From Epithemia pelagica (Eukaryota; Protista; Bacillariophyta), in the NCBI GenBank assembly GCA_946965045.2, contig OX337231.1, forward strand, positions 1,674,001-1,738,000: a stretch of DNA of 64,000 nt. Direction: 5' to 3'. Below the pieces are notes generated by a model that worked only from the letters and a program-made list of their open reading frames with translations, was not told where the DNA came from and ran no database searches. Every line of letters begins with the position of its first letter. Position 1 is the stretch's first letter. This document shows, in pieces, positions 1 through 64,000 of this stretch. The position numbers and the translations under genes were made by a program.

Positions 1-2222
1 TGAATATGCATTCCACGGAAAAGGACAATCGATCCATGCTCCTGGACAATTCGAGCACTTTGGACATGCTGTTGATGAACGATCCGTTAAAGTTGATGGA
101 AAACAATGCATCACAACACTTGATGGCCGTGCTATGTCTCTGCACATCAAAGAGGGACTAGTATACATTCACTCCTTAGGTATCCCCAGTGATGATGACA
201 TGGAGACATTACCTCAGATCATCTTCACATCACCTGATACATGGGATCCTGGTGTTTTGGATCATTTGCATCCTGCCTCATCACCTGACAGTGCTTCTAA
301 CTGGCAACAAGTCAACACTGATGGTAGTATGACACATTATGGGGAGTACACTGATCCTGATGTCTGTAACCTCACTCACCTTTTGGATTTACCTTACGAT
401 CATGGACCTGGTACACCTTCCTTCTCCTCAGCCCTTATTGGAGACTCTTGTTCCAAACTGTACCGTCAAGATCACAACATGACTGAGAAGCGTTATCCTA
501 CCGTTAAGAAGATGCCTTACGTCATCATGAACGTTTCTGGTCATCTTACTCTTCAGATCCTCAATGGCCGCCCACCCGATTTTTCCCAACCCCTTTTCTT
601 CCTTCTCTGCGACCAGGTCTTCTCCTGTACCGAATCTTATGCACCCTATCTTTGTCCGGATGCCTCTTCAGGGGAGGAGTCACTTCCAAATAAACCCAAT
701 GACAAGCAAGCTGACACCGTTTTCATTTGTAGCAAAGGTGAAGATCCATCCGCACAAATGCCTACGATCAAGAACTGCGACAAAATGTTTGGACAAGCGT
801 TTCCTTACAAACCAGCAGAGGGAAATGGGGAGCAACAACAAGCATGTATAATCCAACATGTCAATTTAGAACAAGACGCTTTCAAGCAAGAAGCATGTAT
901 CAAGAAGTACATTTTCTGCAAACACAATTCCTATATTGACAAGAAGGTGATCTCATGCAGTCAACTTATGGAATACAATGGACAGGACAACCAGGAACAG
1001 GCAACTGAAGATGTTGTTTTCCAATTCAGAGATGTTGTCATACATCAAGGACCTTTGAGCAGTAACAACAACCCTGACTACAAAGGGAGTCCCTGGAATG
1101 TACTTGTTGATTGGGAGACTGGGGAGATGATCTTTGAGCCTCCAACACCCACCATAACCATTGTCTATGGCAAGAAACATGACCTACTGAATGAACTTGG
1201 ATGGAAGCATTTCAAGCATTTTGTCAAGATCAGTGAATGCCTCATTCAAGCTGCTTAACAGCAGTCAAGAATCAAGCAACTTAGTTTTTTTGTCAAGTAC
1301 AAGTTTGGTTACCCACACGTTCTACAGACACACAAAGAAGCAATTGTTTTAGACAAGCAACATGGCAAAAACAAGTGGCAAGACACTACCGATTTTGGAC
1401 CCTCACAGATTCAATCACTCAAGACATTGAAGGATCATGATCAAGTTCAAGTCCGTCTTGGGAAAATGTTAGATGCACAAGAAGAGTATCACAACAAGAT
1501 TCAAGTCTATCTTGTGAAACATGATGATAGATGCAAGCCACTTCTTGTCACGTGTGAACATTTTACCAAAGAACCAGTTGAGGCAATCTGTCCATGTGCT
1601 ATTTCCTTTTGCAACTTCCATACTACCATCTACCTTGGGCCTCTCAATGATATGGATGTATGGAGAGCATACATTGGAAATGCATGCAACCTTAAAAGCT
1701 TTAGCTGGGGAGAAGACCTTGATAGTGGCAAGACAAGAACTCAAGGAATTATGTCACACCTTGGTTACCTACTACAAGACCTCAAATGGATTTGATTCTT
1801 CAGGAGCACGTCAACATGACTGTTTATTTGATGTCTTTCTTGGTATGGATTTGTCACCAAGTAAAGCAATTCCCAATGTTTGGATGAAGAAAGCACCCGG
1901 GGAGGAGAGCTCTGAAGGTATCTGCAACAACTTTACACTCAAGAATGATGGATTTATCATCAACTGCCTCCGACGTTTTTATACACCAATCCAGAAGATG
2001 TTCTCGGCAAACATTGGAAATTCTCCACATGATAGACAATGTCCAAGACCTTCTTCTTCCTCTGGATTGGAAACAATCACAAGAACGACAAAGGAAAATA
2101 ACAATCCTCACTCGACGAATTGTGGGGAGTGGCAGAATTCTCACCAACAACTAGGTTGTGGTGGAATCTACAACTCATCGACTGATGCTAGTATTTTATG
2201 GCATCCGATGACATTTTCGTAA
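1..2222 (+). mobile_element. Degenerate CoDi-type Ty1/copia relic (pol remnants, internally deleted; 5' part lies before the window)
   Basis: Translation from nt 2 (EYAFHGKGQSIHAPGQFEHFG...GLVYIHSLGIP...IFTSPDTWDP) aligns with the post-protease region of the intact element (EYAYLGKGRSIHSPPQMEYF...GLVYLDSLGIP...VFTSPDEWNP). It also carries the HQGPL...YKGSPWNVLVDWETGE chromo-like motif and RT remnants (DVWRAYIGNA ~ IWAADIGNA). Many stops, frameshifts and deletions. Confidence 0.9.
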
Positions 2223-3229
2223 AAGTGAGAAAAGAAAGACGGCATGCTCGCAGACCTTTAAATTCGGCCAAGGCATGCTCGCAATGCGCGTGTTATGAGC
2301 GACCGATCGGATATTAATTATGGCCCAACACGTGCGCGCCCAATATTCTCAAGCGCGCGCAATCAATACTCGATTACGCACCTCCACGACTTAGCCCGGC
2401 GGCCTAAGTAACCGAAGCACGAATCACGATCACGCGAGACCATATCTCTATTCCCACAAATCGAAGAATGCAAACAGCAACGCGCTAAGAAAACAACCTA
2501 TATCGCAACAAAGCAAGAGCTGTTGGCATTAGTATATGATATACAAGTGCATATACTTCCAATACACAATATCCATGTCTACTCCAACCAGACCAGTCCT
2601 GTCAGCGCCATGAATATATCAGTCATGCACCCTGGCCAGACCTGCACATCAAAACACACACCGTAGTCCTAAAGCTCACAATCTAACAATATCACCATTT
2701 ATCACATCCTCTTTTGTGTCCCGACTATCCTTTTGATAGACTACGACTTGGTTGTATCTCTGACCCGTGGAGATACTACTATCGGTTGGTGACCTACCTG
2801 ATTGTCTGCTCTACCGAGCATTATCCCCCATGAGTTTGAAAGAATTCTACTTACTTTTTCGGACCAACGACCATTTTTGGCTGTGTCCAGTGACAGACCT
2901 AGGACTGCGCATCGTCTAAGTTAGTCGCGCAAATTTTCGCGCGAAAATGTCTCCGGTACTCAAAATTTTGGAAGCAAGTTTTGGGCCGTGGTTTTAGGAT
3001 GATTATTTCACATCAAGAAAAAACTCAAAACTGTTACGAGATGGCGCCTTTGTGTTCTTTGAATGACAAAGAATCTAACTGCGGAATCTTGTAACAGTTT
3101 TGAGTGTTTTTTTATGGTTTTATTGGTCCGCAAAGATGAGGCAAAATTTTTGGGATTATCATTTAACAAAAAATTATTTGTCGCAGGTACGCGAGGCCGC
3201 GAGCGTGCCCGTTTGGCATCAAAAGCTCG

Positions 3230-4080
3230 TATTGCTATTTTGGGATCTACAGGGATGACGGGCTGGCAGTATTCAAAGGAAAGATGTCGACTGAAGAAAT
3301 ACAACACGACATAGCAGGAAACAACTTCCTAACATTTACCACAGTAATTTGGGGATTCCCTGGACAGCCACTCGACCAACGACATCATGAACGAGGACAT
3401 GACCTTGCTGGACAAGTCACAGGTCTTTCCATTCCTAGATATGGAAATGTACTGGTCAGCAGAAAAGACTCTCGCATTCCGAGTCCACCTCAAGAAAAAC
3501 CAACAGTTGAAGTACCTCAACAAAGGCAGCTTGCATACTCCTGGTTGCTTCAAAGCAATCCGAATGGGGTAATCAAATGCCTCATCAAACTCACCTCGGT
3601 CAACACTCTAACAGTGGACAAACTATACCCGACCCACTTCCAAGTGCTTTCAGACTTGAATTTGATCAAGGCCGACCAAATTCCGACACTAGTCAACTCA
3701 TCCAACAACATTGAACGTGAAAGACAAGACGAGACCTCTAACACACTCAAGAAACAACGCGACAGAGACCACAAGAGGGAAATCTATTTCAGTATCGGCT
3801 ACTCCAACTTCTGGAGAAAACCGATCCACTAGATGATCAAAGAAATCAAGAGCAAGTGCCCGACACCCTCATGGCTATGTGTATGTGTCTCTATGTCCTA
3901 TCATAGATTCACGAACATTAGAGAACATTTTCAAGGAGCCCTCAACACAAAACTTACAACTAAAAACTTACCGACTACCGACACCTTGAGGCTTGTGGTC
4001 GAAGACTGTTACTGTCGGAGCGATATTATGAAATACAAGTACGAATAAAACTGTTGGAGTTGGAACTTGTAGCTCCGAGC
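3230..4080 (+). mobile_element. Degenerate Penelope-like retroelement fragment (RT C-terminus/thumb and start of Cys-rich/GIY-YIG region)
   Basis: Frameshifted pieces FPFLDMEMYW...LAFRVHLKKNQQLKYLNKGSLHTPGCFKAI..GVIKCLIKLTS match the PLE RT C-terminal pattern FLD...F.V..K.....YL...S.H......I..G...RL..LT. They are followed by DCYCRSDIMKYK. Recognised from family knowledge. Confidence 0.65.
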
Positions 4081-4671
4081 TTGAACATGATTTTTTTTTT
4101 AAATAAAGAATATCTACGCCCTTTGGGCAATACAACCATGAACTATGATTTTTCATTAAATAAACTTATTACCTATTACCATTACTCGCCCTCCGACCTC
4201 CGACTAGTACCTAGCTACTAGGTTGATACGCGGACCAGCGGCGTGACGTGACGCGTCACGGGTATGACGAATCACTGACCAAATAGACGAAATGGTGTCG
4301 TCAATGGTGACGAGCCGGGATACCCGTAACATCAATGGTACTCCTAGGAGTATCTGATTTCTGATTGCTTGGCGAAGGTAAATTGAAGTTTCTAGGAGTA
4401 TGAGTTTCATTAATTCGTCAACGCCATATTCGGAGACGTGACATGGAGGTATTTGGTCACGTCAGCTGACGCGCGTCAATCGTAGCAACCTTGTAGCTCT
4501 AGGTGTCCACTGTCCACTGTCCACTTCGAAGCACCTTACGCGATACGCCGAACGCGGAGCGCGCGGCGGAGGGTTTCGTTTCGAGCTTCGAGCAGTGAGT
4601 TCGGATTCCAGGTCTCGTGGATTATGCCCCTGTGCCCTGTCATCTTTCCGTTGTGGTTTATCGTACGTTTC

Positions 4672-5194
4672 TGACAAAAGATGAAGGACTCCGGTCGTTA
4701 CGACACAACAATCAAAGATACAACAAAGCGTTAGACAATTCAAGGCACCAACCACGTAGCCAATCCCCCACGGGTCAAGGAAAAGGCCAACAACTACTAG
4801 AAGAGTAGGTAGGACACAAAGAGATGTGATGATGATGCTTTTTAGAATTGTGAGTGTTATCGTCTATGTTAGTGCTCGTTGTTGTTGTTTCCCCTTTTCC
4901 ATCCATTTGTACTAGGTACGTAGAAATCTACACGCAGCATTGCTGGTTCGTGTGCATCTGACATCTAGATCGCATTCAATCGTCCCAAGATATCGCACAT
5001 GTTCATGGATGATGTCTAGCTCATGTCCAAGGCCATTGAAAGCGCCTCCTATCGTATTCCCTTTCTCCCCATTGTCTAAACTACGATCTACATGTGCTAG
5101 GTGTTTGTATATTATGACGTCACAGCCAGATGAAACCACTAGGTATTGATCGTGACTCATCGTACGATCAGTCACGGTCATCTACCTTGTGCGA
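4672..5194 (-). repeat. 3' LTR (523 bp)
   Basis: No differences seen from 11868-12390 by eye, and the ORF-track translations inside both copies are identical. Confidence 0.95.
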
Positions 5195-8100
5195 CTCCCC
5201 TTTCGTCTGTCTGTCTTGTTTTGGTTCATTGATCTTATCGTTCAAAGCACTAACATCACCTCGCCAGAATAGCAGAGGTTTAAGGAGTGGCCATCCCGTG
5301 ACAAAATCCCAATTTTTAGTCAACACGTCAGCGGGATTGGTCTTGCCATCCTTCCAGTAAAACTTGATAGCCTTCGATGCCATACACTCACGTACACGGT
5401 TGTAGCTCAGAAAATGATGGCGTTTGCTAAGGATTGAATGTGGTACCGTACTATTGGTTACCACTGATTTGTTATCTCCGAATAGGTAGCTAGAATCTCG
5501 TAGTGGTACTCCTAGGTAACGAAGAAAAATGCGTAGTTCCATGATTTGATCACATGCAATCCGTGCAGAGACAAATTCAGAGCCAAAGGTTGCAGTCTCA
5601 ACCGTTGCCTGTCGCTTGGAGTACCAGTCCATGGGAGTTCCATTGACTAGGTGTAGAATCCCAGATGCTGATCTCCCCGTAATCATGTCGTGCTTTAGGT
5701 TAGCATCGACATAGGTAGTTGTAACAACGGGTAGACCCTTAGGTTCCGGTGCATCTTTTGGAACTTCCTCTCGTGCTCCATCGTAAACGCGGAACCAGTC
5801 ATAGTTTTGGTCTGGCAGATTGGAGTAGTCTGGTTCATGTAGTCTAAAACGGATTGCTCCATGATACATGCCTGCTAGGTATCCAACAACTCGTTTTGCA
5901 CGTTCCAAATGGCCAATTCGTGGAGCGGCACGGAATCTAGCCAATGTCATGACGGAAGTGAAGATGTCAAAACGACCTATAGTCACCACCCATTGCAGTT
6001 GCCCTATAATGGATTGATAGATGGCAATGTCCTTTTCTTCACATAGCTCGCTATCATCTAGTTCAGGATGATCTTGCCGGTCTAATGGAGTCTTGTACTT
6101 TTTCGGTTTGTTCCCGAATAAGATTTCGTATCCTTCGAGTATCTTCTCAACGTATCGTCTGGGGTCCCCAACCAATGTTCCATCTGGTTCTCTCTTGTAT
6201 GTACACCCTAGGTGATATGCTATTGGGCCCACACCTTTGAGTTTGAATTTAAATTTTTCAGTGAAAGTATCACAAATTTCTTTCGGGTTCTTTGCAGCAA
6301 TTGCTAGGTCGTCTACGTAAACTGCTATGTACTCGTAGACGCCGTGCTCTTCGTTTAGCTTAAACCAGATGTCAGGTTCAATCTTGCATGGTTTAAATCC
6401 CATTTCTTGTAAAACGTCGTAGAGTTTATCATGCCATCGTGCTCCACTGGTCACAAGCCCGTAAAGTGCCTTATCAAAAATCAAGATTTTTCCTTCCAAA
6501 TCTCCAAATTCAGGACCAGCTATGATGAATAGCTTCTCCTTTGTTTGTGCTTCTAGGTAAGCATTTCCAATGTCAGCTGCCCAGATCTCCAGCTTGTTCA
6601 GTTCACTGAGGAAGATAACTAGACGTAGGCCACGTATTGATACCACTCCTGAGTAGCTTGACATAGACGGGTCTCGTATAGTCAAATGCCCATCAGCTAC
6701 AAGTCTAGCTTTTCGACGTCCATCATGTTTGACATCGAAAACTAGGTGAACTCTCAACCGTTGGTATCCTTCAGGAGCATTCATAAGCTTCCCATTTTGA
6801 AAAATAGCCTTATCCCGAACTAGGAATGTCTTATATTGATGAATGACTTGATCTAGCTCGAGTTCAGTTGCTTTTGACCATAAGTTATTCTTGTTCTGAA
6901 CATCTAGCAGGATAGCTTCATCATAATCCCGTGGGACTTGCACGCCAAAACGGTACTTGATTTGCGCGCGAGAGTTACGCCGGATCATCTTTTTCTTGGC
7001 TTGCTGCAAATGTCGACGGAGTGTCTTGATGAGTCGTTTTTCAGTCTTGACGTATTTAGCTAGGTGCTTCCAGCCATCTAAGTCGAGTAGTCCATTGTTC
7101 TTGGCATAGATAGCGCATAGCAAAGGATCATCACTAGCTATAAAAGAAAGAGGCTCATAGCTAGTCTCCCCATTTTCCCATTCGACAAGAACGTTGTAGC
7201 TAGATCCCTTGTAATGAGCATCAGTAGGTTTGAGAGGACCTTGATGAGCAGTGATTTGCCGCATGCGATACTCTTGCTCAGAGAAAACAACGTCGTCAGG
7301 ATCATGATCTAGATGATTGAGAAGTTCGTTGTAAGTGACAATCTCACGAAGGCGACCTTCATCATATTCCACTTCAAAACTGAGGTCTTCAAAACGTTTT
7401 CGGTCACGATAAGCTTGATCTTGGACCATAGCAACAACTAACCCACGGAAACGCTCCCCAGTTTCCAGTTTAGGGCCAAGAAATTTACGGCCAAGTAGAT
7501 CATGTGGATCTATAGTAGGCATAGGAGGTGTAGATCCAGAAGAACTATCTTCATGACGACCTCTGACATGAACTATCTCCCCTTTTTCTGGATCTAGACG
7601 TCGGTTAGGTAAAGAAGAGGTAGCACTACGAATAGTAGATCGAAACAAAATCGTAGAGGTCTCATCAGTAAGGATCTTCCATGTTAATGGATCCCCAACT
7701 CCAGTACCAAAACCTACCCAACGACCTTTAGATTCATTACCAGTAGAAGGGTAAGAAGATCGATCAGGATCATAAGAAAAATAAATTGGTTCCCAGAAAT
7801 AATGAGCAAGTAAGAAACTAACATCAGGAGTGGAGCCCGTCAGGCGCTCAATGGGGGTGCGACCGTTAAGCGCCGGCGAAGCAAGGTGGTTAAGCACGGT
7901 CGACGCATAGTCTAGAGCAAGTAACCAGCAGCTAGGTGGACAACCAGAGGTATTGAGAATAAGATTAGTCCAGCGCTTAAGAGTAGAGTACCGATTTTCA
8001 GCAAAATTCTGATGCTGATGATGAGGTTCAGATGTGTACTGAGAAATAAACAAAGACCGTAGGATGTCTTGTACTTTCTTAGAAACTAAAGCCTGAGCAC

Positions 8101-10795
8101 GATCACTGATTAAAACGTCCATAGCTCCCCGTAGTCGGATATTATCCTCAAGGGTATTGACGAATTGAGCATCAGATTTGACTCCATACACATCGCAAAC
8201 AAGGGTATCTCTTCCAACAAAAATCTGAGCAGCCTTAGAACCATTATCAATAGCAGGTGTATCAGCAAAGACTGTATCAGTGGCAACCCCTTCACGACGA
8301 CGACCGATATTGAGCACAGGGTTACGAGTGCGAAAGTGCTTCTTGAGATAATCATGAGGGGAAAATCCCACATAGCGTGTAGAAACCTTAAAGGTATTAG
8401 CTATGCTATCAGCCGATGCCCAAGCAAAATAAGGACGTAGGGCTTCAAAATCTTCAGATTTCAGAGATTGTTGATGATAACGACTGTGTTGAAAGTCGAC
8501 GGCACCAGCTAGGTTTGTCTGTTGATGAAGGGTAAGAATCTGGGAAACTAGGTTGACGCGATGAACATAGTCTCCAGTCGCAGAAAAATCACGATCAATA
8601 GGGTCTGGGTTGACAAGATCCATCCAATCAGAATGTGTATCAGGATTGGACGAATGAGAATGATCCATGACGTCAGGATTCCATTCATCGGGTGACGTAA
8701 AGACGACATGAGGATAGGTAGCTAGGTCATTATCAGTAGGAATGCCGAGACTATCCAAATAGACAAGTCCACCCTTAAAGATCAAAGGTAAGGCATAACC
8801 GTCTAGAGTCTCAATACGCTGTCGACCACCGACAAGAACTGACTTGTCATCAACAAGAGTCTTGAAATATTCCATTTGTGGCGGAGAGTGAATCGAACGA
8901 CCCTTTCCAAGGTAAGCATACTCATGGAAAATACCAACGATTGTACCTAGCTGTGTAGAATAAAGACCTGCAGCGGTAACAATGTCCAAACCAGTTACCT
9001 CGTGATTATCAATGCCAATAATGTTAATCTTTCGACCAGTTTTGTGGATAATCTTCAAATCACTCCCAGCTAAACCACCATTGGCCCCTCTATCAATCAA
9101 CTGAAAGGTAGGATTAAGGTTAGCCTTGGAGAAGCGATAGGTAGCATTGATAGAGAAACTAACACCCTTAGATTTAGCCTTGTTGGCAGAAAGGACGCGC
9201 TGAATATCAGATTCAGGATAATCAGTTTGCTCATGTAACATTGTGAGAAGCTGATCAGGACTAGGATCAGACTCAGTAGCAACAGCAGCTTCTTGGCAAG
9301 CTTCTTCAGTATTATCAGTAGCTGTTGGATTTTCATCAGCAGATGATTCACTAACCTCATGTAGGTTCGTTTGACGAGGTTTAGAATTAGGTGAGTTAGC
9401 CAAGATACGTTTATTGTGTGCTTTTAGCATCTCTTTAACTTCATCTGAAGTAGCATCCCAAATATCCTTAGGGAGAAAAATACGCTGAGTACGAGTATCA
9501 ATGCGATTACGAGACCGATTAGCTTGAAAAATAGATACAAGATCCTCTTGAATGAAATCATCATGAGAACTAGAATGATCAGAGTCAAAAATATCGTGAT
9601 CACACTGTTGGGAAGCATAAGCTCGTCGTTTAGATCCATTCTTGCTAGCTAAGTGCTGATCAAATTGAAAAGCAGCATTAGTCAACACACGATAGTAGTC
9701 ATCATAGGACATCTTTGCATGAGTCCCAGATTGGGATTTAAGAAAATCATCGAAAATCTTGACACGTCGAAGATCTTCATTACCATCCACAGCTTGCATG
9801 AGAAAAGTAGTACGTGAAAAATCAGGTAGCTTTTGGCTAGAATCACATAGACTATCTAAAAGACGTAGTTGTTCATTGAAATGAAGCAAGAACTGGGATG
9901 TAGTGCCTCTCCATGCTGAATCAAGACGAATGTTTGTAAGATAGGCAGTGAGACGCATGATTTCCTTGCGTGACAACTCGGAGTCCGTATGATGAGTGCG
10001 TAACTCATCTAGGACGGCTGTAGCATCCATGTCCGTAGTATGGGCACGAATGATAGCACGACCTTTATCAGTTTGTAAACAACGAACTAAAACTGAATAT
10101 AGAAAGATCTGTTGTTCTCGGTAAAGAGCAGAGGCAGCAGGATCTGTGGAATCCACAACAAAAGAAGGATCCAAAACATTGCCTAATCCTTGAGCAAGTG
10201 CAGTAGCACGAAAACTACGCATAAAGGGGTCATAGTTTTTCTCTTCCTTGAGTACTTCATATGCCGTTGAGTCGCGTTTAATGCCTTTACGAAAGGTAGT
10301 CAAATCTTGCTGGGACTGAGACGAGTTAGACATAGTAGACTTCCCCCCCGGAGTGCCAAGAGATGGAGTACCTGGAGTAGACGGCACGTTTAAGGCCCGA
10401 TACTGAGAAGAAGTAGGGAAATAAGTCCCGATGCGAAACCGACCATAATCCTCGCGAGTAAGTGCTAACCAGTCATCAGCACCAAAGAAACGCTGGGCGA
10501 GAGAGTGAAGATGATTAGCCCAAAGAAGGAAAGCACGAATTTGCTTAGCGAAGGTAGGATGTAATTTCTGGGTCTTAGGCTGTCGCTTAGTTTTAAATTC
10601 AAGGTCATCCGCAAGGGTTTCAGGTTCGAAGACATACAACTCAAGAAACTCAGAGAAGTTTAAAAACTTGTGATGAGTAAACCAGTCTTGGAAATCAGAA
10701 AGGCGATCTGGGGGTTGATTCAAGATCGTAGTAAAGATGTGCTGAAAAACTGGATCCTGGGAAAGATCTACTGCATTCTCAGTCGGTTCCGTCAT
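5168..10795 (-). CDS. Gag-Pol polyprotein, 1875 aa (gag, aspartic protease, integrase with chromo-like C-terminus, RT, RNase H)
   Basis: Protease LIDRGANGGLAG; integrase TDTVF...ISDRAQ...QNFAENRY; RT ADIGNAYL...KALYGL...VYVDDL; RNase H YVDAN...SEF...GDN...NPADVLTK. No in-frame stops. Confidence 0.97.
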   Translation of the reverse strand: MTEPTENAVDLSQDPVFQHIFTTILNQPPDRLSDFQDWFTHHKFLNFSEFLELYVFEPETLADDLEFKTKRQPKTQKLHPTFAKQIRAFLLWANHLHSLAQRFFGADDWLALTREDYGRFRIGTYFPTSSQYRALNVPSTPGTPSLGTPGGKSTMSNSSQSQQDLTTFRKGIKRDSTAYEVLKEEKNYDPFMRSFRATALAQGLGNVLDPSFVVDSTDPAASALYREQQIFLYSVLVRCLQTDKGRAIIRAHTTDMDATAVLDELRTHHTDSELSRKEIMRLTAYLTNIRLDSAWRGTTSQFLLHFNEQLRLLDSLCDSSQKLPDFSRTTFLMQAVDGNEDLRRVKIFDDFLKSQSGTHAKMSYDDYYRVLTNAAFQFDQHLASKNGSKRRAYASQQCDHDIFDSDHSSSHDDFIQEDLVSIFQANRSRNRIDTRTQRIFLPKDIWDATSDEVKEMLKAHNKRILANSPNSKPRQTNLHEVSESSADENPTATDNTEEACQEAAVATESDPSPDQLLTMLHEQTDYPESDIQRVLSANKAKSKGVSFSINATYRFSKANLNPTFQLIDRGANGGLAGSDLKIIHKTGRKINIIGIDNHEVTGLDIVTAAGLYSTQLGTIVGIFHEYAYLGKGRSIHSPPQMEYFKTLVDDKSVLVGGRQRIETLDGYALPLIFKGGLVYLDSLGIPTDNDLATYPHVVFTSPDEWNPDVMDHSHSSNPDTHSDWMDLVNPDPIDRDFSATGDYVHRVNLVSQILTLHQQTNLAGAVDFQHSRYHQQSLKSEDFEALRPYFAWASADSIANTFKVSTRYVGFSPHDYLKKHFRTRNPVLNIGRRREGVATDTVFADTPAIDNGSKAAQIFVGRDTLVCDVYGVKSDAQFVNTLEDNIRLRGAMDVLISDRAQALVSKKVQDILRSLFISQYTSEPHHQHQNFAENRYSTLKRWTNLILNTSGCPPSCWLLALDYASTVLNHLASPALNGRTPIERLTGSTPDVSFLLAHYFWEPIYFSYDPDRSSYPSTGNESKGRWVGFGTGVGDPLTWKILTDETSTILFRSTIRSATSSLPNRRLDPEKGEIVHVRGRHEDSSSGSTPPMPTIDPHDLLGRKFLGPKLETGERFRGLVVAMVQDQAYRDRKRFEDLSFEVEYDEGRLREIVTYNELLNHLDHDPDDVVFSEQEYRMRQITAHQGPLKPTDAHYKGSSYNVLVEWENGETSYEPLSFIASDDPLLCAIYAKNNGLLDLDGWKHLAKYVKTEKRLIKTLRRHLQQAKKKMIRRNSRAQIKYRFGVQVPRDYDEAILLDVQNKNNLWSKATELELDQVIHQYKTFLVRDKAIFQNGKLMNAPEGYQRLRVHLVFDVKHDGRRKARLVADGHLTIRDPSMSSYSGVVSIRGLRLVIFLSELNKLEIWAADIGNAYLEAQTKEKLFIIAGPEFGDLEGKILIFDKALYGLVTSGARWHDKLYDVLQEMGFKPCKIEPDIWFKLNEEHGVYEYIAVYVDDLAIAAKNPKEICDTFTEKFKFKLKGVGPIAYHLGCTYKREPDGTLVGDPRRYVEKILEGYEILFGNKPKKYKTPLDRQDHPELDDSELCEEKDIAIYQSIIGQLQWVVTIGRFDIFTSVMTLARFRAAPRIGHLERAKRVVGYLAGMYHGAIRFRLHEPDYSNLPDQNYDWFRVYDGAREEVPKDAPEPKGLPVVTTTYVDANLKHDMITGRSASGILHLVNGTPMDWYSKRQATVETATFGSEFVSARIACDQIMELRIFLRYLGVPLRDSSYLFGDNKSVVTNSTVPHSILSKRHHFLSYNRVRECMASKAIKFYWKDGKTNPADVLTKNWDFVTGWPLLKPLLFWRGDVSALNDKINEPKQDRQTKGESHKVDDRD
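5195..5204 (-). promoter_or_regulatory. Polypurine tract (GAAAGGGGAG on minus strand)
   Basis: All-purine run directly abutting the 3' LTR start. Confidence 0.85.
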
Positions 10796-11853
10796 GATAT
10801 CAGTAAACTAGGTAGAACTAGGTGAAAAACTTGAATATCTTGAGCGGAGATAGGATGAAGTTACTACTGAAGAGCCCTCTGAATCAAATTCACCAGGTAG
10901 TAGCCTACTTGTATCCGTCTCCAAAAACTTGAAAAACTTGAAAATAAAACAAAATAAAACACTTGAAATCAAACCGATTGAAAATAAAACTCCAAGCAGA
11001 GGTGCTATTCAGAACCGGGAGCAATGTCACGGGGCTCGCTGAGCGAAGCTAATTAGAATGTGACGCGCTTCCACTGCAGTCTTTAGGCTAGGTTGCTACC
11101 CGAGGGTAACGAAGAACTAGCAAGATCTGACGGTGTCTGTTCTTGACTCCACACACCGGGATTGCCAATCCCTAGCCCAAACTCCACGTGTAGGAAGGAA
11201 AAAGAAGCGATCAAAAGGCGGGAAAGACCAAGAACAATCGCGCACCAGGAAGGTAACGTCTGGCGGTTAAGCAATCTGTCCACAGCGCAAAGATAGAGAG
11301 CCTGATCGCTTGGCGGGCGACAGCAACAGATGCGTTGTTAGTAACGAACACGTGTGCCGGAGCACGCGAAGTAGTACCTGTTGAGTACCTTAACTTCGCC
11401 CCCTGACGGTATCCAGCCGGTCTGGCAAGGATCGCCCTCTTTTCGGCCTTGCGGCTTACTTGTACGTAAAGTACGGGATGGGGATACGACAGTCTCGCGG
11501 GGACTGGGAGTTGGGTTGCCCGTGGGATTGGTTACCTCGGATAGTTCCCCCAACTCTGTTTTCCGACACAGACAAGAAACGACGAAAAACAAAATTCGAT
11601 GCCGACAATGAAGATTTTTCGACAACGATAAGACGACAACCAACCGACCCAACAACCAACCAAATGGATGAATCGATCGAATATGACGAGACGGAGAGGA
11701 CGGGATATGAGAATCAATCCCTCCGAACGAATTTCACCTTCGGAAGTAAGAGCAAACCCAACAAACACAAACAACGCAAGAGATCGGTCAAAGACAACAA
11801 TCAACCAAACGATTCGGAAAGGAAACGAGAACAACAATCAACAGGCGTGCTGT

Positions 11854-11867
11854 TGAGACTGTTAATC
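11854..11867 (-). promoter_or_regulatory. Putative primer-binding site complementary to a tRNA-Asn(GUU) anticodon arm
   Basis: Immediately after the 5' LTR end (CA) the minus strand reads GATTAACAGTCTCA. Its complement TGAGA-CTGTTAA-TC reads as a 5-nt stem, a 7-nt GTT anticodon loop and the start of the 3' stem. There is no TGG-type PBS. Confidence 0.6.
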
Positions 11868-12390
11868 TGACAAAAGATGAAGGACTCCGGTCGTTACGAC
11901 ACAACAATCAAAGATACAACAAAGCGTTAGACAATTCAAGGCACCAACCACGTAGCCAATCCCCCACGGGTCAAGGAAAAGGCCAACAACTACTAGAAGA
12001 GTAGGTAGGACACAAAGAGATGTGATGATGATGCTTTTTAGAATTGTGAGTGTTATCGTCTATGTTAGTGCTCGTTGTTGTTGTTTCCCCTTTTCCATCC
12101 ATTTGTACTAGGTACGTAGAAATCTACACGCAGCATTGCTGGTTCGTGTGCATCTGACATCTAGATCGCATTCAATCGTCCCAAGATATCGCACATGTTC
12201 ATGGATGATGTCTAGCTCATGTCCAAGGCCATTGAAAGCGCCTCCTATCGTATTCCCTTTCTCCCCATTGTCTAAACTACGATCTACATGTGCTAGGTGT
12301 TTGTATATTATGACGTCACAGCCAGATGAAACCACTAGGTATTGATCGTGACTCATCGTACGATCAGTCACGGTCATCTACCTTGTGCGA
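11868..12390 (-). repeat. 5' LTR (523 bp)
   Basis: Identical to 4672-5194. Contains a TGACGTCA palindrome at 12311-12318. Confidence 0.95.
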
Positions 12391-12665
12391 TTTCAGATTG
12401 CTACTTTATTTATAGATAAATGCCAGGTGGAATTCTAAAGTCTTTGGAGATAACTTTAATATAGCCTCCGAACATTTCTAAGCTCATAGTTCGCAGGGAA
12501 CCGGCGGGTTTCCGGAGACTTGAACCCCAGGAAGAGTGAAACTCATAGGGAAAGGGGAACGTCGTGTTTAAAATTTTTAATTTTTCTAGTCGTAGAATAC
12601 CGGACCCGAGCGAAAGAGTTTGCCCGAGGAAAAGAGGCAACAAACTGACAAGATCATGCTCTCAA

Positions 12666-14249
12666 ATGGACCAGCCAAGGTTCTCGGACCGTAGCTCAAA
12701 CAAACCAGAGCAAGCAAACGCAACGGAGCAAACTAATATGAGGGAACAACCGAATCGTAATGCGCTCTTCTTCTCTGCCTCAGCTCTTAGCCCTGTGATG
12801 CAACCGCCACCACAGGTTTCGGGGGATCATTTCAGGAGTATGATGGAACCTAACGTTGGGATGCCTCTTTTGATGCATCCAGAAGACAAGCTGAAATCAT
12901 CAGGCAAACAGAAAACTCAAGAATTACCTCAAGTATTTCCAGAAAAACTGGATCCAAACATGCACATGCTTTCTCCAGAGCAAAAGGGTGCACGCTGGCA
13001 TCATCAGCACTCGATTTCACAAGACTTACAGTCGGACGGACAGCATGGGCAAGATGATTTGGCATTTGCGACAACAGACGGGGGATCTAACGAGAGGCCC
13101 AACGATAACCGCGGATATGCGTCCAATGATCCTTTTTCAGCCGATGGAGAACCTTTACCGGCCCATGACGTACAACGTCAACCAGGTGGTGGTGGAGCTC
13201 CCCCTCATGTGGAGAACCTGCTTCGAGAAATGCCATCAATAGGTTTCATAGAGAATCATGCCTCTATGGGAAATCTTAACAGTGCCCTGTGGACTGGGCT
13301 GGGTGGAGGGCGCTCGTCATCTACAGCTCAACGCTCATTGCGGAACAGCGGTCGGGATGAACTGTTGGGAAGTCTTCATTGCAGTCATCCTGGAGACCCA
13401 GGCCACAGTGGAGCTGCGGTAGCCCACCGTGGCTTGCAAATGACGAATAACCCATACGACCCTCTCTTGTATGGAAATTCGAGACAAAGCCAAGAGTTCT
13501 CGACTCATGGTCTTCAGCGCATGCTGTCATCAGAGCAAACTAATTCAACCATTGGTCGTGCTGTTGATCAACATTCACAAATGCAACTGAACTGGACGTC
13601 TCCTTATCAAAACCAATTATCCAATCTTCAGCAAAATATGAGAAACCAGCTCGCTGGATTCGAAGGAACATTTCAGCCCCAACTGCAACCTAGCCAGGAT
13701 TTGAGTCCTCAGGGAGAACCTCATGTTGCAGCGCCGGCATCTCCTCGCAAAGCTACGAAGAGAAGGCGAGCGAAAACCTTTCCCCAAAAGTTTATGGATA
13801 CACTGATAAAGCACGCTTCAGACGATGCTGTGAAGTGGTTACCGGATGGGAGGTCGTTTTTGATTGTTGACGACACAGCATTTGTCGAGAAAGTTCTCAG
13901 TCATGACTTTAAAGCATCGAAATACAGCAGCTTTGTTAGAAAGCTTCACAGATGGGGTTTTGTACGCATCACTTCAGGAGCGGGGAAAGACTGCTTTCAT
14001 CATCCCTTGTTCCAGAGGGATCGGTGCGAGTTGGCTGGCGAAATAACTGCAGTTCCACACCTGAAGCAACCACCAGCGAAAAGAGGACGACAAGATGGTT
14101 CGGGTCAAAAATCCGATCCAGAAGACACCGACATAGGTCAAGGTGTTCCTGAAAACGACAATGCTGTGGAAATACCGGAGCCAGACCCATTTCCTCCAGA
14201 CACGGAGGATTTGGGTCCAATCGATGATGTTTGGGATTCCGACGATTGA
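12666..14249 (+). CDS. Heat-shock-factor (HSF-type DNA-binding domain) transcription factor; long Q/S/G-rich N-terminus, DBD near the C-terminus
   Basis: FPQKFMDTL...VKWLPDGRSFLIVD...FVEKVL..DFKASKYSSFVRKLHRWGF...FHHPLFQRD is an HSF DBD. First ATG at 12666; the ORF track opens at 12564. Confidence 0.9.
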   Translation: MDQPRFSDRSSNKPEQANATEQTNMREQPNRNALFFSASALSPVMQPPPQVSGDHFRSMMEPNVGMPLLMHPEDKLKSSGKQKTQELPQVFPEKLDPNMHMLSPEQKGARWHHQHSISQDLQSDGQHGQDDLAFATTDGGSNERPNDNRGYASNDPFSADGEPLPAHDVQRQPGGGGAPPHVENLLREMPSIGFIENHASMGNLNSALWTGLGGGRSSSTAQRSLRNSGRDELLGSLHCSHPGDPGHSGAAVAHRGLQMTNNPYDPLLYGNSRQSQEFSTHGLQRMLSSEQTNSTIGRAVDQHSQMQLNWTSPYQNQLSNLQQNMRNQLAGFEGTFQPQLQPSQDLSPQGEPHVAAPASPRKATKRRRAKTFPQKFMDTLIKHASDDAVKWLPDGRSFLIVDDTAFVEKVLSHDFKASKYSSFVRKLHRWGFVRITSGAGKDCFHHPLFQRDRCELAGEITAVPHLKQPPAKRGRQDGSGQKSDPEDTDIGQGVPENDNAVEIPEPDPFPPDTEDLGPIDDVWDSDD

Positions 14250-14706
14250 CCGTAGTGTGTGATTCTCTTAGTTCGACAAACTCACCCAACGATCGTTTGC
14301 GCATGCAATGTTAAGCAAGGAAGAACATCAATACCATGCCCTCTCAAGTCGGATGCAGTTTTTGTTTTCTTCCTCAAACATAACAGCCTAGATATAGAGC
14401 AAGGTTTTCCCTTTTCACAAAAACTCAAAATGAACCCAGTTTGACGCATAAGCTTGTGCAGATATCATTTGGCAAGCAACTAGGTACTCGTAGAGAGGTA
14501 GGAGTAGCTCGGAAGCTCCTCTATTTGGAATTTGGAGTACCTTAGCTGGAATAGTGCTCTCCGACGGTCGACAGACAGAGGATACCCCAATTGCTATCCA
14601 CACAACATATCCGAAAAGTGCTGTTGGATCTCGTTCTGTCTCTCACCGGCAACAAGGTCAACGAGCCGTCAATCATCAGCACATTCTGATTTTGACCCTC
14701 CCTGCA

Positions 14707-15791
14707 ATGAGTGGACGAGGTTTTGGTCGAGGTGGTGGTCGAGGGGGTAGGTCCCCCGGCCGAGGAGGACGAGGTCGAGGCGGAGAAGGTCGAGGAAGAG
14801 GCCGCGGTGGCGGACGGTAGGTTCACAGCGCAGTTTCAGAATTCCAGGCAGTATGTCTTACATTGGTCCATATTGTTCCATAGAGGTGGAGGAGGACGCG
14901 GCGGCCGCGGTGGTCGTGGTAGTGGAAGAGGTGGTGGCCGTGGTGGCCGTGGCGGTGGCATGAAGGGTGGAAGCAAGGTTGTGGTCGAACCCCACCGTCA
15001 CGAAGGTATCTTTGTGGCTCGTGGAAAAGAAGATGCACTTGTAACACTAAACAGTACACCTGGTGTTGCGGTCTACGGGGAAAAGCGAATAACGGTAGAA
15101 GTACCTCCTACAAACGGTGACTCCACGCCACAGAAAGTTGAATATCGTGTTTGGAACCCGTTCCGATCGAAATGTACGTGACTGCCCTTAGAGTGGCGAA
15201 AGCCGCGTACTTTGATGGCTCATCTTACATGTTGCTCTATGATCAGTGGCAGCTGCAGTTTTGGGAGGTGTGGAGAGCATTTGGATCGAACCGGGGAGCA
15301 AAGTTCTGTACATTGGAGCAGCTGCTGGTACCAGTGTAAGTCACGTTTCCGATATAGTCGGTCCAAATGGGGCCGTATACGCAGTAGAATTCAGTCACCG
15401 CCCTGGCCGTGATTTGTTAGGTGTGGCAAAGCAACGAACAAACATTATTCCAATAATAGAAGATGCGCGACACCCACTGAAGTACAGGATGTTAATTGGT
15501 ATGGTTGACACTGTCTTTGCGGATGTGGCACAACCTGATCAAGCTCGAATTGTGGCTCTGAATTCGCACTATTTTTTGAAGAATGGAGGACACACTGTGA
15601 TAGCTATCAAAGCCTCATGTATTGACAGCACTGCAGCTCCTGAGGCAGTTTTTCGGAGAGAAGTGGACAAACTTAAGAACGAAAACTTCAAACCATTGGA
15701 ACAGCTCACACTGGAACCATACGAACGAGACCACTGCGTTATCATTGCTGAGTATCGACCAAAGAAAAAGAAAAAGAAGGATGAAAAGTAA
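14707..15791 (+). CDS. FBL: Fibrillarin, box C/D snoRNP rRNA 2'-O-methyltransferase; exons 14707-14816, 14884-15173, 15247-15791
   Basis: RGG-rich GAR domain, then [11 protein letters not shown]|[50 protein letters not shown] introns restore the frame. Confidence 0.97.
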
Positions 15792-16100
15792 ACTGATGTT
15801 ACCTCTGTGCGTTGAATCACATCAAGGGACGTGGAACGATGATATGGAGTTCTAATCAAAGAAAAGACGAGAGCTTCTGCAAGGTGTCCCTATTTATATC
15901 GTCAAACTATTAGTTTTCTCGTTCCTAGTTATCATCGATCATATGAATACAATCTGAAGAGAAAAGGAAGACACTAAACTTCTCGATAGTTCGATTGGGG
16001 CAAGAGTGGACTTCGCCGTTCGAAATATTATCAGTACTAAGTCATTGAATCCATGGCGTAAAATGAATGCTGCGATATGGAAACCGACCAACGAGACACC

Positions 16101-16631
16101 TCAAAGACCATAGTTAAGCCGAAAGACATCGTTGTGCACGTAGCTGAAAACAACAAAGATCTGCGTGAGGAGGCTACCTCTGCAAATGAAAAAAGAAAAT
16201 ACTGTCGCCACGTACTATGCGTTTGGTCCAGTGCTGATCAATTGAAATAGCTCACAAAAGTGCAGAGGGTTGCCACCATCGATTGAGATTGTTCCTGTCA
16301 CAAAAATTAGAATTGCACTGTTGCTATTACTGGGTTGTACATCGGTGGATTTCACTTGATGGGAAACCTTGCCAATTTGCTTCAGTTTTCCGATAATAGC
16401 TTCGGTGCCCTGGAATTGTTGTCCTTCGAATGTCATCATTGATGAAGCATTCTATCATTAACACAGAGAATGTCATTGGAAAAGACAAAATACAATATGA
16501 GTGCCGAAGATATCGGGGTCATCTTGTGCGCCAAGCACACTCACGTAAAGTCCTGCTAGATGCTGCGCATCTGTCGCAAAAGTTTTGTAGAAATGCTGAA
16601 TGAAGGCATTCGCAACCTCCTCCGCCGACAT
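16101..16631 (-). CDS. NTF2: Nuclear transport factor 2; exons 16631-16545, 16451-~16216, ~16144-16101
   Basis: Spliced product MSAEEVANAFIQHFY...LY|NASSMMTFEGQQFQG...ILIFVTG...FCELFQL...Y|YVHNDVFRLNYGL. Confidence 0.93.
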
Positions 16632-17498
16632 GACTCCTTGCTTCCCTCGGGCTTTTCTCGTGTTTCCATAAGCTGAATCCTCTATCGAAGCAGACAACAC
16701 CACCGTTTGCTTGGAAGCCTACGGTAGGCGCACGTACCGTCGCTCCCGTATCTGCGAGTCTTGAATGCGAGTCCCTTTCCTCTATTCCCCAGCGGGTGTT
16801 ACTTTAAGGGTGAACTTTGTTCTATCCACAAAACTACAACCTCCGAAACATACCCGCTGTAGGTTACAATGTTTTAGGAGTACTAGCTCTGGGAGCCGAG
16901 TCACGATCACACAAGACTCCCCTACCGATACTGTATTGTATTGTACAGTATGTATTGTAGTCCATATTCCATACGGTAACAGACAGTCCAGAATTGTCAC
17001 AAACGTCATGGTTGGCATTAATGTTTAAATTTCAAACTTCAAAATATCTGTTGTACAATATTCTCTACACTGCATTTGAAAAATCGCCAAGAACGTTATT
17101 TTCAAATGTGTTGGGTGTTGGATGTCGGATGCCATCATTATATGATATGCGTTGAATGTGAAGCTAACACCTGGAGAGCTGTTGAACCACTCCTTGTTGC
17201 AAATTGCAAAGCAAAGGCGACGACGAAAGAAAGCAAGGAACGAATCAAGGTATGTCAATGTATTGGGAAATGTGATGTATGAAAAAGTTGTATCGTATTC
17301 GAGAACGGAGCCGTTCGATGGTTCTCATTCGCAGCAAGCATCAGTGCATGGGCTGCTGTGCAGTCGTCGGTATCTAAACTGACGACATTTCACTCGAAAC
17401 ATTGTACACTTCGGTTTGGAGCTTCACCAATTGTTTTGAGGAGATTGCACACGAGAAAGGAACCCTCAGATTCTTTTTCTCTTTTGCACCCGATAAAG

Positions 17499-18038
17499 AT
17501 GAAGCATCAAAGATCATTACTTTTTCTCTCTTTCCTGTTGGTTCTGTTATTGCTGACAACAACGGTTGCCTCGGATGAAAGTGAAGAGGTCGTTTCTCTT
17601 GATGACACCCAACCATCTTTGGAAGCAGATGATGTGGCTCCTGTTGTGGCACCGGACGAGGACGTAGCAGTAGACGCCCCTATAGCAGATGTCGAAGAAG
17701 GTGCTGTAGATGTTGATGAAAGTGTGGAAGATTCTACGGAACAGGCGGAGGAGGAATCAATGGATGCAGCAGAGACTGTTGAAGAAGTTGCTGAAGAAGT
17801 CGAAGCCTCTGATGCAGCACCTGTGGACGAAAGCACTTCCGCTCCGTCTTCAAGCTACGAAAAGGCAAGCCCACTGTCCAAAGTAAAGGCGTTCTTTTCA
17901 AAGAACAAAAAGAAGGTGGCGGGAGGCGTTCTGGTAGCATGGGGTATCTCATTGGGCGTCGGTTGGGTGAGTTCGAGGGGTGGTAAGCCATCTCAGCAAG
18001 ACGTATATCCAGTCCCTTCCAAACAAAAAGGGCGTTAA
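17499..18038 (+). CDS. Hypothetical acidic secretory-pathway protein (signal peptide, E/D-rich body, C-terminal hydrophobic segment)
   Basis: MKHQRSLLFLSFLLVLLLLTTTVAS signal-like start; VAGGVLVAWGISLGVGWV TM-like stretch. Confidence 0.75.
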   Translation: MKHQRSLLFLSFLLVLLLLTTTVASDESEEVVSLDDTQPSLEADDVAPVVAPDEDVAVDAPIADVEEGAVDVDESVEDSTEQAEEESMDAAETVEEVAEEVEASDAAPVDESTSAPSSSYEKASPLSKVKAFFSKNKKKVAGGVLVAWGISLGVGWVSSRGGKPSQQDVYPVPSKQKGR

Positions 18039-18124
18039 TGACAACAAGAACATGAGAGTACTTCACCTGTAACAGTCATAATCATTGTGTCCAAAGAATC
18101 GGTCATTTGGATCAGGCTTGACTA

Positions 18125-18927
18125 TCAAGTGTCATAGCTGGAACTGTTGTTTGCGAGGGACTCAGGGTCATGATTGTTTTCTTCATCAAACCCTTGCGCG
18201 TCATTCTCAATGTCGTGATCGTGTTCATTGTCATCTTCGTTGTTCTCTTCGGAAGACAACTCAACGTGACTTTCCATCCTGCTAGGGTGGAGGCTGCTTT
18301 CCTCCTCCTCGTCACGTTGCGAACTTACCAGGGCCTTGTTCTTCCATTCAGTTCTATCGGTAGGGTCGAGGTCCTTCCATAGTTTGGCGACCAAGGCTAT
18401 TATCTCCCTACTCTGCAGGCCAGGGCTATTTTCCTTGACATCAGGATACTTTTCTCTCATAAAAAGCGTGTATCCAGTGTATTGTCGTTTTTGTCTTTTT
18501 GGGTTTGCTTTGCGTACACGGGCCTTTGGTTTCCGACCCCGTTTCTTGCCCTGGATAGTGAAAAAGGCAGGATGTTCACTCAGGTTAGCGTCAAGTCACC
18601 TTTTTTTAGAATTTGACTAATCCTGATTCCGTCAACAACCGTGACTCACCGCATACTTAGGAATACCCTTCTCATCCACAGGAGGAAGATCCTCTGGGAC
18701 CATCTCTAGCAACAAAAGGAGAAAGGATTTACATGAGCGAGCAAATACACACCTTCCCCAAGGCCCTGCCACGTACCGTATCTTTGTTGGATATCACGGG
18801 ATATTCCAAAAGACTGTGCCAACTGTTCAGCTTGAAATCGAAAGGACTTTGCCTTCTGTTCAGCCGCATCAGCTTCCGATCGCATGAAAGCAACCAGAGC
18901 TAGCGCTGAAGCCCGCTCTCTGCTCAT
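18125..18927 (-). CDS. HMG-box protein, multi-exon (5' end uncertain; may extend to ~19110)
   Basis: Last exon KRQYTGYTLFMREKYPDVKENSPGLQSREIIALVAKLWKDLDPTDRTEWKNKA is an HMG box, followed by an acidic tail. Upstream exons MSRERASAL... and MVPEDLPPVDEKGIPKYA are bounded by GT/AG. Confidence 0.85.
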
Positions 18928-19358
18928 TGGTGTTTCTGGTTTGAGAGAGATGGATTGCTATTAAGAGCAATTCGAGATGGTGAGTCTTGGCAAAGAAAAA
19001 ATGATGAAATCTCTGACCACTGACCACGACCAGGAAAAGCAAACGCGGAGAGCGCACACGCATCGCTGAATTGTGGGGGTGGTGGTTGGTGGTAGTCGTG
19101 ATACATCATAATCATACATCATACATACATTGTGCCGATTGCCTCCGGCCTACTACAATAGAAGATAGACGTCCATGGTTTAATGGTTGTATGGATTGGG
19201 GAGGTGGAGATTGGAGATATAAGTGGCGTGTGAGATTCATCGTGGATTGACGCAAACGAAAGTGTGGTTGACAATCATTGAACAGTCGTGGAATAAGCTT
19301 TCTTCATCATCTTGACATAAAACCCCGCTCGTACACCTTTTGCAGGGAGTTCTAGCAA

Positions 19359-20498
19359 ATGTCTTCACTTGCCTCATCGAGTTCACCATCTGTGAGCTTG
19401 ATTAATCGGAAAACAGATGTGGATTCTACGAACAAACGAAGGCGTAGTACTCGCGGAAACGCCTCAATTCGTGAACTCGCCCAGCACATTGTGAAAGGTG
19501 AAAAGAAAATTCTTATTGTAACTGGTGCAGGTGTCTCCGTTGCCTCTGGTGTTCGCCCTTTCCGAACATTCAATGGGAAATACCTGTCAGATCCCAAGAA
19601 GCATGGAGTTGTACCAACAACAGCAGGACTGTGGAATGATGTCATTTGGACAACGGCAACTCGAGAGGCCTTTCGGAAGGACCCTGCCAGATGGTACAAT
19701 GAGTTCTGGATTCCTCACTTCATGAAGGGAGGCGCAAAATTTCCAAACATCGGACATTATGCATTAAAAGAGATCCTGGAAGAATTCCCGAACGTGACAC
19801 AGATAACGCAGAATATTGATGGCCTGCAGGCAAATTCTGAAAGACTGATCGAAGCTCATGGACGTGTTGGGTTGTACAAGTGCCTTGGTGATGGTGACAG
19901 CGACACTGATTCAGATTCTGACGATGACGAAGATAGGCCTGTGCACTTAGGCCACCGCCGAAAGTCTCGTGAAAGAGTGAAACAAACGAAAACCCCAAAT
20001 CATTGTCCTTATCGATTCATGAAGTCGTTGGATGCGAGGCAGCTGGAACCGTCCGAGGTCCGCAATACTTTTTGCAAGTTACATACTTCAGGGGGGAAGG
20101 TAGAACCAATTGTCCAAGCACCCATCTGTCCCAGATGTGGAGCTCTTGTTCTTCCACAGGCTCTTCTCTTCGACGAAGGTTATCATTCGCACGCGTTCTA
20201 CCAGTTTCAAAGGATGGAATCCTTGCTGGAGCATACCGATGTTCTCGTTTTTTGTGGAACTTCGTTTAGTGTCCAGCTTACAGTATCAGCGCTTGATATT
20301 GCAAAAGAACGTCATCTGCCAGTCTACAATTTCAATCTGCATGATCAGCTTGCACCAACCCCACGTCTGAACTCCATCAACGTTATCGGCCCTGCAGTGG
20401 AAACACTTCCACTGTTGATGACTACATGTCGTGAAGTAAGAGATGAACTGCGTCAACGACCCTCACGATCATGCAGGAGAAGACGAACTACGAGTTGA
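19359..20498 (+). CDS. Sirtuin (Sir2-family NAD-dependent deacylase)
   Basis: ILIVTGAGVSVASGVRPFR, ITQNIDGL, EAHG, CPRC, LLFDE, GTSFSV motifs. Confidence 0.92.
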   Translation: MSSLASSSSPSVSLINRKTDVDSTNKRRRSTRGNASIRELAQHIVKGEKKILIVTGAGVSVASGVRPFRTFNGKYLSDPKKHGVVPTTAGLWNDVIWTTATREAFRKDPARWYNEFWIPHFMKGGAKFPNIGHYALKEILEEFPNVTQITQNIDGLQANSERLIEAHGRVGLYKCLGDGDSDTDSDSDDDEDRPVHLGHRRKSRERVKQTKTPNHCPYRFMKSLDARQLEPSEVRNTFCKLHTSGGKVEPIVQAPICPRCGALVLPQALLFDEGYHSHAFYQFQRMESLLEHTDVLVFCGTSFSVQLTVSALDIAKERHLPVYNFNLHDQLAPTPRLNSINVIGPAVETLPLLMTTCREVRDELRQRPSRSCRRRRTTS

Positions 20499-20895
20499 TG
20501 AAAGATACTTACTTTGCTCCCAACCCAAACCATTGTATTTGCGGCTTATTTTTTCTCTTGTCCTTCCTCTAATATGACTCTGGATTGGAAAGTTGCCCTC
20601 GACGCCGACCTAGAAGCACGAACGCTGCCATGACGCATTGATAGGAGTCTACTCCTAGGAGTAGTTGATACTGCTACCCCTTCTTGGATATACTTTTTGA
20701 CAACTTCTCGAGGGTAGTTTCATCCATAGCGGAAGTCTAAGAAGTACTCCTATATGATTTTTGAATCGTGAATCGTGACTGACTCATGCCACGTGTGCAT
20801 GTATCAACAAAATTCCTTTCGAGTAATATCAACAAGAACGATGGCATTCACATTCACGTGAGTTGCCGTTGTATCATTACCAGTGTCATTTGTTC

Positions 20896-21473
20896 ATGAA
20901 GATGGTGTTTCGAACAAATTTTGAGTTAATCCTTTCTTCGATCGGATTGGTGCTCTCATGTTATGCACTGTACGTCGAGTACAAGATCGAACACAAAGAG
21001 CCTGAAGAAGAATTCACCTCTCTGTGTGACATCGATGCCATCGGGGCATCATGCAGGTAAGTGAAATAATACGACATAGTTGGATAAAGGCGACTAGTGG
21101 ATTTCATGTGTTTGGGATATCATCTGATTCATATCACTCGTTGTGCATCTGCAGTGCTGTATTTGCTCTTCCCGAAGGTCGTATGGTCAGTTACTTGGGA
21201 ATTGTGCCGAAAGGAAGCATTCTTGATATTCCCAATGGTCTCCTCGGTGTTCTTTTCTACGCCTACAGACTTTTCTTGGCCGACATTTTTCCACCACTGA
21301 CTCAGGTTGCGACGGCGTTGAGTTTCATGTCATCCGTGTTCCTCGCGTACAAATTGTTTTTTGTCCTGGGCGACCTCTGTGTCTTGTGTTTGTCGATCCA
21401 TGTGATTAATACGTTGTTGATGGTCCACATGGTTACGTCATCCATTCCAACCAAAAAGGTCAAAAGTCTTTAG
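20896..21473 (+). CDS. VKOR: Vitamin K epoxide reductase family protein; exons 20896-21056, 21155-21473
   Basis: GLVLSCYALYVE...SLCDIDAIGASC|SAVFALPEGR...NGLLGVLFY...LCVLCLSIHVIN: loop cysteines and CxxC active site are present. Confidence 0.9.
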
Positions 21474-21556
21474 AATGTCAACGAGCTTATAGTACAATAC
21501 ACCTAGAATACGATACCGTGTGTATTCGTGTAGGAAATTATCAAAGTCATAGCGTT

Positions 21557-22171
21557 TCAAGAGGCTGCCTCTGGAGAGCCCTCAAACCATGGAGGTGTTC
21601 CGGCCTCTTCCTTATCCACTCCAAGGCGTTTGGCCTGCCATTGACCCAACACGGCAGCAGCCTGCCAGTATGTCCATCCACGGACAGTTCCTTGCAAAAA
21701 GTAGTAGTCATCAACAACACCAGCCCATATTTGTTTTCCAAAAATTGACTCCTTACTGACGGACAAAAATTGCGAAGCCACGTCCAAGGACCACTTCCCT
21801 TCGGACTTGTCACCCCAGATGGCCACGTTCTTGCCATCTTCGTCCACAATCAAACGAACCCATGTTTCATCAATTCTGTCGCCAGATTGGTCCCAGTTTG
21901 TTCCCACAAGCCACTCACTCAAGACAAACTCGCTTTCAGTTAGTCTTTCGTACTCGACATACTCATATTCATCATCTTCCACGTATGGTTCTGCAGTAAT
22001 GGATTCTGCGCTGACAATTGTCCGGGAAGAAGTGGGCGTCAAATGCAATGGGGACGCTATTGTGAAGGCCCGAACTGCAAAACCATGCTGATAGCTGAAG
22101 CATAAAGCAAGCGCCATCATCGATATCGCGTTAGATACATTGGAAGCGGTCGTGGTACGCATGTTGTTCAT
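21557..22171 (-). CDS. Hypothetical plastid-targeted protein
   Basis: Hydrophobic signal, then VRA-F (ASAFAP-like cleavage) and an S/T-rich transit peptide. The Trp-rich body (GKWSLD, IWAGVVD, GTVRGW) looks like a conserved fold I cannot name. Confidence 0.75.
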   Translation of the reverse strand: MNNMRTTTASNVSNAISMMALALCFSYQHGFAVRAFTIASPLHLTPTSSRTIVSAESITAEPYVEDDEYEYVEYERLTESEFVLSEWLVGTNWDQSGDRIDETWVRLIVDEDGKNVAIWGDKSEGKWSLDVASQFLSVSKESIFGKQIWAGVVDDYYFLQGTVRGWTYWQAAAVLGQWQAKRLGVDKEEAGTPPWFEGSPEAAS

Positions 22172-23017
22172 GTTGTTGTTTCGTCTTCCTTCATTCTCCT
22201 GGATTGACGACTGCTGTTGAGCTTGTCGGGAGCCTCAGTGTGGATCCACGTGGAATAAAATTTCTTAAAATTTAAAGGAAGAGGGACCGGTTTGGGGACG
22301 TTATCTGGTCCGGTAACAACTGTTTCGTGCACAATGACAGACAGCTGTTTGACACTCTCACATCCACCAATAATCCATTTTTCGCCTTCTATTTTCCGTT
22401 GTCCTAATAATATAGATGAACAGAAGAGCACATCAGTTCTCCATGGACAAAGAGTTGTGCAGTGCTACTCTTTAGTACTACTTGGGCTTTCGGATTTCAT
22501 TAGGGCTGGACTGCTGGGGAAGTCCCAATCACCGCAGGGAAACGGTGAGCCTTGATCGAAGCATTGGGTGGATTGCGTTCGAAGATCCAGTCTCGCTTAC
22601 GTACTCGTCTGAAGTCTAGACAAGAAAATGAGCCATGCGCCCATGGTTGCTGCCACGACGCCTACGGCGTCAAGAACTGACAAAAAGATGAAAACACGTG
22701 AAGCATCATCTTGTGCTGAGCAACGAATGACAGTGATGCATTGGAACAAAAGTTTTCCGATATCCTTTAAAAATGCGACATCGATGAACGAAGATCCAGA
22801 AGCTGCTGAGAAGCGACGAAAAGCTGCGACGGCGGCACGAAAGCGACGACGAAAGATCACGTCCTTTCGTCGACACAACAACAATGCTCGCTCGCTGGTA
22901 GGTTATTGATTCAAGATCGTATCAATTAGACTTTGTTTATACCGTTTCTCACCGGATACGTCCTCTCGACAGCAAAGATCTGGTGCGTCAAACAGCCCTA
23001 CATCAAACCCTCCTTCC

Positions 23018-24262
23018 ATGGCTCTTTCCGCGGCAGCTCCGAGAAATCCGACGACGGATACGCTTCAGTCATCAATTCATGGTATGGCTGATGTGAATCG
23101 ACGATTGCTGAACGAAGAAGTTGTTGCGATCCCGACTGAGTGCACATACGAAGCTTGTATTAGCTTAAGCAACTTTCGAAAAACGGAGGGAAGTAGTAGC
23201 AATCATAAAGTAACTGTATCGCCACAGGACTGGGCATACAGAATACAACAGGTTCAGCAGATCGCTTCTGCATCTACGGGTGAAGAAAGAAAAGCGGGCG
23301 CGATCTACCGCGCTCCGTACTGCTGGGTTCCACGCTCTGCGGACTGTTCCTTGTTACGATATTGCTTCCCAGTGAGCTCGTACGGTATTCGTCCTTCAAA
23401 TGGTCAAACCCGTGTAACTCATCGTTTCAACGAATCGCATGAAGTAATTCAACGACTTGCTCGCCATTTGTGGCCTGGCCCAGTGAGTTTCCATGTGGCA
23501 GTGCCAATGCTTGAAGAGAAAAGAAGTAACAATAAGGCTGTTGAAAGCAGCCACAGGTCTTCTTACTGGTCAACTCTCACATTCCCTCATCCGAGATATC
23601 ACGTAAGCTCCTCCGTTAGCGATGGTGCGTCATGTCCACACTTGACGCTTCGTTGTCCTCGCCATCCGTTAGCCATAAAAGTTTATCAAGAACATTCGAA
23701 TCGTTTGGAAAACGAAACAGCATCTGCGGAGGAAGTGAGTAATCTGCCCGAACCTGATGGAGCTAGTTTTGGCGTTCTCGTTGGATTCCCGCTTCTTAAG
23801 GAAGACTTGATCTTGTCAGACGATTCAACTAAGTTTTGCACATCTTCTCAAGATGTTCAGCGCCGGCAAAATTTTAGTGCGGGTTGTACAGTATCAGCAG
23901 TTTTAGATGGCGAGAACCATTCGGAACCGTTTGCAGTTCCAACATGTGAATACGGCCAACCATTTCAAAGTCAAGTATGGATCCACGGACCAACCAGAAC
24001 TGTTACTCTCGTCAACCGCCGTTCTGGCGGTGACAGCCAATCTTCAGCCTTGGGCACATGTGCCAACTTGTTTAGTCTGAATGCAAATGGTCAGAAAGGC
24101 CTCGACAGCGTAGCCACTCTTTCGGCTGACCGCATCAGATCATTTTTGCGCCAACGTGTGGCAAGGAGAGTTCCTCTATCAAAGGAGAAGGATCAGATCA
24201 CTCAGGCAATTTTAAGCAAATGGACTGTGATTGAAGCAACTGGGGAAAAGAGTGGGAATTGA
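23018..24262 (+). CDS. Divergent Sua5/YrdC (TsaC)-like protein
   Basis: EVVAIPTECTY, LARHLWPGPVSF and LRCPRHPLA resemble the Sua5 motifs VVAIPTETVY, FWPGPLT and R.P.HP. Other catalytic motifs are not found. Confidence 0.6.
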   Translation: MALSAAAPRNPTTDTLQSSIHGMADVNRRLLNEEVVAIPTECTYEACISLSNFRKTEGSSSNHKVTVSPQDWAYRIQQVQQIASASTGEERKAGAIYRAPYCWVPRSADCSLLRYCFPVSSYGIRPSNGQTRVTHRFNESHEVIQRLARHLWPGPVSFHVAVPMLEEKRSNNKAVESSHRSSYWSTLTFPHPRYHVSSSVSDGASCPHLTLRCPRHPLAIKVYQEHSNRLENETASAEEVSNLPEPDGASFGVLVGFPLLKEDLILSDDSTKFCTSSQDVQRRQNFSAGCTVSAVLDGENHSEPFAVPTCEYGQPFQSQVWIHGPTRTVTLVNRRSGGDSQSSALGTCANLFSLNANGQKGLDSVATLSADRIRSFLRQRVARRVPLSKEKDQITQAILSKWTVIEATGEKSGN

Positions 24263-24541
24263 AAACATATCTATCAGTTTCGCTTCGGTCACCCATTGTC
24301 GAGTTGAAGCAATCACCTATGGTCAAGTTCTACGACATTGGTTCACCGAGAGGACCACGACTTCTCGTGTAAAGAGATAACCCCTCCTATCTTAGTGTCT
24401 TTATCTTACGATAGATCAAAACAGCGATCAATGCAGCCACATGGCCAGTTCCTCACAGTGAGTTGGTTGTAGGTGTTTCCTTGTTCTGAAGTGTGATCAA
24501 GAAAGTGTTTCTAAGGACAATCCAAATGAAAGGAATCATTT

Positions 24542-25695
24542 TCAAAGCTCTTCTTTCTCGTCGTCTTCATCGTCGGCATCATACGTGGCGCGTGTTGGTG
24601 GGGATGATTTCATCTTGCGATCACCCTTGCTGACAGCAACCGGAGTGGTCTCAGGAATAGGAAAGAATGAGCTGACAATAGGGACATGCGACAAGAAGCG
24701 AGTTTGTCCACGGTTTGTCATCCAGCATCCCATCATCCAAAACACAAAGGCCGTAACGTACAAAAGTTGATTAAACCCTGATTTTTCAGCGCTTCCACCA
24801 CCTGATCCCTTTGCACCATCGACGTTCGAACGATTGTCATTCGCCGCAGACTTATACACATACTTATTCAATTCTCGCTTGGTTTGTTCCAAAGTGTTGT
24901 TAAGGATATCTCTCTCCGCAGTCAGATTCACAGAAAACGAAACAAGTTCATCATACTTCCCACGCAGATTCGTCAACTCAGAACGTAACTGATCGGTTGT
25001 CATGGAAGAGGGATCTTTTCCAGATGTCACAGGTTTGGGCATCGCTTTGCTTACTGTTTTGGTAGAAGCTGCCACTGCAGCCGCGGTCGAAGAGTCAGCC
25101 ATCACAGCGCTGCCACCTTCTTTCGCGACGAGTTTAACAGGAAGCTTCGTGTTGAACACACCATGCAAACTCGTGTTGGACATGACTTTGGTCCAGAAAT
25201 TGGACAGCTTTTCATAATCACTCGGAGTCAAGTTTTCCTCCGGTTTTACTCTACAGCTCTGAACTAAGAACTTGTCCTTGCTGGAATCCAATGCAGACTG
25301 GCCCAAGCGTTCAAAAGATTGCCATAACGTAACCTTGTCTTTCTCCACCAAAACAATTTGGATCTGCTCAGTTTGTCCCGGCTGAATCAAACCTTGGTTC
25401 GGACGTACAAGATAGCGACGGGGCTGCGTTGTCTTCACCTGTTTCGGAAATGTCAAACGTTAGACGCAGAATTCCACAACTTCGTCGTTTATACATGATG
25501 GGTGTCGGCTACCCCCGACAAACACATGCCCTAAAAAACAATATAAGCAGGACCCACCTTGAATGCAATAGGTTCACTTCGACTATCTCCAGACTCAGGG
25601 TGCTTCAAGGTGAGTATTGTCTTAGGCGTGGCTTCATCAGGCGACAACGTGAACAATAGTTCATCGTCCGGGCTTACTTCCAGACCGTCCGGCAT
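24542..25695 (-). CDS. VAP: VAMP-associated protein (MSP domain, coiled coil, C-terminal TM); exons 25695-25558, 25438-24542
   Basis: IAFK|VKTTQPRRYLVRPNQGLIQPG...KDKFLVQS MSP signature, coiled coil LRGKYDELVSFSVNLTAERD, and TM LLYVTAFVFWMMG. Confidence 0.92.
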
Positions 25696-25880
25696 CTTGG
25701 TTGTTGTTTGTTGTTGGGTTTTCTTGGACTCAAAAGATAGAAAGCAGATGAAGCCGCACGCCGGATTTCGCCGTTGCTGTTCGCTTGCCGCTTGCCGCTT
25801 CTCACTTTCTCGCGTCCACCCACAAAAAAGATCTCTCGGAGTCACGAATGTGAATCAACTCTGCCTACTATCTACTCCTA

Positions 25881-26282
25881 CTATTTTACTCCTCTATCTA
25901 CTCCTTTGACTTCTCGAATGTCGATTTTAGGAACAACATAAGGATACTGGTGACTGAGTCGCACGTTCAGTAGAAGACTGCTGCCGACTCTATTTTTCTC
26001 AATTTCAAGCGGCCGAACAACAACTTGTAGCGAGGCATACCCATTCACGCCACCCTTTACTGCAACAGAAAAGTCATCACCGTAGACGGCTCGCAAGACT
26101 GTCTCCTCATCGCCTCTCAGCGTTGATAGATCTTCGAAAGAAGGAATATCTACGTAAGCAGTCGAAGTCGGCTCTTCTATCTGGCTATTTTTTCTTTCTG
26201 AATTCAGTACGTTGCTATTGCTGCTTTCTTCATCGCTGCCACTGGAATCACTTTCCCCAAGGACGCCATAGAAACCTGACAT
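25881..26282 (-). pseudogene. RWD-domain-only ORF (133 aa), resembling a truncated GCN2-type N-terminus
   Basis: DEETVLRAVYGDDF...LNVRLSHQYPYVVPKI is an RWD with a YPxxxP motif. The ORF stops before the RWD terminal helices, inside AGGAGTA-rich sequence. Confidence 0.55.
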
Positions 26283-27378
26283 GATGAACGTCCTTATCTG
26301 GAATCAAGACACTTCTCTCGCGACGCAACCCATCTCGATCTCTCGCCCATCGTCAAGCGTCACTGTATTTTCTGTCACAAACCGAAGTAGCGCGACCGCG
26401 AACCGCGACTACATGTTATGGTAAACTCCATCTCCCCATAATTCGTGAGTCCATTTTTCGCTTAAGAAACTCACGATCCATACCATCCGGTAGTAATTCT
26501 GCAGAGGATAATTCGTGACTGATCCAGGAATCTTCTAGGAGTAGCTGAGGAGGACTATGGGAGTAACCAGCCTCTACTCCTATGTCCGATGCTATTACTC
26601 CTACTCCTCTAGATAGTGCGGCTAGCTGAAACTACCTCTAGGTCTAGGAGTATGAAGGAGATCCCTCGTCGAGATACTCTACCTAGTGGGAGTACTTCTA
26701 CTCTAGGAGTAGACTTGGAACTTGGAAGAAGCAGTGTAAACTTTCCTATCCGTACCTAGAGGATACTTAGTAAGTCGAAGATCTAACACTTCGGAATCCC
26801 TCTACAAGTGAAGACCAACTGCCTATTGTAAGCTTGATAAGAGCAGTTCTTTGGTACAGCAAGGAAGATCAGAAAGGCTCGCCGCAGTGTATCCCGGCAT
26901 TTACCGCAAGGTGAGAACATTTTCTTGTCAAAACATCACGTTGATCACAGGTCACAAAAAATGCACGCTATGTCGAAGGAACATTATGCTTGCATCCAAG
27001 CGAGGGGAGCGTACATCGCGGAAAAACTTTCCTATAGCAATGGTTCATTCATTTCACTCAGGAGGCCATTATGGCCAAGATCGGTCAGGACAAAGCACGG
27101 GAACCTAAAACATAATATGTATCTACCTCCTAGCATAAGGGTGAGTCCAGGATGATCGTGCTTAACAGAAAGACCGACTCGAATTGCCGTCAGGGAGTGA
27201 AGCTCTCCGGGCGTCTGTCCTGCTACTGCATCATTCTCTTCTATCCCAAGCAGACTCCAACCGCCTTGCCAACTGCCGATCGACCACATGATTTTTCTAC
27301 ATCTGTTGTGTACTCGTTTCTCTTCTGAATCCATACACCTCCTATCCTGAAACCAAACTAAACAAGGCCTCCGTAAAC

Positions 27379-29069
27379 ATGCTAGTTCTCTTCGAAACTC
27401 CGGCGGGATATTCCATTTTTAAGGTAAATAAAACTTCGTTCATCAGATAAGCATTCCATATTTCACAGCTCATCGATCCCATACTGTTGTTGGTTACCAA
27501 CTTTGCTCACAAAAATGAAAGGTTTCCAATGAGAAAAAGCTCCAGAAAACCGATGCGGAAGATATTTTCGAGTCATTCTTTGCGGATGAGAAGAAGGCCA
27601 CAAAGAACTTGGAGCTTCATTCGTTCCAAGCATTTGCCGACACTGCAGACGCTGTAGCTGCTGCCAGTGCCACATTGGAAGGAAAGGTGTCGTCTCAACT
27701 CCAGGCATTTCTAAAAAAGAAGCGAAAAATAGTGGATAACGAGATGCTAGCAGTGGCAGACAAAAGTCTTGCCGTTTCCCTGAAAGAGAGTGAGATACTT
27801 TCAAACCTCAAAATTGTACATGACAACAAAACACAAGAACTATTTCGAGGTGTTCGACAGTACATGGGCGAACTATTTGATGCGAGTGATGAGGGGATCA
27901 GTGCAGATGACATCAAAGCAATGCAGTTGGGGTTGTCTCATTCATTGTCACGGTACAAACTGAAGTTTAGCGCGGATAAAGTCGACACGATGGTCATACA
28001 AGCTGTTGGTCTTTTGGACGAGCTTGACAAGGAAATTAACACATATGCCATGCGTGTGAAAGAGTGGTACGGATGGCACTTTCCTGAACTTCAAGGAATT
28101 GTGGGCGACAATGCTTCTTATGCGAAACTCGTTCTTGAGTGTGGATTGCGACCTAATTTTGCGGGGAAGGATTTGTCGAGCATCTTAGAGGACGAAACGA
28201 TCGAAGCATCGGTTAAAGAATCCGCAGAGATCTCGATGGGTACGGAGATTGCGGAACTTGACATTATCAACATCCAATCTTTGGCTGATCAGGTTCTGAG
28301 CATGACGGAATATCGCTCTCAGTTGTTTGAGTATCTGAAAAATCGAATGAACGCCATTGCTCCCAACCTTACTGTGCTGGTTGGCGAACTAGTTGGAGCA
28401 AGATTGATAGCCCATGCTGGATCACTAATGAACTTGGCAAAACAGCCAGCTAGTACTGTTCAAATATTGGGTGCTGAAAAGGCCCTTTTTCGAGCTTTGA
28501 AGACAAAGCATGCGACGCCAAAGTATGGACTAATATATCATGCAAGCTTGATTGGACAGGCGGCCCCAAAGAATAAAGGAAAGATTTCTCGAGTGCTTGC
28601 CGCAAAGGCGGCTCTAGCGATCCGGGTGGATGCCCTAACGGACGAAGCGGATGGAGATGCTGTTGACACATCAATTGGATATGAAGGCAGGGCAAAAGTG
28701 GAAGCTCGACTAAGGCAGCTCGAAGGTGGAACCTTCGCCTCCTCCACAAGCAATCTTACAGCGAAGAAGGTTGCTAAATATGATCCAGTAGCAGCCAAGA
28801 TGCCTTCGACACCCGGGTACAACGACGCAAGTGATATGGTTTTGGATGTAGGAAATGGAAAGGACGAGAAGGAAGACGTTGAGGAGAACGGGAAAAAGGA
28901 CAAGAAACAAAAGAAACGCAAGGCGGAAACTCAGGAAGATGAGGAGGGAAACGAGAACAGCAAGAGTGACAAGAAGAAAAAGAAGAAACGCAAGTCTGAG
29001 GGTGGGGAAGAAGACGAAGCAAAACAAGCAAAGAAGGCCAAAAAGTTGGCCAAGAAAAAGAAATCATAA
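27379..29069 (+). CDS. NOP58: Nucleolar protein 58 (box C/D snoRNP); exons 27379-27423, 27522-29069
   Basis: MLVLFETPAGYSIFK|VSNEKKL N-terminus (NOP58-type), LGLSHSLSRYKLKFS, EWYGWHFPEL, STVQILGAEKALFRAL, and a KKE-rich tail. Confidence 0.95.
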
Positions 29070-29431
29070 TAACTTTGACGTAATGATTACCAACGTGCGG
29101 GGAGAATGGATGACGGAGGACAGAGTGGTCCCACTACCTCTCCTTCAATGATAAATCTCGAATCTCAAAGAGATTTTCTAAAAACTTAGGTACGCTTCAG
29201 GAAAGAATAGAGAATGCAGATTGGTAATTGGCACCACGGATTGATGACCACATACGCACCGTCCACAGAGCATTGGATCGAATGTAGCTCGGCAGCAAAT
29301 ACCAAATTAAACCTCATCAACGAACCAAAATTCTTATCTTCCAGAAACAGCAAGTTACACGAACATAGGGAGTCCAGAACAAAGTAAAATCTGAAGTCCA
29401 CAAAAATAAACCCTCCCACGGGCCATCAATG

Positions 29432-30069
29432 TTATCTGGTTGAGTTTCGGAAGAGCTGGACTGAATAGAGAAGTCCGTCCTCTCCAAGCACTGTGCCCGT
29501 CCCCATTTCATCAAATTTGGGAGACATCTGTATGTGAAACAAAGTGCGGGGAAAATTGTAATGCAATTGATTGAACATGAGGTGAAGCATAAAAAGTCTC
29601 AAATTCTCTTAAATCTGGTTTCGGCTTGCGAACTGTTGGCCATCTCCTCTTTCACGATAGAATGGCAACTCACCATATTTACCCGATTTGCGGATTTCTT
29701 GCTCAGCATTATTGAAGCATGCATGTCCGTCGCATTCTTTCCCCTGTGAATGTTCTCTCCAACGATGCTGGATCCAAGTAATTCTTGCAGCAATGTGGTT
29801 GATGTCACTGAGTGCTGTAAAACCATTAACCTTGCCATACGTCTTGCATGGGCTCTCGCCTGAGAATCAAGAGCTTCACATCTTTTCAGTAAAGGGATTC
29901 CTCTGCTGACCCTGGCTTGTTCAATGAGTAGGGAAGTTTCCTTATCAAGATCTTCGGCATCTGCAAAAGGGACGCGAGCAAATGGAACAATTCGATCCTC
30001 CGGGATTGTAAGAAGCGAGCGGAAAGAGGACCGTGAGGGTCGACGTTGAGCTGCAACAGCAACGGACAT
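29432..30069 (-). CDS. CAP/SCP-domain protein; exons 30069-29674, 29527-29432
   Basis: ARAHARRMA...QHS...VGENIHRG...|SPKFDEMGTGTVLGEDGLLYSVQLFR is the CAP pattern. Confidence 0.82.
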
Positions 30070-30802
30070 GTTGTAGGTGCAGTATTTCTCAATCTATGGA
30101 TTCAACGATTCTGGACGCAAATTTAGTTGTGGTGGCGGCAACAACCATCAGGTAGCTGACGACACAACAACAAATGATCTTGTTACTTCCAATATTTCTT
30201 TAGTTTTCAGCTTCGATAATCCTTCATGGAGGAAACGCAAAAATCGCTCATCTCTCGCTGCCTGAAGTTAGTACTATTTCGACCATAGAAAATCATTTGT
30301 CATTTGATGGCACGACAGTGGTTAGCTATCCCTCTATTCCCAAGAGCCAAGAGGTGGGAGTATTACCTTAGTCGATTATTAAACAAGAAGGAACAAAAAA
30401 TACGAGAACGCTTCTCCTTCTCATCCTAACGGTGAGAAAAGGGTGAGACTGAGACACATAGAGGATGCCGAGGGAAGGAGCAGGGAGGCCTAATCTAGCT
30501 GAGAAGAACAAGGCGTCGATCAGCGATGCACATTGGGGTCAAATCTATTATAAGAACTGCATGGATGACACCTATCATGGCACACGAAAGCACCTGAACG
30601 ACCTAGGTAGACGTTTACAAACTATGATTTGTCTGTAATTACTCGGCTTCTTCTTCATGCACAGGAGATCGCGAAAGGGGGGAGATCATGCCATGATCAA
30701 AACGAGTTCATCGAATCGGTCAAATCAGCCATTCGCTTTGTCCACTGGAGAAAGTGACGGGGGTTGGTGGATATCAGCAGGCCGGTGCTCCTTCGAAATA
30801 TG

Positions 30803-33664
30803 TCAATTCCATGGACCCTCCAACCTCAGTTTGACATCAATCGGAGGCTTATCTCTGCAATAAATGGTAACCTTGATCTTGGCAAAGATTTGAATGTGTA
30901 TTGACTTCCAGGAAGTGTCAGTTTGCTTTTTACTGTCCAAAATAATCCCAGGCCCAGGTCCCACGGACTCCGCCAGTTCTCTGTCATCTGGAGTTCTATA
31001 CGACAAAACATCCTTGTGTTCGTCGAGATAGAGCAAACCTGAAACCCCGACGCTTGGACAGAACACAGTGAATGCAGAAGCTCCAACAGAAAGCACCACA
31101 CCCATCTCCCCGGATAGCGGATGCGACCTCACATACAACGACAAGAAGACACGGTCGCATCTTTCCTGTGCTATCTTGCTGGCCATGCGCTTGGCGTTAC
31201 AATGACGACAAATTTCAGTGATTCCTTCTTGTGAAAGCTCGAATTTGGTAACCGATTCATCAAAAGTCGCTTGCAAAAGTCGATGGACAATTACATCTGG
31301 ATAACGTCGAATAGGGCTCGTGAAATGAGTGTAATAGGGAATGTTGAGTGCGAAGTGTTTCCAATGCGCCGGTGACAATGAACCTGCCACAAAATAGTTT
31401 GCTGGTTGCATCGGGGCCATGAGCATTTGCGTCACGGACATAAGGACAAGGGGATCGTCGCATTCCTGTTTTAGTCTGCAGAGGGAGTCGTGCAAAGCCT
31501 GACTTGTATGAATATCAATATCAAAGCCTATTGCTGCCTTGGCTACATCCGCCACTTTGTCTAGTCCCTCTTCGAGGGGCTCTGGATGTTGTCGCAACAA
31601 GGCACGCCCTTTCGCATGCGTGATCAGCCGCTGTGCAACTAGATAGTTCGCCAGCAGCATGTACTCTTCTACAAGTCTGTTGGAGTCGCGGAAAGGATAT
31701 GGAGCTGCGAGCAAGGGGGTCTGTCCATCTTTGTCCAACTGGAAAGTCAGTTTTATGCCATTGAGGGCCAAGGCACCATTGTCAAATCTCAATTTTCGAC
31801 GTGCCATTGCTACCTTGTGCAACAGAAGCACGTCTGCCGCCACTTCAGCCATTGTATGTGCGCCAGACGGACGTCGACTTGCTGGCCACATTTTTTCGTT
31901 AACGTCACTACTGTCCTCAAGATTTCCGACCTTGCCTTCAATGATATTCTGGGCTGTCGCATAGTCAAGCCGGGCGCATGATTTGATAACGGAACGACCA
32001 TACCACACATGTTCTTTTCCATTGGATTTTGGTAACGTTCCATCCAAGTTCATTCTCCAGACACATGAAAATGCAAGCCTCTCCGTGTTCTCGTTTAAAC
32101 TGCATGCAATCTCACACAGGGATCGTGGCAACATGGGTATTGTCCGGTCTACAAGGTAGACTGTGGTCGCTCGTCGCTGGGCTTCTTGGTCCACTGGCGT
32201 ATTGGGTCGGCAAAAGAAGGACACATCGGCAATGTGTACGCCAATTTCCACTTGGTTCAAATCTGGTAAGAATGAAATGTGCAAGGCATCGTCCAAATCT
32301 TTGGCCGTGGTGGGATCGATGGTAAATATCCGTTGCTGACGATAGTCTCGCCGTCCTTTGTACATGTTCTCTGTGGGTTTCCAACCCATGTCACCATCGG
32401 GTGTCTGGTAGACTCCGGATCTTACTGCATCTTCGACATGTTGCAGGACTTCAGTTGGGTGGTCTCCATGGTCGACTTTATTCTCAACTAAAAGAGCCAT
32501 GATTTCATCTTCTACACGACAGGATTCGCCCAACTTTGTGACATTTGTGCAAGGTGGCCATTGATGTGTTTCAGCCCAATCACCATGTGTGTAAGTTGCC
32601 TGATACAACATGCGCTCAACCTCGTCCTTTTCATGGGCCTTGTCCTCACCGTTGATTTGTTCTTTGATCGTTTTGGTGAAATTGGACGGACATAGAAACT
32701 GCGGTAGACTTCGGTTGAGTGGGGTTAGCAAAGTTGTTCCAGATTGCAAGATCTTCAAAGAGCCAACAATACGTCGTTGAGATGAAGCAGCCTTTTGTTT
32801 ATCATCTCCCGATAATTCCGATCCAAATCGCTGAGGAGAAACAATGCAAACAACCTTCCCCTGATACTGCGGCTGGGTAACCTTCCCCTGATACTGCGGC
32901 TGGGTTTCCTTTGAGGATCGCGGCGAGCGGTCACGTTTCGGTATCGACACCTGTGGATTCCACAAACTCATTTGCAGGAGGTCATCTTGCCAGGTAGATT
33001 CGTTGCTACTTTCGCGACTGGTGACTGACAACTGCTTCATTTGTCTTTCTGGAATCGTCTGGTCTTCTGGTGCCATGACAATATTGTCTCCGGCATCTTC
33101 TTCACTGACCGCATGGTCCACGTCTCCGACCGGACCACTCAGTTGGACAAATACGATATCGCCATCCATGGCCCGATTACGCGCGACGTTGTCGGCAATC
33201 AGAACATCTTTGGTGTAGTGGCCATGATCACAGGATACAAATGCCGGCAATCTCTCGTTGTTTCCGGGTAGTGCCCGTAGTTTCCCTCGAATTAAGGTTG
33301 GTCGTCGTTGATTGGCCAGACCCACTTGGTGAATGTAGTCCATATGCTGGCGCGTGTACTCGCTCAAGACCTCGTTGTATTTTTTGTGGGGAGGATACCG
33401 AGCAGGCTTGTTATTGGTTCTTTGGCCATTGATTCGACCCGAGCTTTTTCCACTGGTTCTCGCATTGTTGGTTCCTCGAGCTTGCCGTTCCGTCTTTGGG
33501 TTGAAACCTGTGGCGCCATTCTTGCCCGTCTCTCTCAAAGCGTCCGATGATTGCTCTGTCGGGCCTGATGCGCCTCCCGATGTCTCTCCGTCACTCTCCT
33601 TTCGTGTTGCTGTTCTTTTCTTTCCAGAACTTTTCGTATGGTTCGATCCAAGTTGACTCGACAT
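30803..33664 (-). CDS. DIS3L2: DIS3-like exonuclease 2 (RNB family 3'-5' exoribonuclease)
   Basis: FTIDPTTAKDLDDALH, IGVHIADVS, TTVYLV, LVEEYMLLAN, YTHFTSPIRRYPD. No PIN domain; cold-shock-type N-terminus (RNRAMDGDIVFV). Confidence 0.9.
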   Translation of the reverse strand: MSSQLGSNHTKSSGKKRTATRKESDGETSGGASGPTEQSSDALRETGKNGATGFNPKTERQARGTNNARTSGKSSGRINGQRTNNKPARYPPHKKYNEVLSEYTRQHMDYIHQVGLANQRRPTLIRGKLRALPGNNERLPAFVSCDHGHYTKDVLIADNVARNRAMDGDIVFVQLSGPVGDVDHAVSEEDAGDNIVMAPEDQTIPERQMKQLSVTSRESSNESTWQDDLLQMSLWNPQVSIPKRDRSPRSSKETQPQYQGKVTQPQYQGKVVCIVSPQRFGSELSGDDKQKAASSQRRIVGSLKILQSGTTLLTPLNRSLPQFLCPSNFTKTIKEQINGEDKAHEKDEVERMLYQATYTHGDWAETHQWPPCTNVTKLGESCRVEDEIMALLVENKVDHGDHPTEVLQHVEDAVRSGVYQTPDGDMGWKPTENMYKGRRDYRQQRIFTIDPTTAKDLDDALHISFLPDLNQVEIGVHIADVSFFCRPNTPVDQEAQRRATTVYLVDRTIPMLPRSLCEIACSLNENTERLAFSCVWRMNLDGTLPKSNGKEHVWYGRSVIKSCARLDYATAQNIIEGKVGNLEDSSDVNEKMWPASRRPSGAHTMAEVAADVLLLHKVAMARRKLRFDNGALALNGIKLTFQLDKDGQTPLLAAPYPFRDSNRLVEEYMLLANYLVAQRLITHAKGRALLRQHPEPLEEGLDKVADVAKAAIGFDIDIHTSQALHDSLCRLKQECDDPLVLMSVTQMLMAPMQPANYFVAGSLSPAHWKHFALNIPYYTHFTSPIRRYPDVIVHRLLQATFDESVTKFELSQEGITEICRHCNAKRMASKIAQERCDRVFLSLYVRSHPLSGEMGVVLSVGASAFTVFCPSVGVSGLLYLDEHKDVLSYRTPDDRELAESVGPGPGIILDSKKQTDTSWKSIHIQIFAKIKVTIYCRDKPPIDVKLRLEGPWN

Positions 33665-34701
33665 GGCGAGGATCACTTTGACTTTTATCTATTCCCTCCG
33701 ATTGCGGGGGTACCTCCCGTCTGCTGTCCATACGGTTATTCTCAAATTTTCCTAAAAAATGTTAAAATTATTTCTGTCAAATTTCTTTCGATTTAGCACA
33801 TTATTATAACGTCCAAGCCAACTGTAATAACTGGCTTCGCCCTTTTATGTAGCCGCTTCCGCTCATGCATGACCGTGAGCCGTGAGACTTGACGAGACAT
33901 GGACAAAGAAATCTACAAGCCCATTTTGTACTCAATAGTCTATTGTTTCAGAAGCGAGTACTCTTTACGCAGTAGTGGATCTAGCTTCACGGAATCATCA
34001 CACACACACACACACCAAACCATGAAATACACACACATGGTGCAATGCACCTCTAGAGGAGTATCAAAACAAGCTCCTGGCACTTTGTCTATGGGAAAGA
34101 TAAAAGCATAGTCCTCTACTAATTCAGGTTTCCTGCTTCCTGGGCTTACATACCCCATGATGACGCTGTCAACCAGTGCACTGGTTGATTGTTCATTGCA
34201 CTGGTGGATTGTGATGTTTCATGTTGTCATCCTTCCTTTGATGCATTCCACCTTCACTTGTGATCTAGGTGGATGGTTTTGACCAAAGAGTTGTCACTTT
34301 GGTCGTTCGTCCGGCTGGGTGGTTTTCTTTTGGTTTTTGGTGTGCTCACTGCTCATGGTCGTCTTTTGTGGTGTTGCTCGAAAAGTGAGACGATTCTTGG
34401 CCCCATGTGCCAGCAATACAAGGCGTGACCGGCGCGTCGATTTCGAGCGATCGAAGGGAGGCTGGCGATATCACCCGGCTGGCGCTTTGGGAAAAAATAC
34501 GAGACAATTTTTTTCCATTCGGATGACGGACGAACAAAGGTACCCCCCCAATCGCACCCTTTTGGTCAACAAACAAAGATCTGAAAAATGTGTGTTGTGA
34601 CGGACAGACGACATGCCGCGTCGAAAACCAATCAACAAAATTTGCTTCCATTTTCCATTCCCTCGTCATCAGGTCTTCCCTCCAGAGAGAAGGCAACCAC
34701 C

Positions 34702-35775
34702 ATGGCTCCAACGGCAGAGCAAGCAAAGCGTCTTCATGAGGCCAAATTAATGGCTGGTCTGAGCAAGAAGAAGAAGAAGCAACCCAAAGCGCGTGTCCAA
34801 CGGTATCTCAAATCCATGGAACCTCAGCTCCACGAACGGGGCAAGTCGACCTTGTTGTTCAAGGGCATTCAATGCAGTCAGGGCATGGCAGATGTGTTGA
34901 AAGAGCTTCGCGCCCTACAAGCTCCCAATGCCAAACTCTTGACCAAGAAGAATCAAATTGCACCCTTTACCGACACGGAATCCATTGAATTTTTAACCAC
35001 CAAGAACGATTGTGCCCTCTTTGCCATGGCCAGTACGAACAAGAAACGACCCAACAACCTTGTCATTGGACGAACCTTTGATCGGCAAATCTTGGATATT
35101 TGTGAGTTGGGTGTGATACGTTTCAAGAGCGTTTTGAATGGAGACTACTCGGGACAAATACCCAAGAAACGAATTGGGTCCAAGCCATTACTCCTTTTTT
35201 GCGGAGACTTGTGGCAGACTGTGGAAGAGTATGGGAAACTGCAAAATCTCTTGACCGACTTTTATCGCGGGGATGTCGTGGACAAGTTCGTGGCCAACGG
35301 TTTGGACCACCTGATCATGTTCACGCTGGTAAAGTCACCGGCAGTTTCAAATGGGAATCCTGTGGATCCTCCAATCCTGTTGCACCAAAGAACGTACTTT
35401 TTACAATTGCGAAAGAACCCAGACAGTCCCAGCGTGACCTCCTCACCCCTTCCAGTGCTACAAAACTGTGGCCCCGATTTTGATTTTGTTCTCCGGCGAA
35501 CGCAATGGGCTTCGGCCGAACTGGCCCGTGCCGCTTGCAAATTACCGGCACCGATACAGGCGAGTATGCGTCGATCCAAGAAAAAGAATCAATCCACCAA
35601 TGTGTTTGGAGAAACCATGGGTCGCCTGCATTTGACCAAGCAAGACTTGGAGCATATGGGAGGTAGAAAGGCCAAGGCTCTCCGACGTGCCGAAAAGGCA
35701 GAAGCCCTAGAAGAAAGTGCCGCCATTGAAGGGGAACTACAAAAGGAAGCCGATGCGGAGTTTGCTGATAGCTAG
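34702..35775 (+). CDS. RPF2: Ribosome production factor 2 (Brix domain)
   Basis: PFTDTESIEFLTTKNDCALF...KKRPNNLVIGRTFDRQILDICELG...CGPDFDFVLRR...KNQSTNVFGETMGRLHL. Confidence 0.93.
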   Translation: MAPTAEQAKRLHEAKLMAGLSKKKKKQPKARVQRYLKSMEPQLHERGKSTLLFKGIQCSQGMADVLKELRALQAPNAKLLTKKNQIAPFTDTESIEFLTTKNDCALFAMASTNKKRPNNLVIGRTFDRQILDICELGVIRFKSVLNGDYSGQIPKKRIGSKPLLLFCGDLWQTVEEYGKLQNLLTDFYRGDVVDKFVANGLDHLIMFTLVKSPAVSNGNPVDPPILLHQRTYFLQLRKNPDSPSVTSSPLPVLQNCGPDFDFVLRRTQWASAELARAACKLPAPIQASMRRSKKKNQSTNVFGETMGRLHLTKQDLEHMGGRKAKALRRAEKAEALEESAAIEGELQKEADAEFADS

Positions 35776-35840
35776 ATCACTGAACTACCTATACAAGTGT
35801 TATGAATCAGCACATTATTGCTTGGTCAGAGTTGGTTGTT

Positions 35841-36362
35841 TCAGGCGTCATGTTCCATAGGACGCCCTGCTACGCAAACGAGGTTGATGCAATATCTGTT
35901 GCCCTTGGAATCCGGTAGGTTGTGACCCAAGTGTGTCCCATCCAGGCTGACACATTCTCCCCCACGTAAACAACGTACATTCTCCCACACAACTTCATTG
36001 TCCCGAAAACTGGGCCAGCCATGCTTTTGCGATTCTCGAACAAAGTCGTCCCAGGAACGTTGCTTCTTATTGAAAATAAAGAGGGGCTTTCCTGTATTGC
36101 TGTCATAAAACACCACTTCTCCCTTGCGTATCAGTTCACTCTTGGCCTGCATCCGAAAGCGAAGTCGGAGGGAGAAATACCCCCTCGGTTCGGCCCCATG
36201 GCGATTGTAGTTGCAAATACGGTCGGCCATTCTTCGATTCACTCCCCATCGCAAATTCTTTTGCACGGGCGTTTCGGATGTACCATGATCCTTCGGAGCC
36301 ATGATGGAAGAACTTCCATAGATTGGTAAACGCTGTTGTTGTTCGGTTGTAGGAGTAGACAT
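35841..36362 (-). CDS. MsrB/SelR-like protein lacking Zn-binding CxxC pairs
   Basis: GKPLF...HGWPSF...THLGHNLPD..GNRYCINL retains the MsrB catalytic motifs. The CxxC positions read DSNT and SLDG. Confidence 0.75.
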   Translation of the reverse strand: MSTPTTEQQQRLPIYGSSSIMAPKDHGTSETPVQKNLRWGVNRRMADRICNYNRHGAEPRGYFSLRLRFRMQAKSELIRKGEVVFYDSNTGKPLFIFNKKQRSWDDFVRESQKHGWPSFRDNEVVWENVRCLRGGECVSLDGTHLGHNLPDSKGNRYCINLVCVAGRPMEHDA

Positions 36363-36732
36363 TTTATTTCGTTTGTTAGTTAGGTAGATCAAGGTTTTAT
36401 GAAGTCTTTCAACAATCTTCCAACCACTGACTTGGAACCGTTTTGGCAAGAACGAGATTCAAACTAGTACACTTCTTGGGAAGCACAAATTGCGATGCAA
36501 TCATGGAAACATGGAAACATGAAACGCTTGCTTTCTAGGGAAAGCGACATAACAAAAGGATCATCGTCGTCGTTCCAGCTTGCGCAGGGTCTCGCCATTT
36601 TCACTTGAATGAGCTTGCGTGACGTGGCATGTGGGGCACTTCCGAAATAGTGAAGACGGACAGGCCGTAAGATGTGTGTGCGCTCGTCGTCCCACCTTTT
36701 TTTTTCGCATCCTACGCCCCGTAGCTAGAACC

Positions 36733-38647
36733 ATGACATCTTTTTCGACGAGTGGCCAGCCACCTCTGAATGCAATTGTGGCCGACATTGGCCAGTATGC
36801 AACCAAGGTTGGATGGGCGGGAGATGATCATCCAAAGGCATATTTTCGGTCCGTAAGTCAAGCTTTTTATTCGTGCATTCCACTGTCGCATTCATCTGAC
36901 ACACCGTCGTCTACACAAATGATCTGGCGAACAGAATGTTGCAATCTCGCGAAGTGAATCCGTGAGTGGAGAAAAATCGTCTCCTTCCAAAAAAAGCAAG
37001 AAACTTCGATTACCGATTACCGACGTTCGGTATGACTTTTACAATCGACCAATTCTTGGATACAACAACAGTAATTCCAACGCGAAGGATGACGGATCTT
37101 CGTCCTTGGACGGTTCCTGGGAAGTGGCCAATCCAGTAGACCCAGTAACTGGACTTTGGTATCAGTCCGCGAAAACAGAAGAGGTTACACGGCAGGATTC
37201 GACGTCTCGCGGAGAAGGGGCTGATTGGGGCGATCTGATTCCCACGTTGTTGCGTCACGGATATCGAACTGGCTTGAATGTTTCTTCCGAGACATGGGAT
37301 TTCCCACTTCTTTTATGCGAAAGATCCTACAATCCGCCGCCCATACGGCAACAGCTATTGGAAATACTCATGGAGGAACTGCAAGTTTCTTCGGTATTTT
37401 TGGCCAAAGACGCAGTCATGCAATGTTATGCTTGTGGACGTACACAAGGGACGGTCGTTGACATGGGATATGGAGGGACTACAGTCACTCCCGTCTTTGA
37501 AGGCTATGTGGAACAACATGGCATTCAACGGGCACCCATTGGTCTTTCGCACATTGACATGCGCGTGATGGAGCACATGGACGAACTCTATGGCAAACAA
37601 CAACAAACAATTACTTCGGGCAATTTGGGATTTTTGCCCTTGTATCAAGTGAAACAGAAACGTGATTTGGGATGGGCCACATATCAGCGTCGCGCTCCTT
37701 CCTTTCACGAAGCAGCACGGTTGTTTGTGGCACAGGAATGTCGATTAATGGGGGCCGGGATCGCCGTCGATACCACCACGGCTGCTACGACAACGGCAAA
37801 CAATCCCAAATCCTTGTCCTCCTTTCAAGCACCAAACAAGTCCTTTAAACTTCCGGATGAGACAGAAATTCAAGTATCCAGTCACTTTCGTTTCCATTCG
37901 GCCAATATATTGGTGGGTCGTCCTCAAATTGTTGTGACTGGTGCAGCAGCAGATGGAGCACCACCACCCGCTCCACCAACCACCCCCATGTCATCGGAAC
38001 AGGAAGCACGTCAACGATTATTCCAAAAGAACAAGCATGAATGGATGGCGTACATGCAACAGCAACAACAAATACTCGACAGCTCAGAGCAAGGAAACTC
38101 GACCGGTGGAGATGGAGAACAAGTGAACGACGAGTTTTCCGATGCAACAGCAGTAGGAATCGCCAAACGCCGAACGAAAAGACAAAAGATAAAAGATTCT
38201 ACTGGAACAACTCGCTCCAGCAACAAGGCCATGTTCTCCAATTCGCGTCTGAATGCAGCCTGTGCCAAGTACTTTCAAAAAATTGTGGACCAATCCCTCA
38301 CTTCCTCCCCAATCGCCCAAATGATTTGTGAGGCGGCGTATCGATGTGATCGCGACCAGCAGCCTGCCTTGTTGGGCAACGTTATACTAGGAGGAGGGGG
38401 ATCTTGTTTGGCACCTACAGAACAGGCAGTGCCCGATCTCATCAAGGAACAAACCGAGAGCCTCATTCATACTCACACGCCTGGCTGGCGCATCAAAATG
38501 CTCGCACCTGCCGCCTCGGAAAGAGCTGTCTTACCATGGTTGGGAGGGTCCATTTTGGCCAGTCTCGGAAGCTTTCATGAAATGTATGTTACAAGAGCTG
38601 ACTATGAAGAGTGGGGTGCCGCTATTGTAAATCGAAAGTGCCCCTAG
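36733..38647 (+). CDS. Nuclear actin-related protein (ARP4-like); exons 36733-36852, 36935-38647
   Basis: AIVADIGQYATKVGWAGDDHPK, LMEELQV...FLAK.AV..CYACGR, VVDMG...TVTPVFEGY, LLGNVILGGGGS, WLGGSILASLGSF. Confidence 0.88.
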
Positions 38648-39622
38648 TGCTTAAGTCCAACTGATGGAACAACCGGTTCCCTCCTCCTTCCCCTGATATG
38701 TTGCCAGGAGAGCGTTTGAGCTTAGAGGTCATCTCCACATTATGACAAGGAATCAGAATTACCATTGCGACGTGCCGGAACCAGGCAACTTGCTGAAAGA
38801 TGATCAAGTATAAACTACGGTCGTAACTGCTTGCCTAGTATTGCCTAGCAAACACTATGTGAACTTTATCTTCTTGTAGTCGTGTGGACTGAGTTGGCGT
38901 TCGCAGGGTCGAGAGTTGTGAATTGAGAAATGACTTCTGAGTTTGAAGAGAGGGCAGCAGCAAGCAAAGAAGTCTACTCCTATCTCCGACCTACCTCCTA
39001 CGAGGCACAGATCACCGAAATTATCATCAAATGACTGCAGCCATCAGCCATCTCAACTTTCCCCCAGAAAACGAAAAAGTGGACGGAGCAAGCCAAACCT
39101 AGAACCTCTAGCTAGAGGTAGGATTTGGCAGTCAGTGCTCTGTGCTAGCTAGCGTTACAATACTGCAGACCCCACACACAAGAAACAGGAAACAAGAATG
39201 TCGACAAACCAGAGAACAAAAGCACAATAGGGCTTATAAGTTCTCGAACAGTGGGATTCCCAAGCAAATTTCTCCTTCTTTTGTGCGTTTATTCGTCGTG
39301 CTCGTCGATTGCTTATTGAAAGTATGGCGGCATGCTAGTTAGCTTGCTTGCTAAGAGACAGCCATGTTTCGGCTTATGACTACTCTATACTCGCGTACTC
39401 TCTCCTCTCTCTACTCTCTAGGAGTAGAGAGTTAGCTAGTGAGTCGCGCGAGTCACCTCTACGACTACACCAACAAAAACTATGGGGGAAATGGGAAGAG
39501 ATAGAGTCCTTAGTCCTACGAGTAGAGAGGAGTAGGAGTATCTCTATCTCGCGGCTTTGGAATCAGAAATAATCAGGTACTCCTATTTTTGATTTGGGTT
39601 TTGGGTAGAGCTATCTGTGATC

Positions 39623-39660
39623 GGTAATAGGTAATAGGTAATAGGTAATAGGTAATAGGT
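39623..39660. repeat. (GGTAATA)5 heptamer tandem repeat
   Basis: ggtaata x5 plus ggt, read directly. Confidence 0.9.
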
Positions 39661-40664
39661 GTAGATGAAGAACAGAGGCCATAAATTGAGAAGAACGAGG
39701 GGTCATCTCAGCATTCAGCATGCTGCAAGAAGACCCGCTACCCGCTGCTAGGATTTGACGAAAAAGCCGTAGGAGTACATCGTACATCTGTCGACTTTGA
39801 TATTTTATATTATTGTATCAAGGGCTCAAGGCTCAAGGTCCCAACTCCCAATGACCTACCTTGGATCGTAGATCCGTAGATCGTAGATGTCGCAAGTCGC
39901 AAGAGTCGAAAATTCGCGATCTTGGCACTGGGCAATTGGCAAGCCCCGGCATGTTTGATGGCGCACGGCAAAACCGTAGGAACAAATCAATTCTCGACAC
40001 TCGGTACTCAACAACCTTAACAGTCGAGAGTCAATCCATTATCCATAACCAATAACAACAACAATACACCGGGGTTTTATGTTTTATGTCCGCAGTAGTA
40101 ACGAGTAGACTTGTACGAGCTCGTAGCTACTCCTGATAATGATACCGCCTTGTCGCCGTGAAACACAAAGAGAGCAGGACCATCTAAAGTCTAAAGTTAT
40201 CTAGCTCATCCTAGCTAGCACCATAGTCTAAAATCCTCTCAAGCGAGATCTAGTAAGTCAGTACAAAAATAACAACAGAAAACAGAAGGCTCCTCTACCA
40301 AACCCCAAACCAGCAGGGCGAAACAGTGAAACGGCCTTCATGCACACTGGTGATGGTCCGCTGGTTCACCTTGGTGAGCATTACTATTAGGCCATCCCCC
40401 TTGGACACGGAGCAACAACAACAAGTTTGTTGAACTCTCGCTGTTGGTGATATTGTATCTGGTTACTGGTATATCGTTGCATTGACTGCGAGACGTGAGA
40501 GGAGAGACGATAGTGTTGTTCTGTTGATCGGCTTTATTCGATCGACTTGTTGGCAACAAAAAGCGTCCCACAGTTTATCCAACGAGGAGGTGTTGCCTTT
40601 CTTTGAGGCCCCAATACAATCGTGAAGAAATATCTGTGTGACAAGGAAAGCAAAGCAAAGCAAG

Positions 40665-43600
40665 ATGGATCAGCTGGGAGCTGATTTCGATGCCAGGGGG
40701 AATGTAATGACTCCGGCGCAATTTCAGGAGTATCGCTTGAAACGAGGAGAATGTGTGACATGTGGTCGGAAATGCTTTGAGAAGAAGAAATTTTTACGCA
40801 AAACTCCAATCACCGAGCACGGGCTTGTATTGAATGGCCGTTGTCTTAAATGTAACCCACTTGATTCTGGCGATGCATCAAAACAAGCACAAGGTGGCGT
40901 CATCCCTGCAGTATCGCGTCCAGCAACGAGAGAAGATCTCGCTCGTTTCACCAGAAGTTTGTCGAATCTTGCTCTTGGCAGTGCAGCTGCTGCATCAGGT
41001 GCCGCCCCAGCCTCTGCTTCCTCCTCCTCGCCTTCTCAAGGGGTCACCAGGGGTCAATCCTCCTCTCGTGCCTTGCGAGCATCTGTGTCTTCACCTCTCC
41101 CAGCTGCAGGGCCAGCAAATGGAAGTAGCGTCAGCAACAACAATAATTCGACAATGCCGCAAAGAAGGACCTCCACATCTCGCACGCAATCGAGCAGCAA
41201 CATTTCCGATTCCAGCCAACCACTCGTACAGCCACAACGACAGGCATCAATGAGAGCTTTGTCCACTCATTCCGAAACACCTAGCAATGCTTTGCCTTCG
41301 CCTGATCAAAGCCCAGCCAGCCACCAAATGCCCGGGCATATACCAAATGGTGAGCCACGGCGGATGAGTTTAAATCGACCACAGAAACAACCAGCGCATG
41401 GCAATAGCAGCATTCGCAGTTTAAGCCGAGATTCACTGAACAGCAATGATGAAAGCGTTGCTAGCTTACATGAAAGTATCGCCAGTCATCAAAGGGGGAG
41501 CTATGTCATTGACGAAGAAGCTTCATTGCATCAAGACTTTTCTGATCGACAAGATAACGATGGAGATTTTGTCTCACCGCGAACTGCGGTCGACCCACGT
41601 CGGGCTTCTTTGATAGACATAGCAAACGGCGATCCTCATAGCTTGGTGCTCTCTCCTAGTGCTCACATGATAATGAACAGAAACGGAGGATATCCCTATT
41701 ATGGAAGTGACCAAGACGAAGGAAGCTTCGTCGATGAGGATGCCAACGGGAACGCCAGCGTTGACTCTGGAGGGCAACTTCATCCACTCCATCATCATCG
41801 AGAACTCATGCGATCATATCATTCGGTGGGAAGTCGAGGTAGCCGTGATAGTCGGAACAGTCGTGGACGAGGCCACCACCCACATTCGCCGGGCCATAGA
41901 GGCAGTAGTTTGGGTCATCTTGATCGCCGTTATCATGACGATGACGAATCCTTCACCAACACATCGGAAAACTACGACGACTATGCACCCCTTCCAGATT
42001 TTCATACCGCGGATATAGTAGCTCCTACAGGAGAGGAGATTGAGGATGCATATGACCGAATGACTGCCCAACCTTCGTATGGACACCATTCTCCCACAGC
42101 ACTAGATCACTATCACGTGAACGGGGGGCCAGACGCCATTCTTGGAGGGCCATATGACACCCCCTTATCACTTGATCGCTTACAAAGTGAAAGGAGTTTG
42201 GGCAGTAGTCAAACAAGTGCTCACAACAGCAGCAATAACAACAGTATGAATATGCGGGCACTGGAGCTATCACAACGGAGTCTCCGATCTGATCGATCAG
42301 GGCACAACACTGAAGAAGAAATTGCCGCGTATGAAAGTCGCCAACAAAAACATGGAATTCTCAACCGTGGTGGTACAGTAAATTTGGTAAACATGACAGG
42401 CGGTTGTATGCATGGAGAAGGTTTCAACAGCACGAATGCCTCGAATTCTGTCCAGAGCTCCTCGAGCGAACGGAATATCTCGTCCCATCATGATCAACTG
42501 TCCATGCCGTACAACAGTGGACATGGCACTGTTCGAAGTGCTGGCAAAAACCATTTGAGTAGTCGATCTCTGGAAGCGTCCGTGTCGTCATTTGAAGAAG
42601 ATATTCTCACAGTTGAACGTCAAGAATCTATGAACTCGTTCAGATCTCAGGGACGAGGAAGTCGTTCCAATAGCTGGAAAGGTGACAACGGTGTGTCAGC
42701 TTCGGAATTGTTGGGTTCTTCAAGTACACATTCACATGGTCATGGTGGGCGACATGTCATTCCCAGTAGTGGGGCGTCGTATCATTCTTGTGACTACAGC
42801 AATGACAACGTCATCAATGTGTCTGGCCATTCCACGTCAAATCCAGGAAGGCCAGAAGGTGGGCTTGACCTCTACCTTGATCGCAACGCGAATTCTACCA
42901 GTACGGCCACCACTTACTTGACTGCTGGTCACGGATCCCGGCAGAATTCGCAAACTTCCGGGTTGAGTAGAACGGAAGAAGGACTCGAACGGCTTTCAAG
43001 GGTGGGCACTGATTTTATCCAACTTATTGATATTATGCATGATTTCCCGAATTCTGAGCCAGTACTGAGCAGTTGCATGCAAGAAATATCCAACATGCGC
43101 TTGTCTCCTGAAGACTGTGATGCTCTCGCGGAAGCCGGGGGTCTTGACGCTATATTAGAAGCAATGCGTTTCTTCCCTGAAGAGGCTGAACTCCATTTAT
43201 GTGGTTGTCGGGCCTTGTGCGACGTTTCTGGAACTCAAGGAAACCAGCTCGCGTTGGTCGACGGAGGTGCCGCTGAATTGTTGCTGGAAAACACCATGGA
43301 AACATTCGCCGATATTCCTGAACTTCAAGAACAAGCTATGGCTGCCTTGGCTAATCTAGCTGCTCTTGATGCCAACTTGGAGCACTTACTTTCGAAAGAA
43401 ATTGTTGTGCGTGTGGTGCAGTCGATGAATAGACATAGCAAAAATGCACAAGTGCAAATGAAAGGCTGTTGGGTTATTACAAATCTGGCATCTCATCCTA
43501 CAGAAATGAAGTCAATGGTAATGATGGCTGGTGGCGGCGGAGCGGTTGTATTAGCCATGGTTTTGCACGCAAAAGACGCACAACTACAAGAGAAAGGGCT

Positions 43601-44312
43601 GCAGGCTTTGAGGAATTTATCTGCGCATTGTGAAGAAAACAAAGTGGAACTGGCTCACATTGGTGGCATCCATGCTTCTATTGATGCGATGAAACTGCAC
43701 AGAGATGACCCATACGTACAGGAAGCTGGGGCCTGGACATTGTGCAACTTGGCAGGCAATATGAACAACAGGAAACAGATCGGAGAAGCTGGTGGTATTG
43801 ATGTTGTTGTTCGTGCGATGTGGGTTCATTCAGATCAGGTCTCTGTCGGCGAGTGGTGTGTTCGAGCCCTTTTCAGCCTAAGCCTTTATCCCGCTAATTG
43901 TCGTTCGATTTTGGAAGTGAACGGCATCACCGCCGTGATAAGCGCTATGCAAGGGCATGAGAAGTCCTCGTTTGTACAAGAGATGGGCTGTGCAATTTTG
44001 AGTAATCTTGCGAAAGAAGAACAGGCCAAAACACGCATTGTCAACGAGGAAGCATTGGACGCGATTGTTCTTGCGATGGTACTATATGGAGAAGATGCCA
44101 GGGTACAAGAGCAAGCATGTCAAGTTCTGTTGCGACTGGCCATTGCACCAAACGTAACCCCGATGCATGCCTCAAATGTTGTGGAATTGGTCAAGGTGGC
44201 AGCTGGACGGTTTCCTGAGAATTGCGGAGAAGCAGCAGAGGAGTTCATCAGCATGCTGACAGAGATCACCCCCGGTTACATCGAAGGACAAGGAAGTATT
44301 CCGGTGAGCTAG
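40665..44312 (+). CDS. Armadillo-repeat protein with N-terminal Cys4 motif and long disordered S/H-rich linker
   Basis: C-terminal ~450 aa of ARM-like repeats (GGLDAILEAMRFF...CRALCDV; GGIHASIDAMKLH...AWTLCNL). N-terminus CVTC...CLKC. Confidence 0.88.
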   Translation: MDQLGADFDARGNVMTPAQFQEYRLKRGECVTCGRKCFEKKKFLRKTPITEHGLVLNGRCLKCNPLDSGDASKQAQGGVIPAVSRPATREDLARFTRSLSNLALGSAAAASGAAPASASSSSPSQGVTRGQSSSRALRASVSSPLPAAGPANGSSVSNNNNSTMPQRRTSTSRTQSSSNISDSSQPLVQPQRQASMRALSTHSETPSNALPSPDQSPASHQMPGHIPNGEPRRMSLNRPQKQPAHGNSSIRSLSRDSLNSNDESVASLHESIASHQRGSYVIDEEASLHQDFSDRQDNDGDFVSPRTAVDPRRASLIDIANGDPHSLVLSPSAHMIMNRNGGYPYYGSDQDEGSFVDEDANGNASVDSGGQLHPLHHHRELMRSYHSVGSRGSRDSRNSRGRGHHPHSPGHRGSSLGHLDRRYHDDDESFTNTSENYDDYAPLPDFHTADIVAPTGEEIEDAYDRMTAQPSYGHHSPTALDHYHVNGGPDAILGGPYDTPLSLDRLQSERSLGSSQTSAHNSSNNNSMNMRALELSQRSLRSDRSGHNTEEEIAAYESRQQKHGILNRGGTVNLVNMTGGCMHGEGFNSTNASNSVQSSSSERNISSHHDQLSMPYNSGHGTVRSAGKNHLSSRSLEASVSSFEEDILTVERQESMNSFRSQGRGSRSNSWKGDNGVSASELLGSSSTHSHGHGGRHVIPSSGASYHSCDYSNDNVINVSGHSTSNPGRPEGGLDLYLDRNANSTSTATTYLTAGHGSRQNSQTSGLSRTEEGLERLSRVGTDFIQLIDIMHDFPNSEPVLSSCMQEISNMRLSPEDCDALAEAGGLDAILEAMRFFPEEAELHLCGCRALCDVSGTQGNQLALVDGGAAELLLENTMETFADIPELQEQAMAALANLAALDANLEHLLSKEIVVRVVQSMNRHSKNAQVQMKGCWVITNLASHPTEMKSMVMMAGGGGAVVLAMVLHAKDAQLQEKGLQALRNLSAHCEENKVELAHIGGIHASIDAMKLHRDDPYVQEAGAWTLCNLAGNMNNRKQIGEAGGIDVVVRAMWVHSDQVSVGEWCVRALFSLSLYPANCRSILEVNGITAVISAMQGHEKSSFVQEMGCAILSNLAKEEQAKTRIVNEEALDAIVLAMVLYGEDARVQEQACQVLLRLAIAPNVTPMHASNVVELVKVAAGRFPENCGEAAEEFISMLTEITPGYIEGQGSIPVS

Positions 44313-44526
44313 CTAGCTCTCATTTTAACATAGAACAAAGAGGATGGTATTTATTCGAAAGCTAATAGACAATACATTTTGAACGCAAGAACTTCCTGTT
44401 TCTTCTTTCAACTTAATTTTATCTTTGCGATCACGTGAAACCCCTAGGGTCCATTCATTCTGTCCAATGAATGCGGGATTATATGATTGCAATGCTGAAT
44501 AAGATTTAACTGTAAATAGAATATCT

Positions 44527-46347
44527 TCAACGAAAGAAGCGTTGTAACGCGACGGGAGTCACAGTATCCGCTTCACTTTTAATGGCATTACCACTGCTAT
44601 CAGCTTCGTTGGCAGACTTGGCCTCCTTTGACTGACGCAGTTTATCTCTGTTTCCCTTCTCAACGTTCCGCTGTTTACGACGCAATTTTACCTGTATTTT
44701 ACTTTGCCCTCTTTTCGTTGTTGAGAGTTTCTTCGTTGGAACAACCTTGGCGTTTGCCATTTCCTGAAGATCATGTACTCGTTCTCGTCTTATGTGGTGT
44801 TCACTGGCTTCAATACCGGCAACTTGATCCGGATCCAGCGCTATCATCTCTGGTCGGAGCTTATCCAAAAGAGCGCGGACTTCTGCTTCTCGTCTCTGCT
44901 TCGCATCAGCAATCGGGTTCAGATTATATTCAGACGTATCAATTTGTGGGTCACCTGCACCAGGTATCACCATTGACGATATCCCTCTCCCATGTCCAAC
45001 ACCACACACATCTTCAAACGGTCGAAAGCGAACAGTCTCTATCGGCCCACACCGCGGAAAGAGCTGATGCATGTAGGGGCCCCGTGCGAGAGATGTTAGC
45101 GCTTCGCTTGACCAGATCGACACGTGACCTGCGTGTCCAACCGACAACATTCCCCGTTGAGAAATATCTAGAGATGTCGGGATTCCTGCAGCACAATCGT
45201 AGTAGTGGAGCTGCTTATACATCCGAAGGTCCCATATTCGCAATTTCCGATCAGCGGCTCCCGTAACCATCGTGTGCCCGCTTTGATCAACAGCTAAAGA
45301 TGTAATTGCAGAACCCTTGTGGCAGAGCATTTTCACTAAAAATCTTGATGTCGAGGGACTCCATAGACTCACTGTTCCATTTGAATGACCAACATGCATA
45401 ACCGCATTTGCAGGATTTTGCCGAAGTACTCTACATGGAACAAGTGTCCGATGTGATGCAACATGCTGACCAGTACTTGTGTCTTGATATTTTAGCCATC
45501 CAGTTCTCCCAATAGAGACAAGCAACCAGTGATACGGCAAAAAATCCAAGGCCACCGGTTCATGAGTCTCAGACAACCTATGTATTTCGATGCCATTGTT
45601 ATCGTAAATAAAAGCGTTGTTCTTCTGCGCCACTGCTGTCAGGGTGAAGTTGTGTAGAAAACACGCATCTCTGACTCGCTCGCGAACATGAAACTCTTTC
45701 AAAAGTGATTGTTGATTATTATCCAAGAACGCGACATGGCCTTTCTCGCCGTACAAGACGCTATACCTACCAGATGTATCATACTTCATTCCATATGGCG
45801 CACATTCTGTAAGAGTCAAGTCGAAAATATTTCGTGAAGTGTCTGGATCAAGGTGATCGCGCTTCAGTTGAGTTTGAGACAGTCGATAAGTTCTTTCCAT
45901 ATCATTTTCGGTTTCAATCATTCCTGGCTTTGTAGTTTCGAGTATTTGTTGCGCTTGAGCTGACGCCACAGCAGCTTCAAGTCGCCTAGTCTCATGCTTT
46001 TCAAGACGAGATTGCAGCGATCGGTTGCGCCGTCCTTTCCTCCGTTCCAGAGCTAGTTTTTGCTTCTCACTTAGCGAGGCTAAGTTTGGATTTTGATCGT
46101 CTGCATTGAGAATTGCCTTTCGTTCTTTGGATGCACTTACTTGGCTGCTACCAAGAGCGAAACGCTGAAGGGACGGTGATGCGGCAACTTGTTCTCTCAG
46201 ATCCTGAAGCTTCTCATGAGTTTGTTCCGACGGAACGTGTATGCCACGAGCCACCACATTGGACACGGGTTCTCCATCGTCTCGAGTGGAGTTAGCCCCA
46301 ACCGAGTCGCTGAGAAGACGGCCTTTTCCAGAGTTAGCAGTTGCCAT
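44527..46347 (-). CDS. UTP7: U3 snoRNP WD40 protein UTP7/WDR46 (BING4 C-terminal domain)
   Basis: FDLTL...PYGMKYDTSGR, LDFLPYHWLL, QNPANAVMHVGHSNGTVSLWSP, FRPFEDVCGVG, VIPGAGDPQID, RREAEVRALLDKL. Confidence 0.93.
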   Translation of the reverse strand: MATANSGKGRLLSDSVGANSTRDDGEPVSNVVARGIHVPSEQTHEKLQDLREQVAASPSLQRFALGSSQVSASKERKAILNADDQNPNLASLSEKQKLALERRKGRRNRSLQSRLEKHETRRLEAAVASAQAQQILETTKPGMIETENDMERTYRLSQTQLKRDHLDPDTSRNIFDLTLTECAPYGMKYDTSGRYSVLYGEKGHVAFLDNNQQSLLKEFHVRERVRDACFLHNFTLTAVAQKNNAFIYDNNGIEIHRLSETHEPVALDFLPYHWLLVSIGRTGWLKYQDTSTGQHVASHRTLVPCRVLRQNPANAVMHVGHSNGTVSLWSPSTSRFLVKMLCHKGSAITSLAVDQSGHTMVTGAADRKLRIWDLRMYKQLHYYDCAAGIPTSLDISQRGMLSVGHAGHVSIWSSEALTSLARGPYMHQLFPRCGPIETVRFRPFEDVCGVGHGRGISSMVIPGAGDPQIDTSEYNLNPIADAKQRREAEVRALLDKLRPEMIALDPDQVAGIEASEHHIRRERVHDLQEMANAKVVPTKKLSTTKRGQSKIQVKLRRKQRNVEKGNRDKLRQSKEAKSANEADSSGNAIKSEADTVTPVALQRFFR

Positions 46348-46587
46348 TGTCACGAGATCTGTAGTGGCCTGCTCGGATGGATGAGGAAAGGCGGACAGTC
46401 TGTACGTCGTCAGAACGTCCCCTCTCCAGTTAAGTCATGCGACAAGGGTAGGGGTTAGGGGTAGCTCCACAATGACAAAAACCATGAACCTCTCAAAACC
46501 TCCTGTGTACTTGTTTTACAGATGTTGACTCAGCTTTCCAAAGCGATCGACTTGTCTTGCAGCGTTCTGTGGATTGATTGTAGCAAT

Positions 46588-47759
46588 CTAAGAGATCAAC
46601 TTTCTGCAGGAGACACCGCTAGCGTGTGCTTTTGCGTCTTGCAAGAAGTGTTGCATCCCCATAGCGCGGTAAACTTTATGCTTTCGACCTCCTGACAAGA
46701 AATCACGCGTAATGTATTCATTTTGATTCTCCGCAACACCCACGACAGTGATGGTACGATTTTCAGTCCCCACAAACGTCCCCGCGTGCACGGGTTTCTT
46801 TCCGGGCATTGCTAGATCAACCCATGCTCCCACGTCTTTTCGGAATCTCCGATACGCTTCATGCAAAGCATGCGGACCCGTCGTGAAGGCTGCGTTTATC
46901 TTTTGGACATCATTATGTAGCAAAACATTCTCCAAGGCAATTTCAATGGCATAAGCCAATATTGGATGCCTGGGCGATGCAGCAATAAAAAACTGAGATA
47001 GCAAATGATACTGCTCCACCAGAAAGAAAGCGTCAGCATTCCCATTGTTCAAGATAACCTCTTTCGTTTTCTCGTTGGGTCGTGAATCGATATCTGCGTA
47101 CACGCCTCCGTACACCTAGATAGGACTACCATGTGAGATCACCAATGTTTCCATCCCTTGCGACATCTGTAGGGCCTTCGGAACTTGGCAACACTTACCC
47201 ACAATACAAGATATCTAAAAAGATCTGCTTTGAGGGTGCCATGGACAAAGCAACGGCTTGCGATTTTCCCCAGCAGTGGAAAATCGTTTGCATGTTCTTG
47301 AAAAAACTCATCAACGTTGGAATCGTCGTACAAATAGTATCCCCACCCATCTCCAAATTTCCATTCCTCAGCAGCTTCTGATAAAGTTGATACAACACAC
47401 TTGGATTTGCATGTTTGAAATACCTGTTTGGGAATACCGTTTGGTTTTTTGCCTGATAAACCCGACGATTGACGACGAGTTGGGACATTCTCGATAAACG
47501 AAAATCCTCGACTAGAGCACCTCTCGACCTCATCCTTAACCGAAACAGTAGCAACAGCCCCACGTGTGCTTTCAGATGTGCTCTGTGTCTTGAGCAACTG
47601 AACATACGGCAACCTTCCGGCATTATTATGGTGACTGTTTCTCTGGTTGGAACGGGCCATGTAAAATATACTGATCCAGCAACATAGAATTGGTATAATG
47701 ATGAGCAGTAAAAATCTCGCCAGAAATCGGCCACGACGGTATTTCGCTTTGTTCATCAT
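46588..47759 (-). CDS. Glycosyltransferase, GT32/sugar-binding DXD type, type II membrane; exons 47759-47199, 47115-46588
   Basis: N-terminal TM, IPKQVFQT, KADLFRYLVLW|VYGGVYADID (DXD), TGPHAL. Confidence 0.88.
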
Positions 47760-47912
47760 TGCGTAAATCGATCAGCGAACAAGGTCATCATTGTAGACTG
47801 TTGAGCGCTCCATGATCGCCGGTCCGGAATCGGAAAGGGTGTGGTTTTCGTCGTTGCTCATCTCCTACTTTGCTATGAATGCTACCTGGGGCTGCGGCAT
47901 CATCAGTCACGG

Positions 47913-49307
47913 ATGCAGTCGACGACCCGTGAACGAAAAGCGCCGATCGACCATGTCGTCGAAATGTGGAAACGGCATCAAACCTTGAGGGCATTGAGAA
48001 GGCTTCACCGATCAACTCGTTTACCTGTATCTGGGCCTGATGCTCCCACCTTAGAATTGGGAAATCAATCTTCGTCTTTCATGTCAAGCACCGAAGTGAA
48101 ACTTGTGTGGGAACGAACGACATGTCAAGAGGGGGCTGCTGCTGAAACATGTGATCATCGTTACAGAACAATCCATCTGATGCAGCAGCACCAAACTCCA
48201 TATAAAAATATGACTTTGAAGAAATTAGATGAGTCGGTAGTTGCTGTTCGTCAGGAGTCCGAAACGAGCAGGAGCAAGAGTGGTAGCGAAGTGGAAGGGG
48301 TCCCTGATTCTGTCTTGCAGTTTGAGCGTCAAAAACGCAAATTTGCGCACGATAAAGTCCTCGGTATCACCCCCAACTCTCTGGATGTTGTGTATCATGA
48401 TGACCATATCGTTGTCGTGAACAAACCATCAGGGGTACTGACCGTTCCTGGACTGAATGGACGTCCTTCCATTCTAGATTTAGTGTACGACAACTATGCG
48501 AAAATTGACGACGACGAACCGATGATGAAAGAGCACATGATCTGCCATCGTTTGGACATGGATACTTCGGGACTAGTCGTTTTTGGAAGAAGTCGATCGA
48601 TAACTCAAAAGATGCAAGCCCAATTCCGAGACCGCCAAGTTGAAAAGGAGTACAAAGCAGTTTTAATGGGGCATTGGCCATTGGAGCATTGCGACAAGGG
48701 CCGTATTGACCTACCCTTACAAAAAGATGTATCGCACCCTCCGTTTATGCGTGTGTCGACGCCAGAGTACCAGGCTGAAGCTCTGGAAGCGCTCGATCAT
48801 CTTCAACGAGCTGGCTGGATCAAACTTATTCGGAAAGCTCCGAAACCCAGCCAGACAGATTTTGCAATCGAGTCGATCGGGACGACTCCATCACACAAAC
48901 TTCCCTATACAAAGATTCGATTGGCACCTGAGACGGGACGCACACATCAACTTCGAGTCCACTGCGCCGCAGTTGGCTTCCCTATCGTTGGTGATTCCAC
49001 CTACTCCCTATATGGGGAAGCAGCTCACAACGGAGGTCTTTCCAAGGAAGATCGAATATTGCAGCTCGTTGGAGAACCCCATCATCTACAATATAGCGAA
49101 GCAGTGGGTCCTGAAGATGATAAGTTCATACCGGTGCCTCGCACGCCCTTGTCAATACAAAAAGAATGGACCATCGCATATCCACCCGATGTGAATCCAA
49201 TGTGCTTGCACGCGTACAAACTCTCGTTTTACCACCCAGTTCGTGGCGATGAAAAACTCAGTTTCGAGGAGGAGCCGACATTTGAGAGTTTCTTGGAAGA
49301 ACTTTAG
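47913..49307 (+). CDS. RluA-family pseudouridine synthase (start uncertain)
   Basis: VVVNKPSGVL, CHRLDMDTSGLVVFG (catalytic Asp), KEYKAV, PETGRTHQLRVH, PIVGDSTY, MCLHAYKLSF. Confidence 0.9.
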   Translation: MQSTTRERKAPIDHVVEMWKRHQTLRALRRLHRSTRLPVSGPDAPTLELGNQSSSFMSSTEVKLVWERTTCQEGAAAETCDHRYRTIHLMQQHQTPYKNMTLKKLDESVVAVRQESETSRSKSGSEVEGVPDSVLQFERQKRKFAHDKVLGITPNSLDVVYHDDHIVVVNKPSGVLTVPGLNGRPSILDLVYDNYAKIDDDEPMMKEHMICHRLDMDTSGLVVFGRSRSITQKMQAQFRDRQVEKEYKAVLMGHWPLEHCDKGRIDLPLQKDVSHPPFMRVSTPEYQAEALEALDHLQRAGWIKLIRKAPKPSQTDFAIESIGTTPSHKLPYTKIRLAPETGRTHQLRVHCAAVGFPIVGDSTYSLYGEAAHNGGLSKEDRILQLVGEPHHLQYSEAVGPEDDKFIPVPRTPLSIQKEWTIAYPPDVNPMCLHAYKLSFYHPVRGDEKLSFEEEPTFESFLEEL

Positions 49308-49586
49308 TTCTTTTGTACGGGACCACCTCCGCCGTGGTCGAAATACGGTGCATCAAGATTTGCGATTACACGATGCCCGTTTCGGGTTCTGGTGGTCCTT
49401 CACGACTCTCATCTCAATAGTTCTTGTTGCACTGTACAGGAATAGATATAACTCGGGGACGTAGATAACTTCAATTCGCGACCGGAGCCACGAACGAATA
49501 ACGAAAGCACGATGAAGAGAAGTGAAGAACCAGGAATCTCGAAGCTGTGCAAAAACATGGCAAGTCAAGCTTGAAAAGCAAGGCCT

Positions 49587-50012
49587 TTGCCTCACTGGGC
49601 AAGGTTCGAGGAAAACCACGCGGAACAAGAGCAGAGCACAAGCTTTGGTGAGTCGCTCAAAGACAAGGAAAATTGCTCTCGTCCACCGCAGTGGGACGCA
49701 GAGGATGAAGACTTTTGGAGAGAGACCTTGGAGCCAATCGAATTTCGTGTCCTGCGCGAACACAAGTGGGATGCCAGGGCATCATCTCTTTATTCTAAGT
49801 TATTTCCCGAAAGTGGCTACTTTGCATGCCGTGCTTGCGGACAACCGATCTACAATGCTCTGCATAATCCAAGCCTGAACAGCTCTGGCTGTTGCATCGG
49901 GAGTAATGATCGAGCCGTGATGGTTCAAGATACAGAACACCAGTCATCACAGAAACGTGCGGATACACAGTGCGTTCAGTACATGTCGAGTCTCGGCCAT
50001 GTAAATACATAA
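49587..50012 (+). pseudogene. Decayed canonical MsrB-like gene
   Basis: FWRETLEPIEFRVLRE...YFACRACGQPIY...TQC...SLGHV follows the MsrB pattern. GWPSF and the RYCIN C-terminus are absent, and there is no clean ATG. Confidence 0.6.
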
Positions 50013-50699
50013 AACTTTCCAACAAGTCACGATTGTAAAGTGTTTTTTTCCACAAGCGACATGCTGTGAAAATGGACTACCCATGTCCTACGTACGTGAC
50101 AAGCCAGATGATGATCTTTGCGTCAGAAATGCAATTTTGCCACATCCATTGTCCTTGTTGGAAAACAAACCAGTAGCAATCTTTGAGTAATAGAAGATGG
50201 CAGTACATGTCCATTGAATGAAAGTTGACTACGGTAGAAATAAGTCCATTGATGATGAAAGTTGACTTGAAAATAGTAAACTCCTCCTCCTAGAGAGCTA
50301 TTCGTCTGAGTTCAGTATGAACGGGATGGGTAGGACGTTAGTCTTGGGGTGTGGGGTGGGAAAATCCAGAATGACCAGCTGTACCAAAATCGGAAGAACT
50401 ATCAAATAAGAAGTACAAATGGTTAAAAATGAGCGTTGCTCAAACGGTTAAGTATATAGACCTTGTATTCAGTGATTAATATTTTAATGTTGAGTCATGG
50501 TATGATCTGCACCTGCGCCTCCAACCGCGTAACATGTGAGTATGGGCTCACCCTTCACGCTTCATTTATATCAGTGTAACCTTCCCAACCATCATCATAT
50601 GACTCGAACGAGCCTTTTCTACTGGAGTGCTCGTATGAGAAGTTTGGAATGACGTTATGAATTATGAAGTTTTTTGTTCGGGTTGTCGTCCCAGCTGCG

Positions 50700-51790
50700 G
50701 TTATGTATGATCATGGTGCAAACCGGTTTACTTGATCATACGGTCGTCGTTTTGGGCGGATGTCAACAAAACAAACAATTGTGCCACCAAATCCGTTCTT
50801 GTATTGAATTTAACAGAACGAAACAAGCAGTGGCGACAAGGGCCGGCCATCCATGAACAAGAGACGTTCTGGACATGCCGCTGTTGTCTGCAACGGAGGC
50901 ATATACGTGATGGGAGGATACAATGGAAACACTTTTATCGGACGGATTGATGCCAACGATTTGCTGCAATCGTCTTTAGCAACAAGCAACGCACACGAGA
51001 GCCATTGGACGACATTAAATTGTCGCTTATCAACGGAACGAACAGGATGTTGTGCTGTTGCAGTTCACAATCGATATATCGTGGTAATGGGCGAACACAA
51101 CTGTGGGACAGTCTTAAAGTCGGTGGATATCATTGATACCAGCAACCAAACTCTCATTGTGGGGCCAAATATGAACGTTCCACGAGTATTATGTGCCAGT
51201 GCGGTCGTTGGCCACCGTATCTTTGTCGTTGGAGGCTCGACAGTAGAGTATTTGGACTTTGGAACGCCTAGTGTCAATGGGGACAGTCTAAAAGTCGGTG
51301 GATATCATTGATACCAGCAACCAAACTCTCATTGTGGGGCCAAATATGAACGTTCCACGAGTATTATGTGCCAGTGCGGTCGTTGGCCACCGTATCTTTG
51401 TCGTTGGAGGCTCGACAGTAGAGTATTTGGACTTTGGAACGCCTAGTGTCAATGAGGAGAGAAACGACACTCTGCCTCCATTCATTTCATCCTTTTCGGG
51501 CTGGACAACTCATTCCCGATCTGGAACTTTCCGACCCCCGACTGTCTTGTGCAATGGTTAACATGGGATCCTGTCTGGTGGTGGCGGGAGGAAGTCATCA
51601 AACCGTGGAAGTCTTGGACACGAAGCGCAACCGCATCTGGAATCTCCCACCATTCGAATATGGCCGTAAAGACTGCACTATGGTGACTGCTGCCAATCAA
51701 GTTGCCGTGATTGGTGGAGTTGTCAATCCATCCTGTGCGACATTTGGAATCGTGGACAAGAATACATTGGACGAGACACCGCAATGATTG
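50700..51790 (+). pseudogene. Kelch-repeat gene copy 1 (frameshifted; 175-bp internal tandem duplication)
   Basis: RSGHAAVVCNGGIYVMGGY, RTGCCAVAVHNRYIVVMG and CASAVVGHRIFVVGG are spread over several frames. Confidence 0.8.
51105..51454. repeat. 175-bp tandem duplication (51105-51279 / 51280-51454)
   Basis: Near-identical units starting gggacagtct(t/a)aaagtcgg. One mismatch seen; length is not a multiple of 3. Confidence 0.9.
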
Positions 51791-52699
51791 TCGTCCTTCT
51801 CGCCATGATACAGTCCTACTCAATCATCCCGATACTTTAAAAGGACGACACGAACAACAACAACAGGCAACAAGCGACAAACCGTCGTCGTGTTGTTACC
51901 GATTGCATGCACCGTATGAGCAAGCCATGTCGTGACACGGTAGCAGGAGGGCCCTGGTCCTTTGTATTGCTGGGGTTCTACAAACTACAAATAAAGTCGC
52001 AGGGAGGCACACCACGACACTAATAGGACGACCCATGACGAAAATTGCAGGATGACGAGGAATCGGAGGAAATGGAAAACACAAATGCCCCGACCAGAAG
52101 TACCAGACAGCACAGTCATTCAGGACACTGAGGCATTACACCAACGATCAGCAATAACAACAGGTCGAATCACCCTGGACCACGAACTACGGCCGACATG
52201 CCATTCACGGCCTGTGCAGTGTCGTTGCATTTTCGTTGGGAACCAACAACCAGACAGACTGTGGAGGCTTTTCATTGCATAATTGTTGGAACACGACACT
52301 ACAGTGTACTTTATCGCCTATGGCAAGTGGCATCCTGCCATTCTGGTTCTGCGAGTCGTGTGAGGATACCACAGTGGTTGTTTGCATCACCGTGAGAATC
52401 TTATCTCGATATCCAGTCACTCCCACGGTATTTGGAATGAATAAATTTGTGGACTCGCGACGAAAGCTACCCATTGCTCGTGTTTCGGTCCATCCATTTC
52501 GTCAAGTCAGTCGTGATTCCAGTCCTCAGCAGCAAACCCAAGAACCTCAAACAAGTCAGTGTCTCGATCCTCATAAATTCTGCAGTCAACGTATGGAACG
52601 GTGAGCATGACATCACTGCAAGAACAAGCATGGCAGTCGGGCCTTGTCCTGCTGGACAAGACACCAAGATGGAATGAGGATGACTGGCTTCCCCTATTC

Positions 52700-53860
52700 T
52701 AGATGGATGGCGAGAGCGTCATGCTACGGTCGTACTGGATCATACGGTCGTCGTGATGGGAGGCCTGAAACAAGAAGGTGCCACCAATTCCGCTCTTGTA
52801 CTGAATTTGGCAGAACCAGAAAAACAGTGGCAAGAAGGACCGCCTATGGACCAGAAACGTTATAGACATGCTGCTGTTGTGTGCAACGGAGCCGTGTACG
52901 TGCTGGGGGGATTCAGTGGATTTTCAAATCTCGATTGCATGGAACGAATTGATTCCAATGATTTGCTTCAACCATCTACGACATCGAGTAATTCAAAAAA
53001 GAATCATTGGACGAAATTGAAATGCCGATTATCAACGGGACGATATGGCTGTTGTGCTGTTGCGATGAAGAATCGATACATTGCTGTAATGGGTGGACGG
53101 GATGGAGGGCAAAACTTGTCGTCGGTGGATATTCTTAATACGAGCAACCAAACTGTCATTGCGGGGCCAAATATGAACGTTCCACGACTATGGTGTGCCA
53201 GTGCGGTCGTTGGCCACCGCATCTTTGTCGTTGGAGGCTCCACAACAAACACTTCGGTAGAGTATTTGGACTTTGGAAAGCCTAGTGACAATAAAGAGAG
53301 AAACTTCACTCTGTCTACATTCATTTCCTCCTTGTCTGGCTGGACGACTCACTCTGATCTGGTAGTTTCCGCCTCGCGACAGACTTGTGCAGTGGTTACC
53401 GTGGGATCCTGTCTTGTGGTCAGGTGATGAAAAACAATCGAACTGTGGAAATATAGGATACGCATCACAACCGAATGTGGAATCTCCCACCATTCGAAGA
53501 TGGTCTTGATAACTACAGTGTGGTGGCTGTTGCCAATTAAGTTGCCGTGATTGGTGGATGGAATAATCCATCCTGTGCGACATTACGACTCATGGACAAG
53601 AATACGTGGTGTTTTCGTCAGCTCTGTGAGCAGGAGCCGTACGGATGGTTTCATTCTCTGGAAAGATCGGGCAATGGAGATGTCGACTCTTGAACGAATG
53701 TTGACCAATACATGATTGTCATTGTGATAAAGCGCAGGATGGCAGTCGAAATGTACAACTGGTTACACCGCCAAGGGCCCGGAAACTACATCACGGCCAT
53801 TATATACGCTCGTACAAAACGGACATTGTATCCATCTTTAGCTACACACTGTAAATCATG
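52700..53860 (+). pseudogene. Kelch-repeat gene copy 2 (paralogue of copy 1, frameshifted after 53425)
   Basis: ORF 52753-53427 has RYRHAAVVCNGAVYVLGG and RYGCCAVAMKNRYIAVMGG. Homology continues out of frame to WCFRQLCEQEP. Confidence 0.78.
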
Positions 53861-54420
53861 GAACTGAATGAAAAGCGTTTAATCGCTATACCTATACACG
53901 AGTGGCTTGCATTGTCGAAAAATCATTCCAGTAGATGAGATGTGCAACTCCAAGGTGTCTATGAATGGTAGGAGAGTATGACGTAGGTCGTTGATGCTGC
54001 TCGGAGATGGTCTGCAGTGAGAGATTCTACCGGCTCCGTTGCAACTGGAGACGACACCATGAGAAACTTTTGTTGGTTGGTGCACCCTAATGATTCCCCC
54101 ATTTCGTGCACGGTTGGACTTTGGTATTTCTTGCTACAACTATAGAACATCCTCAATTGGATGAAACCGATGGTGTCATTGCCGTGGAACCGACCGTGTT
54201 GAATTCCGTCTTGGTAAAATTGGACTTTGTGGGCTTTCCCGTGGCATTGACAACAAGTCAGGACACGTCCACCGTCCACCACTACGACATCGTCGTGTCG
54301 CAGCATTGCTCGTTCCATTGCCCATGCCTGAAAACAAATTACCTCTAGATGACAGACACGTTTGATTTGACATAAACTATACTACTACTCCTACCTGTCT
54401 TGTATACTTACTACTCCTAG

Positions 54421-54667
54421 TGCCTTACCTCCGGGTGTGCCCATTACGTGCGAAAATGTCCCGTTGGGCACAACATTTTAGGTAGATAGAACTCGATCAA
54501 TATTAGCCCTACGACAATGATCTGATGCATCTTACCAATCTTTAAGGCATCCTCTGTCACCATTTGATGCCCCATTTGGCCTACATAGGACATATGGGGG
54601 TCATAGGAGCGCCTCTACTAGAAGCTTGTGGTGTGTGCAACGTGTGTGGGCACATTATGGGCACATT
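54421..54667 (+). repeat. Left TIR/subterminal region with GGGCACA repeats
   Basis: Shared blocks with the right end: gtgtgcccattac, aaaatg, ccgttgggcaca, tagatagaac, gatcaatattag, catcctctgtcaccatt, gtcataggagc. Confidence 0.85.
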
Positions 54668-54709
54668 ATAGAAACTCATGTAAAGCTCGGCTTTTAGACT
54701 TACTACGTC

Positions 54710-55324
54710 CTAGTATTCGAACTTGTAGGCAACACTTGGCTCCTGAGTCTCAGAGAACTCAAAGGACAGGTTGCTATCGACACCAATTGACGAATTGCGC
54801 TTTCCAAATTTGCTGGACAAGTTTTCATTGGATGAATCATTTTCATTATTGTCGTCATCAAAGTTGCTTGGCATTTCCACGGACTTCCTTACAGTATCGG
54901 AACATTGCTGATTGTTGCATGATGTCTCAATGTTCTTGAAGCGCATCGTCATCATCAAGTCAAAGCAAGGGGGGGACGGAGATGAGGACAACTTCTTCTC
55001 GGGTGCTGGATACAAAACAGCAACATGATTCTTTTTGGGGACAATCTCGGCATGCACCGTCTTGGCTTCCATATCCTTGAAATCTGAAACGTCCATCGCC
55101 ACCTTCTCCTTTGCCTTCATGTTCTTTTTCTTGGTTGCCACTGCCTTCTTAGTTTTCGTCGTCTTTTTGCGATGCGACAACCGGTACGCGGGTTGGTTGG
55201 AAACGGAAACAGAAGGAGCAAGAATGGAGCCTGTGCACTGCGAAGCTGCATCAGCTCCTGAGGCTGCTTTGATGCGCGCTTGATAGCGCAAACTTGTACG
55301 ACGGCCGTTGATAGTTGTCGACAT
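54710..55324 (-). CDS. Transposon-internal ORF-A, 204 aa, Lys-rich, unknown function
   Basis: Open ORF with CCACCATG start context; no recognisable domain. Confidence 0.55.
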   Translation of the reverse strand: MSTTINGRRTSLRYQARIKAASGADAASQCTGSILAPSVSVSNQPAYRLSHRKKTTKTKKAVATKKKNMKAKEKVAMDVSDFKDMEAKTVHAEIVPKKNHVAVLYPAPEKKLSSSPSPPCFDLMMTMRFKNIETSCNNQQCSDTVRKSVEMPSNFDDDNNENDSSNENLSSKFGKRNSSIGVDSNLSFEFSETQEPSVAYKFEY

Positions 55325-55709
55325 GGTGGTATTCTCTTTCGCGGTGGTGTAACAGGAGATCCACGGAAAATATGAGGCAGATGTGGGTCGTGTCGGTTGG
55401 AATAGGTTCCGAACGGACCAAATGTCACGCCAGCCAACAAATTTTCCTTAATTAAGAAGTGTGCCATGAGGCGCGATGCCCGCACTCACAAATCTCAAAA
55501 CGAACACACATACTAGAACTAAAGCAAACAAGAACAACAAGTTCTGGAGTAGTGCTGCACCCATCGACCGCCCCACGTCCCGTCGTGGGTGCCGTACAGG
55601 CCAAGAGGACCTTGGCCCATCCTGGCCACAAACCTTTGGGTGTGGCCGCGGACGAATAGTAACTGGTTCCCACCAAGGTGGATTCTTCTTCTTCGCCTTC
55701 ATTGCGAAT

Positions 55710-55997
55710 GATGGCGGTGGTACGGCCAACAATCTCATAATGCAATTTCAAGCCGACATGCTCAATATTTCCGTGGTCAAACCCAAAATCAAGGAAACCA
55801 CGTCGCTTGGTGTCGCCTTTTGTGCCGGATTGGCCACGCGAGTTTGGGACAGTGTCGATGAAATAAAAACCTTGTGGGCCGTGTCCCAAAGCTACCTGCC
55901 CCGCATGACGGAGACGGAACGACACCGCAATTGGAGTGGATGGAACAAAGCGGTTTTGAAAAGTCTGGGGTGGATCGATCACGAAGACGAGGAGGAA
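55710..55997 (+). pseudogene. Captured C-terminal fragment of glycerol kinase (FGGY_C) inside the transposon
   Basis: DGGGTANNLIMQFQADMLNISVVKPKIKETTSLGVAFCAGLA..VW...W...Y.P.M.E.ER...W.GW.KAV..SLGW is the GlpK C-terminus. No N-terminal domain precedes it. Confidence 0.88.
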
Positions 55998-56730
55998 CAA
56001 ACCGACAAGAGACTACGACTACCGCCCGAGTGGAGCAATTCACCCGTGGCAATCGGAACCGGTTCCTCCAGAACTGGTTTGGTGCTGGCTGGCTTTTTGG
56101 AGTCGTCGATGTGGTTGCTGCTCATGACCGAATGACTCTTGCCATTCTTGGTTGCCGGAATCGCCTTGTTCTTGATGGGTTTCTGTGGCACTTCTTGCCG
56201 CAGACAAGACGGCTGTGGTGTCATCAAACGACTCTTGTCGTTGATGTTGTCGTGGTCGTTGTTGCGGCTGTGGTGCTTCTTGGTGACTTGGACGTCGTTG
56301 TGTCGGTTGTGGTGCTTGTTGTTGTGGTTGTGGTGCCTTGTTGGAGGAGGAGACAAGCGCCAATTCGGCAGCCAATATCATTTGCTTGGTATCCTGATTT
56401 TCTTGAAAATATTTTTGCGCCAACACATCGAGAATTTTTCAAAGAGTATATTGCGTTCGTCTTCATTCATGCCCGTGTGGTGGAATAGGACGGAACTTGC
56501 TGGACGACCCCTTGATCGTTTGACTTGGCGACACTCTTGGTATTACTTTGGTGGGCCACCTTTTTGCCTATGTCAATTTCAATATGACAATCAAGAAATT
56601 GACTATGTAGATATACTTGTAGTTCGAACTGTATGGATGTAACTTCAAATAGAACTATGTATTGGTCTTACCTAATCATGTATTGTGTATTTTCATTTTC
56701 ATACTAAATCATAGAGCAATCGTCGTGAAA

Positions 56731-57291
56731 TCAAGCTGTGTTCTGTTGTTGCATTCGGAATCTGTGCTCTTCAACACAGGTGCGGTTCATCCCAGGACGA
56801 ATCCTGTTACCGTTGCATAGTCCAATACCTTTGATGGTCTTGATGATCTCGTCCGTTCCCGGTACCTTGCGGGTCTTCGTTTTAGCAAGACAAACAGGAT
56901 GTGCGCAAATTGCTCTCGTCTTCATAAAACAGATGACGCATCGACTTGTGCTTGGTTGTTCGTTGCCATCCGCATCCTGGACTTGTTTGGGATTTGGCAT
57001 GGGCCTGTGAGACAAGTGAGACAAGAATCCAGCTGGTGGATCTCCAGAGTGGCAAAGAAGACACGACACAGTACCATCATCCTGAACTGTCAATGACTCT
57101 GCTGGGGAAACACTGGGGAGCGAATCAACAACTGAAATCAGAAGGCATCTGCTCGAGCCAGCACCAGCAGTTGAGGCCCCGAACTGAGCCATAACAGCCT
57201 CCTCCGGCATCTTCTTCGCGTATCGCATGGCCTGTTCTGTAGGCGACTCAGCGTCGACGACATTGGAAGCAATATTGGGGCTTGTCGACAT
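56731..57291 (-). CDS. ORF-B: stand-alone copy of the transposase C-terminal Cys-rich domain, 186 aa
   Basis: Paralogous to the last ~200 aa of the transposase (RCVIC.MKTRA.C.HP.CLAK...GLC...TCVEEHRF). It starts from a duplicated ORF-A ATG context. Confidence 0.8.
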   Translation of the reverse strand: MSTSPNIASNVVDAESPTEQAMRYAKKMPEEAVMAQFGASTAGAGSSRCLLISVVDSLPSVSPAESLTVQDDGTVSCLLCHSGDPPAGFLSHLSHRPMPNPKQVQDADGNEQPSTSRCVICFMKTRAICAHPVCLAKTKTRKVPGTDEIIKTIKGIGLCNGNRIRPGMNRTCVEEHRFRMQQQNTA

Positions 57292-57673
57292 GGTGGTCTT
57301 CTTCTCTTTTGTGGTGTTGTTGTTCCTGTAACAGGAGATCCACGGAAAATATGAGGCCGATGTGTGTCGTGTCGGTTGGAATAGGTTCCGAACGGACCAA
57401 ATGTCACGCCAGCCAACAAATTTTCCTTAATTAAGAAGTGCGCCATGAGGCGCGAAAAACTCGTCCATGCCCGCACTCACAAATCTCAAAATGAACACAC
57501 ATACTAGAACTAAAGCAAACAAGAACAACAAGTTCTGGAGTAGTGCTGCACCGATCGACAGACACAGTAGTTCTTTGGTGGAAAGACGGCACGACGGCAA
57601 GTAAGTAAACAATGCTGTTAGAACTGTCTCCCCAACAAGCACTCACACTTGTTGCATCACTTTGTCCAGAAAG

Positions 57674-58249
57674 ATGAATTCAACGAAAGGAAGCAAGAGG
57701 TTTGAGACGATGAAACTCGTCAATGGGTTCACAGTGGTTTGTGATGGTGGTCAGTCGCTTGAAACAAAGGGGGAAACAGTGACAGTGTTTGGAGAAGCGG
57801 GGGTGAATGTGTACCTGAAGAGTGCCGGAGAATGTTCTGCTGATGGTCGGTTGATTGTTGATCGTGGTGTGTTGCTGTTGCAGCGAACTTATTTGTCTCG
57901 AGTCAACACGAATGCAGTCTCAATTCGCTTCTTTGACCGCACCAAAAAGGATGATTCTGTCCCAGAGCTCGTCATCCCACTGCAATATATCAACAATCAA
58001 CTTGATACGACGATTCTTCAGTCAAGTAGTGGCAAAGTTGTCAAGAGCAAGATCGTGATTGCTACGACACACTCACTTAACACCGTGATGACAATGGAGC
58101 CCATGGTTGTCACGGTTAAGATGAGTGTCGTTGGAGCTACGACGTTTCTGAAACTTCTCAACGAGAAGCTAGTATGCAAATCTGTTGAGGGAAAAGACGA
58201 TGACAAGACTGCCAATATTGCGATCAAGAAACTGACTACTCCTATGTAG
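57674..58249 (+). CDS. Transposon-internal ORF-C, ~191 aa, beta-rich, unknown function; convergent with the transposase
   Basis: Uninterrupted ORF with globular-looking V/I/T-rich composition; stop 124 bp from the transposase stop. Confidence 0.65.
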   Translation: MNSTKGSKRFETMKLVNGFTVVCDGGQSLETKGETVTVFGEAGVNVYLKSAGECSADGRLIVDRGVLLLQRTYLSRVNTNAVSIRFFDRTKKDDSVPELVIPLQYINNQLDTTILQSSSGKVVKSKIVIATTHSLNTVMTMEPMVVTVKMSVVGATTFLKLLNEKLVCKSVEGKDDDKTANIAIKKLTTPM

Positions 58250-58373
58250 GATATACGTGCACTAGTTCGAACTGTATGGATGTAACTTCAAATAGAACTA
58301 TGTATTGGTCTTACCTAATCATGTATTGTGTATTTTCATTTTCATACTAAATCATAGAGCAATCGTCGTGAAA

Positions 58374-61300
58374 TCAAGCTGTGTTCTGTTGTTGCATTCG
58401 GAGGATCTCCATTTGGAATCTGTGCTCTTCAACACAGGTGCGGGTCATCCCAGAACGAATCTTGTTATCGTTGCATAGTCCAATACCTTTGAGGGTCTTG
58501 GTCTCGTCCGTTCCCAGTACCTTGCGGGTCTTCGTTTTTGCAAGACAAGCAGGATGTCCGCAAAGTGCTCTCGTCTTCATGCGACAGATGACGCATCGAC
58601 GTGCGCTTGGACGTATCTTGCCATCCGCATCCTGGACTCGTTCGGGATTTGGGATGGGCTTGTGAGAAAAGACTCCAGATGGTGGAACTCCAGAGTCGCA
58701 AGGAATACACGCCGTGGCATCATCATCCTGAACCGTCAATGACTCCGTTGGGGAAACGATGGGGTGCTGTGTGGATTGTAAATCAACAACTGAAATCGGA
58801 GGACATCGGCTCAAGCCAGGAGCACTAGCAGTTGAGGCCCCAAACTGAGCCATAAACGCCTCCTCCAGCATCTGCTTTGCGAATTGTGTGGCCTGTTCTG
58901 TCAGCGACCTTTGCTGAAGTCCAGCAGTACCATCCTCAGCTTCAACGACATTTGAAGCAATATTAGGTTGGGCCTGACCTCGACGGTCAAGGTTGTTGTT
59001 TAACTGGTTGTGGGAAAGATCCCATGCCAAACAATCTGCAAAATACTCCACTCCCGACGAGACTGGAGACTGCCTGCCACCCAAATGGTACTTGGTCGCC
59101 AAAAAACAATCAACCACCGTGATACCGATTATCGTGGTGATAAGCCTAAACCATGGGTTTGGCGTTTTCCACAGTATTTCAAGCCGCAACACACCCTGTC
59201 GAAGGTGATTGTGGACATCAATGAGATTGGCCGCTCCAAAATAGACAGACAAACATTTCGGCCGTAGGACGCGGCGCTCTCTGACTTTGCCATGTTCATC
59301 AGCGAACCTGGCCACGTAGGGGAGGCCAGGCTCCGTAGTCTCCGCATCTCTTGACATGGCGAAAAAGAGAGTCTTGCGTGAATTGTATTTGTATGCGATG
59401 GCAACCAGGTTGACGTTGGTACCTGGTGCCACGCTCTCCATCACAAGATACGATCCCGATGGAAAGGGTTCCATCTCCTTTTTCAATTCTTCTTGGGGGA
59501 ACAAGCCATTGTTGGTTTTGATGGAACAAATGACTTCGGGCGCATCCTGGTTGTTCCCCCGCACTTTGTCTACACACAGAGTGTAGGTCCGACGATCACG
59601 AGCTGTCGGCTCTCGTGGTTCACGGTACATGCACTTCATGGCTTCGACAAGCTTGACGCTGCCAAACCAAGAATCTGCACATACAAGGGGCCTTGTGCTT
59701 CCTTGGCTCTGAGCTTCAATACGCTCAAGCACTGACTGGCCAGAATATTCCGAGCCTTCCACCAATCGAAGCGACGTTCCTACCGTCATGCCTCCATCTG
59801 CCATAAACTTCTTGCGCCGCATTGGGATCTTCCCTTCCTGTATCTCAAGGAAGAGAAGACAACCTGTTGCTGTGTCACCAGAAACCTTTTTGAACAAAAC
59901 AAACGACAATCAAACGGATGAGTTGGTCACCTGCAAAGGCAGTCAGTTCGGAAAAGCAAACATTACCTTGAACTCCGTCCCCAATGGTTTGGGTTTGCGT
60001 TGGACGTAAGACAAATGGGGGAGTGTTGATGTCTTCGTTGTCCGTGGTTGGAACGCGCACATTGCCTCATCCAACGTAATTGTTGATGAGGCGGCAACTG
60101 TTTTCCGACGGTTGCTGTTGAAACCGTCAACCAGCGGTTTGATCTGGTTCCATTTCGCACCGTGGTTGTCCCCTTCAAAGGCACAGGGAAGAATCTCCTT
60201 GATGTCGAAGAACCGAGTCTTCGACATGAGATCCATGCCACCTTTGCTGGCATTCACTTTCGGAGAAAACTGACGATGTGAAGTTGACGACGTATCATCG
60301 AAGAGCCGAATACCACCTTTGTGGCAGGGTGCCGCTCCGATAAGAATGCCCCACCATGCCCACCACTCATGCTCTGTGACGCAACGGATATGGCGGCTTT
60401 GGACTCTGCCCTGATTGCGTTTGTTGATTGCTTCATTCAACCTATGCAGCTGCTCTCGCCAACTCCCTGTAAGACAAACATGCCATTAATACTGAGACCC
60501 TTTTCACTGTGACACCAACAGGAAACTCGACAATCAACGACTTACCTGGCCACATGTGGATCAGCAGACGCAGGAATGGAAAGTCATAGCGTTGGTTTGT
60601 TGTAGACAAGTTGCTGTGAGCAAATGACTGGCGAAAGTCAAAGCCAACAACACCAACACTCTCGAATTCTTCAACAAGGTTGTCGGGTACTGTATCGCCA
60701 TCAACAATTTGCCAAGTGAAACTCCGATTGTCATAAATCTTGCGCAGGTCATTCCGGCCTGTAAGCGCTAGTGTCTCTTCCTCGTCTCCGTCGAAGAGCA
60801 CATTCCACAAAGGAGTGCCAGGGATACTATCCGGATGCTTTTCAACCACAATTCCGAAACGTGGATTGTTCCTTTTGTTCTCCCGGACTCTGTCGCCAAT
60901 ATCAATACCATTTTCGCTGGGTGGCTCGAGGGTCACTGTCCAGTTTTCTTCTATCAGTTGTTTCTTTCTGTTTATATAGTTTGTATACCTGTTCCTGTGC
61001 TCCTCCCTGCTCTCAATTTCGTGTGCGAGTGCCAAACTGTTAGGATCAATGGCATCCTCGTCGTCCGAAAACAAAAACAGATAGTCCTCCAAGTCGTTGA
61101 AGTAGTCATCTAACGACACGGCTGATGCATTATCCTCATCTGTTGTGTGTTGGAAAGTGCGACCAGAAAGGTTCTGGTCATTCCTCGCGACTTCACGTTC
61201 CTGCTGCTCCACTGCTGGTGGACCAGCAATTCCAACGTCGGAAATCCAACTCCGGTCGTCGTCATTGAGAATTGTCTCGACCACGTTGTGCGCGTCCTCA

Positions 61301-62118
61301 CGAGTACGAACGACAGGGACGGTATCACCACCACGCTGACCGTCACCACCTGCATCCCCATCCATGACTTGGGTGGGTTCACTCCTGGTGTTGCTCGAAG
61401 TGTTGTTTGTGTGTGTCGTGTGTTCTCGTTGTTCGGCGCTCGGGCGTGCCATTGCACTGTCCTGCCCGTTGTTGTTGTTGTTGTTCTGCTCATCTTCATC
61501 CTGAGCCTGTTCACGGTTGCTCAATGCCACAACTTCAAATCCCTCGTCATCATCTCTTGTATTCTCGGCCGTCATGGCAATGTGTTCTTGTTGTTGTGTT
61601 CTTTGATGTTGCTGGTTGTGGTTCTCATTCCGCTGCTGCTGCTGACTACCACCCTGACGAGCAACAAGAACTTCAATACCTGTCTGATTCTCCCCTCCTT
61701 CTTGTTGAGGACCCTCGTTGTTGGCTGCACCAGATGATGCAAAGCTGTTAACAACAACCAAAGCCTCCTCCTCATTTGACGAGCCTTCTTGCTGTTGTTC
61801 TTGCCGTTGCTGTTGGTTGGAAGCAGCAGTGGTGGTAGTTGCTGTTGATGTTGGTGCTGTTGTTGCAGTTGTTCTTGCCACTGTCTGCTGCACTCGGTAT
61901 TCCCCAGGAAAGCTATCGCCTCGTTGTATCTTCTTCAGCTGATAAGAGGTCTTGTTCATCAGCTCACCTGTTCTACTGCCATCCCTCTTGTCAAGCCGCT
62001 CAACTTCCCATGACTTGTTCGCAAGGGCTCGGACAATTATCACAGGTTCCTTGCTGCCTCTGAGAAATGCCCTGGACCCAGGACCCAACCGACCTGTTGT
62101 TCCAACACCTGCTGGCAT
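58374..62118 (-). CDS. piggyBac-family (DDE_Tnp_1_7-like) transposase, ~1194 aa; exons 62118-60546, 60466-59967, 59885-58374
   Basis: Catalytic triad candidates ITLDEAM, CADSWFGSV and LIDVHNHLRQG; RKPKPLGTEFK motif; C-terminal Cys-rich domain. Two GT-AG introns (phase 1 and 0) join three ORF-track ORFs in frame (3585 nt). Confidence 0.9.
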
Positions 62119-62552
62119 TTTCTTTCAGTGTCCTCGTGCTTGTTGTTGTTGTTGTTGTCGTCGTCGTCACCTGCACCTCGTTGTCCTTGTGCTCAAGAAA
62201 TTGACACTTTTGGTAATGATCCTCATTACCAAAAGGTTCGATCTCATGAGCACATGCTCTTCATGATGAATAATCCCGATGGGGACTGTTCAAATGGAGG
62301 GAAAAACATGTAACTTGCCATTGTGTGGTCGTCTGTCGTCAGTTGATTGTCACAATCTTTTCTACAAAAATTCCCCCCTGGTCCCCCATGGAGTTCCGAT
62401 TGGTTCCGAATCAGCGCGGGTCCAGAGGAGTCCGGGACACGTTGAGAAAGCCGACCATGGCACAAAAAATGGCGCGAAAGTACTGCTTCGGATGCAGGTA
62501 ACATCACGACGTCCTATCATCGTCATAGGACTGTCATAGGACCTGCCGAAGC

Positions 62553-62819
62553 AATGTGCCCACTATGTCCCCACATGTGCCCACATGTGCCCACATGTCA
62601 AAAATCGAGCACAACCCTCCAATGGAGATGCTCCTATGACCTAGATATGTCATATATGGGTGTCATGTGGTATCCAATGGTGACAGAGGATGTCTTGAAG
62701 AAAAAGTTTGGGCATCCACATGTTGCCGTAGGCCTAATATTGATCATGTTCTATCTAGTTGAAAATATGTGCCCAACGGCCCATTTTGGCGTGTAATGGG
62801 CACACGGCTAGAGGAGGCA
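62553..62819 (-). repeat. Right TIR/subterminal region with 10-bp CCACATGTGC tandem units
   Basis: Inverted relative to 54421-54667; atgtgcccactatgtccccacatgtgcccacatgtgcccacatgt at 62553-62597. Confidence 0.85.
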
Positions 62820-62859
62820 CTAGGACTACTCAATACTGAACTCAGCCGTCCTAGTCCTA

Positions 62860-63770
62860 CAAGCTGAGTTCAGACAGAATGTTCCTGTCGTAGCGCTCCA
62901 GTAGTAAGACTACTTCACGGTGATTCATTCCTTTAGAGGAGGGTCGCCCGGCGCGGAGGGTAGAATGACGAGAAGGGCGTATGTTCGAGGAGGGCGCATG
63001 CCCGACAAGACATATGCCCGTCGAGTCATTCTACCGACAAGCCGGGCGCCCGACGAGGAAGGAATGAGAAATCACAGGGGAGTAATCTGCTTACTTTATA
63101 TCTAGATATATAGGTAGTGACTACCGCCCGGTTCTATTATGAGATGGGATGTCGCAGGGACATAATGTTCCTTCTATGATGTCGCGCGATTCGCACGATC
63201 ACTACTTCCCGGCTCTACAAAAAAATTCTACTGTAAAATAAAAATGTGAGACGAACTACCTGCATAGCTAGGTATATAGTTAGGAAATCTACGTAATACG
63301 CGCCAGCCATCTTTGTTAATATAGCCCTTATAATTATGCCTCTGTTGTGCAAAGTGCTTCCGAAACTCGACAATCTCGCGTTCCCCCCTTCGTTTTGTGC
63401 GAGACTATCGTGCGTGGGGTGCGTCCGATGATCATGTTATTGTGGATGATGCTGATGCGTTGAACTGTTGCCCCATTGGTGATGGTCCAACAACACCCTA
63501 AGGGAGCTGGATGCAGCTCGGCAACAGTTCAACAGGTCGGGACGGCCCTCCACCATGGTCAACACACTCGACTGTTTTTTCGTTATTTTTGACGAAATCC
63601 TAGCGTTCGGAAGAAATCACACATAACACTAAAGTTAATAAAATATTTATTTCAGCCACTAGGAAGTCGCTAGTCGGACACTAATAACGCAGAACGCTTT
63701 CCAGGATTACTCCTCTGGTACAAATTCTACAGGAGTCTACGACAGGAACACACTCCCTGAACTCAGCTTG
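62860..63770. mobile_element. Non-autonomous Tc1/mariner-like TIR element (~911 bp, TA flanks)
   Basis: TA|CAAGCTGAGTTCAG..TGTTCCTGTCGTAG at the left end and its reverse complement ending CTTG|TA at the right; 30 of the first 34 nt match. No long ORF. Confidence 0.75.
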
Positions 63771-64000
63771 TACCGCCTTGGCGGTTCAATTAGGGAAGAG
63801 AAGCGACGAGCTAGCTAGAGGTGAGCAGAACATAGACTCGTCAGATAGCATGGACTTCTGATTGCGCGCGCCTGCCAGACTTCTAGCGGTTGAACAGACG
63901 GTTGTTCTGAGCACCCGCCAAGCTCAAAGTGCTTCCATTTCAAATTCGACCATCATTCAGGTCGTGCGAATGATTGCGGGGAGCACTCCGACGAGAACTC

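Follow-up and report, generated by a model that had tools for sequence, protein, structure and literature searches.

Structure and mobility of the element

The window analysed was a 64,000-nt stretch of DNA from the diatom Epithemia pelagica, and all coordinates below are positions within it. It contained, on the minus strand, a whole piggyBac-like element of 8.4 kb (54416–62823) with TGCC...GGCA termini and a flanking CTAG duplication. Both terminal features deviated from the pattern of the piggyBac superfamily: the target-site duplication was CTAG in 6/6 complete copies inspected instead of TTAA, and the termini belonged to imperfect inverted ends of ~250 bp instead of short CCC...GGG TIRs. 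The long inverted ends, located at 62575–62823 (5', transposase side) and 54416–54666 (3'), matched each other in inverted orientation (73%, the former against 54412–54666) and harbored, in symmetric placement, nine of the ten TGGGCACA sites of the window.

Copies 98.9–99.5% identical to the element occupied sites with different flanks, CTAG bordering each of them at either end. The architecture described at this locus in the earlier note recurred in seven further insertions, all from another assembly, bringing the complete layout, including the tail-only gene ORF-B, to n = 8 insertions with CTAG duplications and flanks unrelated to one another. The piggyBac-like element in this diatom is mobile, with its whole architecture moving together. 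An assembly artefact was rejected, since the same layout was present at eight loci and in read-derived contigs. The eight insertions formed two subfamilies, whose transposase halves were 58–78% identical and whose cargo halves were 93–98% identical, and the positions of the TGGGCACA motifs in the ends were conserved in both. The family was recently mobile and had a low copy number.

The transposase gene, also on the minus strand, consisted of three exons. Exon 1 (60546–62118, GT donor at 60545) encoded a low-complexity N-terminal region and was followed by an intron conserved in both subfamilies, while exon 2 (59967–60466, splice sites read from the sequence) encoded the start of a DDE_Tnp_1_7 domain. 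With the exons searched separately, the exon 2 product matched PF13843 (E = 3.7e-8; 33.5 bits at a cut-off of 22.4), and the exon 3 product alone gave no Pfam match at all. The splice of exon 2 was supported by an uninterrupted homologue, P0011, running across the exon junction; PF13843 was also present in this and four other relatives (P0020, P0022, P0028 and P0029). Exon 3 (58374–59885) included the tail (58374–58965) with a Cys/His domain and was followed by the 3' UTR at 58213–58373. The two real introns of the element were 79–95 nt long.

Two more genes accompanied the transposase. Gene Y (57674–58249, plus strand, antisense to the transposase) was conserved in five related families, with 46–71% amino acid identity to the same-position genes in the loci L007, L008 and L009. 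Gene A (ORF-A, 204 aa; 54710–55324, minus strand) had homologues following Y in the same three loci, with both the N- and C-termini conserved, and a 176-aa ORF at the gene A position in L011 was a candidate homologue by position alone. In the relatives Y and A were divergent neighbours separated by 340–500 nt. The label "two-component", previously given to the element, proved too small, as two conserved partner genes are present in its relatives. Four related families had the transposase, Y and A only, which assigns ORF-B to an insert of about 2 kb that is specific to its lineage.

Anatomy and origin of ORF-B

ORF-B (56731–57291, minus strand) encoded a 186-aa tail-only protein with conserved helix blocks and an eight-ligand Cys/His domain, and was followed by its own 3' UTR (56580–56730, minus strand), a copy of that of the transposase, according to self-BLAST and pairwise alignment. 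The internal duplications on which the earlier note had based its proposal were recovered by self-BLAST: the transposase 3' end at 58213–58908 corresponded to 56580–57247 (83% over 708 columns), a match lengthened by repeat D13 to 57279 = 58967, and the 5' cassette of ORF-A at 55315–55568 corresponded to 57282–57559 (88%). In their full extent the cassettes spanned 55315–55575, preceding ORF-A, and 57282–57566, now preceding ORF-B (88–98% identical); the second copy comprised the A-proximal promoter, the 5' leader and ATG-TCG-ACA, and the cassette is the A-adjoining part of the Y–A intergenic region. Pairwise alignment placed the junction as described before, with ATG-TCG-ACA-A joined to GCCCCAATATT. 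ORF-B aligned solely to the last ~185 transposase residues, with no DDE match, in agreement with the claimed lack of a catalytic core. It is confirmed that ORF-B consists of a duplicated transposase tail fused to a promoter cassette and start codon that derive from gene A.

The reading frame of ORF-B was free of stop codons, and its coding indels relative to the tail (27, 3, 12, 9, 3 and 15 nt, the last being a loss near the stop) were all multiples of three, both as the earlier note had stated. Its claim that every Cys and His was kept was slightly overstated: C77, C80, C118, C121, C129, H131, C134, C159, C172 and H176 were shared without change by ORF-B and the transposase tails, but a His common to the tails of subfamilies 1 and 2 (QHP/EHP) was lost in ORF-B. 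A 140-nt tract spanning the stop codon and 3' UTR was 100% identical between the two tails (56620–56759 = 58263–58402), including the duplicated part of the transposase 3' UTR (58263–58373).

Between the ORF-B 3' UTR and the first cassette lay spacer X (55569–56579). Its ORFs were not conserved, and it contained a low-complexity run resembling (GTT)n as well as, on the plus strand, a C-terminal piece captured from a gene of the glycerol-kinase type (55701–55835; Pfam FGGY_C, E = 3.2e-9), the similarity of which seems, by eye, to extend to about 56000. The ORF of the spacer was of unequal length in the two subfamilies (219 and 305 aa), and the spacer was not homologous to gene Y. A simple tandem duplication was rejected as the origin of ORF-B, spacer X and the corresponding spacer Y being unrelated, and so was a donor from another family, as the tail of subfamily 1 (T1) was closest to ORF-B among all family members found.

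The anatomy suggests a single event in which gene A would have received, behind its third codon, an insert of about 2 kb: the last ~185 codons and 3' UTR copied from a subfamily-1-type transposase, filler DNA with the host glycerol-kinase fragment, a second copy of the promoter-proximal cassette of gene A, and the first three codons of this gene. The outcome would be a complete predicted transcription unit with promoter, ATG, tail ORF and 3' UTR, whose protein would retain the eight ligands together with the conserved blocks lying upstream of the zinc domain, without the catalytic domain. The cassette divergence (12%) was in step with the tail dS (0.15), which is consistent with one old event.

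The location of the copied tail, in the same orientation and 1.65 kb downstream of the transposase tail, with GT and AG dinucleotides near the homology borders, could also point to an alternative last exon, giving a transposase isoform with a different zinc domain and no stand-alone protein. This is very improbable and was rejected for two reasons: the putative splice donor and acceptor join out of frame, and the intron would be about 1.7 kb long, far above the length of the real ones. In addition, the duplicated leader supplies ORF-B with an ATG of its own.

The layout (tail, 3' UTR, antisense-side spacer, cassette) is also compatible with an internally deleted head-to-tail dimer, in which two related elements had fused and ORF-B would be a recent fragment of a separate, diverged functional transposase lineage, its in-frame indels and retained ligands reflecting selection on that full-length enzyme. 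The nearly equal divergence of cassettes and tails agrees with such a fusion, as does the readiness of the group to recombine, evident from the cargo halves common to both subfamilies and from an unequal crossover between cassettes in the decayed copy L010. A dimer, however, requires homology of spacer X to gene Y, which was not the case; no donor tail closer than T1 was present among the family members found, and transposase-like constraint was rejected on the ORF-B branch (see below). This origin is improbable, though less so than the alternative exon.

The Cys/His domain

The C-terminus of the transposase carried eight putative zinc ligands (C-x2-C, C-x-H-x2-C, C and C-x3-H), invariant or nearly so among 11 tails and all present in ORF-B. 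In the T. ni piggyBac the cysteine-rich domain (CRD) at the C-terminus binds the transposon-end repeats and is essential for transposition (PMC5861402; see also PMC7351741). The two modules are alike in being C-terminal to the DDE_Tnp_1_7 core and in having eight putative zinc ligands, but they differ in ligand order, which is C3HC3H with a ~25-residue insert here and C5HC2 in piggyBac (PMC5861402), whose CRD (PF13842) is a cross-brace zinc finger with ligands for two zinc ions.

The identification of the tail with the piggyBac CRD, implied in the earlier note, found no support in sequence or fold matches either. Neither ORF-B nor the 11 tails matched any Pfam family, including PF13842, at E values up to 10; in the PDB, the exon 3 sequence gave no match, and a profile built from the aligned tails returned chance matches only. 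The Cys/His domain alone was predicted with a mean pLDDT of 74 and a pTM of 0.60; with this model of moderate pLDDT, Foldseek against the PDB gave nothing below E 0.98, and the best match in a wide VIA-align search was a zf-HIT domain (Z 2.2). The predicted model of whole ORF-B was unusable (pLDDT 38). Since Pfam, PDB and fold matches were absent, DNA binding was argued by position and ligand pattern only.

Distribution and selection

A stand-alone tail gene was not found in the related families, among 1.8 billion representative proteins (exhaustive profile search, nine proteins returned) or in a scan of JGI metagenomes. Two of the profile matches were short: P0007, directly following transposase fragments in L007, seems for this reason to be the tail of a broken transposase, and P0010, judging from its sequence, resembles a retrotransposon-tail chimera. 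Within the family ORF-B was intact in 7/8 insertions; the decayed L010 carries ORF-B twice in tandem, and both copies were frameshifted. A search for sequencing runs covering the stretch gave three, all of them genomic contigs with uninformative joints, and no RNA run.

The earlier note had argued for selection on ORF-B and had counted a dN/dS of about 1 and breakage in other copies against its proposal. The dN/dS on the ORF-B branch was at least about 1 (best estimate 3.5–5.4), so that purifying selection in this sense did not stand, and one of the eight insertions (L010) was frameshifted. In the branch model a transposase-like omega of 0.25 was rejected (2dlnL 20–30), with 2dlnL of 8–14 for an omega of 0.5 and 4.8–8.6 for 0.7. 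A dN/dS of at least about 1 indicates that most residues are unconstrained. Among copies the N:S ratio of ORF-B was 15:6, close to neutral; this comparison has little power, because the conserved gene A looked equally neutral (19:6), the ratio for gene Y being 16:19.

What was retained beyond neutral expectation were the frame and the zinc ligands, and this part of the claim survived. At least five of the six coding indels between ORF-B and the tail were assigned to the ORF-B branch, while the non-coding indels between the subfamilies were multiples of three in only 6/40. A weakness of the indel argument is that 4/5 non-coding indels within this duplication were likewise multiples of three. 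Neutral simulations gave a probability of 0.14–0.29 for the absence of stops, 0.11–0.26 for retention of the eight core ligands and 0.02–0.08 for both. Columns that are conserved across three transposase families were depleted of changes on the ORF-B branch (10/80 against 12/42, p = 0.045; 7/80 against 10/42, p = 0.029), the individual neutrality tests each reaching p of about 0.03–0.2 only. All family-invariant and near-invariant tail residues were retained in ORF-B. The frame, the ligands and the conserved positions are preserved despite amino acid change at or above the neutral rate. The present copies are about 5–10 times younger than the ORF-B module, which occurs in two transposase lineages.

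The main competitor is a non-functional by-product, in which aberrant gap repair or template switching pasted the tail, host filler and cassette into gene A, and the frame has remained open by luck, helped by recent gene conversion with the transposase tail, itself under selection, as donor, in a harmless passenger. The dN/dS of about 1 or higher, both on the branch and among copies, speaks for it, together with the frameshift in L010, the modest improbability of an open frame under neutrality and the mostly threefold non-coding indels of the duplication. The adjoining spacer X, with its captured fragment and unequal ORF, is clearly junk, and the 140-nt identical tract shows that conversion took place; it spans only the last ~9 codons, however, and leaves the rest unexplained. 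Frame preservation in 5–6 of 6 indels, against a baseline of 15–22%, is also poorly accommodated, and indels, ligand retention and depletion at conserved columns jointly leave pure neutrality with a probability of roughly 1e-3 or less; the long persistence in two lineages adds to this. We consider a by-product rather unlikely. The reading frame of ORF-B was probably kept by selection, and the interpretation of ORF-B as a selected, fast-evolving, element-borne protein-coding gene is somewhat favored on sequence evidence.

Possible function and significance

A role as an end-binding regulator appears plausible for such a protein, although as a tentative assignment. The ORF-B protein might bind the TGGGCACA repeats in both long ends or, alternatively, the transposase tail; either mode could modulate transpososome assembly, and inhibition by competition would be the most likely outcome. 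The complete proposal, of a positively selected tail-only regulator binding the end repeats or the transposase tail, tuning transposition and common to two transposase lineages about 25% apart via cargo-module exchange, is possible but doubtful in its entirety. We infer transcription, DNA binding and an effect on transposition for ORF-B. A repressor or helper activity, as suggested in the earlier note, would be purely conjectural.

If the complete proposal is true, ORF-B would be the first regulator gene of the KP or InsA kind to be reported as built into an element of the piggyBac superfamily, for which a literature search found no built-in transposase-fragment regulator. An active ORF-B would represent a natural modulator that acts in trans on a transpososome of the piggyBac type, in a superfamily whose members are in wide use for genome engineering. 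It would also be a case of a transposon assembling a new gene in a single step, out of its tail and a borrowed promoter. Should ORF-B be inactive, the locus is still a record of diatom piggyBac-like elements recombining their halves as modules, capturing fragments of host genes and undergoing cassette-mediated rearrangement.

Comparison with known systems

Self-regulation by a DNA-binding-only transposase fragment is a classic theme in P elements and bacterial IS elements. The KP and type II repressors of the Drosophila P element are truncated transposases that keep the site-specific DNA-binding part, lack the catalytic part and are thought to compete at the ends. ORF-B is similar in lacking the catalytic part and keeping the tail with its putative end-binding capacity. 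KP, however, arises from internally deleted, separate non-autonomous copies, while ORF-B, with a borrowed promoter of its own, is an additional gene of the autonomous element itself, and the putative DNA-binding part of this candidate repressor is C-terminal.

In bacteria, InsA of IS1, OrfA of IS911 and the Tn5 inhibitor are shorter proteins that share transposase sequence and damp transposition; they are produced from the same gene via frameshifting or an alternative start, and the Tn5 inhibitor lacks the DNA-binding end. The diatom element likewise encodes a full transposase and a shorter protein with partial transposase sequence, but ORF-B is a diverged duplicate and, unlike the Tn5 inhibitor, keeps the putative DNA-binding end. 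The third parallel is provided by the PiggyMac-like (PgmL) partners in Paramecium and other non-catalytic piggyBac paralogues, which act alongside a catalytic one. ORF-B resembles them as a piggyBac-derived protein without catalysis (for the PiggyMac context see PMC3408717). The difference is that those are near full-length, domesticated host genes, while ORF-B is a 186-aa tail on a still-mobile element.

Structure of the element and formation of ORF-B

The piggyBac-like element occupies 8.4 kb of the minus strand (54416-62823) between imperfect inverted ends of ~250 bp. Its transposase is encoded in three minus-strand exons (62118-60546, 60466-59967 and 59885-58374), the second of which matched Pfam DDE_Tnp_1_7 (E=3.7e-8), and is interrupted by two GT..AG introns of 79 and 81 nt, both of which restored the reading frame. 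The exon 2/3 junction was spanned by an uninterrupted homologue, P0011, and the introns of a second element subfamily had the same positions but a different length and sequence. Read in its own orientation, the transposase is followed by its 3' UTR, the antisense gene Y (57674-58249, plus strand), the second copy of a duplicated promoter-proximal cassette, ORF-B (56731-57291, minus strand), a copy of the 3' UTR, a spacer X of ~1 kb, the first cassette copy, ORF-A (gene A; 54710-55324, minus strand) and the other end. Spacer X includes a C-terminal fragment of a FGGY/glycerol-kinase-type gene (55701-56000, plus strand; Pfam FGGY_C, E=3.2e-9), antisense to the transposase and fused to an ATG lying in cassette 1; with the ORF around it differing between the subfamilies (219 vs 305 aa), the fragment resembles filler DNA captured from the host more than a gene. 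Just outside the element, a Kelch-repeat-like ORF had a paralogous copy ~2 kb upstream (window positions 50729-51765 and 52733-53605; 75-81% identity).

The internal duplications described in the earlier note proved to be real and correctly placed: self-BLAST of the region paired 58213-58908 with 56580-57247 (83% identity over 708 columns) and 57282-57559 with 55315-55568 (88% identity), and both blocks were also recovered by a repeat search of the window. The in-frame junction was likewise seen when the two minus-strand tails were aligned globally: the homology started at CC(C/T)AATATTGC, immediately past ATG-TCG-ACA-A, resulting in a stop-free frame of 186 aa; that the B tail serves as an alternative last exon of the transposase is considered highly improbable. 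The indels were frame-preserving, as had been claimed, with all six coding ones between ORF-B and the transposase tail (27, 3, 12, 9, 3 and 15 nt) being multiples of three. A 140-nt tract (56620-56759 = 58263-58402), which contains the stop, the nine codons before it and ~110 nt of the 3' UTR, was 100% identical between the tails compared to ~83% in the remainder, the result of gene conversion or else of constraint on a signal at the 3' end. This tract was near-identical across all subfamily 1 copies and 77-95% identical in subfamily 2.

Distribution among other copies

The search with the ORF-B protein returned one 90% cluster, whose five members came from a single ENA assembly. The loci of its members, together with one found via the transposase cluster, provided seven further insertions (L001-L006 and L010). 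All six complete copies inspected, including that of the window, had CTAG on both sides and unrelated flanking DNA. Subfamily 1 (the window, L001, L004, L006 and L010) was ~99% identical internally, while subfamily 2 (L002, L003 and L005) differed from it in a half-wise manner: only 58-78% identity in the transposase half (window 58400-62823) versus 93-98% in the cargo half (54416-58400), the latter level beginning at the 3' UTR of the transposase and lasting up to the far end. Such contrasting identities indicate modular recombination between diverged elements, whereby the cargo half with ORF-B was exchanged between two transposase lineages. The identity level switches near the stop codon and 3' UTR of the transposase.

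The architecture reported for the window was present in all seven further insertions and in both subfamilies, with ORF-B intact in seven of the eight overall. The exception, L010, carried the module of cassette, ORF-B and X as a tandem duplicate (L010:12264-16491), apparently because the two cassettes had recombined in an unequal crossover; one frameshift was common to both of its ORF-B copies, and its first transposase ORF was also shortened. In the genomic-read contigs of three runs, from which rare variants drop out, ORF-B showed a 3-nt variant that was already known, and no variant above the reporting threshold broke its frame. Two copies were associated with other repeats: spacer X of L004 was interrupted by a ~8.4-kb insertion with an RVT_2 (Copia-type) reverse transcriptase (L004:11316-19699), and the L001 insertion was adjoined by a 722-bp stretch (L001:13244-13965), 98.8% identical to window 2130-2851, which looks like another dispersed repeat of the genome.

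Related families and origin of ORF-B

The B and X segments were absent from the four related families (L007, L008, L009 and L011). In the first three, the transposase preceded an antisense homologue of Y and then a sense homologue of A, with a Y-to-A distance of 340-500 nt in L008 and L009, while L011 had ORFs at the same places that were likened to Y and A by size and strand only. Both genes accompanying the transposase in L007-L009 (Y, ~170-190 aa; A, ~170-205 aa, with a conserved MSxxINGRRxSLR start and GVDSNLSFEFxETQEP end) had no Pfam match. From this gene order, the ancestral plan would have comprised transposase, Y and A, the intergenic region being bidirectional. The cassette that was duplicated corresponds to the A-proximal 250-280 nt of the Y-A intergenic region plus the first three codons of A; therefore, ORF-B probably arose by a ~2-kb insertion after codon 3 of A, which would have brought in the tail and 3' UTR of a transposase, filler DNA containing the host gene fragment and the second cassette. 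The cassette divergence (12%) was close to the tail dS (0.15), a match that would fit a single event. Neither a plain tandem duplication nor a clean element dimer accounts for this arrangement, because spacers X and Y were unrelated in sequence. Among all family tails found, the nearest to ORF-B was T1, the transposase tail of subfamily 1 (65% amino acid identity), followed by three tails at 54, 49 and 44%.

Selection on ORF-B

The pairwise dN/dS (NG86) was 1.06 between ORF-B and T1 versus 0.22 between T1 and T2, the tail of subfamily 2. In a codon likelihood model with three branches (GY94, F3x4), for which T2 served as the outgroup, the transposase branches had an omega of ~0.25 and the best estimate for the ORF-B branch was 3.5-5.4. 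On the latter branch, fixed values of 0.25, 0.5 and 0.7 were rejected (2dlnL 20-30, 8-14 and 4.8-8.6, respectively) and a value of 1 was borderline (2dlnL 2.4-4.7; p about 0.12-0.03). According to these likelihood-ratio tests, ORF-B is not under transposase-like purifying selection, and its residues change on average at the neutral rate or faster. The argument of the earlier note that ORF-B is maintained by selection held only in part: the frame and the zinc scaffold were kept, but without the constraint seen in the transposase. The rejection of transposase-like constraint makes it improbable that ORF-B is a fragment of another functional transposase lineage.

At least five of the six coding indels mapped to the ORF-B branch, and among the 40 non-coding indels that separate the subfamilies, only 6 were multiples of three; the indel argument is tempered by the small non-coding parts of the same duplication, where 4 of 5 indels were multiples of three as well. 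In neutral simulations with 36-60 substitutions, the probability of no stop was 0.14-0.29, that of keeping the eight core ligands 0.11-0.26 and the joint probability 0.02-0.08. The replacements on the ORF-B branch were underrepresented at columns where three transposase families are identical (10/80 vs 12/42, p=0.045; 7/80 vs 10/42, p=0.029), and all invariant and near-invariant residues of 11 tails were kept. The N:S ratio among the present copies (15:6 in ORF-B) had little power for the recent timescale, since it was 19:6 in the conserved gene A and 16:19 in Y. Pure neutrality is unlikely (roughly 1e-3, as a product of partly dependent tests), and the best description of ORF-B is a frame that has stayed open around a conserved zinc scaffold, with free or adaptive change elsewhere. 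ORF-B is somewhat likely to be a coding gene under selection, at present or until recently; that it is a harmless by-product, its frame open by chance and conversion, appears rather unlikely.

The tail as a cysteine-rich domain and its possible function

The tail is C-terminal to the DDE_Tnp_1_7 core and has eight Cys/His (C-x2-C, C-x-H-x2-C, C, C-x3-H), so that by position and ligand count it can be assigned to the cysteine-rich C-terminal domain (CRD) of piggyBac, as was proposed previously. Other comparisons did not bear this out: the tail had no match in Pfam or, by sequence or profile search, in PDB, the AlphaFold model of the zinc domain (pLDDT 74) had no convincing structural match, and the ligand order is C3HC3H in contrast to C5HC2 in the CRD of T. 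ni piggyBac, an essential domain that binds end repeats (PMC5861402). Candidate binding sites were provided by the motif TGGGCACA: nine of its ten occurrences in the window fell in the two element ends, in a mirrored arrangement that the two subfamilies share, with sites ~20, 49 and 231-262 nt from each tip; none was present in the element interior.

Tentatively, ORF-B might influence transposition, with inhibition as the most likely effect, by occupying the repeats in the ends or by pairing with the tail of the transposase. Truncated-transposase regulators are already known. A separate promoter-equipped tail gene within an autonomous piggyBac-type element was not found in the literature and protein searches; if functional, ORF-B would extend the range of such regulators, with a putative inhibitory role comparable to that of KP or InsA.
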